Notes: generated from the letters alone by a model not told the origin. Shown: positions 1 through 64,000, counted from the stretch's first letter. The stretch is 64,000 bases of DNA from Bryobacterales bacterium (GCA_963422375.2 OY729428.2:3296001-3360000); one strand, 5' to 3'. Made by a program: numbers and translations.

Positions 1-750
1 GTGGTAGACGCAGGCCGGCAGGCCGGGATCGTAGGCCGCGCCCTTCGCCGGCTCCGCCTGTTCGAGGCTGCCGAGGGAACCCCTGCCCGGGACCCGCCCG
101 GCGGCCGCGCCGCCCGGCGGCGGAGGATTGTCCCAGTCGAAGTCGACGTAGGCCGCCACGTAGAGGTCCAGCAGTCCGTCGCCGTCGTAGTCCCCGAAGG
201 CGCAGCCAGTGGCCCAGGTGTCGGCCTGCACGCCCGCAGAGGCGGCACTGTCGGCGAAGATGCCGTCGCCGCGGTTCACATAGAGGCGGCTCTGTCCGAA
301 GTTGGTGACATACAGGTCCGTCCAACCGTCGTTGTTCACGTCGCCGGCGCAGGCGCCGACTCCCCAGCGGTGGTTGGCGACGCCGGCCCGAGCGGTCTCG
401 TCCGTGAAGCTGCCGTCCCCGCTGTTGCGGAACAGCGCGGCGGCATTCGGCGGCGCGGCACCCCGCCGGGCATCCTCGGACAGGGAATTGACCAGGTACA
501 CGTCCAGCCAGCCGTCATTGTCGTAGTCCAGCAACGCCACGCCCGAGCCGAGGGTCTCCGGCAGGTACGGCTTCAGGTCGGATCCGGCGCGGTGCCGGAA
601 CGAGTCCAGGCCGGCGGACGCGGTGACGTCGGCAAACGTCACGCCCGCCGCGGCATGCGGGGACGGCGGCGGGGCGACGACGGTCGGATCGCGCTGGGAG
701 CCTTGCGCCGCAGCCAGCAGCCCGAGCGCGAGCAGGGCGCGGCCACGCAT
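1..750 (-). CDS. CRTAC1-family FG-GAP repeat secreted protein, N-terminal part (runs off window)
   Basis: Not in the ORF track because it has no stop in the window. Manual translation from ATG 750 gives MRGRALLALGLLAAAQ (signal peptide) ...VTFADVTASAGL...YLPETLGSGVALLDYDNDGWLDVYLVN...GDVNNDGWTDLYVTN...GDYDGDGLLDLYVA, i.e. repeated DxDxDG FG-GAP motifs. Confidence 0.9.
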   Translation of the reverse strand, partial: MRGRALLALGLLAAAQGSQRDPTVVAPPPSPHAAAGVTFADVTASAGLDSFRHRAGSDLKPYLPETLGSGVALLDYDNDGWLDVYLVNSLSEDARRGAAPPNAAALFRNSGDGSFTDETARAGVANHRWGVGACAGDVNNDGWTDLYVTNFGQSRLYVNRGDGIFADSAASAGVQADTWATGCAFGDYDGDGLLDLYVAAYVDFDWDNPPPPGGAAAGRVPGRGSLGSLEQAEPAKGAAYDPGLPACVYH

Positions 751-1149
751 GCGCGGCGCCCGGAGTATGCCCGCGGGTGCCTTGCAAGCGTCGGCGTCGC
801 GTCGGCCGCTTCGGAGCTGATTCCTCCTAGGCATCGATCCGGCCCGAGCCGTGGGCGTCAGGCGCGCCGTCACTGCCGACCAGCTGCGGATGCACCGAGG
901 CGGGTGCGCGTCCGTGGAGCCGGTCCATCAGCGTACGGACTTCCGCCCGGCAGAATCCACCTTCCAAAAGCGCAACGGTGCCTCGCCTGGGCTCGTGCGC
1001 TGAATCCGGCCTCGTTCGCGACATCGTATCACGGGCCAACCGCCCGCCAAGCGCGTATCGAGGCGAGACGAGACAGTCGAGCTTCGCCACGCTCCAGCGA
1101 GCAAGCGAGCAAGTGGCGAGCGCGACAGGGGGTCGGTCCCGGCGTCCGC

Positions 1150-3291
1150 CTACTGGGGCTGCAGGCGATTCCTCAGCGCGAGGGCGGTGGGGTCGTCGGG
1201 CCGCACCTGCAGAAGCGCCTCAACGTTAGCGAGGGCGCTCGCCTTGTCACCCAGCGCCAGATGGGCCCTGGCTGCGTTCAGATAGGCCTGGGCGAGTTCC
1301 GGCTTGGCGCTACGGGCCTGCTCGAGCACGAGCAGGGCCTGCCGGTGCCGGCCGGTCTGGATGTACACGCCGCCGAGGTCGGTCAACGCCTCGGCGTACC
1401 CGTCGCGGAAGCGCACCGCCGCCCGCAGCGACTCCTCGGCCTTCGCGAAGTCTCCCTGCTGAGCGTGGACCAGGCCTAGGCTGTAGTGCGCCTCCGGGAA
1501 GTCCGGGTGCGCGGCGATCGCCGCGCCGAGGGACTGGGCGGCTTCCGCCCACGATCCGTTGCGCGCATGCACGATGCCGAGGTCGTGCAGCGCCTTGGCG
1601 TGGCTCGGCTCGATGCGGAGCGCCGCGCGCAGCGAGTCCACTGCCTCTTGCGTACGGCCCGCCTGCAAGTGCAGCCAGCCGAGGTTGTAGTGGACCGTGG
1701 CATTGTCCGGATCGGTATCCCGCGCGGCTTCCAGGGCGCGGCGGGCTGCCGCGAAGTCCCCTTGGCGCGCCGCGACGGTGCCCCAGACGCGCAGCGCGTC
1801 GGCATCTTCGGGAGCGCGTTCCAGCGCCGCCGACGCGGCGGCCCGCGCTTCGGGCAGGTCGCCGATCTCCGCCAGCGCGGTGGCGACATGGACCTGCGCC
1901 GCGCCTCCCGGCAGTCCCAGATCGACCGCCATGCGGTGCTTCTCGAGCGCTTCCGGCCAGCGCCCTTGCTCCGCGTACAAGCTCCCCAGCCGGTCGAGGC
2001 TCGCCGCATGGCGCGGGTGGACCGCGACAGCGTGCTCGAGCGCGGCCACAGCGTCCCCCCTGAGGCCGGCGGCGGCGTACGCGTCGGCCAGCTGGACCCA
2101 GTTCCGCTCGAAGCGGGTCACGTACGCGCGCCCCGGAAACGGCAGCCCGCGTTCCAGGAATTCGGTGTCGCTTTGCGGCCAGCGTTCCGCGTCGGACAGA
2201 ATGCGAGCCGCGGAAGTCCGTCCGAGATAAAGCTTGGCGATGCGGCCTTCCTCGTCGACGAAGAAGGTGGTGGGGATTGCCAGTTCGGCCGACTGGTCGA
2301 GAATGTGGCGGACCAGCAGGTCGAAGGCCGTCACGGTGTCCTCGTCGGGCAGCACCACGGGGAACGGCAGCTGCCGCTCGCGCACGTAGCGGCGGACGGT
2401 GTCGGCTTCGCCGGGCTCGTCTACGGAAACCAGCACCGGCAGCAGCGAGGCGCCTTCCAATGCCGCGCGATGCTCGGCGAAGTCGGCCAGCTCGGCTCGG
2501 CACGGAGCGCACCAGGTGGCCCAGAAGTTCAGTAGCAGCCGCTGGCCGCGGAAATGCCCCGGCTCGAGCTCGCCGCCGTCCAGAATGCGACCGCGCAAGC
2601 GCGGTGCCGGCATCGCCTCCGTCAGCCAAATGCCCGTCCGGGCCGGTTCGGGCCCGGTCGCGGGCTCCGCGGCGGACGAGGGAGCCGCGGCCGGCTCGGC
2701 GAAGAGCAGCGACCGGTAGTCGCTCTGCCCCTCCGTGATCGACACCAAGTGCCCGACCGGCACGCCGCGATGGCGGTCGACCGCGCCCGACGGCCAGTAG
2801 ATCGCCAGCTCGCGCACCTGGTCGTCGGCGCCCAGCCCGAAGTGAGCGGTCCGCGACGGCTGGGAGCGAAATCCCGAGCCGCTGCGCACCGACCGCGTGA
2901 GCCGGCGGCCGGCGGCCGTCTCCAGCACCAGCCGGGCGCCGACCGCGTCGCGGTTGCTCTTCGTACCCGCCAGTCGGACGGACACCGCCGCGCCCGACTC
3001 CGCGAGATCGTTGCGCAGCAGGCGCACCTGCGGGGAGTTGCGGCTGTTCAGGAGGATGTCCACATCCCCGTCGCGGTCGAAATCGAACGTCACGAATGCC
3101 CGGCCGTCCTGCGGGAAGTCCGCGCCAGCCACAGCGGACAGGTCGGCGAACGTGCCGTCGCCGCGATTCCAGTACAGGACGTTGCGTTCCTTGCCGCTGA
3201 GGCTGCCGTTGAGTCGGATCAGCCTGTAGAGCAGCGCCCAGCCGCGCTCGTAGCGCGAGGAGCGGGCTTGCGTTTCGGGCGACGACGACAC
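1150..3291 (-). CDS. C-terminal half: last FG-GAP blade, ASPIC/UnbV, TlpA redoxin (CxxC), TPR repeats
   Basis: DFDRDGDVD; SNRDAVGARL...GSGFRSQ...HFGLG...IYWPSG (ASPIC/UnbV); LNFWATWCAPCRAE; many TPR-type helices (HYNLG, HDLG, HYSLG). No clear Shine-Dalgarno before GTG 3291. Confidence 0.85.
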   Translation of the reverse strand: MSSSPETQARSSRYERGWALLYRLIRLNGSLSGKERNVLYWNRGDGTFADLSAVAGADFPQDGRAFVTFDFDRDGDVDILLNSRNSPQVRLLRNDLAESGAAVSVRLAGTKSNRDAVGARLVLETAAGRRLTRSVRSGSGFRSQPSRTAHFGLGADDQVRELAIYWPSGAVDRHRGVPVGHLVSITEGQSDYRSLLFAEPAAAPSSAAEPATGPEPARTGIWLTEAMPAPRLRGRILDGGELEPGHFRGQRLLLNFWATWCAPCRAELADFAEHRAALEGASLLPVLVSVDEPGEADTVRRYVRERQLPFPVVLPDEDTVTAFDLLVRHILDQSAELAIPTTFFVDEEGRIAKLYLGRTSAARILSDAERWPQSDTEFLERGLPFPGRAYVTRFERNWVQLADAYAAAGLRGDAVAALEHAVAVHPRHAASLDRLGSLYAEQGRWPEALEKHRMAVDLGLPGGAAQVHVATALAEIGDLPEARAAASAALERAPEDADALRVWGTVAARQGDFAAARRALEAARDTDPDNATVHYNLGWLHLQAGRTQEAVDSLRAALRIEPSHAKALHDLGIVHARNGSWAEAAQSLGAAIAAHPDFPEAHYSLGLVHAQQGDFAKAEESLRAAVRFRDGYAEALTDLGGVYIQTGRHRQALLVLEQARSAKPELAQAYLNAARAHLALGDKASALANVEALLQVRPDDPTALALRNRLQPQ

Positions 3292-5091
3292 GACCTGCCG
3301 CCAGAAGAAGCTTCAGAGGTCGGGCGCCCGCCCCTCGGTGCCGGTGACGAAGCCGTTGACGATGTAGATGTCGAGGTGACCGTCGTTGTCGAAGTCGACG
3401 AAGTCCGAGCACCACGCCCAGCGGCCCATCTCCACCCCGGTCGGCACGGTCACGTCGTCGAAGCTTCGGCCCTCGTTGCGGAACAGAGAGTTGCCCCGGG
3501 CGTGCCGCCGGTAGATGTCTGCCCTGGCTCCGGGGCTGTCCTCCTTGAAGTCGCGCTGCGCGGTGACCCGTCGCCCGGCCGACGACCACATGTTGCCGAA
3601 GTAGACATCCTCCAGCCCGTCGCCGTCGTAGTCTCCCAGCGCGACGCTCATGCCGGCCCCGTGGTCCTCGGTGCCCGCCTGCGCGGCAATATCGCGGAAC
3701 GTGGCGCCGCCGTTGCGGTAGAGATTCTTGCGTCCGAAGTCGTTGGCCACGAACAGGTCGGGCCAGCCGTCCTGGTCGTAGTCGCCCCAGGCGCAGGCGT
3801 GGCTGAAGCGGTCGTTGTTGTGGTCGAGGCCCGCGCTGGCGGTCGCGTCCGCGAAGGTGCCGTCGCCCTGGTTGCGGTAGAGGACGTTCGGCGGGCCGTT
3901 CGTCGCGTCATAGTAGGGGCGCGGCAGCTGGGAGGCTGCGTTCGGCCACAAGTACGCGGTCACGTACAAGTCCAGGAACCCGTCGCGGTCGTAGTCGCCG
4001 AGGCAGCCGCCCACCGCGCCCGGTTTGACGCCCAGCGGGAAGCCCTCGCGCGACAGGCTGAACCGGCCATGCCCGTCGTTGAGGAACAGCAGCGGCTGGC
4101 CCGCGGAGAGGATGAGGATCAGGTCCTGCGATCCGCTGTTGTCAATATCGGCGAAGAAGGCCGCCGAGGAGCCGTCGAGCGCGTCGAGCCCGGCGTCGGT
4201 GCTGGCGTCGGCGAACCGGCCGTCGCCCAAGTTGCGGAACAGGCGGTTGGGCAGGCCGCCAGGCTGGGTGAGGTAGAAGTCCTCCAAGCCGTCGCCGTCG
4301 TAGTCGCCGACAGCCAAGCCCTGCTGCCCGTAGACATCCATGCCGGATGCGGCATCCATGCGCGTCCGCCACACCTCGGTGCCGAAGCGCAGCTGCTGGC
4401 CGAACGAGGGGTTGTGCCCGAAGGCGGCCTGCGACACGTCGCTGAAGACGGCACTCCGCGCGCGGCTGCGCTGGCTGGGGCCGGCCTCGAGACCGGCCAG
4501 CAGCCACTTCCCCTCGGCCGGCTTGCGCCACTGGCAGCGCCACTGGGCGACCAACTGCTCGCGGAAGCCTCCGACCGCCTTGCCGGCCAGTTCGACACGC
4601 AGGTCGGTGAGCGCCGCGCCGGTGCCCCGAGACTCGATGCCGACGATCTTGAACTTGGCCCGGTCGACGGCGGCGAAGGGGGCGAGCAGCTCGTCGAGGC
4701 TCGCGGCAAACGTGCCAGCCTCCACGGTGGTGGCAGCGTGCGGGCTGCCGCGGTACGTCTCTAGCGCGCCGCGGGCATGGACGCGCTCCTCCGAAGCCGG
4801 TGCCAGCGGAGTTCCTCGGAACTCCGGGGCGATGCCGCCACGCCACCTCGGCGAGCTCGACACCAGGCCCGCGGCGATCTCGCCGAGTAGCGCCTCCAGC
4901 TCTCCCGCCTGCAGCTCGGAGAGCGAGCCGTCAGCGTCGGGGTCGACTTGTGCCAGCACCTGCTGGACAGGAGTGCCGCCGGACAACGCGTCCGCGCCCC
5001 GCAGCGGAGCGCTGGCGCCCTCGCCAAAGGACTGTGCTTGGCAGATTCCGGCCGCCGCGCAGATGCACAGCGCCACTAGGCCGTTCCGCAT
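1150..5091 (-). CDS. Predicted read-through/selenoprotein (~1313 aa): signal peptide, FG-GAP propeller with in-frame UGA (codon 593, nt 3313-3315), ASPIC/UnbV, TlpA-like thioredoxin, TPR array
   Basis: ORFs 3313..5394 and 1150..3291 share a frame, with 7 sense codons between the TGA and the downstream GTG: ...GRAPDL-TGA-SFFWRQVVSSSP. FG-GAP motifs occur on both sides of the TGA, and a SECIS-like hairpin follows it. Likely start is ATG 5091 (MRNGLVALCICAAAGICQA). Confidence 0.75.
3283..3303 (-). promoter_or_regulatory. Candidate bacterial SECIS element
   Basis: The mRNA reads UGA-AGCUUCUUC-UGGCGGCA-GGUCG-UGUCGUCG. This forms an 8-bp stem (with G-U pairs) and a 5-nt loop GGUCG starting 17 nt after the UGA. 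GCAGGUC is identical to the apical segment of the E. coli fdhF SECIS, at a 1-nt offset. Confidence 0.7.
3313..5091 (-). CDS. N-terminal half if UGA terminates: FG-GAP/VCBS repeat protein
   Basis: GDYDGDGLEDFY, GDYDRDGFLDLY, GDYDQDGWPDLF and DFDNDGHLDIY repeats; N-terminal signal peptide. Confidence 0.85.
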   Translation of the reverse strand: MRNGLVALCICAAAGICQAQSFGEGASAPLRGADALSGGTPVQQVLAQVDPDADGSLSELQAGELEALLGEIAAGLVSSSPRWRGGIAPEFRGTPLAPASEERVHARGALETYRGSPHAATTVEAGTFAASLDELLAPFAAVDRAKFKIVGIESRGTGAALTDLRVELAGKAVGGFREQLVAQWRCQWRKPAEGKWLLAGLEAGPSQRSRARSAVFSDVSQAAFGHNPSFGQQLRFGTEVWRTRMDAASGMDVYGQQGLAVGDYDGDGLEDFYLTQPGGLPNRLFRNLGDGRFADASTDAGLDALDGSSAAFFADIDNSGSQDLILILSAGQPLLFLNDGHGRFSLSREGFPLGVKPGAVGGCLGDYDRDGFLDLYVTAYLWPNAASQLPRPYYDATNGPPNVLYRNQGDGTFADATASAGLDHNNDRFSHACAWGDYDQDGWPDLFVANDFGRKNLYRNGGATFRDIAAQAGTEDHGAGMSVALGDYDGDGLEDVYFGNMWSSAGRRVTAQRDFKEDSPGARADIYRRHARGNSLFRNEGRSFDDVTVPTGVEMGRWAWCSDFVDFDNDGHLDIYIVNGFVTGTEGRAPDL

Positions 5092-5412
5092 CTCGAGTCC
5101 TTGCGCTGGCCAGGCAGCGTCGCAGCGGGCGCCTGCGGCAGGCACCCGCGCCATAAAGGTAGCAAGACAGGCGGCGGCACGCAACGGAGGGCAGGCGCTG
5201 GCCGGATCCCGCGGCACTTCGCGCCGAGACAGTGGGCCGCAGGCTTGATGCCTGCAGGTGGAGCAGGCGGCGCACCAAGCGAATCGGTCTCCCGAGACTG
5301 GGTCGGCGACGCTGCGATCCAGTCGGCAGGCGCGGCCGCGATAAGCGCGGTCATCGCCCGAGGCCGGAGCAACCGGCGAGGCCGACCGCAGCACCTACAC
5401 AACTCGCGATGC

Positions 5413-6350
5413 TCACATGCCCCACACTTCGATGGAGCCCCCCTGGATCGCCTCCGTGCGTCGGAAGATCTTGTCGGACCACGGTGAGCCCCGCTCGCCG
5501 AAGACTACCAAATGGCCCTCGTCGGCCCCCAGCCGGTCCATGTAGCTGGCCAGCTGGGCCGTGCCGTTCGCAACGGTCCGCTCCAGGGAGTCGCGGTGCA
5601 GCTTGCACTCGATGGCGATGCGCTGGTCGCCCTCCTCTCCGGGCCAGGCGACCAGCAGGTCCAGCCGCCCCCGCCCCAGGGCGTACTCCCGCTGGATGCG
5701 CCCGCCCCCGTTCGCCACCCGCTGCAGGAACGCCTGCAGCAGCAGGTGCGGCACCACCTCCAGATAGCCGGGCAGGTCCGCCAAGGTGTCGGCGCTCTCG
5801 CGGTAGTGCTGCCGGAACGCTTCCAGCAGCTTCGCCATGTCGAGGCCTCCCCCGGCGGTCGCGAAGCGGTATGCGCGCCGCTCCAGCAGCTTCTGATGGC
5901 TCGCCGTGAGCACGCGCGGCACCACCTCCGCGTAGATCGGGTTGGCGATGCGCGGCGGGTCGTCGGCCGCGAGCAGGCCCAGGTCCCTCGCGTATTCCAC
6001 GTCGTCGGAGTCGAATGCACGGTCGTCGCCGGCGAGCATGGGCCGGACGACGCGCGCCACGCGCTCGTCGCGCAGTCTCCTGCCGATCTGGTCGATGTGC
6101 GTCACCCGGCGCAGGATCAGGTCCTCCTGCGCTTCGAAGATGTCGCCCTCCGCGATCGCCCGCGAGCGGTCGCGCCCGGCCGGGCTGCGGAAGCAGGCCG
6201 CGTCGCACAGGGCGTTCACCAGCCACGGCTGCCCCCGGGTCTGGATCCTGCCTCGCCCACCGCCTCAGGGACTCGCGCAGCGCGATGGCCGGGCCCATCC
6301 GGTTCAGGACACCGAAGGCCGTCTGCTCCAGGAACTCGTCGCCGAAGGAT
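5413..6350 (-). pseudogene. AAA-ATPase / PD-(D/E)XK nuclease-domain protein, internally deleted
   Basis: The C-terminal part is intact (TRGQPWLVNALC...IANPIYAEVVPR...REYALGRGRLDLLV...IAIECK). An upstream piece in another frame (LRESLRRWA) joins it at ~6250, and the Walker B region is absent. Confidence 0.75.
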
Positions 6351-7099
6351 TCTATAAGTGAGCTTACCATGCCTGCCTGGTAAGCGCAATGGACTTTCAC
6401 ATGATCGGAAGATACATTTGTGAAATTCAGCGAGAAGCGCATCATTTGCTCGAGTTGAATTGTCACAATATGTGATTTAATGAAAAGTATATAGAAAGAA
6501 ATCATGGAAATAATGGGAAAATTGCTTTCATTCCAACCAGATCCAATATTAATACAATAAGAATCTGATATAAAACTCTCGAAATGCGCCTCGGGACCGC
6601 GGCCGGAGCCGGTGCCCGGCACCTTCCCGGAGGTCCCGGCCAGCGCCGGCCGACCCGCTCGCCGGGCCGAGGCAGCGCCGCCCGTGCCCCGGGCCGGCCC
6701 GCAGGTCGCGCGCGGCAGCGCCGGCGGCCGTCGCGCGGGAGGGTCCGCCAAGGCGCCGGCTAGGGGCCGCCCGCCACGCCCTCGCGACACGCAGCGGGAC
6801 GGGGATCCTGCGCCGCGTGCCGCGTCGTCGGCGACGGCGCGTCTCGCGCCGGACCCTGACTGACCGCCGCCCCCTCGCCCCGATGTCAGGTCCGACCGCC
6901 GTTGCCACCTCGGGCAGGGGTGTTGCTCGGCAAGGCCCCTGCGGGTGCCCGGGCCGTCGGCCGGACATCTCCGCTAGCCGGGCCCCTCGGTCCGCCGTCC
7001 GCCGACTCGCGTCAGGACACCGCCTCAAGTGCCTGAATCGAAAGGCCTTGCGGAGAATCCCACGGCCTCACCCCGGGACGGCCGTACTTGACCAATCCT

Positions 7100-7780
7100 T
7101 CGATGTACGGAATTCTGAGGCAGTTCTCGCCGGGAGCCCGGCGGCAGCCCCCAGCGGCGACGGCGGCGACTGCCTTGGAGTGGCATTCCACGCACTAGCC
7201 CACGTAATGCTCGCTGTCCTTCCGGGCGTCCGCGTGCAGTTCTTGGCTGCTGAGGCACGAGAGCGACCGGCTCTCGGTAAAGCAGCGGCTGGCCAGAAGG
7301 CCGAGCGGCTGGAAGCGCACGTTTAACGGATCGTCCCTTTCCGGGGCGGGCGAAGCCTTCCGGCGGCCCGGCAGCCGATGGCACTCGCCGCGTGCGGCGA
7401 TGATCCCCGCCGCGTCCATGCGGCCCGGGTTGCCGATTTGACCCCGGGGGCGCCCGCGCCGAGCGAACGTGCTCCCCGCCGGGGCCGTGGGAGCGCTCGT
7501 AGCGCACGCCGGGCTCGATCCCCCTAGCGAGGGCCCGGTAGCGAGCAGCGGCAGCGCCTGCTCGGCGCGTTCGAGGAGGCAGTAGCAGCGGGCGAACTGC
7601 AAGTGGGCCACGTTGCCGGAGAGCCCAGACGCAGGGCGTTCTCGAGGTTGAGCGCAGCTTCCTACGGTCGACCCAAGCGTAGGAGCACCTGCCCGAGCAG
7701 CGCGTACGCCGACGCGTAGCCGGAATGCCAATCGATGGCCGCTCGCACGGAGGCCTCAACTCTCGGCGCGGACTCGTTCG
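7100..7780 (-). pseudogene. Decayed TPR / multiheme cytochrome c protein
   Basis: Fragments in different frames: AYALLGQVLLRLGRP*EAALNLENALRLG (TPR-like) and NVRFQPLGLLASRCFTES...HYVG*CVECHSK (CxxCH), with stops and frameshifts. Confidence 0.55.
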
Positions 7781-7826
7781 AGCGAGGGCCTCCCGACAGT
7801 GCCACCGCTACCAGTACAATCGCGAG

Positions 7827-9239
7827 ATGCTTCAGATCGCTGTTGTGGCCTCGCTGCTCGGACTACTCGGGTCGCAGCACGTCCACGCGCAGGACCGAAC
7901 GAATTTCCTCCTTTTCCTCGTCGACGACCTTGGCTGGGCCGATCTCGGGATCTACGGGTCGGATCTTCACCGGACCCCTCGCATCGATGCATTCGCTCGC
8001 AACGCGATGCGCTTCACGAACGCATACGCGGCCTCGCCAGTGTGCAGCCCGACGAGAGCGTCGATTCTCACCGGCAAGCATCCCGCGAGGCTCGGCATGA
8101 CGGTGTGGCGGGAGGCCGCGAAGAATCCTCCCCTTCGCCGCAAGCTGGTTCCGCCGGTTACCCAGGACAGCCTGCCGCACGAGGAGGTCACGCTGGCCGA
8201 AGTTCTGCGCGGGGCCGGATACACGACCGCCCACGTCGGCAAGTGGCACCTCGGCACGGCCGAGTACTACCCGCAGACCCAGGGCTTCGACTACAACGTC
8301 GGCGGCACGCTCTGGGGCGCCCCGCAGACCTTCTTCTTCCCCTACGGGGGCACCGGGCCCTTCGCGGGCCTGCGATACGTCCCCCACTTGGGGGGCGGCC
8401 AGCCAGGCGAGTACCTGACGGACCGCCTGACCGACGAGGCGATTCGGATTCTGCGAAGGGAGCGCGGGAGACCCTTCTTCCTGCAGCTGGCATACCACAC
8501 GGTGCATACCCCCATCGAGGGCAAGCCGGAACTCGTGGCGCGCTACCGCGACCGGATTCAGGAGGGCATGCGCCACCGCAACGCGCACCTCGCCGCGATG
8601 GTCCATTCGCTTGACGAGAGTGTGGGCCGCGTGCTGGACGAGCTGGACTCGCTCGGCTTGGCGGGGCGCACCGTCGTCATCTTCACGTCCGATAACGGCG
8701 GCTACGTCAACAAGTTCGACGGCATGCAGGTCACGGACAACGCGCCCTTGCGCTCCGGCAAGGGCTCGCTCTACGAGGGAGGCATCCGCGTCCCCGCGTT
8801 GATTCGCTGGCCCGGCGTCACCTTACACGAATCGGCAAGCGACACGCCGATGAGCAGCGTCGACTACTACCGCACCATTCTTTCCATCGCCGGCCTCGCC
8901 GGGGACGCCGAGCACAACAGGGAGGTGGACGGATTCGATCTCGTTCGATTGCTGAGGGATCCCGGAACATCTCTCGACCGGGTCGCCCTCTTCTTTCACT
9001 ACCCGCACTACTACGCGACGACCTCGCCCGTGAGCGCCGTGCGGGCCGGCGACTGGAAGCTCCTGCGGTATTACGAAGACATGCGCGTCGAACTCTACGA
9101 CCTAGCGTCCGACCTCGGCGAGACTCGGGACCTGTCGTCGCAGAGACCCGAGATCGCGGCCGCCCTCCTCGGGCGGCTGGAAGCATGGTGGGAACTCGTC
9201 GACGCGCAACATCCCGCGCCCAATCCCGCCGCGCCCTAG
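7827..9239 (+). CDS. Secreted sulfatase (formylglycine type, S1)
   Basis: VDDLGW, CSPTRASILTG, GKWHLG, SDNGG and GSLYEGGIRVP motifs; signal peptide after ATG 7827. Confidence 0.93.
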   Translation: MLQIAVVASLLGLLGSQHVHAQDRTNFLLFLVDDLGWADLGIYGSDLHRTPRIDAFARNAMRFTNAYAASPVCSPTRASILTGKHPARLGMTVWREAAKNPPLRRKLVPPVTQDSLPHEEVTLAEVLRGAGYTTAHVGKWHLGTAEYYPQTQGFDYNVGGTLWGAPQTFFFPYGGTGPFAGLRYVPHLGGGQPGEYLTDRLTDEAIRILRRERGRPFFLQLAYHTVHTPIEGKPELVARYRDRIQEGMRHRNAHLAAMVHSLDESVGRVLDELDSLGLAGRTVVIFTSDNGGYVNKFDGMQVTDNAPLRSGKGSLYEGGIRVPALIRWPGVTLHESASDTPMSSVDYYRTILSIAGLAGDAEHNREVDGFDLVRLLRDPGTSLDRVALFFHYPHYYATTSPVSAVRAGDWKLLRYYEDMRVELYDLASDLGETRDLSSQRPEIAAALLGRLEAWWELVDAQHPAPNPAAP

Positions 9240-9278
9240 CCATCGGCCGCGAGTCTCGCCTCCTCAGCCAATCGCCGG

Positions 9279-12053
9279 ATGCGACGCGCCCTCCCGCTCG
9301 GCGCCATTCCGGACCACCCACTACAATTGGGGCCAGCGGTCACGCGCGAAATCCGGTGCGGTCGCCCCGGCCTCGGCTGGCAGCGGCATTGCCTCCGAGC
9401 AGGGCCGGGCCAGCCATCAATCGTGCGACGCAGACCCGGCCAGGCTCCCCCGAGAGCGCGCTCGCACCGGCGCCCGGCGCTTGTCGCATGTCTGGCGTGG
9501 TTGCAGCTTCTCGGCGCGACCTCCGACGCGGGTCGAGCCGAAGCCTCGGGCCGCGTCAGCAACGGCTTGGTCGCGATCTACGACTTCCGCCCCGACGGGA
9601 GCGGTCTCGTACGAGACCGGACGCTGCATCTTGAGCCCGTGGACCTCAAGGTGGGGGATCCGACTGCGGTGCGCTGGACCGACGGCGCACTCGAATTCAC
9701 GGCCCCCACGAGAATCCGTTCGACAGACCGGCTGGCGAAAATCGCCAACCTAGTGCGAGTGTCGGGCGAGATCACCGTCGAAGCGTGGATCGATCTATCC
9801 GCCACCGACGCAGGCCAGTCCGCTTGCATTCTGGCCCTGTCCAACGGGTCGGACCAAGTCAATTTCGAGCTGCGGCAGCGCGGCCGTAGCTACCGCGCCC
9901 GCTTCCGGACGTCGCTGACCGCGAGGGGAGACGGAGCGCAGCTGGCCGTCGCCGCGGGCGAGTCCGAAACAGGGGCGACGCAGGTTGTCTTCACACGGGA
10001 CCGCACGGGCCGGTCACGCATCTTCCTTGACGGCACGCTCTCGCAGGAGGGCTGGATACCCGGCTCGGCCTCGGACTGGGAGAAGACCACCCTCACGCTA
10101 GGAAACGGTGCCAAGGGACGGCGACCGTGGCTGGGATCGGTCCATTTGCTGGCAGTCTACGGCCGCGACCTGCTGCCTGCGGAGGTCGCGCGCAACCGCG
10201 AAGCGGGCTCGCAGCTGCCGCCCCCCGAGGCGACGCGGCTTTCCGAGAGCGCCGTCCTGTTCGAGACCGAGGTCGCGCCGCTGCTGGCGAGCCGGTGCCT
10301 CGACTGTCACGACTCCTCGGTCAGGCAAGGCGGGCTAGACCTGACCAAGAGGGCAAGCGCTCTCGAGGGCGGGGACCGCGGCAACGCGATCAAGCCGGGC
10401 GACGCCTCCTCAAGCCTCCTCTGGCTGATGGTGCAGTCCGGGGCGATGCCGCAGAGCCGGCCGCCCCTCTCCGACCCGCAGAAGCAGGTCCTGCGGGACT
10501 GGATTGACGGCGGCGCGTCCTGGACCCGCGAGGCGATCGGCGCCGCGGCCCGCCCCCGTGTTGGCAGCGGCGCAGACAGCTGGGTGCGACGTCTCACCGC
10601 AGGCGAGTACGTCGAGACGGTCCGTGCCGCCTTGGGCGTCGATCTCTCGGACGAAGCGCGGGATGCCCTGCCCGCCGAAGTGCGCGCGGACGGATTCGAG
10701 AACACGGCGTACAATCTCACCGTCGATTTGGCGCACGTGGAGGCGTACGCCAAGCTCGCCGCGGCTGCGGCCACTCGCGCGGAGGTCGGCGAATTCGTCG
10801 GCCAGGGCGGGCAGCTGGACGAGAGGTGGATCCGCGCCATGGGTCGACGGGTGCTGCGCGGGCCGCTGAGCGAGCGCGAGGTCGGCCCTTACCGGAATCT
10901 GGCCGATCAGGTCGGTACCCAAGGCGGCACCGTCGACGAAGCTGCCCGCATCGTTCTCGAGGCAATGCTCCAGTCGCCGCGATTCCTCTATCGCATCGAG
11001 CAGCAGCGCGGCGACGGAACGGCATGGCCCGCCGACGCCTTCGAGCTGGCCTCCCGGCTGAGCTACGTCGTCTGGGGAGGTCCGCCCGACGACGAGCTAG
11101 CTGCGGCGGCTGAATCGGGCAGCCTGACCGCCAAGGCGGAAGTGCGTCGACAGGTCCGGCGCATGCTGGACGATCACCGCGCCGTGGCGCGATCTCTCGA
11201 GTTCATTGGCCAGTGGCTGGACGTGGGCCGCCTAGCCAACCTGCAGCCGGACAGGCACCGATTCCCGGCCTGGCATCCGGGGCTGGCCGTCGACATGCGC
11301 CAAGAGACCTTGTCCTTCTTCAAGGATCTGGCATGGCACCGGAAGCGACCGCTGCACGAGTTGCTCAACGCCCAATTCAGCTATCTGACACCGAGGCTCG
11401 CTCGACACTACGGTCTCGCCCCGGCCGGATCGGGACTCAGGCGCTACGACCTCGCGGGCGTGCCAAGTCGCGGCGGGCTCCTGACCCAAGGCACGCTGCT
11501 GACGGTCGGCGGCGACGATGCCTCGATGGTCACGCGCGGCCTGTTCGTGCTGCACGATCTCCTGTTCGGGGAGGTCGGATCCCCGCCGCCGGGCTTGGAC
11601 ACCAGCCCCGTGCCGGCCAGTCCCGGCCGGTCGCGCCGCGCCATCGCCGCCGAACGCGTCGAGAGCGCGGCCTGCGGCGGATGCCACAGCAGATTCGAGC
11701 CGCTTGCGTACGGCCTCGAGAAGTTCGACGGGCTCGGGAGCTACCAAGACGTCGACGAGCACGGCAACCGCCTAGGCGAGGACGGAGAGGTCCTGTTTCC
11801 CGGCGCGGCCGAGCCTGTGACATACGACAGCATCGGGCAGCTCATGGAGCTGCTTGCGGCCAGCGACCGCGTCCGACAGACGATCACTCGGAAGCTGGCC
11901 CAGTTCGCCGTCGGAAGGCCACTCGCGGCTGCGGACGAGCCCGCCATCCAACGGATCCATCGGGAGGCCGCGCGGGCGGGCGCGACGTACCGAGACCTAG
12001 TAACGGCTATCGCGACGAGCGAACTGGTACTTGAGGTTCAGACCGAGCCGTGA
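9279..12053 (+). CDS. DUF1592/DUF1588-type protein with LamG-like and planctomycete cytochrome c domains
   Basis: LamG-like region (EITVEAWI...GRSRIFLDG); CLDCH...GGLDL...MP cytochrome c; RRLTAGEY, LQSPRFLYRIE, ELASRLSY, RGGLL and CGGCH motifs. The true start may be GTG 9423. Confidence 0.88.
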   Translation: MRRALPLGAIPDHPLQLGPAVTREIRCGRPGLGWQRHCLRAGPGQPSIVRRRPGQAPPRARSHRRPALVACLAWLQLLGATSDAGRAEASGRVSNGLVAIYDFRPDGSGLVRDRTLHLEPVDLKVGDPTAVRWTDGALEFTAPTRIRSTDRLAKIANLVRVSGEITVEAWIDLSATDAGQSACILALSNGSDQVNFELRQRGRSYRARFRTSLTARGDGAQLAVAAGESETGATQVVFTRDRTGRSRIFLDGTLSQEGWIPGSASDWEKTTLTLGNGAKGRRPWLGSVHLLAVYGRDLLPAEVARNREAGSQLPPPEATRLSESAVLFETEVAPLLASRCLDCHDSSVRQGGLDLTKRASALEGGDRGNAIKPGDASSSLLWLMVQSGAMPQSRPPLSDPQKQVLRDWIDGGASWTREAIGAAARPRVGSGADSWVRRLTAGEYVETVRAALGVDLSDEARDALPAEVRADGFENTAYNLTVDLAHVEAYAKLAAAAATRAEVGEFVGQGGQLDERWIRAMGRRVLRGPLSEREVGPYRNLADQVGTQGGTVDEAARIVLEAMLQSPRFLYRIEQQRGDGTAWPADAFELASRLSYVVWGGPPDDELAAAAESGSLTAKAEVRRQVRRMLDDHRAVARSLEFIGQWLDVGRLANLQPDRHRFPAWHPGLAVDMRQETLSFFKDLAWHRKRPLHELLNAQFSYLTPRLARHYGLAPAGSGLRRYDLAGVPSRGGLLTQGTLLTVGGDDASMVTRGLFVLHDLLFGEVGSPPPGLDTSPVPASPGRSRRAIAAERVESAACGGCHSRFEPLAYGLEKFDGLGSYQDVDEHGNRLGEDGEVLFPGAAEPVTYDSIGQLMELLAASDRVRQTITRKLAQFAVGRPLAAADEPAIQRIHREAARAGATYRDLVTAIATSELVLEVQTEP

Positions 12054-12086
12054 CGGTCGGCGCGAACACGAGGGAGAGGGAGAATC

Positions 12087-13496
12087 ATGACGACGAGACG
12101 AGTGAGCCGACGGACCGTGCTACACGGGGCCGGAGGCGTCGCGGTCGGGCTGCCCCTGCTGGAGGAGATGCTCGTCGCAGGCACCGCGGCGAAGCCCCCG
12201 GCCCGGGCGTTCAATGTATTCTTCGGCCTCGGGATCCCCGCGCCGCTGCAGACCGAGGGCTACGAAGGGGTATTGGAGCCGCTGCGCCCATTGGCCGACA
12301 AGATGCTCGTCCTGCGCGACGTCGACCAGATTCGTTGCGATGAAGCGGGCATCAACGCGCATTTCGACGGTTCCAGCGGAGCCTTCACGGCGGAACCGCC
12401 CCTGGGCGAGGCGCGCTCCGGCGGGCCCTCGATAGACCAAGTGGTCCGCAAGACGTTCTATCCCGAGGGCCAGCCCGCCGACGTGGTCCCGACGCTGGTC
12501 GGCGGCACGTACTTCCGGCGCAGCAGGGTGTGCCGCTACGTCCATAGCTACAACGACGACGGCACGGCCGCGGCTGCGATGCAGGAGAAGCCCCGGGATC
12601 TGTTCGACAGGGTATTCGGGGCGATCCAGTTGCCCGACGGGCAGGGGAACGGACGGCGCCAGCGAATGCGTCGCAGCGTGCTGGATGCGGTGGTGGGCCA
12701 GTACCAGCACTTCACGGGCCCGAACTCCCCGCTGGGGGCCCGGTCGAGGGCCCGGCTGGCCGACCACTTGGACCGCATCCGCGAACTCGAGCAGCGGGCG
12801 TTCGAGGCGCAGCCGAAGGCGGCGGGGCAGCCCCAGCTGCCGCCACGCTCGCGCATCGCTCACGGCGGCTACGCGGATCCCGGCGGCGAGGGGATCGACA
12901 TGGAGCTAGCCGAACTGACAAGCGAATGGCGGCTCATGGCCGACCTCTACGCACTGGCAGTCGAAGTTGACCGAGTGCGGTTCGGGTCGGTGACGTTCCT
13001 CGCTGCCGGCGAGCGCCTGCGCATTACAGGCGACTACGCCTACAACGGTCGCAAGATCTTCCGTTTCGACGACGCCGGCCAGCGCAAGGCCTCGGGCGCG
13101 CAAGCATGCAGCCACGAGTGGTGGCACGACTTCGAGCCGGACGAGCGCAACCCGCAACTGCGGGCGCACGCGCACATGCATCTGCGCGAGATCGCTTACT
13201 TTCTGCGGCGGCTCGACGAGATACGCGACAACAACGGCAAGTCCGCGCTCGAGAACTCGATGGTGACGGTCTCGACCGAGTCGGGCGACGGGCGGCATTC
13301 GGACGTTCGACGCGAGCTGTCGGGTGTCTTTCACGCGATATCCTCGGCCGGTGGACGCTTCAAGACCGGCGAAATCGTCGACGTCGGCGCGGAGGGACTC
13401 GACGTGTATAACACCATGCTCGAATCGATCGGAGCGAGTGGACGCCTAGGCCCTGCCGACCGCGAATTCCGCAGAATCGACGCGATTCTCGCCTAG
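12087..13496 (+). CDS. DUF1552-family protein (partner of DUF1592 proteins)
   Basis: SRRTVLHGAGGVAVGLPLLEEM N-terminus; GPSIDQ; RSVLDAV; HLDRIRELE; good RBS (GAGGGAG); directly downstream of the DUF1592 gene. Confidence 0.85.
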   Translation: MTTRRVSRRTVLHGAGGVAVGLPLLEEMLVAGTAAKPPARAFNVFFGLGIPAPLQTEGYEGVLEPLRPLADKMLVLRDVDQIRCDEAGINAHFDGSSGAFTAEPPLGEARSGGPSIDQVVRKTFYPEGQPADVVPTLVGGTYFRRSRVCRYVHSYNDDGTAAAAMQEKPRDLFDRVFGAIQLPDGQGNGRRQRMRRSVLDAVVGQYQHFTGPNSPLGARSRARLADHLDRIRELEQRAFEAQPKAAGQPQLPPRSRIAHGGYADPGGEGIDMELAELTSEWRLMADLYALAVEVDRVRFGSVTFLAAGERLRITGDYAYNGRKIFRFDDAGQRKASGAQACSHEWWHDFEPDERNPQLRAHAHMHLREIAYFLRRLDEIRDNNGKSALENSMVTVSTESGDGRHSDVRRELSGVFHAISSAGGRFKTGEIVDVGAEGLDVYNTMLESIGASGRLGPADREFRRIDAILA

Positions 13497-13652
13497 CCGG
13501 CTGAGCGGGCTGTCTCCGGGCGGGATCTCGCGACAGCAGCGCCGCACCCTGCCTCGTGCTCACAGGGCTAATCCCGGCTCAGAGATTCATGCGCCGCTGC
13601 CCGGCCCGGCCCAATCACCCCCAACCGGAGCATGCGCTCTTACGTCTGCACC

Positions 13653-15383
13653 CAGCGGTTCTAAATTTGGCCGTCAAGGGGGTGCGTGAACGTTGTTTCG
13701 GAGGATGAGGTGAATCAGTTGACCGAGAGGTTGCGCTCCCGAGGCCGCCCCGCGGGAGCGTCGGACGGCGGGCAGGGCCGTGGTGCGGCCCGCGTCGCGG
13801 GTCCGCCGAGTGCCGAGCCCGCGGCCGGACGCACTCCGGCGGTAGCCGGCTGCGACGGTCGGCCGCCCGCCGGACGCTGCCGGCACGAAACTGCGCGGAG
13901 TCCAGGCCCCGGCCACCCGGCCGCCTGGCAGCCCGGAGGCGCGCGTCCGGCGCGCACCGCCGCCAGCAGCGTCGGCCGGTCCGGGAAGCGGAACCAGCGC
14001 AGCGCGACCTGCAGCTCCCGGAACAGGGCGCGGCGCGTGACCAGCTGGCGCCGGCACTGCTGCCGCAGCGCGCAGACGCACTGCAGCACGGCGTGGAGCG
14101 CGAAGGCGAACAGGTTCGGCACGGCCGGCACGTTGGCCGGCACGTCCTTGCCGTGCCCGAAGTTGCGCTTGCAGTTGCGGCCGTGCCGCGCCAGGCAGTT
14201 GAAGCCCTCGTTCTCGATCTTCCAGCGCGCCCGGCCGGCCCGCGCGATCCGCTCCGCGTTGTCCGCGGTGACCGCGAGACCGGTGAAGAAGCTGCTGGCG
14301 CAGGTGCGCTTGCCGTCGCGCTCCACGGCGTACTCGATCCAAGTGCCCCGCAGGGCGTCGCGGCCCTGGCGCAGGGGCGCCGCGGCCGTCCGGCGAAAAC
14401 GGTGCCGCTCGCACCGCTTGCCCTTCCCGCGCCGCGGCAGCCAGCCGGTCGAGCGCACCGCGCCGCTCGCCCGCCGGCTCTCCGGCACCTCGTGCAAGTG
14501 CTTGCGGGATCCGGGCTTGCATACCCGGATGCAGTCCATGCCGGCCGCCGCGGCGGCCTCGCAGAGCGGCTGGCATCAGTACAGGTCGTCGCCCGGCAGG
14601 ACGGGGCGGCAGGCCTGCAGCCAGGCGCCGCGAGCGGCGAGCCAGCGCTTGGCGGCGTTGCGCTCGCCGTCCCGCTTGCGCTCGTCCTCGCTCATGTCGG
14701 CGCGGGTCGCGGCCGCGTCCTGCTGCGGGCACGCGAACTCGGGCATCAGCGGCAGGACGGGGGCGTGGCCGTCGGCCACCGCGGTGGCCGACGGCCATGG
14801 CGTGGAAGTGATGCGGCCGGCGCTCGCTGCCGACGCGCCGCACCGAGCACTGCGGGCCATGCACCCTGTCGGAGCGGTGGAACCGGACGCCGTCCGGAGC
14901 CGCCGGCAGGCGCTCGTCGAGGCGCTGGAAGGGCTCGAGCGCGCCCTGCGCGGCCACGGTTGCGAGGCACGGCCGGAACAGCGGGTCGCACGCGGCCGGG
15001 TCGCGGTCGTCGAGCAAGTTGCGGATCCGGTTGTCGCAGGGGATGCGGCCCGCGCCGCACAGGGTCCGGCAGTTGCAGCGGGAGCCGTTCCGCTCCATGC
15101 GCCGCTGGAACGCGAGCAACGACTCGCACCGGGTGAAGAAGCAGGCCGGGGCGCACCAGGGCGCAACCGGCGGCGTCGCTGACCTCGTAGCGCTTGTTGC
15201 GACCGTCGCGCCGGTCGGGCCGGCCGGCGGCCGTCTCGCGGAAGGCGCTCAGCAGCACGTCCAGGACATGGGGCATTCACCCTAGCTCACAAATTCCGCA
15301 AGCAAAAGTCGAGTGCCAGACTGCCTTCGACACCTTTCTCAGACACTCTGGAAATCCCAAAATGCCCAAATTGAGAATCGCTG
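13653..15383 (-). mobile_element. Degenerate ISNCY-like insertion sequence
   Basis: Terminal IRs CAGCGGTTCTAAATTTGG (13653-13670) and the reverse complement of 15366-15383 (CAGCGATTCTCAATTTGG) match 16/18. The transposase is frameshifted and retains GDDLY and RAGRARWKIENEGFN...NFGHG motifs. Confidence 0.8.
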
Positions 15384-15660
15384 ACTTCCAGCACGAAGTC
15401 CGGAGCCTTGCCCTCCTCCCACACGAAGTACGACATGCGGTCGCCTCCGCGGACGCCCAAGGCCACCATCACGTCCGGCACGACCCTCTTCTTAGGCTTG
15501 TCCTTGACGTAGTACACCAGCAGGTTGTTGGCCACCAGCACGTCCTCGCGCCCGCGGAAGTGATGCCTCAGCATCAACGTGGCATCCCTATTCACCTTTT
15601 CCTGGAGGGTGTTGTCCGCCATCGGCCGACCGTCCGAGCAAGGGTACTGCACTTCGGCGG
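15384..15660 (-). pseudogene. Uma2 (DUF820) endonuclease N-terminal fragment, truncated by the IS end
   Basis: YPCSDGRPMADNT...NLLVYY...VPDVMVALGV...SYFVWEEGKAPDFVLEV abuts the IR at 15383. Confidence 0.8.
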
Positions 15661-16590
15661 CTGCAGGTGCCGGCCTGCGCCTCCTCCGGAGGGGCGGGCC
15701 CGTCGGTGGGATGCGCCCGCGGCCCGCGGTCAACGGCACCTGTCTGCTCAATCTGCTTGCCGGGCATGGGACCCATCGACGCGCCGCAGCGAGCCCGCCA
15801 ATGGCGGGCCGGGAGACAAGCAAGCCCGGGGCGGGCTCGGGATCAGCGAGCGACCCCTTGGGCTCGGCGACCGCCCCTAGCGGGGCAGCGGCCGCTGCCG
15901 AGTGCGGGGTTGCCGCGGTGGCGCTCTGCCGCTTCGCAGCCCGAATCCGCGTGGTGACGGCGTGCGGACCGCAAGGGATCCGGCGACCCCGCAGTCGCGA
16001 GCGACAGCGTTCCGCGCATGGATCCACATGGAGGCGGCTAGCTGTTTGGGTATGTCATGCCTATTCCGAAGGCAAGAAGCGACGATCCGGCGGCGGTGCC
16101 GAATCGGCAGGTGACGCGCTGGAGAGTCAGGCCTGCTCAAGGGGGCCCTAGATTCGGGTGCGAGAACCCGCGAGCTCGTTGGTCGCCCTCAGGCGGTGCC
16201 AACCTCAGCTCTCCTGCAAGCGGGCATGCGAGTGCGAGCAGGCTGTCTTCGGAAATCGCTCTGTTGGACCGTCGCTCTCCGACCGCGAGCCAGCGGCGAA
16301 GCCGGCCTCAAGTCCTGGTTGCGAGCACACACCCGGTGGCACCGCCCTGCGGATTCGTAATCAGTTGACCCGGGCCCTCCCAGCGGCGCTCTACGACCCG
16401 GGCCGCGGCCTGCAGGGCTCAGGGAGAGCATTCGCTTGCCCGGACGGCCGACGCGAGACCCTCGCGCCCGGAAGCTCGCGACAGAAGCCGGGCCCTCGGC
16501 CCCGTCATAACTCGTGCCGTCAAGCCGACGCCGCCGGCACACCCTAGACTGGTTGTTGCCAGTCGGCAGACTCAACGGCTGGAGCGGCGC

Positions 16591-17766
16591 GTGAGGATCC
16601 TAGTTTCCGCGGGCGAGGCGTCCGGAGACCGCTACGCGTCGTGCCTCGTGCGGGCTCTGCGGCCTTGGATCCCCCACGCGCGATTCGCCGGCTGCGCCGG
16701 GCCACGCATGCGCGACCAAGGAGTCGAACCCCTCGTCAAGACGGAAGACCTCGCGGTCGTGGGCCTGTTCGAGGTACTGCGCCACGTGCCCCGGATCCAC
16801 GGCATGTTCCGACGCGTCGCCAAGGAGCTCGCGCGGCACCCTCCGGATCTCGCGATCCTCGTCGACGCTCCGGACTTCAACCTCAGACTGGCGGCTCGCC
16901 TCCGCCGGGCGGGCGTGCCAGTCGCGTACTACGTGGCCCCGCAAGTATGGGCGTGGCGTCGCTGGCGCGTCCGGCAGATCCGGAAGCTCGTGGACCAGCT
17001 GCTCGTGATCTTCCCGTTCGAGGAAGCGTTCTTCCGAGAGCGCGGCATCGAGGCGTCGTTTGTCGGTCACCCGCTAAGCGACATCGCACGGGTGTCGACG
17101 AACCGAGGCACCTTCTTCAGTCAGCACGGGCTCGACCCGTCCAGGAAGCTGGTGGCACTGTTGCCCGGCAGCAGGAAGAGCGAGTCACTCCGCCACCTAC
17201 CAGTGCTGCAGGACGCCGCGGAACGGCTGGCAGTGGCCGGGATCCGCCAGTTCGTCCTGCCGGCCTCGGCCACCACGGGCAAGCCCTTCTTCGAGGCTCG
17301 CTGGCGGGGGCGCCGCATAAGGATCGTGGAAGGGCAGGCGCAGGACTGCCTCGGCCATGCCGACGTTGCCCTGGTCGCGAGCGGAAGCGCCACCGTCGAG
17401 ACGGCGATCCTCGGCACGCCAATGGTGACCTTCTACAAGCTGGCCTGGCCGAGCTACTACCTTGCCAAGCTGCTGGTCGACGTGCCGTATTACAGCATGG
17501 TCAACATCCTGGCCGGGAAGCCCGCCGTCACCGAATGCATCCAAGGCGACTGCAGCGGCGCGAAACTGGCCAGCGAAGCCATTCGTCTACTTGATAGAGG
17601 GACCGAGAAATGCCGCATGACCGAAGATCTAGCCCGCGTGAGCGCGATGCTGCGAACGGAGGTCCCCGCCTCCGAGCGCGCCGCGCAGGTGATCGCAGAT
17701 CGGTTCGCGGTTCGACTCGCCGCGCCGCAGCGGTTGCGGCCGCGCTTCTCCTTGCCGCCGGCCTGA
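16591..17766 (+). CDS. lpxB: Lipid-A-disaccharide synthase
   Basis: SAGEASGD, DAPDFN, YYVAPQVWAWR, IFPFE, VGHPL, LLPGSR and ASGSATVE motifs. Confidence 0.95.
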   Translation: MRILVSAGEASGDRYASCLVRALRPWIPHARFAGCAGPRMRDQGVEPLVKTEDLAVVGLFEVLRHVPRIHGMFRRVAKELARHPPDLAILVDAPDFNLRLAARLRRAGVPVAYYVAPQVWAWRRWRVRQIRKLVDQLLVIFPFEEAFFRERGIEASFVGHPLSDIARVSTNRGTFFSQHGLDPSRKLVALLPGSRKSESLRHLPVLQDAAERLAVAGIRQFVLPASATTGKPFFEARWRGRRIRIVEGQAQDCLGHADVALVASGSATVETAILGTPMVTFYKLAWPSYYLAKLLVDVPYYSMVNILAGKPAVTECIQGDCSGAKLASEAIRLLDRGTEKCRMTEDLARVSAMLRTEVPASERAAQVIADRFAVRLAAPQRLRPRFSLPPA

Positions 17767-19703
17767 CGCCGCGCCCCGCGCTGGCTCAGGATCCGGACAC
17801 CGATCCGCTCATCGATGTGGAGCACTACGAGATCGAGGTCCGCGTGGATCTCGGCGCCCAGCTGCTCGAGGCCACCGCCGCGGTGCACTTCGTGCCTCGC
17901 GACCCGGCCAAGACCGCCCTCTTCGAACTGCACGGGGCTCTCAACGTGGACTGGGCGGAAGACACGGAAGGCGAGGACCTCTACCCGCATCGCGGCCCGG
18001 GTGACTCGACGGTGAGAGTGACCTTCCCCGAGGCGCTGCCGGTGGACGAACGGCACACCGTGCGGTTCAAGTACGGCGGCAGGCTGGTCGGATACGAGGA
18101 TTCGCCGGTCGAGGGCTACGCCGTCGCCGAGATTGCCTCCGACCGCGCAATCCTGCTCTATGCCGGCCGCTGGTTCCCGGTCAACGGCTACGGCGCGGAC
18201 CGCTTCACTGCGGACATCCGGGTCACGGTCCCGGAGGGCATGACGGTGCTCGGAAGCGGCATCGGTGTCCGCTCCGAGGCCATGGAGGGCATCGAGCACC
18301 GGTTCGAATTCAACTACGCCTCGTTCCCGGGCACGGTCGCCGTCGTCAGCGAGAAACCCGTGCAAGCCGGGTCCGGCAGCGGGTCGAGTTCCGTCTACAT
18401 GCCGGGAGCCAGCGAAGAACTGGCCTTGGAGTACGGGGAGACCGCGGCCGAGATGGTCGATTTCTACACAGACCTGTACGGGGCCCCGTACTCGAAGGCG
18501 CTCGCGATCATCGAAATGGGGGAGTTCGCGCCCAACGGGTACTGGGCGCCCGGGATGGTCCTGATGAGCCCGTACGGGCGCAAGGAGACCGTGAACCGGG
18601 AACTGCTGGGCCGGCTGGTGGCGAACCAGTGGTGGGGCAGCCTGGTGGGTGCCGGCAACCGCAACCACCTCTGGCTCGTGGACGGTGTCGCGCAGTACTC
18701 GGCCCTGTTGGAGATCGAGGAGTCCGAGGGCGAGGAAGCCTTCACCAAAGCGCTCGGGAACACCCGGATCAACGCCCTGACGTTCGACGAGGTCCCGCTG
18801 CGCCAGTCCAGCCGGGTCGCGGACCTCTCGCCGCAGATGGAATCGCTGACCGCAGCGCGGGGCGCGATGGTACTGCACATGCTGCGCTGGGGAGTCGGCG
18901 ACGAGGTGTATTTCCAAACGTTGCGGGAACTGGTGGCGGACCGCACCTGGGGCACGCTGACCACGGACGCGTTCCGCGAGCTGTTCGAGACGGCGTCCGG
19001 AAAAGACCTCGACGGGTTCTTCCTGCAGTGGACGGAGACGAACATCACGCCGGAGTTCGAGCAGGAATACACCATTTACCGGCTGGGCGGCAACGAGGGC
19101 TTCCGGGTGATAGGCAAGATCAACCAAGACATGGACACGTTCAGCATGCCGGTCGAGGTCAAAGTCGAGACGGAGGGCGAGCCGGAATTCCACGTGGTGC
19201 AGGTCTCGGGCAGCTCGTCAGACTTCGCCTTGGAGACGTTCGGGAAGCCGCGGCAGGTCGTCCTGGATCCGAACCACCGGGTATTGCGCTGGGACGACGA
19301 CACGCGCGTGCGGGTCGCCATCCGGCGGGGCGAGCAGCTGATCGAACTGGGCTACTACTCGGACGCCCTTGTCGAATACTCCAAGGCGCTGGACATCAAC
19401 CGCTTCAGCTCGCTCGCGCACTACCGCACCGGCGAGGCGATGTTCCTGAGGAACAACTACCAAGCGGCCGCCAACGAGTTCCGCGAGGCGCTGAACGGCG
19501 ACCGCGACCCGGAATGGGTCGAGGTCTGGTCTCACATCAATCTAGGCAAGATCTTCGACATCACCGGCCAGCGCGAGCGCGCGGTGAACGAGTACCAGCT
19601 CGCCATCCGGACGCGGGACAACACCCAGAACGCCCAGGACGAGGCGAGCAAGTACCTCGCGGCCCCGTACAGGCGACCGCGGCCCAAGGAACGGACCTAC
19701 TGA
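17610..19703 (+). CDS. M1 aminopeptidase-fold protein with C-terminal TPR; Zn motif degenerate
   Basis: DVEHYEIEV, WFP, QWWG, RGAMVLHMLR, FFLQW, LDP and C-terminal TPRs. RLVANQWW stands where HExxH is expected. Start is uncertain. Confidence 0.8.
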   Translation: MPHDRRSSPRERDAANGGPRLRARRAGDRRSVRGSTRRAAAVAAALLLAAGLTPRPALAQDPDTDPLIDVEHYEIEVRVDLGAQLLEATAAVHFVPRDPAKTALFELHGALNVDWAEDTEGEDLYPHRGPGDSTVRVTFPEALPVDERHTVRFKYGGRLVGYEDSPVEGYAVAEIASDRAILLYAGRWFPVNGYGADRFTADIRVTVPEGMTVLGSGIGVRSEAMEGIEHRFEFNYASFPGTVAVVSEKPVQAGSGSGSSSVYMPGASEELALEYGETAAEMVDFYTDLYGAPYSKALAIIEMGEFAPNGYWAPGMVLMSPYGRKETVNRELLGRLVANQWWGSLVGAGNRNHLWLVDGVAQYSALLEIEESEGEEAFTKALGNTRINALTFDEVPLRQSSRVADLSPQMESLTAARGAMVLHMLRWGVGDEVYFQTLRELVADRTWGTLTTDAFRELFETASGKDLDGFFLQWTETNITPEFEQEYTIYRLGGNEGFRVIGKINQDMDTFSMPVEVKVETEGEPEFHVVQVSGSSSDFALETFGKPRQVVLDPNHRVLRWDDDTRVRVAIRRGEQLIELGYYSDALVEYSKALDINRFSSLAHYRTGEAMFLRNNYQAAANEFREALNGDRDPEWVEVWSHINLGKIFDITGQRERAVNEYQLAIRTRDNTQNAQDEASKYLAAPYRRPRPKERTY

Positions 19704-19716
19704 GCCAGAGCCGGTC

Positions 19717-21171
19717 TCAGTACTTCGGCACGGCGGGATCGACCTCGTCGCTCCAGCGTAGGATGCCGCCGGCCAGGTTGGTCACGCGGCTGAATCCCAT
19801 GTCCTTGAGAAGGCGCTGGGCCTTGCCGCTGCGCGCGCCGCTCTTGCAGTGGATAACGATGTCGGCCGTGGCGTCGAGCTCGTGGACGTGCTGCGGCAGG
19901 GTACCGAGCGGGATCAGCGTCGTGCCCGGAATCCGTGCGATCTCGAACTCGTGCGGCTCGCGCACGTCCAGCACGAACACGTCATCGCCCGCGTCGATGC
20001 GCGATTTCAGCTGGGTCGGGGCGATCTCGGGGAGCCGCTCGCGGGCCGCTTCCTCGGCCGCCTGCTGGGGGATGCCGCAGAACTGCTGGTAATCGATCAG
20101 CTCGCGCACGGTCGGGTTGTCCCCGCATACAGGGCATTCCGGGTTCCGGCGCAGCCGCAGCTCGCGGAATCGCATGCCGAGGGCGTCATAAAGCAGCAAG
20201 CGCCCGCTGAGCGACTCGCCCTTGCCCAGGACGATCTTGACGGTCTCGGTGGCCTGGATGCTGCCGATCACGGCCGGAAGAATGCCCAGAACCCCGCCCT
20301 CCGCACAGCTCGGGACCAAGCCCGGCGGAGGCGGTTCCGGGTAGAGGCAGCGGTAGCAAGGGCCGCCCAGGTGATGGAATACGGTCGCCTGACCTTCGAA
20401 GCGGAAGATAGACCCGTAGGCGTTGGGCTTCCCAAGCAGCACGCAGGCGTCGTTGACGAGGTACCTCGTCGGAAAGTTGTCGGTGCCGTCGACCACCAAA
20501 TCGTACCCGGAGATGATTTCGAACGCGTTCGAACTCGTCAGAGCGACTTCGAACTTGTCGATAATGAGGAGGGGGTTGATGTCCTGCATCGTCTCCGCCG
20601 CAGAATCGATCTTCGGTCGGCCGACGTCCCCGGTGCCATGGATCACCTGGCGCTGCAGGTTGGTCTCGTCGACCACGTCGAAATCGACAATCCCGATCCG
20701 CCCGATGCCGGCCGCGGCTAGGTACAGGCCGAGGGGAGCCCCCAGCCCCCCCGTCCCCACCATCAGTACCTTGGCGCCCTTCAGCTTCCGCTGGCCGTCC
20801 AAGCCCACCTCCGGGAGAATCAGATGCCGGCTGTAACGCAGGATTTCCTGGTTCGAAAGCTCCGGCAGGCCGACCGCGGGCGCTAGCCTCGCAGCGGCGG
20901 ATCCGCCGGCGATCGACGGAACGATGCTGATCGTGCTGGTCGGCTCCAGCGCAGTGTTCTCCCGGTCCAGATAGCGGATGTCCTCGTCATCTACGTAGAC
21001 GTTGACGAAGCTCCGCAGGCGGCCCTGATCGTTGAACAGGTTGCGCTTGATCTGCGGGTGCGAGGAAACCAGGTGCTCGAGGGCCTCGCCGACGGTGGCC
21101 GCGCTGACTTCGACGGCGTCCGAACCGCCGGCAAACTGCCGCAGGGGCGTGGGAATGAGGATCGTAGCCAT
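19717..21171 (-). CDS. moeB: MoaD/ThiS-like ubiquitin fold fused to MoeB/ThiF adenylyltransferase and rhodanese
   Basis: IPTPLR...VNVYVDDEDIR...SIAGG (ubiquitin-like); RYSRH, GTGGLG, TNLQRQ, DGTDNF, CYRC and CPVC; rhodanese LDVREPHE...HCKSGARS. Confidence 0.92.
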   Translation of the reverse strand: MATILIPTPLRQFAGGSDAVEVSAATVGEALEHLVSSHPQIKRNLFNDQGRLRSFVNVYVDDEDIRYLDRENTALEPTSTISIVPSIAGGSAAARLAPAVGLPELSNQEILRYSRHLILPEVGLDGQRKLKGAKVLMVGTGGLGAPLGLYLAAAGIGRIGIVDFDVVDETNLQRQVIHGTGDVGRPKIDSAAETMQDINPLLIIDKFEVALTSSNAFEIISGYDLVVDGTDNFPTRYLVNDACVLLGKPNAYGSIFRFEGQATVFHHLGGPCYRCLYPEPPPPGLVPSCAEGGVLGILPAVIGSIQATETVKIVLGKGESLSGRLLLYDALGMRFRELRLRRNPECPVCGDNPTVRELIDYQQFCGIPQQAAEEAARERLPEIAPTQLKSRIDAGDDVFVLDVREPHEFEIARIPGTTLIPLGTLPQHVHELDATADIVIHCKSGARSGKAQRLLKDMGFSRVTNLAGGILRWSDEVDPAVPKY

Positions 21172-21185
21172 GACCTTCTCCTCTC

Positions 21186-21230
21186 ATGCTAGCAATCACC
21201 CTATTCCCAGTCAACAAACTAGAGATTGAC
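21186..21230 (-). promoter_or_regulatory. Putative sigma70 promoter of the moaD-moeB fusion with overlapping inverted repeat
   Basis: Minus strand TTGACT-17 bp-TAGCAT; IR GTCAA-N11-TTGAC at 21210-21230. Confidence 0.4.
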
Positions 21231-21524
21231 GGGGGCACCCGCGCGGCGGCGGTCCGGCAGGCGGCGGAAGCCTCTCGGGGAGTAGCTTGCCCGACCCGAA
21301 TGCGGCGTGCCGGAGCGGGCGGCCGGTCCCGATTCAGGGGCGCGTACGATGTGCTGGCACCACTTGGAGGACAGCTACCTCAACCGGACGGATCGTCCTG
21401 AGACCCGGCTGGGCACCGCTGCCCTGCACGGAGCGCCTTCGGCAGCGCCTTCCCGATGGCTAAGGCGCGTCTGCCGGCAAAGAGATTAGCCAAGATCGGA
21501 TCGGACGGCTGCAAGACGCGCCCG

Positions 21525-21797
21525 TTAATTCTTGCGATTGCCCCGCTCGGTTGAACCGCGACCGTAGCGATTGCTAGCGCCCTCGGTCGAATGCCGGCTC
21601 CCGTACCGGCCGTGCGGATTGTTGACCGAATCGGGCGAATGGCGGCTGCCGTATCGCCCGTACGGATTCGCTACCGAGTTCGGATCGGAGCGGTTCGCGT
21701 TCAGATTGCCGAGAAACTTCCCGTCGGAACTGTAGACTTCAGGAGACTGCGCGCCGAGGACGAGGGCTGAAATAAAGAGAAGCAGGGAGACTCTCAT
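21525..21797 (-). CDS. Small secreted protein with NPYGRYGS repeats
   Basis: Signal peptide MRVSLLLFISALVLGA; DGKFLGNL...DPNSVANPYGRYGS...DSVNNPHGRYGS. Confidence 0.75.
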   Translation of the reverse strand: MRVSLLLFISALVLGAQSPEVYSSDGKFLGNLNANRSDPNSVANPYGRYGSRHSPDSVNNPHGRYGSRHSTEGASNRYGRGSTERGNRKN

Positions 21798-21813
21798 CTC
21801 GCATCGTTTCCAC

Positions 21814-24430
21814 CTAGGCCGAAGTCTGGCACGTCGAGCATTCGCATGCAAGAATCTCGCGAGACTTTCTGTTCCACCGCAGCTCGAGGACGGACTCCGA
21901 GAGGCCGACCCAATCGACCAGCAACACCCGGCCCGACGCCTGCCTCGCGGCATCCCGGTAGGCTTCGTTCGCCGGCAGCAGGGGAGCCTCCCGAAACTCC
22001 TCGAAGATGCGCTTGGCCGTCAGGATCCGGTCCGTCCCGAGGCCGCGGGGGTCGATCTCGACTAGATCCGGCAGGCGGCTGATCGTGATCCTCGCACTAC
22101 CCTGCTGCTGGAGCGGCCCGGACCACGAGAGCGCCATCAGTCCCAAGGTGGCGTTGCGCCGGGGCACAAGCACTTCATCCCAGTCCCACTGCATGAGAAA
22201 GCTCGGCCACGGTGTTCCGCCGATCTCGGGCTCGGCGGTCAGGAAGGCCGCCAGAGACTGCGAATGCATCCGGAAGTCCCGGTCGAAGTGCAGACGCGAG
22301 GCCGTCCGCTCCCACGCCTGGGCCGCCCGGTCCCAGCAGCCGGCCCGGGGTAGGCCCTCGCTGTCGGGCGCGACCACCAGCAGGCGCTCGCGGACGGCGT
22401 CATGCCCCCACAGCGCCGAGTGGGTCGGCGGGCCCGCCGGCGGCGGGATGTCGAAGGGCCTGCTTGGCATTCCGTCCGCCGCACGCTCCTCGCCGGAGAT
22501 ATCCCTCTCAACCAGGCCCCTCGATCCGAGTTCCCCCAATGCGACGACTGGCAGCGGCTCCTCGCGATGCCGGCCGAGCTTGAGCCGCCCGGCTGCCAAC
22601 GCTTCCATCGTCACCGCGAAGCACGGCTCCGCGAGGCCCGAGCAGCCCCGGCCGGTGATTGAGCGAAGGTACGACCCCGCCCGCTCGCTGCCCCCGAGCG
22701 ACGGGCGCCGCCGGCGTCATGCGCTCGATCACCCGGCCCGTTGCGTAGGCTTCGAGCAGCGGCCGACGCGCCAGATTGACGAGCAATGTCGGAGTGCGCG
22801 CCGCGTCGCCCTCGCCGCGGCGCGTCGCGATGACCAGCGACTCCCCACATCCCGGCGTGGGCCGATAACGCCCGCTCGGGCGCGCCTGTCGCCGCCATCG
22901 ACACAACCGTCACGTCGCTGTCGAACCGGCTCGCGTGCGCCACGTCGATGAAATTCGACGCGATCCCTGCATTGCCGTGCTCCGTCGGTGCCTCGCAATG
23001 CTGCCGCAACTCCCACAGCCGCTGTGACATCGCCCCCTGCTCGGCCTCGCCGGTCTTGATTCCCGCGAACGACTGCACCGGCACCTCGGCCGACTCGTGG
23101 TTAGTCGGGCCTGCGAAGGGCGGGTTCATGATCACCCGGTCCGCAGGCCGGTGCGGAAGATCGAGGTCGAGCACATCCTCATCGGCTCCCTTGCCGCGCG
23201 CCGGCATGCGGCCCGTTCCGACCCGCGCCTACGTCGGCTCCTCGCGGATCAGCTCCAGCGACCCCGGGAACGCCGTCCGAGCGGTCTCAACGGGCTGCTC
23301 CCCGTACGGCCGCGGGTAGATCCGCGGGATCGCGAACGTCGCCTTGGGATGCGCGCTCGCCAGCGTCTAGGCGGCCAAGTGCGTCGCCGCGTGAACGATG
23401 TCCGCCGCGACCAGCGGCCCCTCCATCGTCGGGCGGTGCAGCCGTGAGTCGCCGCCGCCCGATACGCCGCCTTAGGCAGCGCTCCGGGTCTGCCTGCCAG
23501 GTCCGAGATCCGCAGCGCTGAGACTTGCCGCGGCTTGGACGATTCGACTGCCAAACGGGACACCGCCTGCTCCGCCAAGCGAGCCGCCGACGCCGGCAAC
23601 GTGTAGGGTGTCGCTAGGAACTTGCGGTCGGCGATGAGGCGCTGGAACCTCTGTCCCGACATATCCTCGATACCCGTCGCGCCCATCGTCGCCAGCCGGC
23701 TCGCAACCTGCGTCAGTCGCCCGAGAATCTTCCGCGCCGGAAGCTCCGGCAGCTCTCGCGGCAGGTCGGACGCGTTTCGGAAGCTTCGGCCAGTAGTTGA
23801 TCTCGCCCAAAATGCTCTCCCAGCACTCCAGGACTTCAAGCCGCGGCGTCGATGCCTCGCTCCGAAGGCACCCTTTGGGCGTCTTGATGCAATAGCAGCG
23901 GGCGATCAGCGGGCCCAAGACCAGCGCGCTGGCGATGATCGCCAGCGCCATGCGCGCGGTTCGCATCTCTGTCCTGCTGGCGCAGGATGCGGGCGGGGCG
24001 CCCCGCGGCCACGCCCATCCCAAACGCCACCTCGGCGCGGAGTGTCGATGTCGCGCCTCGCACGCCCGCCTTCCTGCAGGCACATGCCTTTGGCGACTCG
24101 TCGCTGCGACAGGGCGACGTGCTCGATGCAGGTCGCGAGCCTGTCGACGCTCTCCCGAATCCAGCCTGCAGCCGGCACCGGCGCCAGGGGCCCGACAGGG
24201 CGCAGATCGGAGACTCGGCCCGCTCGAAGCGGCTCGCGAGAGCGCCCTGCCCCTCGCGCAGATCTGCCCGAATCCTGACCGCGACAACTTGCTCGACGGC
24301 GGCGGCGCGCTCGTCCGTCACGCGGCCGAGCCGCTGCAAGGCGTCCCGTTCGACGGTCCGGGCTGGCTCGAACTCGGTCTCGATGACGACTGAGAGCCCG
24401 CCGGGGTGATGCAAGACCATATCCGACTGG
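21814..24430 (-). pseudogene. Decayed large restriction-modification (N6-adenine methyltransferase, type IIG-like) gene
   Basis: Collinear fragments in several frames: VVIETEFEPARTVERDA, WESILGEINYWP, IADRKFLAT.YTLP, VIMNPPF (motif IV), GNAGIASNF, LLPANEAYRD. Confidence 0.75.
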
Positions 24431-25114
24431 AGGGCCGACCGTTCACGGAGGGCCGCTCGGAGCGACCGATCGTTCCGCGGCTCCGGCCTAGGTGCCGAGA
24501 GAAGGCATCTCGCCCGGAATCGCCCAACGTTCAGCGAGCCTGAATTCGATCCAATACGGCAGGCTAGCGACGTGCTCTCAGGCCATGGAGTGAACGTCCA
24601 CCTCGGGCAAGCTGTGCGGCAAGCAAGCGCTGGCGGCATGGGCGGTGCCGGTGCGAGAGACGGCGGGCGCGGGCCAGCGGGGTTGCGGGACCGGCTGCCG
24701 TTGACAATCGGAGAGCAGCGGGCGCGGGCAGGCGGGCCGAAATGCTTCCGCCGCGTCACTTCTCGGACCGCCGCCAAGCGATTCCTCGGCTCGGAACCTC
24801 GTCCCGATGCCTGGGGCCACCCGTCCCAGTCGCCTTGCCGAGTCTCGGTGGGCCGGAGCGTCTGCTCTCCAGCCATCCGCAGTTGCCAGAGGACGCTCTG
24901 GATTGCCTCGCGCCTGGCATCTTCGGTACTAAGTTCACCGTCACCCAGCACACCTAGGATTCGATTGCGGGATGGCCAGAGGTCAACGGGGACACGTTGA
25001 AATCACGGGCACATACGATGTGCGGATTGTGTGTTCGGATCTGCTTCTCCTTGGCACGATTGCCTCGGCTCGACTTGGAGGAATTGAGTCGCGAGGCGTC
25101 GAGTCTGCCAGATA

Positions 25115-26248
25115 CTACTTCAAGACAGCGAAGTCCTCCAGTGTCAGGTCCTTATAGGTATGCCACACGTACGTCTTCCTCAGTTCGAGAATAGCCGCCT
25201 GCGCTTTTTCAGCCTCGGGATCGATCCTTGTGTTCTGTCTAACTGGCGTATCCGGAGCCTCCGAGATCTGCGGTGCTGTGGAGCTACAGCTGTTGTAGTA
25301 GTCTTGAAGCCTGTTCAGGTCAGGAAAGATCTCCTTTGGTGTCTCATGTCCAAAGTAATGGTGATGGTATACCTCGATATCCCGCCATGTGGACGTACCA
25401 TATAACCTCCATTTAGGTGCCATAAAAGAGTCATTATAGTGACGTAGATACGAGTAATCTCCACTGAATGCTACGATCCTACCTTGCATTTTGATGAGAT
25501 ATTCCTTCGGAGAGGTCACATCCTTGACGGGCCACACAATGACATCCATCCAAGTCTTCTCCGGCATTAAGGTATCCGTCGCGAGGCTACTCGCAGTCGG
25601 ATTGTCGAAGCGGTCACTCGTCTTCTGCCTAGACCTGAGCTGCGCCCAGAGCTGCTCGCGTGAAACTTCGAACGTGAATAGGTCGCCCAGACCCGGCCAC
25701 CGCACCGGCCCGCTCGTAAGGGCGCTCTTAAGCACTGGCCTACCCCCTGCGCCGAACCAGATGTCCATGGGGCTCAGCAGTCTCGCGTCGAGCATGGAGT
25801 AGCCGCGACTCCTAATCCTTTTTGCCGTGCGGACATCCACGCGGACTCGCTCTCCGTCATGGTCGAACTCGACAATGCCAGCGGGGTTCACTCGCCTCTT
25901 GCTCGGCATCGTGACTCGGATGTAGTCAGAATCACAGGACACTTCCAGAACCAACGGATATGCGAGGTCGTCGACGGTGGATTCTGGCGTGCAGTGAGCG
26001 AAATCTGTTCGGTCGCTGCCTGGTGCCCAGCACAGCGCCGAGGCGTTCGACGCGTCCACCCAATAGCTCTGCGCGTTGACCGGGACGATGAAAGTCTCGG
26101 ATTGAGCAGACGGGGAGGCCAGCAGAGCTGCTGCGGCGAGCAGGCCACCCAGACTCATCGACGCGTTCGTGTGCGCCGGGTTGGGGGAGCAATGGCTTGG
26201 ATTCATCGAAAGTCTCCGGTCCGAGTGTCGGCGGGACGCGACGGGCAT
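25115..26248 (-). CDS. Hypothetical exported protein with lower GC
   Basis: 377-aa ORF with normal protein composition; signal-like MSLGGLLAAAALLASPSAQS. The true start is probably downstream of 26248. Confidence 0.6.
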   Translation of the reverse strand: MPVASRRHSDRRLSMNPSHCSPNPAHTNASMSLGGLLAAAALLASPSAQSETFIVPVNAQSYWVDASNASALCWAPGSDRTDFAHCTPESTVDDLAYPLVLEVSCDSDYIRVTMPSKRRVNPAGIVEFDHDGERVRVDVRTAKRIRSRGYSMLDARLLSPMDIWFGAGGRPVLKSALTSGPVRWPGLGDLFTFEVSREQLWAQLRSRQKTSDRFDNPTASSLATDTLMPEKTWMDVIVWPVKDVTSPKEYLIKMQGRIVAFSGDYSYLRHYNDSFMAPKWRLYGTSTWRDIEVYHHHYFGHETPKEIFPDLNRLQDYYNSCSSTAPQISEAPDTPVRQNTRIDPEAEKAQAAILELRKTYVWHTYKDLTLEDFAVLK

Positions 26249-26939
26249 CGTAAGCGTGAGACGCCTCAGGTGATCGATTCGGGTACAACAGTCGCAATCC
26301 CGGACGGGGCATGATCAGGAAGTCGCTGTGGCGCATCGTCCCTCCGGGGCCTGCGCACAGAACAACGGACGCGGACTTCCGTTAGCAGACGCGCCCAGAA
26401 ATGATTGACTACACCGGCAGATCACGTCTAACCCATTGGAATAACGAAACTTACGATCACACCACCGTCAGGATCGGTGCGAGACACGCTAGAGTGCTTG
26501 ACCGCTTGACTTGCCCACTCATCCGGAGTGCGGAACGTTCGGGCCTCATCGTCGCCGTCGGTCGATGGCGGCCTCGGCTCGCCTGGAAGCGATGGAGCGC
26601 GATCGCGAACCGGTATGATGCCCGCCGACGCGGTTGCGTCGTCTGATGCACCATTGTATTCGAGTCCGAGGTGACAGGACGGCACGCGATACAGGCTCGC
26701 GTGCATATGCACGGTTGATTGCGGCCAAGCACCGAGACACAGGGGCAGTGTTTCGGAATGCGCCATGCCATCGCCCGCGGCCCCGAGCGGCCACGGCTGG
26801 TCGATCGATCCATCCCGGATTTCTTCGAACCGTGCATGACGAGCCTGGGCCGACCGGGACGCCTTGCCGCCATGGACGCTCGGCTCCGAGCAACGCTGCC
26901 GCAGCAGCACGTCCGGCGAGGCAATGATTCTCGGCGAGG

Positions 26940-27539
26940 ATGCCGCGCCAGCACTTCAGCACTTCGCGACAGGGTGTCGACTCGTCGGACCCGAGGTACT
27001 TCATGGGAGTCTTGATGTGGTAGGACCCGCAATTCAGCGTGTCAAGTGCCAGCGGATTGGCGAGAATCGCTCTGGACATCCGCGACGTCTGAACGCCGGA
27101 TTGCTGATGCATGGCGCGAGCGATGCTCTCAGCTGCCGCCGGCCGGTCCGCTTCCAGTTCCTCGCGCAGGATCGACGTCGCGCCTCGCGTGCCGAGCTCC
27201 AGCTGGCGCATGTCCTACTCGATGCGGTCTGCGAGTTTCCCGTGGGCCCTCGAGCAGGACGGACGGAATCCTGACCGCAGGCACCTGCTCGACTGCCGAG
27301 CTGAGGTCGTCCAAGACTCGGCCGAGCCCCTTCGGAGCGTCCTGCTCTACGCTTCGGGCCGGTTCAAACTCGGTCTCGATGACGACCGAGAGCCCGTCGG
27401 AGTGATGCAGGACGCCATCCGGCTGGAGGGCGCGCCAGTCGAATACCCGGCTCTGCGCGGCCGCCTGCGCATCGCGGCAGTGCGGGTGCTTTTCGCGCAG
27501 GACTCGCACGAAACCGAAGTAAGGCTTCTGCTCGGACAT
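26940..27539 (-). pseudogene. Second, N-terminal-only remnant of the same R-M gene family
   Basis: MSEQKPYFG...LQPDGVLHHSDGLSVVIETEFEPARSVEQDA..LGRV, similar to ~24150-24430; frameshifted. Confidence 0.7.
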
Positions 27540-27927
27540 GCGCTGCGGCGGCCCCTACCTCTGCGGAGCAAGATCGACGGGCCTGCCGCTCTGTGGGCGT
27601 CGCGTCACGCCCGAGGGGGAAGCGAAGGCGGCCGGGCCACTTCCCTGACCCGCAACACCGCGCGCGACGGTGGCACCGGCACGGCATCAGCGCGGTCCGT
27701 CATGCCCGCTCTTGCGGGGACTTGCAGGTCGAGCCCCCTGGCGCCATCTTTCGTTGGTATCGCCGAGAGTCGTCCCGGCATTGAGACCCACTCGAGTTCG
27801 ACAGCGTTCGGCCGGTCCGCCGGCTGCGGCCGAATGAGTGGCGCGGCCGCTCGCTCCGTGACGCGATAGCATGTGCCTACACGCTCGGACCGGTAGGGGC
27901 CGAGCCCCGGATGCTTCGTTGCCAAGG

Positions 27928-28554
27928 GTGACTCCACGGTTTTTCGCTAGCGCCGAGGAGCTCAGGGCATGGTTCCGTGATAATCACGACAAGCTCGACG
28001 AGCAGTGGTTCGGGTACTTCAAGAAGGGCACCGGAATACCTAGCGTCGACTGGCCGCAGTCTGTCGATGTCGCTCTCTGCTTCGGCTGGATCGACGGGAT
28101 CCGCAAGAGCCGCGACGCCATCAGCTACATGATTCGCTTCACGCCCCGCCGCCCGCGGAGCCGCTGGAGCGCCCGAAACGTCGCCCGGATCGAAGAGCTG
28201 GCGGCCGCCGGCCTCGTCGAGGAGGCCGGACTCGCGGCCTTCAGTGGACGATCCGCCGAGCCAACCCTGCCGGCGACCGCATCCGACCGGTTGCCGGCCC
28301 GGTTCGAGAGCGCGGTCCGGTCCAATCCCTCCGCGTGGAGCTATTACCGCTCCGCCCGGCCCTCCTACCGCAAGCAGGTCGCACTGTGGGTGACGAGCGC
28401 CAGCAAGGAGGTGACAAGGCTCCGTCGGCTCGAAACCCTGATCGAATGCTGCGCCGGAGGCGAGCCCGTCCCCCCGCTGCGCTGGATCCAGAAGGGCGGG
28501 CGCCGAGCGCGGGTTACGGCCTCGTCAGCCGCGCCGCGACGGACCCCTTCGTGA
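27928..28554 (+). CDS. YdeI/OmpD-associated family protein
   Basis: FFASAEELRAWF...KKGTG...ALCFGWIDG...RFTPRRPRSRWS...AGLAAF. Confidence 0.88.
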   Translation: MTPRFFASAEELRAWFRDNHDKLDEQWFGYFKKGTGIPSVDWPQSVDVALCFGWIDGIRKSRDAISYMIRFTPRRPRSRWSARNVARIEELAAAGLVEEAGLAAFSGRSAEPTLPATASDRLPARFESAVRSNPSAWSYYRSARPSYRKQVALWVTSASKEVTRLRRLETLIECCAGGEPVPPLRWIQKGGRRARVTASSAAPRRTPS

Positions 28555-29119
28555 TGGCTTCCGGGCTTTGGAACATGCCGATCCCCGCGATAGCGGCCGC
28601 CCCGGCATCCAGGCACGCCCCGGCCCGGTCGGCCCTGACGCCTCCCAGCGCGTAGACGGGTATGTCCGCGAGGCGGCAGGCGCTCCGCAGTCCGTCCAGG
28701 CCGGGGATGCAGGTCGTCCCGGGCTTCGACTCGGTAGGAAAGACCGGCCCGAAGACGACGAAGTCGGCCCCCTCGCGCTCGGCCCGAAGCACCTCGCCCA
28801 CGTCGTGCGTGGACGCCGCGATCAGGAAGCCTCGGGGCGCCACCGCCCGGAGATCCGGGACCGGCGGCGCGTCCGCGGGCAGGTGGACGCCGTGCGCGCC
28901 GGCCGCAAGCGCGACGTCAAGCCTGCCGTTGACCAAGAGCTTCGCCCGGCGGCCTCGGATCCTGCGCAGAGCCGCCCGGGCGAGCGCGAGCAGGTCCCGT
29001 ACGGGAAGGTCCTTCTCGCGCAGCTGGATCCGCTCGACTCCCGCCCGGGCGTTCGCCTCGACGCAGTCCAGCAGGTCCGCGGGACAGCGGCGACGGTCCG
29101 TGATGTAATACCGCTTCAT
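28514..29119 (-). CDS. Thiamine-phosphate synthase/TenI-family protein
   Basis: YYITD, IQLREKDL, NGRLDVA...GVHLP, STH, FGPVFPTESKP and VYALGG motifs. Confidence 0.88.
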   Translation of the reverse strand: MKRYYITDRRRCPADLLDCVEANARAGVERIQLREKDLPVRDLLALARAALRRIRGRRAKLLVNGRLDVALAAGAHGVHLPADAPPVPDLRAVAPRGFLIAASTHDVGEVLRAEREGADFVVFGPVFPTESKPGTTCIPGLDGLRSACRLADIPVYALGGVRADRAGACLDAGAAAIAGIGMFQSPEAITKGSVAARLTRP

Positions 29120-29156
29120 CGCTCGACGCTCCAAGGAAGCCGGATTGGATCCAATG

Positions 29157-29196
29157 TTGACAACGATTGACTAAAGTAACGTCATGAGTGTATACT
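29157..29196 (+). promoter_or_regulatory. dnaK operon promoter with HAIR-like operators
   Basis: TTGACT (29167) - 18 bp - TATACT (29191). Overlapping TTGACA-N7-ACTAAA and TTGACT-N7-CGTCAT resemble the HspR site TTGAGT-N7-ACTCAA. Confidence 0.6.
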
Positions 29197-29255
29197 AAGA
29201 ATCCAGCGGGGACCGCGAGGGCGGTCACCATCCGAAGCCAAGGGGGAGGCAAGCA

Positions 29256-31163
29256 ATGGGCAAGGTGATCGGAATCGACCTCGGAACCACCAACTCCGTA
29301 GTCGCGGTGATGCAAGCCGGCCAGCCTACCGTGATCGCGAACCAGGACGGAGGGCGCACCACGCCGTCGGTGGTCGCCTTTACCAAGAGCGGGGAGCGCC
29401 TGGTCGGCGAGACAGCGAAGCGGCAGTCTGTCACGAATCCCGAATCGACCATCTATTCGATCAAGCGGTTCATGGGCCGGAGGCCTGCGGAAGTCCGCGA
29501 GGAGACCGAGTTCGTACCGTACAAGACAACCGTCGGCGGCGGCCTGCTCAAGGTGATGGCCGCGGGCAAGAACTACTCGCCGCAAGAGATTTCGGCGATG
29601 GTGCTGGGCAAGCTCAAGACGGCCGCCGAGGACTACCTCGGCGAGAAGGTGACGCAAGCGGTCATCACCGTCCCGGCGTACTTCAACGACTCCCAGCGCC
29701 AAGCCACCAAGGACGCCGGCAAGATCGCCGGTCTGGAGGTGCTGCGCATCATCAACGAGCCGACCGCCGCGGCCTTGGCGTACGGCCTCGACAAGAAGGA
29801 AAACGAGACCATCGTGGTGTACGACTTCGGAGGCGGCACCTTCGACATCTCGATTCTCGAGGTGGGCGACGGCGTCGTCGAGGTCAAGTCGACCAACGGC
29901 GACACCCATCTCGGCGGCGACAACATCGACAGCCACCTCGTGCAGTGGATCGTAGACGAGTTCCGCAGAGAGCACGGGATCGACCTGTCCAAGGACACCA
30001 TGGCCTTGCAGCGCCTGCGGGAAGCGGCCGAGAAGGCCAAGATGGCGCTCTCGGGCCTGATGCAGACCGAGATCAACCTGCCCTTCATCACCGCCGACGC
30101 CACCGGGCCGAAGCACCTCCAGCTCAACCTGACCCGGGCGCGCTTGGAGCAGATGATCGAGCCGCTGATCCGCCGCACCCTCGAGCCCTGCAAGAAGGCG
30201 CTGGCCGATGCCGGGCTGAATCCGAGGCAGATCGACGAAGTGGTGCTGGTCGGAGGTTCCACGCGCATACCCAAGGTGCAGCAGCTGGTCGAGGAGCTGT
30301 TCGGCAAGGAGCCGCACAAGGGCGTCAACGCGGACGAGGTCGTGGCGATCGGCGCGGCCGTGCAGGGCGGCGTCCTGGGCGGCGAGGTCAAGGACGTCCT
30401 GCTGCTAGACGTCACCCCCCTGTCCCTCGGAATCGAGACGCTCGGCGGGGTGTTCACCAAGCTGATCGACCGGAACACGACCATCCCCACGCGCAAGTCG
30501 GAGACCTTCTCGACGGCCGCGGACAGCCAGACCTCGGTGGAGGTCAAGGTCTTCCAAGGCGAGCGGTCGATGGCGTCCGACAACCGCCTGCTGGGCGTAT
30601 TCCAGCTCGTGGGCATCCCGCCCGCGCCGCGGGGGGTCCCGCAGGTCGAGGTCACCTTCGACATCGACGCCAACGGCATCCTGAACGTGTCGGCCAAGGA
30701 CAAGGCCACCAGCAAGCAGCAGCAGATCACGATCACCAGCTCGTCGGGCCTGTCCAAGGATGAGATCGAGAAGATGGCGCACGAGGCGGAGGAGCACTCC
30801 GCCGACGACGCCAAGCGCAAGGAGGAAGTCGAGGCCCGCAACCAAGCCGACGCGGTCATCTACTCCACCGAGAAGACCCTCAACGAGAACCGCGACAAGG
30901 TCGACCCGGCCGACGCGGTGAAGATCGAGCAGGCGATCAGCGCGGCGCGCGAGGCGGTCAAGAACGGCTCGACGGCGCAGATTCGCAGCGCCGTCGAGGA
31001 TCTGACGAAGGCGAGCCACAAGCTGGCCGAAGCCATGTACACTTCCGAGGCGGGCGGCGCGGGGCAGGAATCCCCGGACGAGCCCGCGGCAGGAGCGCCG
31101 CAGCCGGACGACGACGTGGTAGACGCCGAGTTCGTCGACGGCGACGAGAAGCCGAAGCGCTAG
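29256..31163 (+). CDS. dnaK: Chaperone DnaK
   Basis: [29 protein letters not shown] and DFGGGTFD motifs; RBS GGAGG. Confidence 0.99.
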
Positions 31164-31196
31164 ACGGAGGGCGGCGGGCCGGGCCGCCGTCTCGCA

Positions 31197-32345
31197 ATGG
31201 CGACCAGACGCGGCACGGACCACTACGCGACGCTCGGCGTCGGGCGCGACGCTAAGCCGGAGGCGATCCGCAAGGCCTACCGCCATCTGGCCCGCAAGCT
31301 GCATCCGGACGTCAATCCGGGCGACGCCGCCGCGGAGGAGCGCTTCAAGCGGGTCCAGGAGGCGTACAACGTCCTCGGCGACGAGAAGAAGCGCGAGTTC
31401 TACGACCGGCACGGCTTCTATTCCGAGCAGGCGCAGGCCGCCGGGCCCAGTCGCGGGGCCCGGCGCGGAGGCTTCGGCTTCGAGGGCTTCGACTTCGGCG
31501 ACGTCGCCCGCGGGGCGGGGCCCGACGTCGAGTCGATGTTCGAGTCGTTCCTCGGCGGAGGGCGCCGCCGCAAGACGGCCCCGGAGGAGCCGCGCAAGGG
31601 AGAGGATCTGGACTACGAGCTCGAGATCGGCTTCTTCGACGCGATTCGCGGTACCACCGTCACCCTGAGCGTGGAGCGCATGGCCCGCTGCGCGCCGTGC
31701 GGCGGGTCCGGGTCCGCCCTGGGAGCGTCGCCTCGGCAATGCACCCGCTGCGGCGGCGCCGGCAGCACGCAGGCTGCCATGGGCAACATGCAGTTCCAGG
31801 TGCCCTGCGCGTCATGCGGCGGCACGGGCCGCTCCCGCACGCCCTGCCCGCGCTGCCGCGGCGACGGACGGGTCCGCAAGAAGGGGACCGTGGAGGCGCG
31901 GATCCCTCCTGGCACGGGCGAGAACTCGCGCCTGCGCCTCCCCGGCAAGGGGAACGCGGGCCTCCGGGGAGGCTCTGCCGGGGATCTCTACATCGTGGCG
32001 CGGATTGGCCGGCACCCGTTCTTCGAGCGCAAGGGCTTCGACATCCATATCGAGGTGCCGGTGACGCCGGCCGAGGCCGTGCTCGGCGGGAAGGTCGAGG
32101 TCCCGACCATCGACGGCACGGCCGTGATGAGAATCCCGCCGGCCACCAGCTCGGGCCGGACGTTCCGGCACCGCGAGCGGGGCGTCGTGGACCCGCGCAG
32201 CGGCAGGCGCGGCCACCAGTTCGTTAAGATTTTAATCGTCGTGCCGGAGATCCCGGACGAGGCCACCAAGGAGCTCATGCGTCGCTACAGCGAGCTGAAT
32301 CCAGAAAACCCGCGCTCGCCGATTCTCGACGCGTCCGCACAATGA
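31197..32345 (+). CDS. dnaJ: Chaperone DnaJ
   Basis: J domain with HPD, G/F region, four CxxCxGxG repeats. Confidence 0.96.
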   Translation: MATRRGTDHYATLGVGRDAKPEAIRKAYRHLARKLHPDVNPGDAAAEERFKRVQEAYNVLGDEKKREFYDRHGFYSEQAQAAGPSRGARRGGFGFEGFDFGDVARGAGPDVESMFESFLGGGRRRKTAPEEPRKGEDLDYELEIGFFDAIRGTTVTLSVERMARCAPCGGSGSALGASPRQCTRCGGAGSTQAAMGNMQFQVPCASCGGTGRSRTPCPRCRGDGRVRKKGTVEARIPPGTGENSRLRLPGKGNAGLRGGSAGDLYIVARIGRHPFFERKGFDIHIEVPVTPAEAVLGGKVEVPTIDGTAVMRIPPATSSGRTFRHRERGVVDPRSGRRGHQFVKILIVVPEIPDEATKELMRRYSELNPENPRSPILDASAQ

Positions 32346-32779
32346 GCAAGAAGCGGACGACACAGGGCCTCTACACGATCTCGGTCGTGGCGGACCGCTT
32401 CGGGGTCCATCCGCAGACGCTGCGGCTGTACGAGCGCGAAGGCCTGCTGCAGCCGTCCCGCACGGAAGGCAACACCCGCCTCTACACCGACGCGGACATG
32501 GAGCGGCTCGAAGTGATCCTCTCGCTGAGGCGGGATCTCGGCGTGAATCTGGCCGGCGTGGAGATCATCCTGACCATGCGCAGCAAGATGGACGCCATGC
32601 AGCTCCAGATGCGCGAGTTCGTGAAGTACGTGAACAATTCGATGGGCTGGGCGGAGGACGACGAGGACGACCCGCTGTCGAGCGCCCTGACACTCGTGCG
32701 GACGCGCCCTCCGGCCAAGGAGCCGGAGGATCCGGCCGCGACGGCGCGCCCGGCCGAACCCGAGATTCTCGACAGCTGA
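32342..32779 (+). CDS. hspR: MerR-family heat-shock repressor HspR
   Basis: YTISVVA...VHPQTLRLYEREGLLQPSRTEGNTRLY...LGVNLAGVEII; 4-nt overlap with dnaJ. Confidence 0.9.
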   Translation: MSKKRTTQGLYTISVVADRFGVHPQTLRLYEREGLLQPSRTEGNTRLYTDADMERLEVILSLRRDLGVNLAGVEIILTMRSKMDAMQLQMREFVKYVNNSMGWAEDDEDDPLSSALTLVRTRPPAKEPEDPAATARPAEPEILDS

Positions 32780-32814
32780 GACCGGTTCGGGGCCACTGCC
32801 TCGGCCCGGCGCCG

Positions 32815-34173
32815 CTACGCCAGACGACCTAGAGCGCGGAGGATTACGTCAATCAAACCGACAGCTTTCAGGAAGACGATCACGATACACACCGGCACGG
32901 GATACTTGAGAATCAGCAGCCACGCGGCGTAGAACCTGCCGAGAGCGCCGCCGGTCTCGAATTCCTTGCGTCGCAGGGCACCGTCCATCTTCCAAGCCAC
33001 GAAGAGCGCGATGCCCAGCCCGCCCAGCGGCAGCAACCAGTTGGAGACCACGTAGTCCACCCTTGCGAACCAGGCCTCGCTGATCGTGGCGGGAATGCCT
33101 AGGGCAGCCACGCTGACACCCGCGACGACGCACCCCTTCCGGCGCGAGAAGCCGCACTCCTCTTGAAGGAACGCGCAGGCCACCTCGAACATGGCGATGG
33201 CGCTGGTCAAGGCCGCGAACACCAGCATCACGAAGAACGCCACCGATAGGAGCGTGCCCCCCGTCATCTGGGACAGGGCGAGGGGCAGGGTGACGAACAG
33301 CAGGCCGGCTCCGGCTCCGGGCTCGAGACCGAACGTGAACACGATCGGAAACAGGACCAGCGACGCTACCAGCGCCACGAGCGTGTCGGTCCCGGCGGTG
33401 GCCAGCGAAGCCGAGGTGAGATCGTCCCGGCGGCTCAGGTAGCTCCCGTAGGTGATCATCGCGCCCATGCCGAGGCTGAGCGTGAAGAATGCATGGCCGA
33501 GGGCCTCCAGCACGCCGGCGGCCGTCAGGCTGTCGGTGCGCATGCCGAAGAGGAAGTCGATCCCCCTGGCCCAGCCCTCCAAGGTCATGGAGTTCACCAT
33601 GAGGATGACCAGCAGGACCAGCAGCGCCGGCATCATGATGCGCGCCCAGCGCTCGATGCCGTGCGCAACGCCCGCCGACACGACGCCCGCTGTCAGGACA
33701 AGGAACGCCAGCTGCCAGAACACGCCGAGCGAGGGGTTGGCCTTCAGAGCCTCGAAGAGGCCCTGCACCTGTTCGGGGGACGCGCCGGCGATGCTGTCTC
33801 TGAGGGCAAGTTGCGCGAAATGCATCGCCCAGCCGGCCACGGTCGAGTAGTAGGAGAGAAGCGCGAAGCCGGCGATTACGCCGAGGAAGCCGACCCCAGG
33901 CCACAGGAGCTGCGACCCGCCCAGCTTGCGGAACGAATTCACGGGCGACGACTGGCCCGCGCGCCCGAGCATGATCTCGGCGATCATGACGGGCACGCCG
34001 ACGCCCAGGATGCAGAGCAGGTAGATCAGAACGAAGGCCCCGCCTCCGTTCTCGCCCGTGATGTAGGGGAATTTCCAGATGTTCCCCAAGCCGACGGCGG
34101 ATCCCGCCGCGGCCAAGATGAATCCGGCGGGGGACTTCCATTGCGCCCTCAGTGCGCCTTGCTCGATCGGCAT
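32815..34173 (-). CDS. Sodium-dependent transporter (NSS/SNF family)
   Basis: AAGSAVGLGNIWKFPY...NGGGAF; FFTLSLGMG.MITYGSY; many TM helices. Confidence 0.93.
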   Translation of the reverse strand: MPIEQGALRAQWKSPAGFILAAAGSAVGLGNIWKFPYITGENGGGAFVLIYLLCILGVGVPVMIAEIMLGRAGQSSPVNSFRKLGGSQLLWPGVGFLGVIAGFALLSYYSTVAGWAMHFAQLALRDSIAGASPEQVQGLFEALKANPSLGVFWQLAFLVLTAGVVSAGVAHGIERWARIMMPALLVLLVILMVNSMTLEGWARGIDFLFGMRTDSLTAAGVLEALGHAFFTLSLGMGAMITYGSYLSRRDDLTSASLATAGTDTLVALVASLVLFPIVFTFGLEPGAGAGLLFVTLPLALSQMTGGTLLSVAFFVMLVFAALTSAIAMFEVACAFLQEECGFSRRKGCVVAGVSVAALGIPATISEAWFARVDYVVSNWLLPLGGLGIALFVAWKMDGALRRKEFETGGALGRFYAAWLLILKYPVPVCIVIVFLKAVGLIDVILRALGRLA

Positions 34174-34215
34174 GCCTGCTGCTCCCTCCAAGGGTTTCGA
34201 TAGCGGGCGATAGGC

Positions 34216-35490
34216 CTACGCGGCCGCGGCGGGGAGGTCCTCGTCGATCCCCGTCTCGCCCTCCGACTTCGCGATGATCGCCGCTCCGCAGGAATCGCTG
34301 AACACGTTCACGACCGTGCGGTACATGTCCAGCGGCCGATCCACGGCCAGCATGGCACCCACGATCAGATCCACGTTCGGGCCGGTCAGATTGACTGCCT
34401 CTAGCACGATGAAGATCACTACGAGCCCGGCGGACGGCACGGCGGCGGCCCCGATCGACGCCAGCAGCGCCGTGAAGACCACGAGCAGCTGCTGCTCGAT
34501 GCCAAGCGGCACTCCCATCACCTGCGCTATGAACAGCACGCCCGCGCACTCGTACAGCGCGGTGCCGTCCATGTTGATCGTCGCCCCCATCGGCAGGACG
34601 AACGAGGTCACCCGGTTGGACACGCCGACCCGGTTCTCCACGGCGTCGATCGTCACCGGAAGCGTCGCGCCCGACGAGCTGGTGGAGAAGGCCATCACGA
34701 TCGGCTGGAGCATGTTCCTGAAGTGGTTCATCGGATTGATGCCCCCGAGAAAGCGCAGCACCAGCGGCATGGTGACGAGGAGATGCAGGGTCAGGGCGCA
34801 GACGAGCATGAACGCGTACATGCCCAGCGTCTTGAAGGCGCCCAGGCCGGTGGTCCCCATCAGCCTGGCGATCAGGGCGAACACGCCGACCGGGGCAGCG
34901 ATATGGATGATGCCGCCCGTCAGCTTCATCATCGCCTCGAAGCCCGATTCGAAGAGCGCGTGGAGAGGCTCCTTGTGGCGGGGCTGGAGCGAGCTGATCG
35001 TGATCCCCAGGACGATCGAGAAGAAGATGACCGCGAGCATGTCGGTCGCGGCGAACGCGGCGAACACGTTCTCGGGCACGATGTCGAGAATGATCTCCAC
35101 CGGGGAGTTCGCTGTGCGGAGTTCCGGCATCTCCTCGGTCTCGGCGGACACGAGGTCGGCCCCATCCCCTGGTCGGATGAGGTTCACCATCGCCAGTCCG
35201 ACCACCGAAGCCAGCAGGCTCGTCAGCATGTAGTAGCCGAGCGTCTTGCTGAAGAGGCGCCCGATCCCGGCACCCGCCCCGACCGACGCGACGCCCGTGA
35301 CGATCGAGGTGACGACGAGCGGCACGATGATCATCTTCAGCAGGCGGATGAACAAGGTTCCGATCCAGCCCACCGCGTTTGCGAGAGGCTCGCCGCCAGC
35401 CAGGCCCGCGATCACCCCGGCCAGCATCGCCATCGCGATACGCCAATGCAGCTGCTGGTGCCACTTGGCACCCGGTCTGGTCTCCCTCAC
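34216..35490 (-). CDS. Dicarboxylate/amino acid:cation symporter (DAACS)
   Basis: FIRLLKMIIVP, FSTSSSGATLP, GATINMDGTALY and DMYRTVVNV motifs. Start is probably GTG 35490. Confidence 0.93.
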   Translation of the reverse strand: MRETRPGAKWHQQLHWRIAMAMLAGVIAGLAGGEPLANAVGWIGTLFIRLLKMIIVPLVVTSIVTGVASVGAGAGIGRLFSKTLGYYMLTSLLASVVGLAMVNLIRPGDGADLVSAETEEMPELRTANSPVEIILDIVPENVFAAFAATDMLAVIFFSIVLGITISSLQPRHKEPLHALFESGFEAMMKLTGGIIHIAAPVGVFALIARLMGTTGLGAFKTLGMYAFMLVCALTLHLLVTMPLVLRFLGGINPMNHFRNMLQPIVMAFSTSSSGATLPVTIDAVENRVGVSNRVTSFVLPMGATINMDGTALYECAGVLFIAQVMGVPLGIEQQLLVVFTALLASIGAAAVPSAGLVVIFIVLEAVNLTGPNVDLIVGAMLAVDRPLDMYRTVVNVFSDSCGAAIIAKSEGETGIDEDLPAAAA

Positions 35491-35892
35491 AGAACCCTCC
35501 GTTACGCCGCCTACAGTCGCAGCGTGCCCGACCGGCACGTTATCGGCGGCGTGCCTTGATCGTTGCACACCTTGCTCTCCGATACCCGGGCGTCGCGCGG
35601 CCAGAGGCCGTCGCGCACTGCGAACGGGAGCTACTGGGGCCGCTCGGACGACTTGCAGGGCGTGCTATTCTACGCTTCTAGATTCCTAGCCGACAGCCTA
35701 GGTTCTATGGGTTTCCGGCAGCGAACCGGCCATCGGCATTCGCTAGTCGCGTTCGGGCTCGCAAGTGCGCCCGATGCGGCCGGGCGCATGCGTTCTGCTG
35801 GCCGAGCGTTACCGGGTGTGCTCGACGGCAGCGGCAGTGATCGTCAACCCGGCTCGGGGTGGGCCCGGCCAGGCCGCCCGCTAGGAGGATAG

Positions 35893-37122
35893 ATGGTTTA
35901 CGATAAGCCTACATACGACATCAGTCGCACGCGACAGCCGATGAGGATGCGCGAGATCCTGCGCATCTCGGCCACTCTGGACAAACCGCAAGTCGCTCGC
36001 GAGATCATCCTCGAGTGGCTGGAGAACGAGGCCAGTACGGACCTGCCCGAACCCGCTTGGAACGGTCGCGCCTTCCATCACCAAGCCCATGACAGGACCT
36101 TTACCGCCGTCCGCGCCGAGGAAGCCGAATCGGACACCTGGGCCCTGCGCTTTGTCGGACCCGACACGACGGGAGTCGACCGCGTCTGGACGACGGAGGT
36201 CGCGATCCGCCAAGGCCCCGGCCAGGGGCACCACTTCAGCCTCAGGACCCTAGTGAAGTCCGGCGAGCTTAAGCTTCGAATCCAGCCGACTGTCCCGCGA
36301 TTCATGGAGCACGTCACCAAGGAATGCGGTCTGGAGCAAGGGGTCGCGAAGATCGAGATGGAGCCTTGGATCGTCGAGTCCGACTACGACGCGGCGAACC
36401 TGGCCGAGTTCCTAGCCGACCCCGAGCGGCGCACGCCGGCCTTCGTGCTGACGGTGCCCGAGGAGTCCGACGATCCCAACCGGCCCCTGCTCGACCCGGA
36501 GCCGCTGGTGGCAGACACCCTGGGGACCGCCAAGGTCATCGTCCTGCCCGCCGAGTTCACCTGGAAGCTGACCAACCGGTTCGGCAAGCGCCTCTCGGTC
36601 TACCGGGGCGCGATGCGCGTGTACCTAGCCGGATTCAACGATCACGCCGACCCGGAGGGCGGGCACGACCTTTTCATGCCCCACCGCATGGACACGCCGG
36701 AGTCGGCGGGGAAGCTCGGCTCCCTGCTGCGCTGGATGGCCGCGCGCGAGAGCCTGCGGCGGATGCGCCTAGACCACGACGTGGTTCCGTTCGCGTCGGT
36801 GCTCATCCCCTCGGTCGACCTCGAGAGGGAGCGCCTGGCGCAGGACGGGGCGAGCGAGGCCGAGCGCCTGGCAGCCGCGGAGCAGCACCTGCGCATCCTG
36901 GGCGAGGAATTGAAGCTGGCGATGGAGATGCAGCAGTGGCTGACCGAGGAGAACAAGGCCATCGAGAGCCGCGTCCGCGAGTCGGAGGCGAGGCTGCGCG
37001 GCCAGCAGCGCAGCCACCCGCCGCGAGACCGGGACCGTCCGCGCCCTCGGTACAGCCCGCCGTCGTATGACAGCGATCCCGAGCCGTACTCTCAGGGCAG
37101 CGGCTGGGGACGGAGGCGCTAG
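35893..37122 (+). CDS. Hypothetical protein with C-terminal coiled coil and low-complexity tail
   Basis: 409-aa ORF, strong RBS AGGAGG, host-like codon usage. Confidence 0.85.
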   Translation: MVYDKPTYDISRTRQPMRMREILRISATLDKPQVAREIILEWLENEASTDLPEPAWNGRAFHHQAHDRTFTAVRAEEAESDTWALRFVGPDTTGVDRVWTTEVAIRQGPGQGHHFSLRTLVKSGELKLRIQPTVPRFMEHVTKECGLEQGVAKIEMEPWIVESDYDAANLAEFLADPERRTPAFVLTVPEESDDPNRPLLDPEPLVADTLGTAKVIVLPAEFTWKLTNRFGKRLSVYRGAMRVYLAGFNDHADPEGGHDLFMPHRMDTPESAGKLGSLLRWMAARESLRRMRLDHDVVPFASVLIPSVDLERERLAQDGASEAERLAAAEQHLRILGEELKLAMEMQQWLTEENKAIESRVRESEARLRGQQRSHPPRDRDRPRPRYSPPSYDSDPEPYSQGSGWGRRR

Positions 37123-37156
37123 CCCGGCGGCCTGCGGCACGGGCGGGGATCGATCG

Positions 37157-37951
37157 ATGCCGGCGGCGGATTCTCGCGAACTACGGGGGAAGACGGCGCT
37201 AGTCACGGGCGGGTCGCGCGGCATCGGCCGCGCGGTCTGCCTCGATCTGGCGCGGCGCGGGGCGAGCGTGGCGGTCAACTTCCGGCGGCAAGCCGACGCG
37301 GCGAAGGCCGTCGCCGAGGCTGCCGAGGAACTGGGCGCGCGAGCGCTGGCAGTGCGGGCCGACGTGTCCGATAGAACCGCGGTCACGGCCATGCTCGAGC
37401 GGGTGGCGCGCGAGCTCGGCAGGCCCGACATTCTGGTCAACAACGCCGGGCTGCTCCACCCCGGACGGCTGCTCGACTACGACGAGGAGGAGTTCGACCG
37501 TATGTGGGCCGTCAACGTCAAGGGCGTGCTGCACTGCTCCGCGGCCACGGCCCCCGGCATGATCGAGCGCGGATGGGGCCGGATCGTCAATCTGGCATCC
37601 AACGCGGCCATCGGCACGGCGCTGCCCGGCACGACGCTCTACGCGGTCACGAAGGGCGCCGTGTTGACGCTGACGAAGCGCCTGGCGTTCGAGCTCTCCC
37701 CGAACGGCATCACGGTCAACGCCGTCCTGCCGGGCTTCACCAAGACCGACATGGTGCTGTCGGGCAAGAGCCCTTCCGAGGTGGAGCGGCTGCTCGAGAA
37801 TGTATCGTCCCGGTCGCTGGTCGGACGCACCGGGGATCCGGAGGACATCGCCAGCGTGACGGGCTTTCTGTGCTCGCCGGCCAGCGGCTTCATGACGGGC
37901 CAGTACCTGCTGGCCGACGGCGGCCGCACGGACTACATCACGCGGGTGTAG
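37157..37951 (+). CDS. Short-chain dehydrogenase/reductase
   Basis: TGGSRGIG, NNAG, YAVTK and NAVLPG motifs. Confidence 0.93.
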   Translation: MPAADSRELRGKTALVTGGSRGIGRAVCLDLARRGASVAVNFRRQADAAKAVAEAAEELGARALAVRADVSDRTAVTAMLERVARELGRPDILVNNAGLLHPGRLLDYDEEEFDRMWAVNVKGVLHCSAATAPGMIERGWGRIVNLASNAAIGTALPGTTLYAVTKGAVLTLTKRLAFELSPNGITVNAVLPGFTKTDMVLSGKSPSEVERLLENVSSRSLVGRTGDPEDIASVTGFLCSPASGFMTGQYLLADGGRTDYITRV

Positions 37952-38067
37952 CGGTATCGTACTGAAGCCACGCGACAGTACGACCGAAACTCGTTGGAGT
38001 TGCGTGACTCGGCAAGCTCTGCGAGGAACGATCCAGATCCGGAGCTACTGAGGAGCGCAAAAGTCTT

Positions 38068-39061
38068 CCTGATTACCCACAAGACTCAGCCAAGGTTAGG
38101 AGGCGGTAAGGCATGGGCGGGGTGCGCACGGAGGCGTGGAGCAGGCGGGGGACCAGCACCTCCAGATCGTAGCGGCGGTTGAAGCGGTAGCGGAACTCGG
38201 CGAGGTACCGCGGCAGGTGCTTGCCGTGGAGCGCATGGCAGGTTCCCGCCAGGGACTGCTTGACGTTCGCCAGCATCGTGCTGACCCGGAAGAAGCGGGA
38301 ATCCCCGCAGCTCCGCTGCCCGCCTGCGGTGACGGTCGGCACGTGCTCGCAGCCGGCGTCGGCCACGCCCCGGAAGCAGGCCGGGCCGTCGGAATGCACC
38401 TCCGTGCCGGGCTGCAGGTGCCGCCCGGCCCACGCTGCCAGCGTCTTCTTGCGCAAGCCCGCCACGCCGCTCAGGCGCATCCTTGCCGGCTGGCCGGCGG
38501 CGCTGACCTGCACGGCGGCGACGAACGGCGTCTTGCCCGCCGCGCCGCGACCGCGCTGGCCGCCGGTCCGCTCCCCGCCCCGGTAGGCGTCGTCCACCTG
38601 CACGATGCCGCCCGGCGGCACGCGCTCGTCGCGCTCCTTCAGCACTGGCAGGAGCTTGTGCTTCACCTTCCAGGCCGTGTTCCGGCTCACGCCCAGCTGC
38701 CGCGCCAGTTCCAGCGACGAAACGCCGTGCTGGCCCGGCGTCAGCAGGTGGAGCGCCGGGAACCAGACGGTCAGCGGCAGCTTGGTGGCGGCCAAGATCG
38801 TGCCGGCAACGAGGGAGGTCCGGCGGTGGCAGGCATGGCACTGCCAGAGCTTGCGGGAGCGGATGCGGCAGTGCCGTCGGGCGTTGAAGACGGCCTGCTC
38901 GCATGGCCCCTCGCTGCCGTAGCGCTGCAGGAACTTGCCCAGGCTGAGTCCCTTCTGGAATTGCACGCGATTGCGTTTCATCAGCTATCCCCTTTCCTGT
39001 CAGAGGTTTCTGACCTCCTCCAGTATAGCATATCCTCGGCTGACGTTCGTTGGTAATCAGG
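38068..39061 (-). mobile_element. IS1595-family element (transposase 38073..38981, N-terminal Zn ribbon partly deleted)
   Basis: Ends CCTGATTACC / GGTAATCAGG; transposase MKRNRVQFQKGLSL...QVDDAY...HSDG...RYLAEFRYRFNRR. Confidence 0.88.
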
Positions 39062-39076
39062 AAGACTTTTGCGCCT

Positions 39077-40668
39077 GAGCCTTTTGCAAAATTCAGAAAA
39101 GAGGGCTGACCGCCCCATGAACAACTAGTTTCCGGGCTGTTATTCTCGCCGAAAAAGACCCCCTTCAGCTGGGCTTGCTCCGCTGCGGGGCGCTCCTGCG
39201 AGGAGCGGCCCCGTGCAGGCGCAGCTCTCCCGGCCCGGCCCTGCGGGCGGGCGCTCTTCCCGGCTGTCCCGGCGGCCCGGGCTCTCGGAGCGCCAGGCGC
39301 AGGAGCTGCGCGACCGTCAGCGCGAGCACGCCGAACAGGAGGTGGCACAGCACCTTGCCGTGGCCGCGGACGCGCACGCGGCGCCCGCCGCAATCGTCCT
39401 TCAGGCGGCCGTTGACACGCTCCACCGTCGAGCGCTCCCGGTAGCGCAGCTTGGCGGGATCCGCCCGCCCGGCGCTGCGCAGCGCCTTGGCCTCCCGTGC
39501 CAGATCCGCCTGCAGCTCCGTCCGGCCGCGCGGGTTGACAGCGATGAGCGGCACGTGCCCGAGCCGCTCGCTGAAGGCCCGGATGCCGGCCGCGTCGTAC
39601 GCGCTGTCCATCCGGTCTCGTACAGGTTGTCGACGCGGCCCGCGGTCCGTGTCGCCAGCGGGATCGCGGCCTGATCGCGGCCTGATCGCGGCCTGGCTGT
39701 CGTGCAGCGAAGCCGCGGCGAGCAGGCAGCTGACCGGGATCCCGCCGTCGATCGCGTCGATATGCAGCTTGTAGCCATGCAGCTTGTAGCCGCGCCAGCT
39801 GACGGTATGGCCCTTGGCGTTGCGCTTGGTGCCGGTATCGCAGCCCTGCGGCAGGTCGTGCAGCATTGCTTCGAGATTCAGGTCGGGCTGCCGCGCCAGT
39901 CGGCGTGGAGCGGGCGGCCGCTGCTCGCCCTTGCGAGGGCGCCCGCGCTTGCGTTTCGGCTCCGGTTCCGGCGCGGGCTTCCCGGCGGGCCGCTCGCGGC
40001 CCTCGATGGCGGTCGAGTCGCGCGAGACGTGCCCTGCCAACCCTGCCAAGTGGCCGTCGAGCGCCCGCGCGAGCAGCGCCTGGTGCAAGCGTCCGGGCAG
40101 TTCGCCGGCGGCGAACTCGGCGCAGGCGCGCGAGAAGGTTGCCTCGCTGGACACGGCCCCGGCCAGGTCCCGGCCGCACAGTCGGCGCAGGGTGTGACCG
40201 GTCTGCAGGCGCTCGACCAGCGAGCGCGTAGTGGGCTGGTCGAAGACGGCCTTGGCGATGAAAGCGCGCGCCATGGCGGCGCGGCTTGCGAGGGGGCGGC
40301 CGCGGCCGCCCTGCCCGACGGGCAGGCAGTCCTCGACCTGCGCCAGTTCCACCGCTTGGACGAAGCTGCGGCAGCGCTCGCCGAGGGCGCCGAGTTCCTG
40401 CTCGAGCCAGGGGAACAGCCCCTGCTGGAACGTGAACCAGTACGCGGATACGGTTTCTATCAAGGACATATTCGTTGAATCCTGCCAGCTGCTTACTAGG
40501 ATTTCATTACAATAATAGCACACAGGGCAAGGGATTGACAGGAAACTCAAAACGCAGACAAGCCATTAAAACTACATTTACTACAGTCCTATTCCATTGA
40601 TTATATCGAATACTTAATAGACTAATTAAATGATAATGCTATTAGCTCGGGATTCTTGCAAAAGGCTC
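39077..40668 (-). mobile_element. IS1182-like element, full-length copy (transposase ATG 40469 to 39165)
   Basis: IRs GAGCCTTTTGCAAAATTC / GAGCCTTTTGCAAGAATC; motifs SRDSTAIE, GYKLH, MDSAYD and RYRERSTVERVNGRLKD. Confidence 0.85.
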
Positions 40669-41229
40669 ATGCTGAACGACCTGCCGAAGGACTGCCATAC
40701 CGGCACCAAGCGCAACGCCAAGGGCCATACCGTCAGCTGGCGCGGCTACAAGCTGCATGGATGGCTACAAGCTGCATATCGACGCGATCGACGGCGGGAT
40801 CCCCGTCAGCTGCCTGCTCGCCGCGGCTTCGCTGCACGACAGCCAGGCCGCAATCCCGCTGGCAACACTGACCGCGGGCCGCGTCGACAACCTGTACGAC
40901 CTGATGGACAGCGCGCACGACGCGGCCGGCATCCGGGCCTTCAGCGAGCGGCTCGGGCACGTGCCGCTCATCGCTGTCAACCCGCGCGGCCGTCGCGCAG
41001 CTCCTGCGCCTGGCGCCCTGAGAGCCCGGGCCGCCGGGACAGCCGCGAAGAGCGCCCGCCCGCAGGGCCGGGCCGGGAGAGCTGCGCCTGCACGGGGCCG
41101 CTCCTCGCAGGAGCGCCCCGCAGCGGAGCAAGCCCAGCTGAAGGGGGTCTTTTTCGGCGAGAATAACAGCCCGGAAACTAGTCGTTCATGGGGCGGTCAG
41201 CCCTCTTTTCTGAATTTTGCAAAAGGCTC
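40669..41229 (+). mobile_element. Truncated inverted 3' half of the same IS1182-like element
   Basis: Begins mid-transposase (MLNDLPKDC) exactly at the left IR of the full copy, carries an internal deletion, and ends in ...GCAAAAGGCTC. GCCT flanks the whole 39077-41229 unit on both sides. Confidence 0.85.
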
Positions 41230-41549
41230 GCCTCTCAGTAGGCAGCTTCTCGCGTCCCCCTCCCTCCGCCAACCGCCGCTGCCGACAGGTGCAGCTCGAC
41301 GGCATCGTCGCCAAGGGCGGCGGTCCGTCCTGCTTCGCGGGGCGGGTACAGCGGCTCGAACTGCCAGACCTCGCTGGGTACCGCGCCTAAGCCCCTCACA
41401 ATCATCTCCTCCGAGCCTGCCCGGCCTCCCGCCGCAGGTATTGCAGCATTGACCGGGCTGGCCGCGGCACGGATTCCCTCTGCAAGTATCGGCGGCCTGC
41501 GTTAAGCAACGGCCGAATCGTGCAGCTAGGATCATCGCATGCAGGTTGC

Positions 41550-42010
41550 CCGCTCTCCGGTTGCGCACGGAGAACGGGGCATCTGCGGCGGGGTGCCAGT
41601 CATCGTCGGAACCCGCCTGCCGGCAGCCTCGCTGTTCGACCACCCGGAAATGCGAGACGCTCGAGCACTTTCCGGACCTGCCTCCCTCCGTTTCTCCAGA
41701 CCATGCACGTGCCTCGCTCGTAATCGCTCGAAGCCCCGTTCAAGGGCTTTCACGTTGTGCTGGACGAGAACCTTCCACGGGCTCTCGTCGCTGAATTGGC
41801 GGGACACGGTGCGACTGCAGTGCAGGCCGCGGGCTGGTCTGGAATCAAGAACGGACCACTGCTTCGACGGGCCAACGAGCAATTCGACGATTCAGGGACC
41901 ATGGACCGAAGTCCGCCCTGCCGCCGGAGCCTCGCGGACCTGCACAGCGGCCTCCTTGTCGTCCGGGCTCCGTCGAACCGCATGGCGGATCTCGCTGTCT
42001 GCACCTTACC
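41550..42010 (+). pseudogene. DUF433 antitoxin / DUF5615 PIN-like toxin pair, decayed
   Basis: ICGGVPVIVGTRLP...TLEHFPDL, then LDENLPRAL...AVQAAGWSGIKNGPLL; frameshifts present. Confidence 0.7.
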
Positions 42011-42119
42011 GAGACGACCAATCTAGCCGAGCTGGCGCGGAGTCAAGGCCGCACCCTCGCACGGCCCGCGACGGTTTCGCGAAGAGATGCGCAGGACACT
42101 GGCGACGCTCGCACGCAGC

Positions 42120-43706
42120 CTATTCGGAGAGATCGACGCGAATTCCCCGGCGGGCATCGCTGTCGGTCCGAGCGTTCGCTGCCGGAACCGCGATTCGACT
42201 CGCGTCGCGCAGGGACCGGACACTGGGCGTCATGATCTCCACGCCAGCGTCGTGAAGGGCGTCGAGCACGCTGCGACGAAGCGCCGACAATGTGGGTCCC
42301 ATCATGTCCGCGCGGTCCGTATGGGCGTGAAGCTCGTACACCACCGCGAAGTCCCCGAGCGCTTTGGGCCACACGTAAGGCTCGGGGGCGTCCAAGATTC
42401 CCGGCGTCTTCGACGCGGCCTCCTTCAGCAGCCTCTCAACCTCGCTCCAATGCACGTCGTAGCCCAACCCGACCTCGATTGACAGGACAAGTTCGCGCCG
42501 CTTGGCTGCGTTGCTGAAGTTGACCACGTGGCCGCCGAGAACTATGCTGTTCGGAATGGTGATCTCCTCGTTCTTCCTGGTCCGCAGTCGAGTCACGAAC
42601 AGCGTCCTCGCCAGGACGTCACCGACCGCTTCCCCGATCCGCACTCGATCACCGATTCGAAACGCCCCGGCGTAGGTCAGGATCACCCCCGACACTAAGT
42701 TGCCTATGGCCCCGGTGGAGCCGAGCGTGACAATGGCACCGACGAAGACCGAGAAGCCTTGGAAAAATTTCGACCCAGAGCCGGGAAGATACGGATACGC
42801 GGTCATCAGGGCGAAGACCACCGCGAGCGCCCGGAGAAGCTTGTAGGTCGGATCCGCCCATTCCGGCTCGAATCGGCCGAATACCAGATCGCCTCTGCCG
42901 ACTGCGTCGAAGATAAACCGAAGCAACTTGAGGGAGTATTTGACTGCGAATACAATGAGAATCAGATAAATTAAATTGGGAATATAGCCGAGTACATGAT
43001 TGAAAATGTCGACTGAAGGCCGTGATATATATTGAAATATTTGGTCTCCTACAGGTGCTGTATATGGGAAGAAACTTAGGATAAGAGAAAGATAAACGTA
43101 GGCGATTAATGCCACAAGAAGCCATCTTGATGTGCGAACTATCACTAAGGATAAATCGCGAATTCGATCGCGACTGACCAGATCAAATCCCCGGAATCTA
43201 ATCGTTCTATCCGCTCCGGACCAGCGATTCATTCCTTGGGTAACTGCACTCACAATCCAACGGAGAAAATGAAACACTATTACCAAGGAACCAGTTGCAA
43301 GTGCAGTACGGAAAATGCCGAATAGAATTCCTTTCATTTGTTCGCTTTCCGCTGGGTTAACTGAGTCCAATAGCTCAGCAAACCGACTTGCCAAGGCGAG
43401 CCAGATGCCGCTGAACAGGCCACCCCCCAAAATGAAGGCCGCGTAGACAGACAGCTTGCGCAAGCGATCCCTGCGTGCCGGGTCCTTCACCCGCGGGAGG
43501 ATCGCCGCTATTGCTGCCCACCAGATCGCCCACGTTACAACGGCGGCTAGAAGAGGCAGCAGGACGAGGTCCTGAACCACAGGACTCAATCCTAAGTTGG
43601 CGTGCAGCCACTCCTGCAATGCGTACACGGATTCCTCGGGTCCGAGTATAGCGAAGTCGATCCAGATCGGGAGGTCCGCCAAGAATAGCCGGACGCGACT
43701 GTGCAA
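42120..43706 (-). CDS. MscS-family mechanosensitive channel with extended N-terminal TM region
   Basis: GNLVSGVILTY..AFRIGDRVRIG...ITIPNS...VGLGYDV...GVEIMTP. Confidence 0.9.
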   Translation of the reverse strand: MHSRVRLFLADLPIWIDFAILGPEESVYALQEWLHANLGLSPVVQDLVLLPLLAAVVTWAIWWAAIAAILPRVKDPARRDRLRKLSVYAAFILGGGLFSGIWLALASRFAELLDSVNPAESEQMKGILFGIFRTALATGSLVIVFHFLRWIVSAVTQGMNRWSGADRTIRFRGFDLVSRDRIRDLSLVIVRTSRWLLVALIAYVYLSLILSFFPYTAPVGDQIFQYISRPSVDIFNHVLGYIPNLIYLILIVFAVKYSLKLLRFIFDAVGRGDLVFGRFEPEWADPTYKLLRALAVVFALMTAYPYLPGSGSKFFQGFSVFVGAIVTLGSTGAIGNLVSGVILTYAGAFRIGDRVRIGEAVGDVLARTLFVTRLRTRKNEEITIPNSIVLGGHVVNFSNAAKRRELVLSIEVGLGYDVHWSEVERLLKEAASKTPGILDAPEPYVWPKALGDFAVVYELHAHTDRADMMGPTLSALRRSVLDALHDAGVEIMTPSVRSLRDASRIAVPAANARTDSDARRGIRVDLSE

Positions 43707-44010
43707 CGGGGAGCCCTCCGGCAGGGCTTCGGCTCCTCTTCGGAGAATCCCAGGACTAGGGACGGCCGGGCACGGACATCAGCCTTACCCTTCTCGGGAT
43801 AGTTCCGGCCACTCCGGCGTCTGCGCGCAGGAAGGAGTTGCCGACCGGACGAAAGCGGCCGGAATGCGGCCACGGCACCCCGTTCGGAATCCAAGACGAC
43901 GGTCCCGAGGTCGTGGATCGTAAACCTGCGCGGTTCGTTCCCGGTCCCGCCCGATGCACGCGGCCCGCCGAGCGAGGGCAGAGATCGGAATGCCCACGGA
44001 AAGAGCGAGC

Positions 44011-45417
44011 CTAGGTTCGCTCCACCCGGTACGCGTAGCGGTCCCGTGCGGCGCGCAGATACCGCAGGACTTCGCCGTCCAGCTCGCTCATCAGGGCACC
44101 CCGCGACGGATCGTCGGCGAGATTGCGCTGCTGGTAGGGATCCTCCCGGTTGTCATACAGGCACCAGCGCCCGATCTCGCCGCATGCGTAGGTGTAGCGC
44201 GGCGTGCGGATGCCTCGGAACAGCGGAGCCGCGTGGTTCATCCCGCCGCTCGCATGGGACTTGGCTATGTGCATCAGGAACTGGTGCTCGGGCCCGTCCA
44301 GCGGCTCGCCGCGCACCACCGCGGAGAGATCGCGGCCCGCGCAGCCCGCGGGAACGGGAATCCCCGCAAGCCCGCACAACGTGGGATACAGATCGATCGC
44401 CCCGAGCATGACGTCGCTGCTGCGCCCGGCGGGCGCGCCGGGCGCGCGCACCACGAACGGCACGCGGCAGGACTCGTCGTGCGGCAAGCGCTTGCCCATG
44501 CGGTTCTGCGCCCCCAGCATCTCGCCGTGGTCCGAGGTGTAGACAACGATCGTGTCGTCGGCCAGCCCGATGCGGTCCAAGCAGGCAGACAGCCTGCCGA
44601 TCTCGATGTCGACCCCCTCCACGTGGGCGTTGTAGCCGACCAGGTCCTCGCGCACGCTGCGACCCCGGCCTCCGACGCCACGCGTCACGCTCTCCACCGC
44701 GTTCGGCCTGAGCCGCAGGTCGCCCGGCGGGTAGTTCCGCATCAGTTCTTGAGGGGCGTCGCCGAACGGGGGATGCGGCGGGTTCAGCGACAGCACGAGC
44801 ATCCACGGGCGGTGCCGATTGCGCTCGACAAAGTCGATCGCGTCGTCCGTCATCAGCGTGGCGTTGTACCCGGCCGGAACCTGCTGGCGACCGCTCGCGC
44901 GGTGGAACGTGTGCGAGCGGTCGAAATGCGGGTTGGTGTTGTACCAGGCCCGCCATTCGGCGAAGCCGTGACGCGCCTCTCCCGCCGGCTTCAGCGCGTG
45001 GCCCTCCGCGCCGCGCGCGTCCAAGTGCCACTTGCCGACGTAGCCCGTGTGGTATCCGGCGTCCCGGAAGGCCTCGCCCAGGCTGTACTCGTTCCGGCGC
45101 AGCTCGTGGGAATTGTCGACAATGCCGGTCTGGAACGGCCAGCGGCCCGTCATGAGGATGCCGCGATACGGGGAGCAAACGGGGTAGTTCGAAATGCAGT
45201 GCGTGAACGTCGTGCCTTGCGAGGCCACCCTGACCAAGGACGGCATAGCCGCGTCGTTGTACTCCTCGCCCGGCATGGTGCAGGCGCGGTGCTGGTCGCT
45301 GAAGACGAAGAGCAGGTTCGGCTTGCGCGACGCCTGGGCGCGCGCGGCGCCGGCGGAGGCGCCGACTGCGGCCAAGCCCTGCAGAACTTCCCTCCGCGTC
45401 GGATTCTGCGCTACCAT
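44011..45417 (-). CDS. Tat-exported sulfatase
   Basis: TRREVLQGL Tat-like signal; SDQHR, CSPYRGILMTG, GKWHL and TSDHGEM motifs. Confidence 0.92.
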   Translation of the reverse strand: MVAQNPTRREVLQGLAAVGASAGAARAQASRKPNLLFVFSDQHRACTMPGEEYNDAAMPSLVRVASQGTTFTHCISNYPVCSPYRGILMTGRWPFQTGIVDNSHELRRNEYSLGEAFRDAGYHTGYVGKWHLDARGAEGHALKPAGEARHGFAEWRAWYNTNPHFDRSHTFHRASGRQQVPAGYNATLMTDDAIDFVERNRHRPWMLVLSLNPPHPPFGDAPQELMRNYPPGDLRLRPNAVESVTRGVGGRGRSVREDLVGYNAHVEGVDIEIGRLSACLDRIGLADDTIVVYTSDHGEMLGAQNRMGKRLPHDESCRVPFVVRAPGAPAGRSSDVMLGAIDLYPTLCGLAGIPVPAGCAGRDLSAVVRGEPLDGPEHQFLMHIAKSHASGGMNHAAPLFRGIRTPRYTYACGEIGRWCLYDNREDPYQQRNLADDPSRGALMSELDGEVLRYLRAARDRYAYRVERT

Positions 45418-45501
45418 TGCGTTGGTATTCTACCAGCGATTCAGCGGGCCGGCGTCCCTTCCGCAAACAGCATCGACCAAGGGCGGGAATACTGAGCGTT
45501 C

Positions 45502-46314
45502 ATGCCGTCGGCGGAGAGCGAGGCGCTGGTCCTGCGCAACTTCCCCTTCAGCGAGGCGGACTTGATCGTCAGCTTCTTCACGCGCGAGCGCGGGAAGCTG
45601 CGGGGCACGGCCAAGGCGGTGCGCCGACCGAAGGCCAACTTCGGCGTCGCGCTCGAGCGCATGGCGCACTCGCGCGTCTACTACCGCTACAAGGAGAATT
45701 CGGAACTCGTCTGGATCCAGCGCGCCGAGCTGGTCGGACCGCCGAATCTCTGGAAGGCAGGTTACGCCCCGAGCGTCATCCTCGACGTCATCGCGGAGAC
45801 GTCCGACCAGATCCTGCCCCAGAACGAGGCCTACGACGCCTACTTCCGCTTGCTGAGACTCGTCGTCGAGGAGTTCCGGCGCGGCATCGAGCGCGGCGGG
45901 CCGTCGGACGCAGTGCCCCCCTGGGCGCATCGCGCGCTGGTGTATTTCCTTCTCTGGACCGCGCGCCTCGGCGGCTGGCTGCCGCCCCTCGACCGCTGCA
46001 TCGAATCGGACCGGCCGTTCGCGCGAGACGAGCCGGCCTATTTCAACCCGCGAAGGGACGGCCTCTTCTCCGCGGACTTCAGGGACGGCGACTCGTGGAC
46101 GATTCCGGCGGAATCGCGGTCGTTGGCCGCCTACATGCTCCGGAACCGGCCGGAGCGGATGGACGATATCGAGTGGCCCGAGGCGGCCGCATACGAGCTG
46201 CAGCGGTTCCTGCTGCAACGGACCCAGGCGCAGATCGAGGGACGGTTGCGAGGTCTCGAAGCGCTGCGGGCCCTCTGGGACGACTCGGCAGGGGTGCCCG
46301 CCGAGCCGGGCTAG
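45502..46314 (+). CDS. recO: DNA repair protein RecO
   Basis: SEALVLRNFPFSEADLIVSFFTRERGKLRGTAKAVRRPK...FG..LE. Confidence 0.9.
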   Translation: MPSAESEALVLRNFPFSEADLIVSFFTRERGKLRGTAKAVRRPKANFGVALERMAHSRVYYRYKENSELVWIQRAELVGPPNLWKAGYAPSVILDVIAETSDQILPQNEAYDAYFRLLRLVVEEFRRGIERGGPSDAVPPWAHRALVYFLLWTARLGGWLPPLDRCIESDRPFARDEPAYFNPRRDGLFSADFRDGDSWTIPAESRSLAAYMLRNRPERMDDIEWPEAAAYELQRFLLQRTQAQIEGRLRGLEALRALWDDSAGVPAEPG

Positions 46315-47252
46315 TCCGGGGCGGACGCGGATTCCGCGGGTCCGCGGCGGGCGACGCTGCCCCGTCCGAGCAGCAGGGCGGTCTTCTCGCGGTCCCGCAA
46401 TACCTCGACGGGAATGTCGCCGTCGCCGTCCCACGCCCGCATTGCCCGCGCGACGTCGCGCGGTTCGCGGACGGAGCGTTCGCCGACAGAGAGAATCAGG
46501 TCGCCCGCGCGCAATCCCGCCTCCTGCGCGGGAGAGCCGTCGCGCACATGCCGAACGAGCACGCCCTCCGCGGCCCCGAGGAATCGCGCCAGCTGGCCCT
46601 CGACGCCCTCCAGCTCGGCACCGATCCCGTGGCTGGTCAGGGCGATACGCACCGTCGGCAGCCCGATGGCCGGGCAGTCCTCGCAGATCCCCTTCTCGGC
46701 GAGCAGCTTGCGCAGCTCGTCAAGTTGCTCGCGAACCGCGGACTCCACGCTTCTCGCGACGTCCTCCGCCGCTTCCTTGGCCGCGGCCGCGCGATCCGGC
46801 TCCGTTCCAAGGCGGCGCCAAGCGTCTTCGAGCGCGCCGCGAACGGTCGCGGCACGGTCACGTCCCGCGATCTCGACGCGGACCGAGCGGCGCTCCCGTC
46901 CACGCATCACACCCAGTTCGACGACGTTGCCCACGGGCGTCTCGCGGACCAGGCGCGCGAAATGCTGGATCCCGTGAACCCGCTCGCCGCGGTAGGTGAC
47001 CACGACGTCACCGGGCTCCAGCCCGCCCCGCTCGGCCGGGCTGCCGCTGGCGACGCTGCTGATTTCCACTCCGTGCGCGTCGAGCAGTCCGATCTCGTGC
47101 GCGACGTCGGGTCCGACCTCCATGATGCCGACGCCGACGTAACTTGTCGGCGCGAGAAGCACCAGGCCGCGCGGAAGCGGGGCGGCCCAGCCGACGAGCG
47201 CCGTCGCCAGCACGCCGGCGGCGGCGCGGAACAGAATGCGATTTCTCCCCAT
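46311..47252 (-). CDS. Exported double-PDZ protein (no protease domain)
   Basis: ATG 47252 with RBS GGAG; YVGV...GSPAERGGLEPGDVV and GVLV...GSPAQEAGLRAGDLI. Confidence 0.85.
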   Translation of the reverse strand: MGRNRILFRAAAGVLATALVGWAAPLPRGLVLLAPTSYVGVGIMEVGPDVAHEIGLLDAHGVEISSVASGSPAERGGLEPGDVVVTYRGERVHGIQHFARLVRETPVGNVVELGVMRGRERRSVRVEIAGRDRAATVRGALEDAWRRLGTEPDRAAAAKEAAEDVARSVESAVREQLDELRKLLAEKGICEDCPAIGLPTVRIALTSHGIGAELEGVEGQLARFLGAAEGVLVRHVRDGSPAQEAGLRAGDLILSVGERSVREPRDVARAMRAWDGDGDIPVEVLRDREKTALLLGRGSVARRGPAESASAPD

Positions 47253-47281
47253 GTCTCCACTAGGGCAGCCGGGCGCGCCGA

Positions 47282-48523
47282 CTACCTCTGCCTCCGAATC
47301 TCGATCCGCCCGATGCGGGTTCCCAGGCGCAGCAGCGCCCCTCCGCCGTTGAGCGAGCCCGAGGCTTCCGCCCTCCCCAGCAGCCCCGACGAGCGGCGCA
47401 CGCGGATCTCCGGAAAGTCGCTCACGATGCCGCGCCGGCCGCCGAACATCTGCATCGCGGCCTCGACCGTCACCGCCAAGGTCTCGGGGAGCTCGACGAA
47501 GAGATCCCCAACCTCGGTCGACAGGACCGAATCGCGCAGCGGGTAGCGTCCGTCGAGCGAGACCGCGATGTTGCCGGTGAGGCTGATCGCCGTCAAGGCC
47601 CCGGCCACGCGCCCGATCCAAATGTCGCCCGCCAAGGCCTCGGCTACGATCCCGTTCAGGGCCTCGGTCACCTGGATCGATCCGCTGCCCGTCTCGGCAC
47701 GCAGCATGCCACCGACACGCCCAATCCGGATGCTCCCGGCCGAGGCCTCGGCTACGATCCCGTCCAGGGCCTCGGTCACCTGGATCGATCCGCTGCCCGT
47801 CTCGGCACGCAGCATGCCACCGACATGCTCGATCCGGATGCTGCCGGCCCCGGTCCGCAGGACCGCGTTCCGGCTGACCATGTCCACCCGGACGCTTCCA
47901 ACTTCCGTCTCGAGCTGCACCGGGCCGTCGGCTTGCTTCAGTTCGATGCGCCCCGCTTTGGTCTTGCAGAAAACCGAGCCGCCGACGGCGCCCAGCGTGA
48001 TCCTGCCGCTCGCCGTCGCGGAGACCTTCGAGCCGATCGCGTCCATCTCGACAGAACCCCCAGCCGCTTCGGCCGCCACGGCGCCGAGAAAGCCCCTGAC
48101 CACGATGTCCCCGCCCTGCGTGGCAAGATCGAGTTCCGCCATGTCCTCGGGCACGGAGACCTCGAGGCGCGCCAGGACCCGGCACCCTTCGCAGCTCGGT
48201 CGGCGGAGCGTCAGTCCCGCCGCCCCGTCCGGCAGCGTCCTGGCATCAATGCCCGAGACGCCGAATGCCGCGCGCACGGGCGCGAAGTCCGCCGCGGCCG
48301 AGCGCGCACGGAATCGCGCGACGTAGCGGATGACCGCAGCGGCCTCGCCGGTGACGACCAAATCCCCGCTCGTCCGGACCACGAGGCGCTCCGAACCCGG
48401 CAGCTCGCCGGCCCGCACCTGCAGCCACTGGCGGCCGGACGGCTGCGCGCCGGCCCGCGCCGGGACCGCGCAGGCGGCGAGACACGCGGCCAGAGGAACC
48501 AGCCAGAGACGCCAGGCCTGCAT
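47282..48523 (-). CDS. DUF4097-type beta-strand repeat protein
   Basis: Signal peptide; repeated (T/S)xxGxI motifs (TQGGDI, TGAGSI, TGSGSI, SLTGNI). Confidence 0.85.
   Translation of the reverse strand: MQAWRLWLVPLAACLAACAVPARAGAQPSGRQWLQVRAGELPGSERLVVRTSGDLVVTGEAAAVIRYVARFRARSAAADFAPVRAAFGVSGIDARTLPDGAAGLTLRRPSCEGCRVLARLEVSVPEDMAELDLATQGGDIVVRGFLGAVAAEAAGGSVEMDAIGSKVSATASGRITLGAVGGSVFCKTKAGRIELKQADGPVQLETEVGSVRVDMVSRNAVLRTGAGSIRIEHVGGMLRAETGSGSIQVTEALDGIVAEASAGSIRIGRVGGMLRAETGSGSIQVTEALNGIVAEALAGDIWIGRVAGALTAISLTGNIAVSLDGRYPLRDSVLSTEVGDLFVELPETLAVTVEAAMQMFGGRRGIVSDFPEIRVRRSSGLLGRAEASGSLNGGGALLRLGTRIGRIEIRRQR
47635..47850. repeat. 108-bp near-perfect tandem duplication within the DUF4097 gene
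   Basis: The unit starting AGGCCTCGGCTACGATCCCG recurs at 47635 and 47743; the protein has a 36-aa repeat GSIRI..VGGMLRAETGSGSIQVTEAL.GIVAEA.A. Confidence 0.9.
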
Positions 48524-48545
48524 CGAACCGACCGCCCTCACCGGA

Positions 48546-49511
48546 TCAGTAGCGCTCCATCGACGCGCCCAGCGCGTCGAGTATCCGCAACGTCTCTTGC
48601 AGCACGAGCGGGTCCGACTCGCGCTCGACGAGCTCCTGCAGGGGCCCGGCCACGTCGCGGCCCGGATGCTCGCGCAGCAGCTGGATGGCGTGGACGCGCA
48701 TGCCGGGGTCGCGGTCGCGGTGCAGCGTCTGCACCAGCGCCTCGCGCACGTCGGGCTGCGAGGCGTAGTCCTCCACCGCTTCGAAGGCCTTGAGCCGCAC
48801 CCCCACATCGTCGTCCCCCAGCATGATCTGCAGCATGGCCTCGCGAACGTCCCGGTCCGAAGCCTGCACGCGCAGCGCATCGAGCGAGGTCAGCCGGGCC
48901 CCGGCGTGGGCCCCCTGCACCGTGTCGAGCAGCATGCCCCGGATCGTCGGATCCGAGGAGACCCCGCTGATGGCCCGGCGCTCCTCGATGACGATTCGCA
49001 CCCGGTCGCTGACCGGATCGAGTCTGACAGCCTCGATGCCTGTCAGCGTGCGGTCGGCGGCCGCTGCGGGCGCAGACAAGGAGTGAAGGAAAGCGCGGGG
49101 CGAGAACGCCCGCCCCGCGAGAAATCCGATCGCCAGCATGGCCGTCGCGCCGACGGCCTGCCATGCGAGGGGCCGCGCCGCCATCCAGGCCGCCACCCGG
49201 CTCCTGGCGGCGGAGGCCCGGGCCAGCAGGGACCGGCGCCGGCACGGCGCCGGCACCTCAGCCACGGCACGGCCCAGCGCCTCGCGGCACGAATCTAGCA
49301 GCGGCTCCGGCTCCGGCCCGAGGGCGGACGCACTCAGGGATTCCAGGAACGCCCGCTCGTCGAGGAACAGCTCCCGGAACTCCGGATCCTGCTCGAGCCA
49401 GCAGTCGATCTCGCTGCGCTCGGCGAAGCCGAGCTCGCCGTAGAGATAGAGCTGGATGCGCCGCCTCAGCAGGTTGCTCTCGAGCGGAGGCGGCCCGTCA
49501 GGAGCGGACAT
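48546..49511 (-). CDS. Anti-sigma-like membrane protein with HEAT repeats
   Basis: N-terminal LYLYGEL segment, one TM helix, C-terminal D.DVGVRLKA / DPGMRVHAI HEAT-like repeats; directly downstream of the ECF sigma. Confidence 0.8.
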   Translation of the reverse strand: MSAPDGPPPLESNLLRRRIQLYLYGELGFAERSEIDCWLEQDPEFRELFLDERAFLESLSASALGPEPEPLLDSCREALGRAVAEVPAPCRRRSLLARASAARSRVAAWMAARPLAWQAVGATAMLAIGFLAGRAFSPRAFLHSLSAPAAAADRTLTGIEAVRLDPVSDRVRIVIEERRAISGVSSDPTIRGMLLDTVQGAHAGARLTSLDALRVQASDRDVREAMLQIMLGDDDVGVRLKAFEAVEDYASQPDVREALVQTLHRDRDPGMRVHAIQLLREHPGRDVAGPLQELVERESDPLVLQETLRILDALGASMERY

Positions 49512-50127
49512 CGTGCAGCTCCTTGCGCAGCTTCCTCGTGGCCCTGAACAGGCTCTGCCTAGCCGCTTGCTCGCTCATGGAGGTCGCTTCGCCGATCTCG
49601 CGAAGGCGCATGCCTTCGTAGTGCCGAAGGGTGAAGACGAGCCGCTCGCGATCGGAGAGCCTTTCCATGGCCAGCTCCACGCGGTCGGAAATCTCCCCGC
49701 TGCGGGCGACCCTCTCGGGCGAGCTCGACGGACGGGCGTCCGCGGCCAGCTGCAGCGGGGAGCGGCCCTGCGCCTCCGCCGTCTCGAGCGCGCCGAACTC
49801 CGGCCGGGCCTTCCTCCGGCGAAGATGGTCGAGGCACACGTTGGTGGCGATACGGTAGATCCACGTGTTCAGGCGGCACTGGAAGCGGAAGGTGTCGAGC
49901 TTGCGGTAGACCTTGAGGAACGCGTCCTGATAGGCGTCCCGCGCGTCGTCGGGGGAGCGCAGCAGGCGCAGCGCGATGCGCAGCACTCTGCGGTCATGCA
50001 GCGCTACCAGCTGGGCGAAGGCCCGCTGGTCGCCCCGCTGCGCGGCTTCGACCAGCCGGCGCTCGGACTCGTCCGACGACGACGCCTCCAGCCCGAATCC
50101 GATTGCTTCCGCCCTTGCAGCCTCCAC
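49498..50127 (-). CDS. ECF RNA polymerase sigma factor
   Basis: GDQRAFAQLV...DARDAYQDAFLK...TWIYRIATNVCLD...LSDRERLVF.LR. Confidence 0.93.
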   Translation of the reverse strand: MEAARAEAIGFGLEASSSDESERRLVEAAQRGDQRAFAQLVALHDRRVLRIALRLLRSPDDARDAYQDAFLKVYRKLDTFRFQCRLNTWIYRIATNVCLDHLRRRKARPEFGALETAEAQGRSPLQLAADARPSSSPERVARSGEISDRVELAMERLSDRERLVFTLRHYEGMRLREIGEATSMSEQAARQSLFRATRKLRKELHDVRS

Positions 50128-50202
50128 GTCGCTCCACTCCCGTAAATGATTGGACGCAGGCGAGCGCGGAAACGTGACGCGCTAGCGTGCCCGCGACGGA
50201 AT

Positions 50203-51315
50203 TCAGCAGATCCAGCCGCCGCCCACGACGAGATCGCCGTCATAGAGCACGGCGGCCTGGCCGGGAGTGACCGCGCGCTGCGGCTCGTCGAACACGACGG
50301 TGGCGCGGCCGGGGGCCCCCGCGGAGGGGCGCGCCACCGCCCAGGCGGGCTCCGCCCGGTAGCGGATCTTCATCCGGCCGCGGACCGGCCGGTCCAGCGA
50401 CGCGAAGGGGATCCAGTTGGCGTCGCGGATCTCGAACTCGCGGCGCAGGAGCGACCGCGCCGGGCCGACCACGACCGTCCGGTCGGCCGGGCGGATCTCG
50501 GTGACGTAGACCGGCCGGCCGACAGCGACGCCGAGGCCCTTGCGCTGGCCGACGGTGAAACGGTGAATGCCGCGGTGGCCGGCGAGCACCTCCCCGTCCT
50601 CGGACACCACGTCCCCCTCGCAGCTGCCTTCGGCGGCGGGCAGGCGGCTGCGGTAGCTCTCCACGAAGGCCGCGTAGTCGCCGTTGGGAACGAAGCAGAT
50701 CTCGCGGCTCTCGGGCTTGGAAGCCACGTCCAAGCCGAGTTCCCCGGCGAGACGGCGCACCTGGGGCTTGCGCATTCCCCCGAGCGGGAAGCGGCACTGC
50801 GCGAGCTGCGCCTGGGTCAGCCCGAACAGGAAGTAGGACTGGTCGCGCGACTCGTCCTTCCCTCGCAGGAGCAGGTGGCGGCCGGACTCCTCGTCGAACT
50901 CGGTCCTAGCGTAGTGCCCCGTCGCGACGGTCTCCGCGCCGACCTGACGGGCGGTCTCCAGAAATCGGTCGAACTTGAGGAAGTTGTTGCACAGCGTGCA
51001 GGGGATGGGCGTGCGCCCGGCCAGGTACTCGGACACGAAGGGCCGGACGACGCGCTCCTCGAAGCTGTCCTCGTAATTGACCACGTAGTAGGGGATGCCG
51101 AGACGCTGGGCGACCCAGCGGGCGTCGTAGACGTCGTCCAGCGAGCAGCAGCGCCCGGACGAGCCGCCCTCGGGAACGAGCTCCGGCATGCGGCGCTGGT
51201 CCCACAGCTGCATCGTCATGCCGACGATCGGCTGCGACCGCCGGTGCAGCAGGCCGGCCACGACCGAGGAATCCACCCCGCCGCTCATCGCCACCGCTAC
51301 GAGTGAGCCCGCCAC
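50203..51315 (-). CDS. mnmA: tRNA 2-thiouridylase
   Basis: [39 protein letters not shown] and AVTPGQ motifs. Start is probably GTG 51315. Confidence 0.96.
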
Positions 51316-51359
51316 CGCTCTCAGCCTAGCGCGCCGGGCGCCCCCCGGGACGCCGGCGC

Positions 51360-53144
51360 CTACCAGCCGACCTTGCGCCCCTCGTTCTGCTCTTCCAGAT
51401 ACGCCACCAGCGGCTGGAAGTACTCCAGCATGGCCCGGGTCGACACCTCGCTGCCGGTCTTTTCGACCATGACCTCGCGCCAGTCGCGCGTCGCCCCTAG
51501 ACTCAGCAGGTCCCACAGGAAGGTCCCGACCTCCTCGTTGCCGTAGTAGTTGCAGTCGCGCGGATCCTGCTCGAGGATGTTGCGAGCGATGTAGGTGTGC
51601 AGCTGGTACTTGATGACGAACGCCATGGCGTAGTCGTAGTACTGGGCCGGGTCGTCGGTAATGTGCGTCTTGGTGCAGGCGTCGCAGAACTCCTCGCCGC
51701 GCGGGTCGGGAGGCCTAATCCCCTGGAACCGCCCCGCGTGCTCCCACCAGCGCCTGTTGAACTCTCCCACCGGCAGGTCGCCCTCGTACAGGTCGCGCTC
51801 GAAGAAGGACATCGTCCCGGCCGAGAAGGGGATGAACACGACCGCCTGGTCCAGCGCCTCGTCAAGCAGCCACGCGATCTCGTCGATTTCCTCGCCTTCG
51901 TCCAAGAGGCCGATCTCCCTCAGGTAGGCCGGCTGCCGGGACGCGATTCCGATCAGGTCGCCGACGGCTTCGTGGAAGGCGCGGTTGGCTCCGCCTCGCA
52001 GGTTGAGCGGGACGTCCGCCCCGCTGTAGGCGAGGTAGTAGTAGATGTGGCCCAGTTCGTGGTGCGAGGTCTCGAACCAGCGCCAGTTGTTCTCCACGCT
52101 CATCAGCGAGCGCACGTCGTCCTGCAGGTCCATGTGCCAGGCGGAAGCGTGGGTGTTCTTCTTGCGCTCGGCTCCCGGCGGCAGGGGGTACAGATCCGAC
52201 TTCTCGTAGAACGACCGGGGCAGGGCGGGAAGACCCATGGACCGGTAGAAGGCCTCGGCCTGCTCGACGATCCATTCGGGGTCCTTGCCCGCCACCAGGC
52301 TGTCGAGGTCGATCCCGCGGCTCAGCCCGGGCCAGGCCTGGGCCCAGCGGTTGCCGATCCAGTGCGCGGGGATCAGGTCCGGCGGCTCGGCGCCGTAGCG
52401 CGCCGCCAGCTCGTACTTGGTCCAAGCGTGGAGCTGCTCGTAGAGCGGGCGAAGATCCGCGTTGAACCGCTCCATCATGGCCATCATCTCGGCGACGGTC
52501 ATGCCGTAGTCGGCCACTTGGAGCGCGAAGAATGAGTCGTAGCCCATCTCCCGGGCGACCTGGTTACGCAGATCGCGGAGCCTGCCGATGCCTTCCTTGA
52601 GGGCGGGGCCGGTCTGCTTGGAGACATTCCAGATCCTGCGCCGCTCCGCCTCGTCCCGCGAGGTCACCAGGATCTCGTCGATCTGATTGGGCGTCACGAC
52701 CTTGCGGCAGTCGCCGGGCGCGCCCTCGGCGCAGAATTCGAACGCGTCCAGGACCGCGCTCTGCTCGGCCTCCGCGGCCACGCGCGCCGCGACGACCTCG
52801 GGCATCGTGCCGGGGTACTCCGCGGCGGACAGGAGCACGCTGCGAAGCTGCCGCACCGTGATGTCGTCAAGCCGGCCCTGCTCGTCGAGCAGGCCCTTGA
52901 CGGTGTCGATGACCCAGGGGCTGCCGCCGAAAGAGGCCATGGCCTTCTCCGCGCCGATGCGCTCGCCCACGTGCAGCTGGGTCACGTCAGTCGCCGCCTT
53001 CCAGTGCGCCTCGGCCGTGGTCGCGTAGATCTTCTGTCCGATGCTGTCGTAGGCGGCGAGAAAGTCGTCGGCTCGCTCCTGCGCGCTGCGCCCGCAGCCA
53101 GCCGCGAGCGTCAGAGCGGCGACGGGAATTGCGAGAACCTTCAT
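51360..53144 (-). CDS. M2-family (ACE-like) metallopeptidase lipoprotein
   Basis: Lipobox-like [31 protein letters not shown]. Confidence 0.92.
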
Positions 53145-53470
53145 AGCTGGTATTCTGACACCGCGGGCGGCGCGTACCGAGACGTACGGGCAGCGAGGCG
53201 GGCGGCTGAGCGAACGCGTCCCCCCGCCCCGCGGCGAACAGACCGGCACTCGAAGAGAGTGCCCGCCCGGGCTCGCGCCGAGCGGACGGACCGCGCGTTG
53301 CGCTAGCCAGCCGTGCTTGCGTATCCTGAAAGAGGCCCTCGGCGTCGCGGGAAGCCGCTGCCGGCCCTTGCGGGTTCGGCGCGTCCCGCCCGAGCCGAGG
53401 CCAGCCGTCCTAATCCTCGCAGATGCTTACGGCTCCGGGTCTCGTCCGGAAGCCACGGAGAATCCACATC

Positions 53471-54619
53471 ATGAAGCTCCAATCCGGTCTGGCAGTCGCC
53501 ATGCTGACGTTGCTACTCTCTGGCCTCGGCTGTGTCCCGACCGGCCAAGAGGTCTCCGAAGGGCCTATCCTGCCCGTGGGCGAGACAGTGTCGATCGATC
53601 CCCCGCTGGGACTGCCGCCGGTGGCGATACCCGCCGACAACCCCCCGACGGCGGAGACGATCGCCCTGGGCCGCAAGCTCTACTACGACAAGCGCCTCTC
53701 GATCGACAGCACGATCGCTTGCGCGAGCTGCCACGCGCCTGACGCCGGATTCGCGGATCCGAACCAGTTTTCGGAGGGCGTGGGCGGCAAGAAGGGCGGA
53801 CGGCAGTCTCCCCCGGTCATCAACGCCGCCTACTTCACGACCCAGTTCTGGGACGGTCGCGCGGCGAGCCTCGAAGAGCAGGCCGGCGGTCCGGTCGAGA
53901 ACCCGGTCGAGATGGCATTCACTCACCAAGGCGTGGAGGAGCGCCTCGCGGAGGATCCGGTTTACGTAGAGATGTTCAAGGAAGCGTGGGGGGACGGCCC
54001 CATCGTCTTCGAAATGGTCGCGAAGTCGATCGCCAGCTTCGAGCGAACGGTGCTGGCCGGCAACTCGCCCTTCGACCGCTACCTCTTCGGCGACGAAGAG
54101 GATGCGATGAGCGACGAGGCCATTCGCGGCCTGGAGCTGTTCCGCGATCCGGAGAAAGGCAACTGCGAGGTCTGCCACACCATCAACGAAGAGGAGGGCT
54201 ACGCGCTTTTCACGGACAACAAGTTCCACAATCTGGGCGTGGGAGCCGAGATCGACGGATCGCTGAAGGATATCGGCCGCTTTGAAATCACGCAGGCCGA
54301 CGGGGACCAGGGCGCGTTCAAGACATCGCACCTGCGGAACGCCTCGTCGACCGCGCCGTACATGCATGACGGCCATCTCAAGACACTCAAGGAAGTGCTC
54401 GATTTTTATATCGGCGCGGGCAACTCGAACGACTACCGCGACGAGGAAATCAAGGAGCTCGACCACCTCAGCGCCGAGGAACGGAGCGACCTGATCGCCT
54501 TCATGGAGGCCCTTAGCGGCGATGTCGCCCCGAACACGGGTCCTCCGGACGGCGAGGTCGCGTACCTGGACGTGCCGGCAGCCTCTCTCGAACGCGGCTG
54601 CTTCCGCTCCGAAATCTAG
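53471..54619 (+). CDS. Diheme cytochrome c peroxidase/MauG-family lipoprotein
   Basis: LSGLGC lipobox; CASCH and CEVCH; QFWDGRA; TAPYMHDG. Confidence 0.9.
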   Translation: MKLQSGLAVAMLTLLLSGLGCVPTGQEVSEGPILPVGETVSIDPPLGLPPVAIPADNPPTAETIALGRKLYYDKRLSIDSTIACASCHAPDAGFADPNQFSEGVGGKKGGRQSPPVINAAYFTTQFWDGRAASLEEQAGGPVENPVEMAFTHQGVEERLAEDPVYVEMFKEAWGDGPIVFEMVAKSIASFERTVLAGNSPFDRYLFGDEEDAMSDEAIRGLELFRDPEKGNCEVCHTINEEEGYALFTDNKFHNLGVGAEIDGSLKDIGRFEITQADGDQGAFKTSHLRNASSTAPYMHDGHLKTLKEVLDFYIGAGNSNDYRDEEIKELDHLSAEERSDLIAFMEALSGDVAPNTGPPDGEVAYLDVPAASLERGCFRSEI

Positions 54620-54738
54620 CCCCCGCCGGAGCGGCGGCCCGACCGTCCGCCGTCGCTCCGTCCTCCGCGGACGGTCGCATCGCCGGCGCCACGGCTCGCG
54701 CTCGGATCGACTGGAATCCACTGCACCTTACCTGAATC

Positions 54739-55569
54739 GTGAATCAAGCCTCCCTCGCACTGGCCATCATCCTCGGTTGCGGTTCCGTGGTGTTCTCCAT
54801 GCTCGGCCAAGGGGGCGGGTTGCTCTACACGCCGATCCAGGTGCTCTTCGGCGTGGACTCTCACACGGCAGTCTTCCAGAGCCTCTGGTTCACCGTCCTG
54901 ACCGCGCTGCCCGCCGTGCTGGTGTTTCGGAAGGCGCACCGAGTGGACTGGGCCTTGGCGCTGGCCCTAGAAGGGACCAGCTTCGCAGGGGCGTTCGCCA
55001 GCGGCCATGTCGCCCACCGCTTCCCGCCGCGGGCGCTGGGCTTCGCCCTGGCAGCGCTGGTCTTCGCCGCGGGGGGAACCATGCTGCTGAAGCTGCGGCC
55101 CCGTAGGGAACCCGCGAGGCACTCGCGGCTGGAGTGGCTCCGGGAGCGCGCCGGCCAGCGCTACCGAATCCATCTGGGGAAGGGACTGCCCCTGTCGGGC
55201 CTCATCGGCATCATGTCGGGCCTGACCGGGGCGGCCGGCGGGTTCCTGAAAATCCCGATGCTGGTGCGCCTGTTCGGGGTGCCTGCCAAGGTGGCCTTCG
55301 GCTCGTCCGCGCTCATGGTCAGCCTGACCGCGACTGGCGGGCTATTGGGGCACCTGTCCGCGGGCGCGACGGTCTGGCACGAGCCGCTGCTGCTCAGCGC
55401 CTTCGTTCTCGCCGGATCCCAGATCGGCCCGCGCCTGGCCCTGCGCTCCGAGCCGCGCGCGATCCGCAGGCACTTCGCTGCCTACCTGTTCGGCCTGGCG
55501 TCCCTCGTACTGGTGAGTTCCTTGTTCCTCGCTCCCGACGGCGCGCTCGCGCTTTCCGCGCTGGAGTAG
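54739..55569 (+). CDS. TSUP (TauE/SafE) transporter
   Basis: GQGGG...P and GAAGGF..IP repeats; about 8 TM helices. Confidence 0.85.
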   Translation: MNQASLALAIILGCGSVVFSMLGQGGGLLYTPIQVLFGVDSHTAVFQSLWFTVLTALPAVLVFRKAHRVDWALALALEGTSFAGAFASGHVAHRFPPRALGFALAALVFAAGGTMLLKLRPRREPARHSRLEWLRERAGQRYRIHLGKGLPLSGLIGIMSGLTGAAGGFLKIPMLVRLFGVPAKVAFGSSALMVSLTATGGLLGHLSAGATVWHEPLLLSAFVLAGSQIGPRLALRSEPRAIRRHFAAYLFGLASLVLVSSLFLAPDGALALSALE

Positions 55570-55708
55570 GGGTCACGCAGCCGCAAGCGAGCTCGGACAG
55601 CTAGCCGAGCGGCACGGGCGGCAGCGTCAAACGTCCGGGACGGCGAGGGGCGCTCGGCGGCAGCGGCGGAATCGCCTCCGGCTCTGGTAGAATTCGAGCA
55701 AAGCAAAC

Positions 55709-56011
55709 ATGACCGATACGACTTCCGCTGCAGCGGGGAATTCGGAAGACGGGGCGCCGGATCCCAAGAACATGGTGTTGCGGCTGGCCGACGGCACAGC
55801 CGTGAAAAGACGCTTGCTGCGGCAGCGCGCCTGCGACGAGCCAGCCGGCAAGAAGATTTGCGCAGGCCACCTCAAGCGCTGGTACGGCTACGACCAGGAG
55901 CTTGTCGTCAAGTTCGGCCCCGCCCCCGAGATCTATCGCTGCGAGCGCTGCAAGATCCTGTTCATCCCGAACGAGGCGGAAGTCCCCCGCACGGGCACCC
56001 TCGCGTTCTGA
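55709..56011 (+). CDS. Small hypothetical protein with possible Zn ligands
   Basis: C...CAGH and CERC motifs; ends 5 nt before the mutase start. Confidence 0.7.
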
Positions 56012-56016
56012 CCCCG

Positions 56017-57584
56017 TGGAACGGCGCACGGGCTCCAACCTCGTGGTCGACAGGGTCTACACCGCCTCCAGCGGGGGTTCCGGCGCGCTGGGCCGCCCCG
56101 GGGAGCGCCCGTTCACTCGCGGCATCCACCCGCGCATGTACCTGGAGCGGGGCTGGACCATGCGCCAGTTCGCCGGTTACGGGACTCCCGCCGAGACCAA
56201 CCGCCGCTTCCGATTCCTGCTCGACCAAGGCCAGACCGGCCTCTCGGTCGCGTTCGACCTGCCCACGTTGATGGGCTACGACAGCGACCACCCGCTGGCG
56301 GAAGGCGAGGTGGGCAAGTGCGGCGTCGCCGTCTCCTCCCTCGCCGACATGGAGGCTCTGTTCGAGGGAATCCCCCTCGGCGAGGTCTCCACGTCCATGA
56401 CCATCACGTCTTCGGCGGCGATCCTGTGGGCGATGTACCTCGTAGTCGCGGAGCGGCAAGGACTCGGCTGGGAGCGTCTCTCGGGCACGATTCAAAACGA
56501 CATCCTCAAGGAGTTCATCGCCCAGAAGGAGTACATCTACCCTCCTCGCCAGTCGATGCGGCTCGTGGCCGACTCCATCGAATTCGCAACCGAGCGCGCG
56601 CCCCGCTTCAACCCGATTTCGATCAGCGGGTATCACATTCGCGAGGCCGGGGCGACCGCGCCGCAGGAGCTGGCCTACACGCTCGGGGCGGGCATCGCGT
56701 ATGTCGAGTGGACGTTGCAGCGCAACTTGGAAGTCGACTCCTTCGCCCCTCGCCTGAGCTTCTTCTTCGACGCTCACAACGACTTCTTCGAGGAGATCGC
56801 CAAGTTCCGGGCCGCCAGACGGATCTGGTGCCGCATCATGGAGGAACGCTTCGCCGCGAAGAACCCCCGGTCGCTCAAGCTCCGATTTCACGCTCAGACG
56901 GCCGGCGTGACGCTGACGGCCCAGCAGCCGCAAGTCAATCTGGTCCGCACGGCCCTGCAGGCGCTCGCGGCCGTCCTCGGCGGCACTCAGTCCCTCCACA
57001 CGAACGCCTTGGACGAGGCCTACGCCCTGCCGACGCCGGAGGCCGCCCTGCTCGCGCTCCGAACGCAGCAGGTCATCGCCTCCGAAACCGGCGTGACGAA
57101 CACGGTCGATCCCTGCGGCGGCAGCTACTTCGTGGAGCGCCTTACGGACGAGCTGGAAGCGAGCTGCTGGGAGGAACTCGACCGGATCGACGCGATGGGC
57201 GGGATGGTCGCCGCCGTCGAGCGCGGCTACCCGCAAGCGGAAATCGCGAAGTCAAGCTACGAATGCCAGCGCCGCATGGAAAGCGGCGAACTGAAGGTCG
57301 TCGGGGTCAACGCCTACGTTGACAGCGCCAGCCCGGCCATCGAAACGCTGACGATCGACGAAGCCGCCCAGCGGCGCCAGGCCGCGAAGCTGGACGACCT
57401 GCGCCGGAGGAGGGACGCCAAGGCGCTCGCAGGGGCGCTGGCGGGAGTGCGGAGGGCTGCATCCGGATCCGCCAACCTGATGCCTCTCATCATCGACGCG
57501 GTGCGCGCGTACGCCACGCTGGGGGAAATCTGCGACGCGCTGCGCGCCGAGTTCGGCGTTTACTCCGAGCACCCCGCGATCTGA
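56017..57584 (+). CDS. B12-dependent acyl-CoA mutase large subunit (isobutyryl-CoA mutase-like)
   Basis: [40 protein letters not shown] and QSLHTN motifs; no DxHxxG B12 domain. Confidence 0.92.
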
Positions 57585-57635
57585 GGCAGGCTGGAGACCG
57601 TCGCGGCAACGGCCCTCGATTCGCCGGGCGCGTGC

Positions 57636-58790
57636 CTACCCGGTCACCGGGCGCATGCGCCCGTCCGGTGCCAGATCGTAGGTTCGGTCGCGCCAGGCGA
57701 CGCGCTTGCCGAAGCATCCGGCGGCCCAAGTCGCGAGGCTGAACGCGTCCTGCACGGGCAGCAGCCACAGGCAGCGCGCGACAAGGGCGTCGCGTAGCAC
57801 GACGCCCCCCATGGCGGCTGCCGTCGCGACGCGAAGCGCAACGCAGGCCGCGGCAAGCCAGCAGGCCCAGTCGGCCGCCCACGTTGCAGCGAGCAGAATC
57901 GGCACCCACGGCAGAGGATTCGCCAGCAGCTCGCCCCAGTAGCCCGCCGGCCGCGACCTGCGCGTGGAGCGTCGCCAACGGATCCGGTGCGCCATGTTCG
58001 CCGCGAAGCGCTGGCTCCCGATCCGGTGCTCGACGACATGCGTTCCGAGGCGCACTTCAAAGCCCGACCGGCGCGCGCGCCTACCGATCTGGAAGTCTTC
58101 GGCCAAGTAGTCGCCCAGATCGTCCCAACCTCCCGCGGCATCCAAGCAGGACCGGCTCACGGCCATGGTGGGACCGACTGCGAAATCCATTTGCAACAGG
58201 AATTGCGCGGCCAGGACGCCGCCCCAGAACTCGGTGTTCATTCCGAGCGCTTCAAGAACGGACCACGGGCCGCCCCCGGGCGCGGCGCGGTAGGGGCAGG
58301 TCACCACGCCGACACCGGGGGCGCGGAATTCGGCCGCCAGGTCCTTCAGAAGCGACGGGCGGGCGCGGATGTCGCTGTCACTGATGACCAGCACGCTTCC
58401 TGTCGCGACCCGTGTCATGGCGGCAAGCGACTGGACCTTGGCGTTGGGCCAATGGGCGTCCGGAACGGCGACCACGCTCGCCTGCACGCCCGGGTAGCGC
58501 CGCGCCAAGGCGCGCGCGACATCCAAGGCAGGGTCTGCCGGGTCTCTGGCCGCGAACAGCAGTTCGTAGTCCGGCCAGTCCAGCTCGAAAAAGCCCCGCA
58601 AGTTCCCCGCGAGGTCCGGCTCGCTCCCCGCGAGCGGCTTGAGCACGCTGAACCGGGGACCGCCGCCCGCTGGCCGTCGCCTCGCGCGACGCCGCGCGAA
58701 TCCGACGGCGGCGGCTAGAACGATCAGGAAGTAGCCGCAACCCGAGGCCACCAACGCCGCGACGAGCGCCGTGACGGCATCGAGGGCCAA
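57636..58790 (-). CDS. hpnI: HpnI-like GT2 glycosyltransferase (hopanoid/ceramide glucosyltransferase family)
   Basis: SVLKPL.G, NAKV.SL, ISDSD, LAEDF and RW motifs; N- and C-terminal TM helices. Confidence 0.8.
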   Translation of the reverse strand: MALDAVTALVAALVASGCGYFLIVLAAAVGFARRRARRRPAGGGPRFSVLKPLAGSEPDLAGNLRGFFELDWPDYELLFAARDPADPALDVARALARRYPGVQASVVAVPDAHWPNAKVQSLAAMTRVATGSVLVISDSDIRARPSLLKDLAAEFRAPGVGVVTCPYRAAPGGGPWSVLEALGMNTEFWGGVLAAQFLLQMDFAVGPTMAVSRSCLDAAGGWDDLGDYLAEDFQIGRRARRSGFEVRLGTHVVEHRIGSQRFAANMAHRIRWRRSTRRSRPAGYWGELLANPLPWVPILLAATWAADWACWLAAACVALRVATAAAMGGVVLRDALVARCLWLLPVQDAFSLATWAAGCFGKRVAWRDRTYDLAPDGRMRPVTG

Positions 58791-58795
58791 CGCGC

Positions 58796-59539
58796 CTACC
58801 GGACGAGCTCGTCCTTCTCGATCTTGCCGTCGCGCAATTGCACGATGCGGCGAGCGTGCTCGGCGATGTCCGGCTCGTGCGTCACCAGGATGATCGTGTT
58901 GCCCTGCCTGTGCAGCACGTCGATCACGCCCATGATTTCCATCGAGGTGGCCGTGTCCAGGTTTCCGGTCGGCTCGTCCGCCAGGATGATCGATGGGTTC
59001 CCGACAAGAGCGCGCGCGATCGCCACGCGCTGGCGCTGCCCGCCCGAGAGTTCGGCAGGCTTATGGTACATGCGCTCGGTCAGATCGACCTGCTGCAGCG
59101 CGTGCTGGGCCCGCTCAATCCGCTTCGAGGGAGCCTCTCCGGCATAGACCAGCGGCAGTTCGACGTTCTGCAGCGCCGTCAGGCGGGGCAGGAGGTTGAA
59201 CGTCTGGAAGACGAACCCGATCTCGCGGTTGCGAATATAGGCCAGCTCGTCGTCGGTCATCTCGCTGATCAGCTGTCCGGCGATGTAGTATTCGCCCGCT
59301 GTCGGCGTGTCGAGCGCCCCGATCAGGTTCATGAACGTCGACTTGCCGGAACCCGACGGCCCCATCAAGGCCACGTACTCTCCGTAGCGGATCTCCATGT
59401 CCACGCCGTTCACGGCGTGGATTTCCTGGTCGCCCATTACGTACGTCTTGCGCAGGCCGTACGTCTGGATCACGATGTTGTCCGCAACCAGCTGCCTGCC
59501 AATCGAATCCTTGTGCTGAGCTGCCGCCGCTGCCGCCAT
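58796..59539 (-). CDS. ABC transporter ATP-binding protein (LolD/MacB type)
   Basis: [26 protein letters not shown] and [10 protein letters not shown] motifs. Confidence 0.95.
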
Positions 59540-59586
59540 GACCCTCAAACCATTCTAGGCGCGTGCCGTCCGATACTAGTTACCCG

Positions 59587-60513
59587 TTACTCCCGCATCA
59601 GCACGTCCACGCGGCACCGGTCGCCGGGCCGCGTGCTCGCCAGCGGCGACGCCAGCACCAGCGTCTCGTCGGATATCTCGAAGAGCAGCGGGCCGGGCAC
59701 GCCGCAGGCCGACCGCACGGACACGATTCCGTGCAGTCCCTCGACAGCGGCCCGCAGCAGCGGCTTGGCCGCACGAGAGATCGTGGCAAGCAGCGTACCG
59801 CGGGCGGCCTGGTCGCCCGCCCGAACATGAATCTCGCGGACGGTCCCGTCCCACGGGCTCGACACGACGAAAGTATTCGGGAGCCGAGCGAGCCGCTCGC
59901 TGAGCCGCTCGGCCCGCCGAAGTCGCGGGTCCGCCTTCGGGGCGGCGCTGGCGGCCGCGCCTGAAACGTTCTCGCTCGCGCTGGCTCGCGCCTCCTGCAG
60001 GCGCCGCCCGAGCGCGGCGAATTCCCGCTCCTCGCGCTCGAAGTCCACGCGCGCGACCAGCCCGCCCTCGTGCAGTTCCCGCCAGCGCTCGAAATCCTTC
60101 CGGGCCAGGTCATAGGACTCCTCGACCTGGCGCAGCGCGGCGAGCCTCAGATTCCGGCCGGCGTCCGCCGCGCCGATTCTCCGATCGGCGGGAGGGCGGG
60201 CGGCGGAGGCTCGCAGCCCGGCAATCTCGCCCCGCAAGTGCGCCCTCGATTCCATCAGGGCCGTGTCCTCGAACTCGAGCAGCGGATCCTCTAGGGAGAC
60301 GGCGACTCCGGGGGCGGCGCGGAGGGCCGAGACCTTCCCGGGCCGCCTGGAGCGAACCTCGCCGACGACGGTCGCCACGGCCTCTGCCGAGATCGTCGCC
60401 TGCCGCAGCGGAACGGCCGGCGGCGGAAGTGGCGGGCCGACAAGCGCTCGGAGCCAGAGCGCCAGGCCCGCGCACGCTCCCGCGAAGACCGCGACTGCGA
60501 CGCGAGCCGTCAT
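59587..60513 (-). CDS. Divergent HlyD/membrane-fusion-like protein
   Basis: N-terminal TM anchor; lipoyl-like halves (VRSRRPGKV; VSSPWDGTV...VRAGD) around a coiled coil. Confidence 0.6.
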   Translation of the reverse strand: MTARVAVAVFAGACAGLALWLRALVGPPLPPPAVPLRQATISAEAVATVVGEVRSRRPGKVSALRAAPGVAVSLEDPLLEFEDTALMESRAHLRGEIAGLRASAARPPADRRIGAADAGRNLRLAALRQVEESYDLARKDFERWRELHEGGLVARVDFEREEREFAALGRRLQEARASASENVSGAAASAAPKADPRLRRAERLSERLARLPNTFVVSSPWDGTVREIHVRAGDQAARGTLLATISRAAKPLLRAAVEGLHGIVSVRSACGVPGPLLFEISDETLVLASPLASTRPGDRCRVDVLMRE

Positions 60514-60529
60514 GGCACCCCTTGGCGAG

Positions 60530-61981
60530 CTAGCTGATCTTCAGCTCGTTCCATATCGGATCCACCCGCCTCTTGATGTCCTCGTCCATCGCGAGAACCT
60601 CCGGCCAGGGACGGGAGAAGCCCTCGCTGCGCCATTTCCGGGTCGCGTCGATACCCATCTTCGAGCCGTAGTCCGGCAGGCGGCTGGCATGGTCCAAGGA
60701 GTCGACCGGCCCCATGGTGAACTGGATGTCTCGCTCCGGGTCGATGTTGTTCAGCACGCGCCAGGCCGTTTCCGCCGGGTTCTGCACGTTTACGTCGTCG
60801 TCGACCACGACGATGCACTTCGTCGCCGAGGCCTGCCCCAGGCCCCAGATGGCATTCATCACCTTGCGCGCCTGGCCGGGATAGGACTTGCGGATCGAGA
60901 CGAGCATCAGGTTGTGGAAGATGCCTTCCGCCGGCATGCACACATCGACGATCTCCGGCGCTTGCAGCTTCATCAGCGGAAGGAACATCCGCTCGATCGC
61001 CTTGCCCATGTAGTAGTCCTCCATGGGCGGGGGGCCCACGATGGTCGTGGCGTAGATCGGATCCTTCCGCTGCGTGACGCAGTCCACATGGAAAACGGGG
61101 TAGTCGTCCTCGAGGGAGTAGTACCCCGTGTGGTCTCCGAACGGCCCCTCGGTTCGGAGCTCGCCGAGGTTGACGTGGCCCTCCAGCACGATCTCGGCGT
61201 TGGCCGGCACTTCCAAGTCGACTGTCTTGCAGCGCACCATCTCCACGGGCTGCTTGCGGATGAAACCGGCGAACAGCATCTCGTCGAGGTCAGGCGGAAG
61301 AGGCAGGATGCCCGAGTACATCGTCGCGGGATCTGAGCCAATCGCCACGGCAACCTCCATGCGGGTACCCTTCCCCTCCCTCTGCATCCGGCGGTAATGC
61401 TCCGCTCCCTGCTTGTGCGTTTGCCAGTGCATGCCGGTCGTGCGGTCGTCATAGACCTGCAGGCGGTAGGTCCCGCAGTTCCTCTTGCCGGTGACCGGGT
61501 TGCGGGAGAAGACCAGCGGAAGCGTGATGAAGGGCCCGCCGTCGCCCGGCCAGCAGGTGAGCACCGGATAGTCGTGCAGCGAGAATCCGTCTGTCCTGAC
61601 GACCTGCTGGCAGGCTCCGGAGCGCACGGTCCGGGGCACGAAGTTCCGCACCTCGGCCAGCTTGGCGAGGCCCTTCAGCTTGCCGGCGACGCCGGCGGGC
61701 ACGCCTAAGTCCAGAAACTCCGAGATGCGCGCCGCCACGTCGTCGAGCTCCCGGACCTGAAACGCGATGCGCATCTTGGACATCGAGGCGTACGAGTTGA
61801 TCAGAACGGGGATGCTCGAGCCCTTGGGGTTCTCGAAGAGCAGGGCCGGCCCGCCACTCTTCACGGCGCGGTCGGCGAGTTCCGCGATCTCAAGCCGGGG
61901 ATCCACCTCCGCTCGGACGCGCCTGAGCTCGCCGTGAGTCTCGAGGGCGGCGATGAAGTCCCGGATATCGCGGTATGCCAT
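60530..61981 (-). CDS. UbiD-family decarboxylase (menaquinone-pathway type)
   Basis: YRDIRDFI, GPALLFE, WPGDGG.FIT.P, EGPFGDHTGYY, GPPPMED and GSKMGIDAT motifs. Confidence 0.93.
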   Translation of the reverse strand: MAYRDIRDFIAALETHGELRRVRAEVDPRLEIAELADRAVKSGGPALLFENPKGSSIPVLINSYASMSKMRIAFQVRELDDVAARISEFLDLGVPAGVAGKLKGLAKLAEVRNFVPRTVRSGACQQVVRTDGFSLHDYPVLTCWPGDGGPFITLPLVFSRNPVTGKRNCGTYRLQVYDDRTTGMHWQTHKQGAEHYRRMQREGKGTRMEVAVAIGSDPATMYSGILPLPPDLDEMLFAGFIRKQPVEMVRCKTVDLEVPANAEIVLEGHVNLGELRTEGPFGDHTGYYSLEDDYPVFHVDCVTQRKDPIYATTIVGPPPMEDYYMGKAIERMFLPLMKLQAPEIVDVCMPAEGIFHNLMLVSIRKSYPGQARKVMNAIWGLGQASATKCIVVVDDDVNVQNPAETAWRVLNNIDPERDIQFTMGPVDSLDHASRLPDYGSKMGIDATRKWRSEGFSRPWPEVLAMDEDIKRRVDPIWNELKIS

Positions 61982-63138
61982 GTCACATTCGCACGGCCAG
62001 CCGCGCGACAGCTCCAAGAGGCTATCCTAACCGGCCGCCTCCGCCGGCCCGCCGACACGGATGCGGCCCACGGGCCCGGCACGGTCGCCCCGGGATGTCG
62101 CAGCACGGGCGAGGTCTCGGGGCTCGGCCAAACCGAGGCATCCCGCAACACGCAAGGCGCTCGCGCAAGTGTCCCAGCCGAGTGCCGCCACGACCCGCTT
62201 CAAGCGGGCCTGCGGATTGTTCCCGAGGTGGTCTTATCTCACCAGCCCAGCGAAGGCCAGGATCCGACAATGCCTTTGGACGCGGCGCGATTCGTGCCGC
62301 GTCGGCGGAACGCAATCGAGATGCATGGAGGAAGGGGGAACGGAGTAGCAGCGGCGTAGACCAATCACCACCTGCGAGCCGAGGGCACCTCGAGAGGAAC
62401 GCACTTGGTGCCCGAGCCGTCCTACGGCTCAGCTGATAGGACGGACTACGGCAATTCCGGGAACTCCCCAGCGCCGCGTCACTCTGCGAACCGGGCAGAT
62501 TCGCTCGCGACGGGCTGAGTCGACAGCGTCGACTCGATCTCTCTGCTGAGTGCGCCCTATGCTAGTATGATTTGCTAGTATGATTGCGGGGCTTCGCCGA
62601 GTGTTCCTTCGCTACCCGCTCCAAAGCGCGGACGACAGCCTGCCATTGATGCCTGAAGCGTGCGAGTTCGACGTAGACTAGCCTCAAGAAACGTCGAATG
62701 CGCGGGCACCGATGCGTTATAAGTCGTCGTCTAAGAAATTTCTTGACACATCTATGAAATGGCGGTTCTTGTCGCTTTTTGACGACAATTCAAACGCTTG
62801 GAAGGAGGAGAATGTTTGCCAAGTAGAGGCGCTATCTGAGGTGTACAAATGGTCTCGTCCAAAGGAGTTTGTTGAGTCCATCGCCAATCGAAATTCAACC
62901 GGATTAGTTCTAGTGTCGTAACTTTGGTCTTGATTAAATTCGGACAGGCGGATGGGAAGAGACGGAGAGGCTAGCAGTTAAGGATCAAGCGCCAGTCGGG
63001 ATGGAGAAGTCTTACGAAGATTTCGTATGCGGCGAGGAAGCGTTGGTTGCACGCGTCGATCTTGGATCCGGAAAAAGAGGACTCAGTTGGCTCCGCGGTC
63101 GCAGGTGTCGCGGAAGCACTCGCCTTGGCTAGCAATCC

Positions 63139-63722
63139 GAGCCTTTTGCAAAATTCAGAAAAGAGGGCTGACCGCCCCATGAACGACTAGTTTCCGGGCT
63201 GTTATTCTCGCCGAAAAAGACCCCCTTCAGCTGGGCTTGCTCCGCTGCGGGGCGCTCCTGCGAGGAGCGGCCCCGTGCAGGCGCAGCTCTCCCGGCCCGG
63301 CCCTGCGGGCGGGCGCTCTGCCCGGCTGTCCCGGCGGCCCGGGCTCTCAGAGCGCCAGGCGCAGCTCGACGGCCGCGCGGGTTGACAGCGATGAGCGGCA
63401 CGTGCCCGAGCCGCTCGCTGAAGGCCCGGATCCCGGCCGCGTCGTACACGCTGTCCATCAGGTCGTACAGGTTGTCGACGCGGCCCGCGGTCCGTGTCGC
63501 CAGCGGGATCGCGGCCTGATCGCGGCCTGATCGCGGCTTGATCGCGGCCTGGCTGTCGTGCAGCGAAGCCGCGGTGAGCAGGCAGCTGACCGGGATCCCG
63601 CCGTCGATCGCGTCGATATGCAGCTTGTAGCCATGCAGCTTGTAGCCGCGCCAGCTGACGGTATGGCCCTTGGCGTTGCGCTTGGTGCCGGTATCGCAGT
63701 CCTTCGGCAGGTCGTTCAGCAT
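63139..63722 (-). mobile_element. Second truncated IS1182-like half (inverted copy of 40669-41229)
   Basis: Same IR, same internal deletion and same junction with the left end of a full copy. Confidence 0.85.
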
Positions 63723-64000
63723 GAGCCTTTTGCAAGAATCCCGAGCTAATAGCATTATCATTTAGTTAGTCTATTAAGTATTCGATATAATCAATGGAAT
63801 AGAACTGTAGTAAATGTAGTTTTAATGGCTTGTCATGCGTTTTGAGTTTCCTGGCAATCCCTTGCCCTCCGTGCTATTATTGTAATCCAAGCCTAGTAAA
63901 CAGCTGGCAGGATTCAACGAATATGTCCTTGATAGAAACCGTATCCGCGTACTGGTTCACGTTCCAGCAGGGGCTGTTCCCCTGGCTCGAGCAGGAACTC
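63723..64000 (+). mobile_element. Left end of a second full IS1182-like copy (transposase ATG 63923, runs off window)
   Basis: GAGCCTTTTGCAAGAATCC IR, AT-rich leader and MSLIETVSAYWFTFQQGLFPWLEQEL; near-identical to the reverse complement of 40391-40668. Confidence 0.9.

Follow-up and report, generated by a model that had tools for sequence, protein, structure and literature searches.

On the minus strand of a 64,000-nucleotide stretch of Bryobacterales DNA (the window), two open reading frames, 3313..5394 and 1150..3291, lie in a common reading frame and are separated by a UGA codon. The question is whether they are two genes or one, in which the UGA is read as selenocysteine (Sec). A preliminary description, which named no strand, had proposed a single hidden selenoprotein of about 1313 residues. 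The best explanation is indeed that one gene produces one exported 1313-residue selenoprotein, and we regard this as very probable.

Reading frame and domain organization

Translation of 5394-1150 (minus strand) with TGA read as U gives ...NGFVTGTEGRAPDL-U-SFFWRQVVSSSP..., with a single TGA, so the two frames join as proposed. The next stop codon is the TAG at 1152-1150, with none in between. The gene has a single TGA among its 1313 codons and terminates in TAG, which indicates site-specific recoding rather than an altered genetic code. The whole gene (1150..5091, minus strand, as are all features below) starts at the ATG at 5091-5089. A Shine-Dalgarno-like AAGGA, read by eye, lies six bases 5' of this ATG (5098..5102), the ATG is also where orthologue alignments start (residues 94-106 of the long ORF), and the indels of a related strain are confined to the 5' side of 5091. 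The first codons (5035..5091) are predicted, as judged by eye, to encode a Sec-type signal peptide, MRNGLVALCICAAAGICQA followed by QS, and orthologues of the precursor have similar hydrophobic N-termini. The candidate selenocysteine is residue 593 counted from the ATG and residue 694 counted from the GTG at 5394; residue numbers from 675 to 1412 below follow the latter count (P0001). The earliest possible start of the downstream ORF is a GTG (3289..3291, Val702), at which gene callers begin a separate 'TPR/peroxiredoxin' gene. This codon falls within the conserved SFFWRQVV codons and inside a hairpin. Inspection of the sequence upstream found no Shine-Dalgarno sequence at a usable distance, confirming that the downstream ORF has no clear ribosome-binding site.

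Domain and fold searches show that the protein consists of a CRTAC1-like FG-GAP propeller and UnbV/ASPIC domain followed by a TlpA/ResA-like CxxC domain and TPR repeats, all on one chain as the preliminary description had claimed. The beta-propeller (3025..4323; Pfam, AlphaFold and Foldseek) contains six Pfam FG-GAP_3 stretches (PF13517, 154.5 bits) and is split by the Sec-bearing insert. The UnbV_ASPIC domain spans residues 817-882 (2749..2946; PF07593, E-value: 2.7e-16, 59.6 bits). Residues 930-1061 (2212..2607) form a thioredoxin-fold domain that matches Pfam AhpC-TSA and Redoxin and, by Foldseek, DsbF (4pq1), ResA (2f9s), TlpA (1jfu) and Etrx2 (2yp6). Its redox motif, CAPC (C962 and C965 within WCAPC, 961-965; 2500..2511), is located at a helix start in the sequence and AlphaFold model. 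The C-terminal TPR repeats cover residues 1130-1412 (1159..2007; Pfam).

The UGA was said to lie in an insert between two FG-GAP motifs, and translation, orthologue alignment and AlphaFold agree. The TGA falls within an insert of about 45 residues (3175..3351; loop, helix U-SFFWRQVV, second helix), between a blade ending in ...DFDNDGHLDIYIVNG and a blade containing ...NVLYWNRGDGTF...FDFDRDGDVDILL. In the AlphaFold model, which is confident (pLDDT 90.8, pTM 0.82), the insert has a strand at 675-680 and helices at 694-702 and 713-727. Sec is the first residue of helix 694-702, and a helix start is the usual location of redox-active Cys or Sec. No Cys adjoins Sec in the sequence, and its placement outside any UxxC motif was correctly predicted.

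Conservation and probable decoding of the UGA codon

The candidate Sec codon (3313..3315) is widely conserved. At DL-U-SFFWRQVV, TGA is found in 20/20 loci from 40 relatives (orthologues with 56-71% identity and paralogues with 40-43% identity), in a further 18/18 loci from a 301-genome class sample and in 69 of the 80 loci that a pattern scan of named genomes retrieved; the other 11 are chance pattern matches lacking homology across the site. The 69 loci belong to Acidobacteriota (39), Planctomycetota (17), Verrucomicrobiota (6), Latescibacterota (3), Myxococcota/Deltaproteobacteria (3) and one unclassified organism. In sum, 107 further homologous loci from at least five phyla have TGA at this codon, and a contig from a second study retains the TGA. 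Conservation in other genomes and persistence in independent data, both named beforehand as checks, were thus found, and retention of an in-frame UGA in orthologues is a property of SelB/SECIS-decoded genes.

Another such property, Cys in homologues at the position of the UGA, is seen in 15 of 20 no-stop paralogues from the same genus (TGC or TGT). The expectation that relatives would have Cys held for these paralogues but not for most database relatives, which have Asn, Ser or Gly: among 107 close database homologues the residue is Asn in 92, Ser in seven, Ala in three, Asp in two, Gly in two and Glu in one, and Cys in none. Tolerance of many residues at the site is uncommon for a catalytic Sec and counts against one. 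Elsewhere in the genome there is a decayed paralogue (L099).

A SECIS-like hairpin (3285..3301; stem GCGGCA/UGUCGU, apical loop GGUCG) was identified using Alifold and pair counts. Numbered from the U of UGA, its stem pairs nt 15-20 with nt 26-31 (six pairs), and the GGUCG loop begins 17 nt past the UGA. Bacterial SECIS elements are hairpins about 16-37 nt past the UGA with a G (GU) in the apical loop, and a GGU loop is a feature of those that bind SelB; this hairpin likewise has a GU-bearing apical loop shortly past the UGA. Across 80 distinct sequences, 86% of cells are paired (25-69% with slid partners) and the covariation score is 0.266, compared to 0.129 after shuffling (reached by 0/500 shuffles). 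Pair 18:28 occurs as six pair types (GU 23, CG 19, UA 13, AU 6, GC 4, UG 2). As position 18 is the wobble base of an Arg codon and position 28 the first base of its codon, this covariation is at the RNA level. All six pairs are intact in 60/80 TGA forms, 6/15 Cys forms and 1/30 other (non-Cys, non-Sec) forms. No Rfam family matches the hairpin, and its folding energy in this G+C-rich context is not better than that of shuffles (z 0.6-0.9). Such wobble/first-base covariation, produced where a SECIS overlies conserved SFFWRQVV codons, is a signature that can be used to find hidden selenoproteins.

The machinery for Sec insertion, the presence of which had also been named as a check, is complete: the genome has tRNA-Sec (selC; 73.9 bits, anticodon TCA), SelA (418 bits), SelD (299.7 bits) and, by profile search, the SelB wing domain, all above curated cut-offs. 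In the class sample, 15/15 genomes with a TGA form have a Sec marker (SelA in 14, tRNA-Sec in the fifteenth), a weak test because SelA is present in 239/301 genomes. Sequence comparisons thus give good support to decoding of the UGA at 3315-3313 as Sec. SelB and tRNA-Sec would read the codon under the direction of the in-frame hairpin with its GGU-bearing apical loop; with selenium or SelB limiting, translation would presumably stop at the UGA and yield a truncated propeller.

Three other explanations need to be weighed. The gene is otherwise intact with a single stop, and L099 shows that decay occurs in this family of paralogues, as would be expected if the TGA were a recent nonsense mutation, the mark of a pseudogene or a sequencing error. 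This is refuted by the 107 other loci with the same TGA across phyla and by dN/dS, which is equally low on either side of the UGA (0.09-0.21 in the eight orthologue pairs that were informative, a ninth being identical); the unchanged TGA in the second study's contig also argues against it. A 98.8%-identical strain has 40 listed variants, 22 synonymous and 18 non-synonymous, with no stops. Two real genes, with translation ending at the UGA and a separate start at the GTG (3291) for the ASPIC/thioredoxin/TPR part, which might then assemble with the first piece, are what the gene callers themselves annotate. Among the matches listed, at least 54 database proteins of 690-745 aa correspond to C-terminal halves, all 54 with CxxC; 48 open with M/V-S-x-S at the GTG codon, five at a later Met and one a codon earlier, and the GTG itself is conserved. 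However, this GTG lacks a ribosome-binding site and is part of both the hairpin and a conserved Val codon, and the seven codons that separate the UGA from the GTG (SFFWRQV) show protein-level conservation whether the form has Sec, Cys or Asn. By the AlphaFold model, termination would split the propeller and leave its last blade on the second piece, and 122 sense-codon homologues are single chains. Separate genes are therefore highly improbable.

Also improbable, though a little less so, is readthrough without selenium, in which ribosomes are stalled or recoded by the hairpin and decode the codon with a near-cognate tRNA (Trp, Cys, Arg or Gly), giving a full-length non-selenoprotein. The support for selenium insertion comes from sequence, the site tolerates many residues, and the nearest non-Sec relatives have Gly or Glu there (database homologues; Table S9 of PMC4807772, as far as its entries go). 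Nevertheless, the sister paralogues have Cys, and a site open to any residue predicts frequent sense codons, whereas the tree shows two state changes only. The hairpin position and GGU loop are those of a SelB-binding SECIS, and the Sec marker in 15/15 TGA-form genomes points the same way, subject to the weakness of that test.

Selenocysteine and the CxxC domain

The preliminary description suggested that the WCAPC domain could redox-cycle the Sec. The counts fit: the thioredoxin-like domain has CxxC in 97/101 Sec forms versus 4/142 others (0/15 Cys forms and 4/127 other forms). The exceptions are four of the 101 Sec forms, which have no CxxC at all, and the four non-Sec proteins that have one. 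On the tree, this association corresponds to only two independent site changes (sign test p 0.5), with a non-Sec clade nested within grades of Sec+CxxC forms (tree without inferred root). As only two independent transitions underlie the counts, they agree with redox cycling without proving it.

Location at a helix start and co-occurrence with a CxxC domain suggest redox chemistry for the Sec, and we infer a Sec-CxxC redox relay. The proposed model is as follows. Sec would act as the catalytic nucleophile of a putative extracytoplasmic oxidoreductase. Once oxidised, Sec would be joined to the tethered CxxC domain by a selenenylsulfide, and this domain would in turn be re-reduced by a membrane electron carrier of the CcdA/DsbD type; a DsbD_TM gene is found in the genome.

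A broader reading, which we hold to be possible but rather unlikely, is that the CRTAC1/ASPIC-UnbV family descends from an exported selenoenzyme whose propeller Sec was recycled by the tethered CxxC, and that the Asn, Ser and Gly forms lost both. The lone propeller Sec would then be the catalytic centre, the TlpA-like CxxC domain would be fed by CcdA/DsbD, and the forms with Asn, Ser or Gly and no CxxC, which make up the abundant annotated bacterial members, would descend from this enzyme. By conjecture, animal CRTAC1, which is absent from the tree, might also be a de-selenised relative. If true, this reading would define a new class of extracytoplasmic selenium oxidoreductase.

The UGA almost certainly encodes Sec, and the gene is a member of a widespread, barely documented bacterial selenoprotein family that gene callers split in two. 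As public annotation cuts at the UGA, a family with members in at least five phyla appears in databases as 'FG-GAP protein' and 'TPR/peroxiredoxin' fragments. Treating each pair as one protein puts right many gene models and adds to the selenoproteomes of soil and marine Acidobacteriota, Planctomycetota and Verrucomicrobiota.

Comparison with known systems

The preliminary description named no characterised family of this kind but allowed that one might be catalogued, and the family is in part on record. Four planctomycete selenoprotein candidate genes appear in Table S9 of Kim et al. (2016, PLoS One; PMC4807772). As described in this table, they have the same domain make-up and an in-frame UGA at which annotation divides each of them into two neighbouring genes; three of the four have a SECIS by bSECISearch, and the closest non-Sec match has Gly at the site. 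Planctomycete members are also found here (17/69 pattern-scan loci), the likeness to Table S9 being by description, as it gives IMG identifiers only. The terms ASPIC, FG-GAP and UnbV are absent from the main text of PMC4807772, and, as far as that text and Table S9 go, conservation, Cys forms, hairpin covariation, the fused CxxC domain and spread beyond Planctomycetes are features added here. The family is missing from the selenoprotein catalogues searched.

Like E. coli fdhF, this gene combines an in-frame UGA, a GGU hairpin within the coding sequence, selA-selD and Cys homologues. Unlike in the fdhF type, Sec here is neither the metal ligand of a molybdopterin enzyme nor part of a UxxC/CxxU motif; it stands alone, opening a helix of the insert in the beta-propeller of an exported protein, and its hairpin matches no Rfam family. 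Murine CRTAC1 (9etn) shares the FG-GAP propeller followed by UnbV_ASPIC, the arrangement that defines the CRTAC1/ASPIC-UnbV family, and is the only PDB relative by sequence (9etn_A, E-value: 3.6e-22, 20% identity) and the best Foldseek match (E-value: 9.4e-28, TM 0.68 on target). The UnbV_ASPIC region aligns with CRTAC1 residues 355-483, and the HMMER alignment to CRTAC1 leaves the Sec-bearing insert unaligned. CRTAC1 lacks the thioredoxin-like part, the TPR repeats and Sec. To our knowledge, the biochemical function of CRTAC1 and bacterial ASPIC/UnbV proteins is not settled.

A ResA-like WAxxUGC selenoprotein (NCBIfam NF041054) was considered and rejected (40.2 bits, cut-off 300); its motif is absent, the redox motif here being WCAPC with two Cys and Sec lying 267 residues upstream. 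With TlpA, ResA, DsbF and Etrx2 (1jfu, 4txo, 2f9s, 4pq1, 2yp6), residues 930-1061 share the thioredoxin fold and a WCxPC at a helix start, as is typical of the TlpA/ResA/DsbE group. The likeness is at the domain level only, NCBIfam equivalog cut-offs not being reached for ResA (54.9 vs 170 bits), StoA (54.6 vs 210), TlpA (48.7 vs 230) or DsbE (37.1 vs 123). TlpA, ResA, DsbF and Etrx2 reduce specific exported partners using electrons from CcdA/DsbD. Unlike the free lipoproteins of the TlpA/ResA type, the domain described here is part of a 1313-residue chain and its partner is only proposed; fused thioredoxin-methionine sulfoxide reductase offers an analogous case of a reductase tethered to the catalytic domain that it serves.

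Gene layout and domain organization

The gene under study lies on the minus strand at 5091-1150 and encodes a candidate selenoprotein precursor of 1313 residues. Two ORFs on this strand, 3313..5394 and 1150..3291, share one common frame. Translation of 5394-1150 with TGA read as U (P0001, the long reading from a GTG at 5394) yields one uninterrupted frame in which a single codon is recoded (...GRAPDL-U-SFFWRQVV...), a TGA at 3315-3313 that corresponds to residue 694 of P0001 and residue 593 of the precursor. The terminator is TAG. The start codon is likely to be the ATG at 5091 because several features agree: it is preceded at six bases by AAGGA and followed by a hydrophobic, signal-like peptide, orthologue alignments begin at this position and, in a closely related strain, indels occur only upstream of it. 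Pfam domains of the joined protein, all encoded on the minus strand, are six stretches of FG-GAP, UnbV_ASPIC (residues 817-882; P0001 numbering here and below), AhpC-TSA/Redoxin (930-1061, with WCAPC at 961-965) and TPR repeats (1130-1412). The preliminary description, which had two apparently separate ORFs joined by a UGA in one frame and FG-GAP, ASPIC/UnbV, thioredoxin and TPR parts on one chain, is borne out by this translation and by Pfam.

An AlphaFold model of residues 329-1079, made with a 92-row alignment (13 references and 79 database proteins), has a pLDDT of 90.8 and a pTM of 0.82. Among solved structures, murine CRTAC1 matches best (9etn_A; E-value: 9.4e-28 by fold, 3.6e-22 by sequence), and the thioredoxin-like part matches DsbF, ResA, TlpA and Etrx2 by fold. 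In the model, Sec is the first residue of a helix (694-702) preceded by a strand (675-680) and a loop, and C962 immediately precedes helix 963-974.

Proteins of this family are commonly split in databases. Among the matches listed in a search with the C-terminal ORF are 54 database proteins of 690-745 residues, all 54 with a CxxC motif. Their starts are placed at a GTG eight codons after the TGA (48 proteins, most beginning MSSSPE...), at a later Met (5) or one codon before that GTG (1). The GTG taken as a start is a conserved Val codon within the SECIS-like hairpin described below. Where names are given, they are "tetratricopeptide repeat protein" or "TPR repeat protein/peroxiredoxin".

The preliminary description knew of no such characterized family but allowed that it might be catalogued. 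In Table S9 of Kim et al. 2016 (PMC4807772), four planctomycete selenoprotein candidates are listed, each annotated as two genes; the closest non-Sec match has Gly at the site, and bSECISearch reports a SECIS in three of the four. The domain names of the family are absent from the main text of PMC4807772. Term searches likewise gave no name for the family in deep-Sep (PMC12013277; text and four supplements), a 2026 AEM review (PMC13188914; text), BSepDB (PMC13326102; text and one long, possibly incomplete supplement) and, with fewer terms, the texts of ISME J 2016 (PMC5029168) and Genome Biol 2006 (PMC1794560). This absence could be affected by supplements visible only in part, the long BSepDB table among them. 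A literature search returned no relevant paper joining selenoprotein with FG-GAP, or selenocysteine with ASPIC or CRTAC1. The family is unnamed in the catalogues and reviews searched, but four candidate members had been tabulated. That the gene truly belongs to a selenoprotein family, one known in print from a supplement line only, is well supported.

Conservation of the TGA codon and the selenocysteine machinery

Close single-chain database homologues (107 proteins, 49-57% identity) would by themselves suggest a nonsense mutation: the residue at the site is Asn in 92, Ser in 7, Ala in 3, Asp in 2, Gly in 2 and Glu in 1, and Cys in none of the 107. These homologues cannot decide the matter, because protein databases store only forms without a stop. 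The nonsense mutation was overturned by the genomes of relatives, which have TGA at the same codon. A six-frame search of 40 related genomes found TGA at exactly this codon in all of the 20 best loci fetched, among them both orthologues (56-71% identity) and paralogues (40-43%). The TGA form occurs in 15 of 301 sampled genomes of the class, and in 18/18 further loci fetched from these 15 the position of the TGA is unchanged. Named genomes were also scanned with a pattern (DxDxDG blade motif, gap, TGA-[S/T]-x-F-W-R(CG)), which matched at least 120 stretches. Of 80 loci fetched from these, 69 are genuine homologues whose stop aligns with residue 694; the other 11 were discarded as chance matches. 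The homologues, at least 69 in number, are from Acidobacteriota (39), Planctomycetota (17), Verrucomicrobiota (6), Latescibacterota (3), Myxococcota/Deltaproteobacteria (3) and an unclassified source (1), and one of them, from a Bryobacterales genome (L118), does not differ from the orthologue found in a genome of the same genus as the window; this assigns the window to Bryobacterales.

Selection is alike on both sides of the TGA, with dN/dS of 0.09-0.21 in eight informative orthologue pairs (the ninth pair is identical). The TGA is also intact in a contig of about 98.8% identity that comes from a separate study and covers the site; among 40 listed of the contig's 65 variants, 22 are synonymous, 18 are non-synonymous and none is a stop. 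Judged by these comparisons, the TGA-bearing gene is not broken. Conservation of the TGA across several genomes, as the preliminary description had envisaged, is found in all three sets of loci, with both Acidobacteriota and Planctomycetota represented in the pattern scan, and the codon is not unique to this assembly.

Two further hallmarks of selenocysteine named in the preliminary description, an aligned Cys in relatives and the Sec machinery, were also found. Of 20 no-stop paralogues from the same genus, 15 have TGC or TGT as the aligned codon, though Cys is missing from the database homologues; the remaining five have Asn (2), Met (1), Glu (1) and Gly (1). The genome encodes SelA, SelB and SelD as well as a tRNA-Sec (selC; 73.9 bits, anticodon TCA). 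SelA is present in 14/15 TGA-form genomes and discriminates poorly for this form, because 239/301 genomes of the class also carry it. The sole TGA-form genome without SelA (G261, 400 contigs) has a tRNA-Sec at 70.6 bits.

Further family members lie in the window's own genome. L099 (G000:C1:941900-947900, on another contig) is a decayed copy with 65-82% identity to the window gene that aligns in several frames and retains the TGA and hairpin; query residues 913-1035, the CxxC-bearing stretch, are left unaligned. L098 (G000:C1:577700-583500) is a second intact Sec paralogue, about 41% identical, that shares the TGA and the hairpin and has a WCPPC motif. L221:974-4504 (+) (G000:C2, about 1.9 Mb from the window) encodes a Cys-form paralogue of 1176 residues with Cys at the site, a second Cys 31 residues on, no CxxC and a twin-arginine-like N-terminus (GRREFLAALAAGG). 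A distant member in another genome, L100 (G121:C12:29700-35300), has two in-frame TGAs. After the one at the usual site, folding by eye gives a perfect 6-bp hairpin, shifted in register and closed by a GGUC tetraloop; the other, 35 codons upstream, may be a second Sec or a sign of decay.

A SECIS-like hairpin downstream of the TGA

The 30 nt 3' of the TGA are almost invariant among TGA forms, synonymous sites included, and form a 6-bp stem (nt 15-20 paired with 26-31, counted from the U of UGA) with the loop GGUCG. In a covariation set of 88 sequences (80 distinct), the stem pairs in 86% of cells vs 25-69% with slid partners, and its covariation score was reached by 0/500 shuffles. Pair 18:28 occurs in six standard forms (GU 23, CG 19, UA 13, AU 6, GC 4 and UG 2; other 13), and pair 20:26 changes from AU to GC in five sequences. 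We take most of the "other" cells of 18:28 to be hairpins whose register is offset by one or two bases. Position 18 falls on an Arg wobble base and position 28 opens a Ser/Thr/Ala/Pro codon, and no constraint on the protein ties one to the other. All six pairs are formed in 60/80 TGA forms, 6/15 Cys forms and 1/30 other-residue forms (1/27 without L068, L071 and L082, from genomes flagged as unpublished). The six Cys forms are paralogues of related genomes (L037, L039, L042, L043, L046 and L047), in which the hairpin may be a SECIS left over from a recent Sec-to-Cys change.

An Rfam scan of window 3150-3400 (E-value up to 10) matched no family, and the folding energy of the 60-115 nt after the UGA, in this G+C-rich gene, is no better than that of shuffles (z 0.6-0.9). 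The loop and spacing presumably resemble those of the E. coli fdhF element. SelB very probably decodes the UGA at this in-frame hairpin, and decoding of the family by the known bacterial mechanism is well supported by the sequence evidence.

In four public runs, contigs break off or pile up at window 3280-3430 and 3700-4000, where word depth climbs to as much as 20 times the flanking level. Both effects are probably due to paralogues and other organisms sharing the near-invariant hairpin and blade motifs; such sharing could hinder assembly of genes of this type.

Association with CxxC and a proposed redox relay

CxxC was sought 200-340 residues downstream of the site in members with at least 330 residues after it. 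It was found in 97/101 Sec forms, 0/15 Cys forms, 0/23 other forms from loci (0/20 without the three flagged loci) and 4/104 other forms from the database. All 15 Cys forms carry another Cys (GWNCLN) 31 residues beyond the first, and all six whose N-terminus was inspected have a twin-arginine-like motif; Pfam gave no redoxin domain in L221, the one Cys form scanned. In an unrooted tree of 239 members, with the site and thioredoxin part excluded from the alignment, a non-Sec clade (119 other and 15 Cys forms) is nested in successive Sec+CxxC branches (supports 83-99). A small adjoining clade holds six non-Sec forms, four of which retain CxxC. The site changes state only twice on this tree (independent-pairs test: 2 pairs, p 0.5), and kinship inflates the CxxC counts. 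For this reason the Sec-CxxC coupling is a lead rather than a result, and co-evolution is not claimed. The counts fit a redox relay. The earlier suggestion that the WCAPC domain redox-cycles Sec gains from the CxxC counts in Sec forms but is held back by the two transitions.

No redox partner was found among the neighbouring genes. The gene just downstream (1-873, also minus) encodes a further FG-GAP repeat protein and runs off the window start. Upstream, three long ORFs at 5351-6790 (minus), 5512-6357 (plus) and 7025-7759 (minus) have no Pfam match, and beyond them is a sulfatase gene at 7725-9239 (plus). The genome has one DsbD_TM gene.

The proposed model, which we put forward tentatively and as somewhat less likely than not, is as follows. 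An exported oxidoreductase would use Sec as its nucleophile. Recycling of Sec would fall to the TlpA-like CxxC domain tethered on the same chain, and that domain would in turn draw electrons from a CcdA/DsbD-type carrier. Such a relay would work much like that of fused thioredoxin-methionine sulfoxide reductase proteins.
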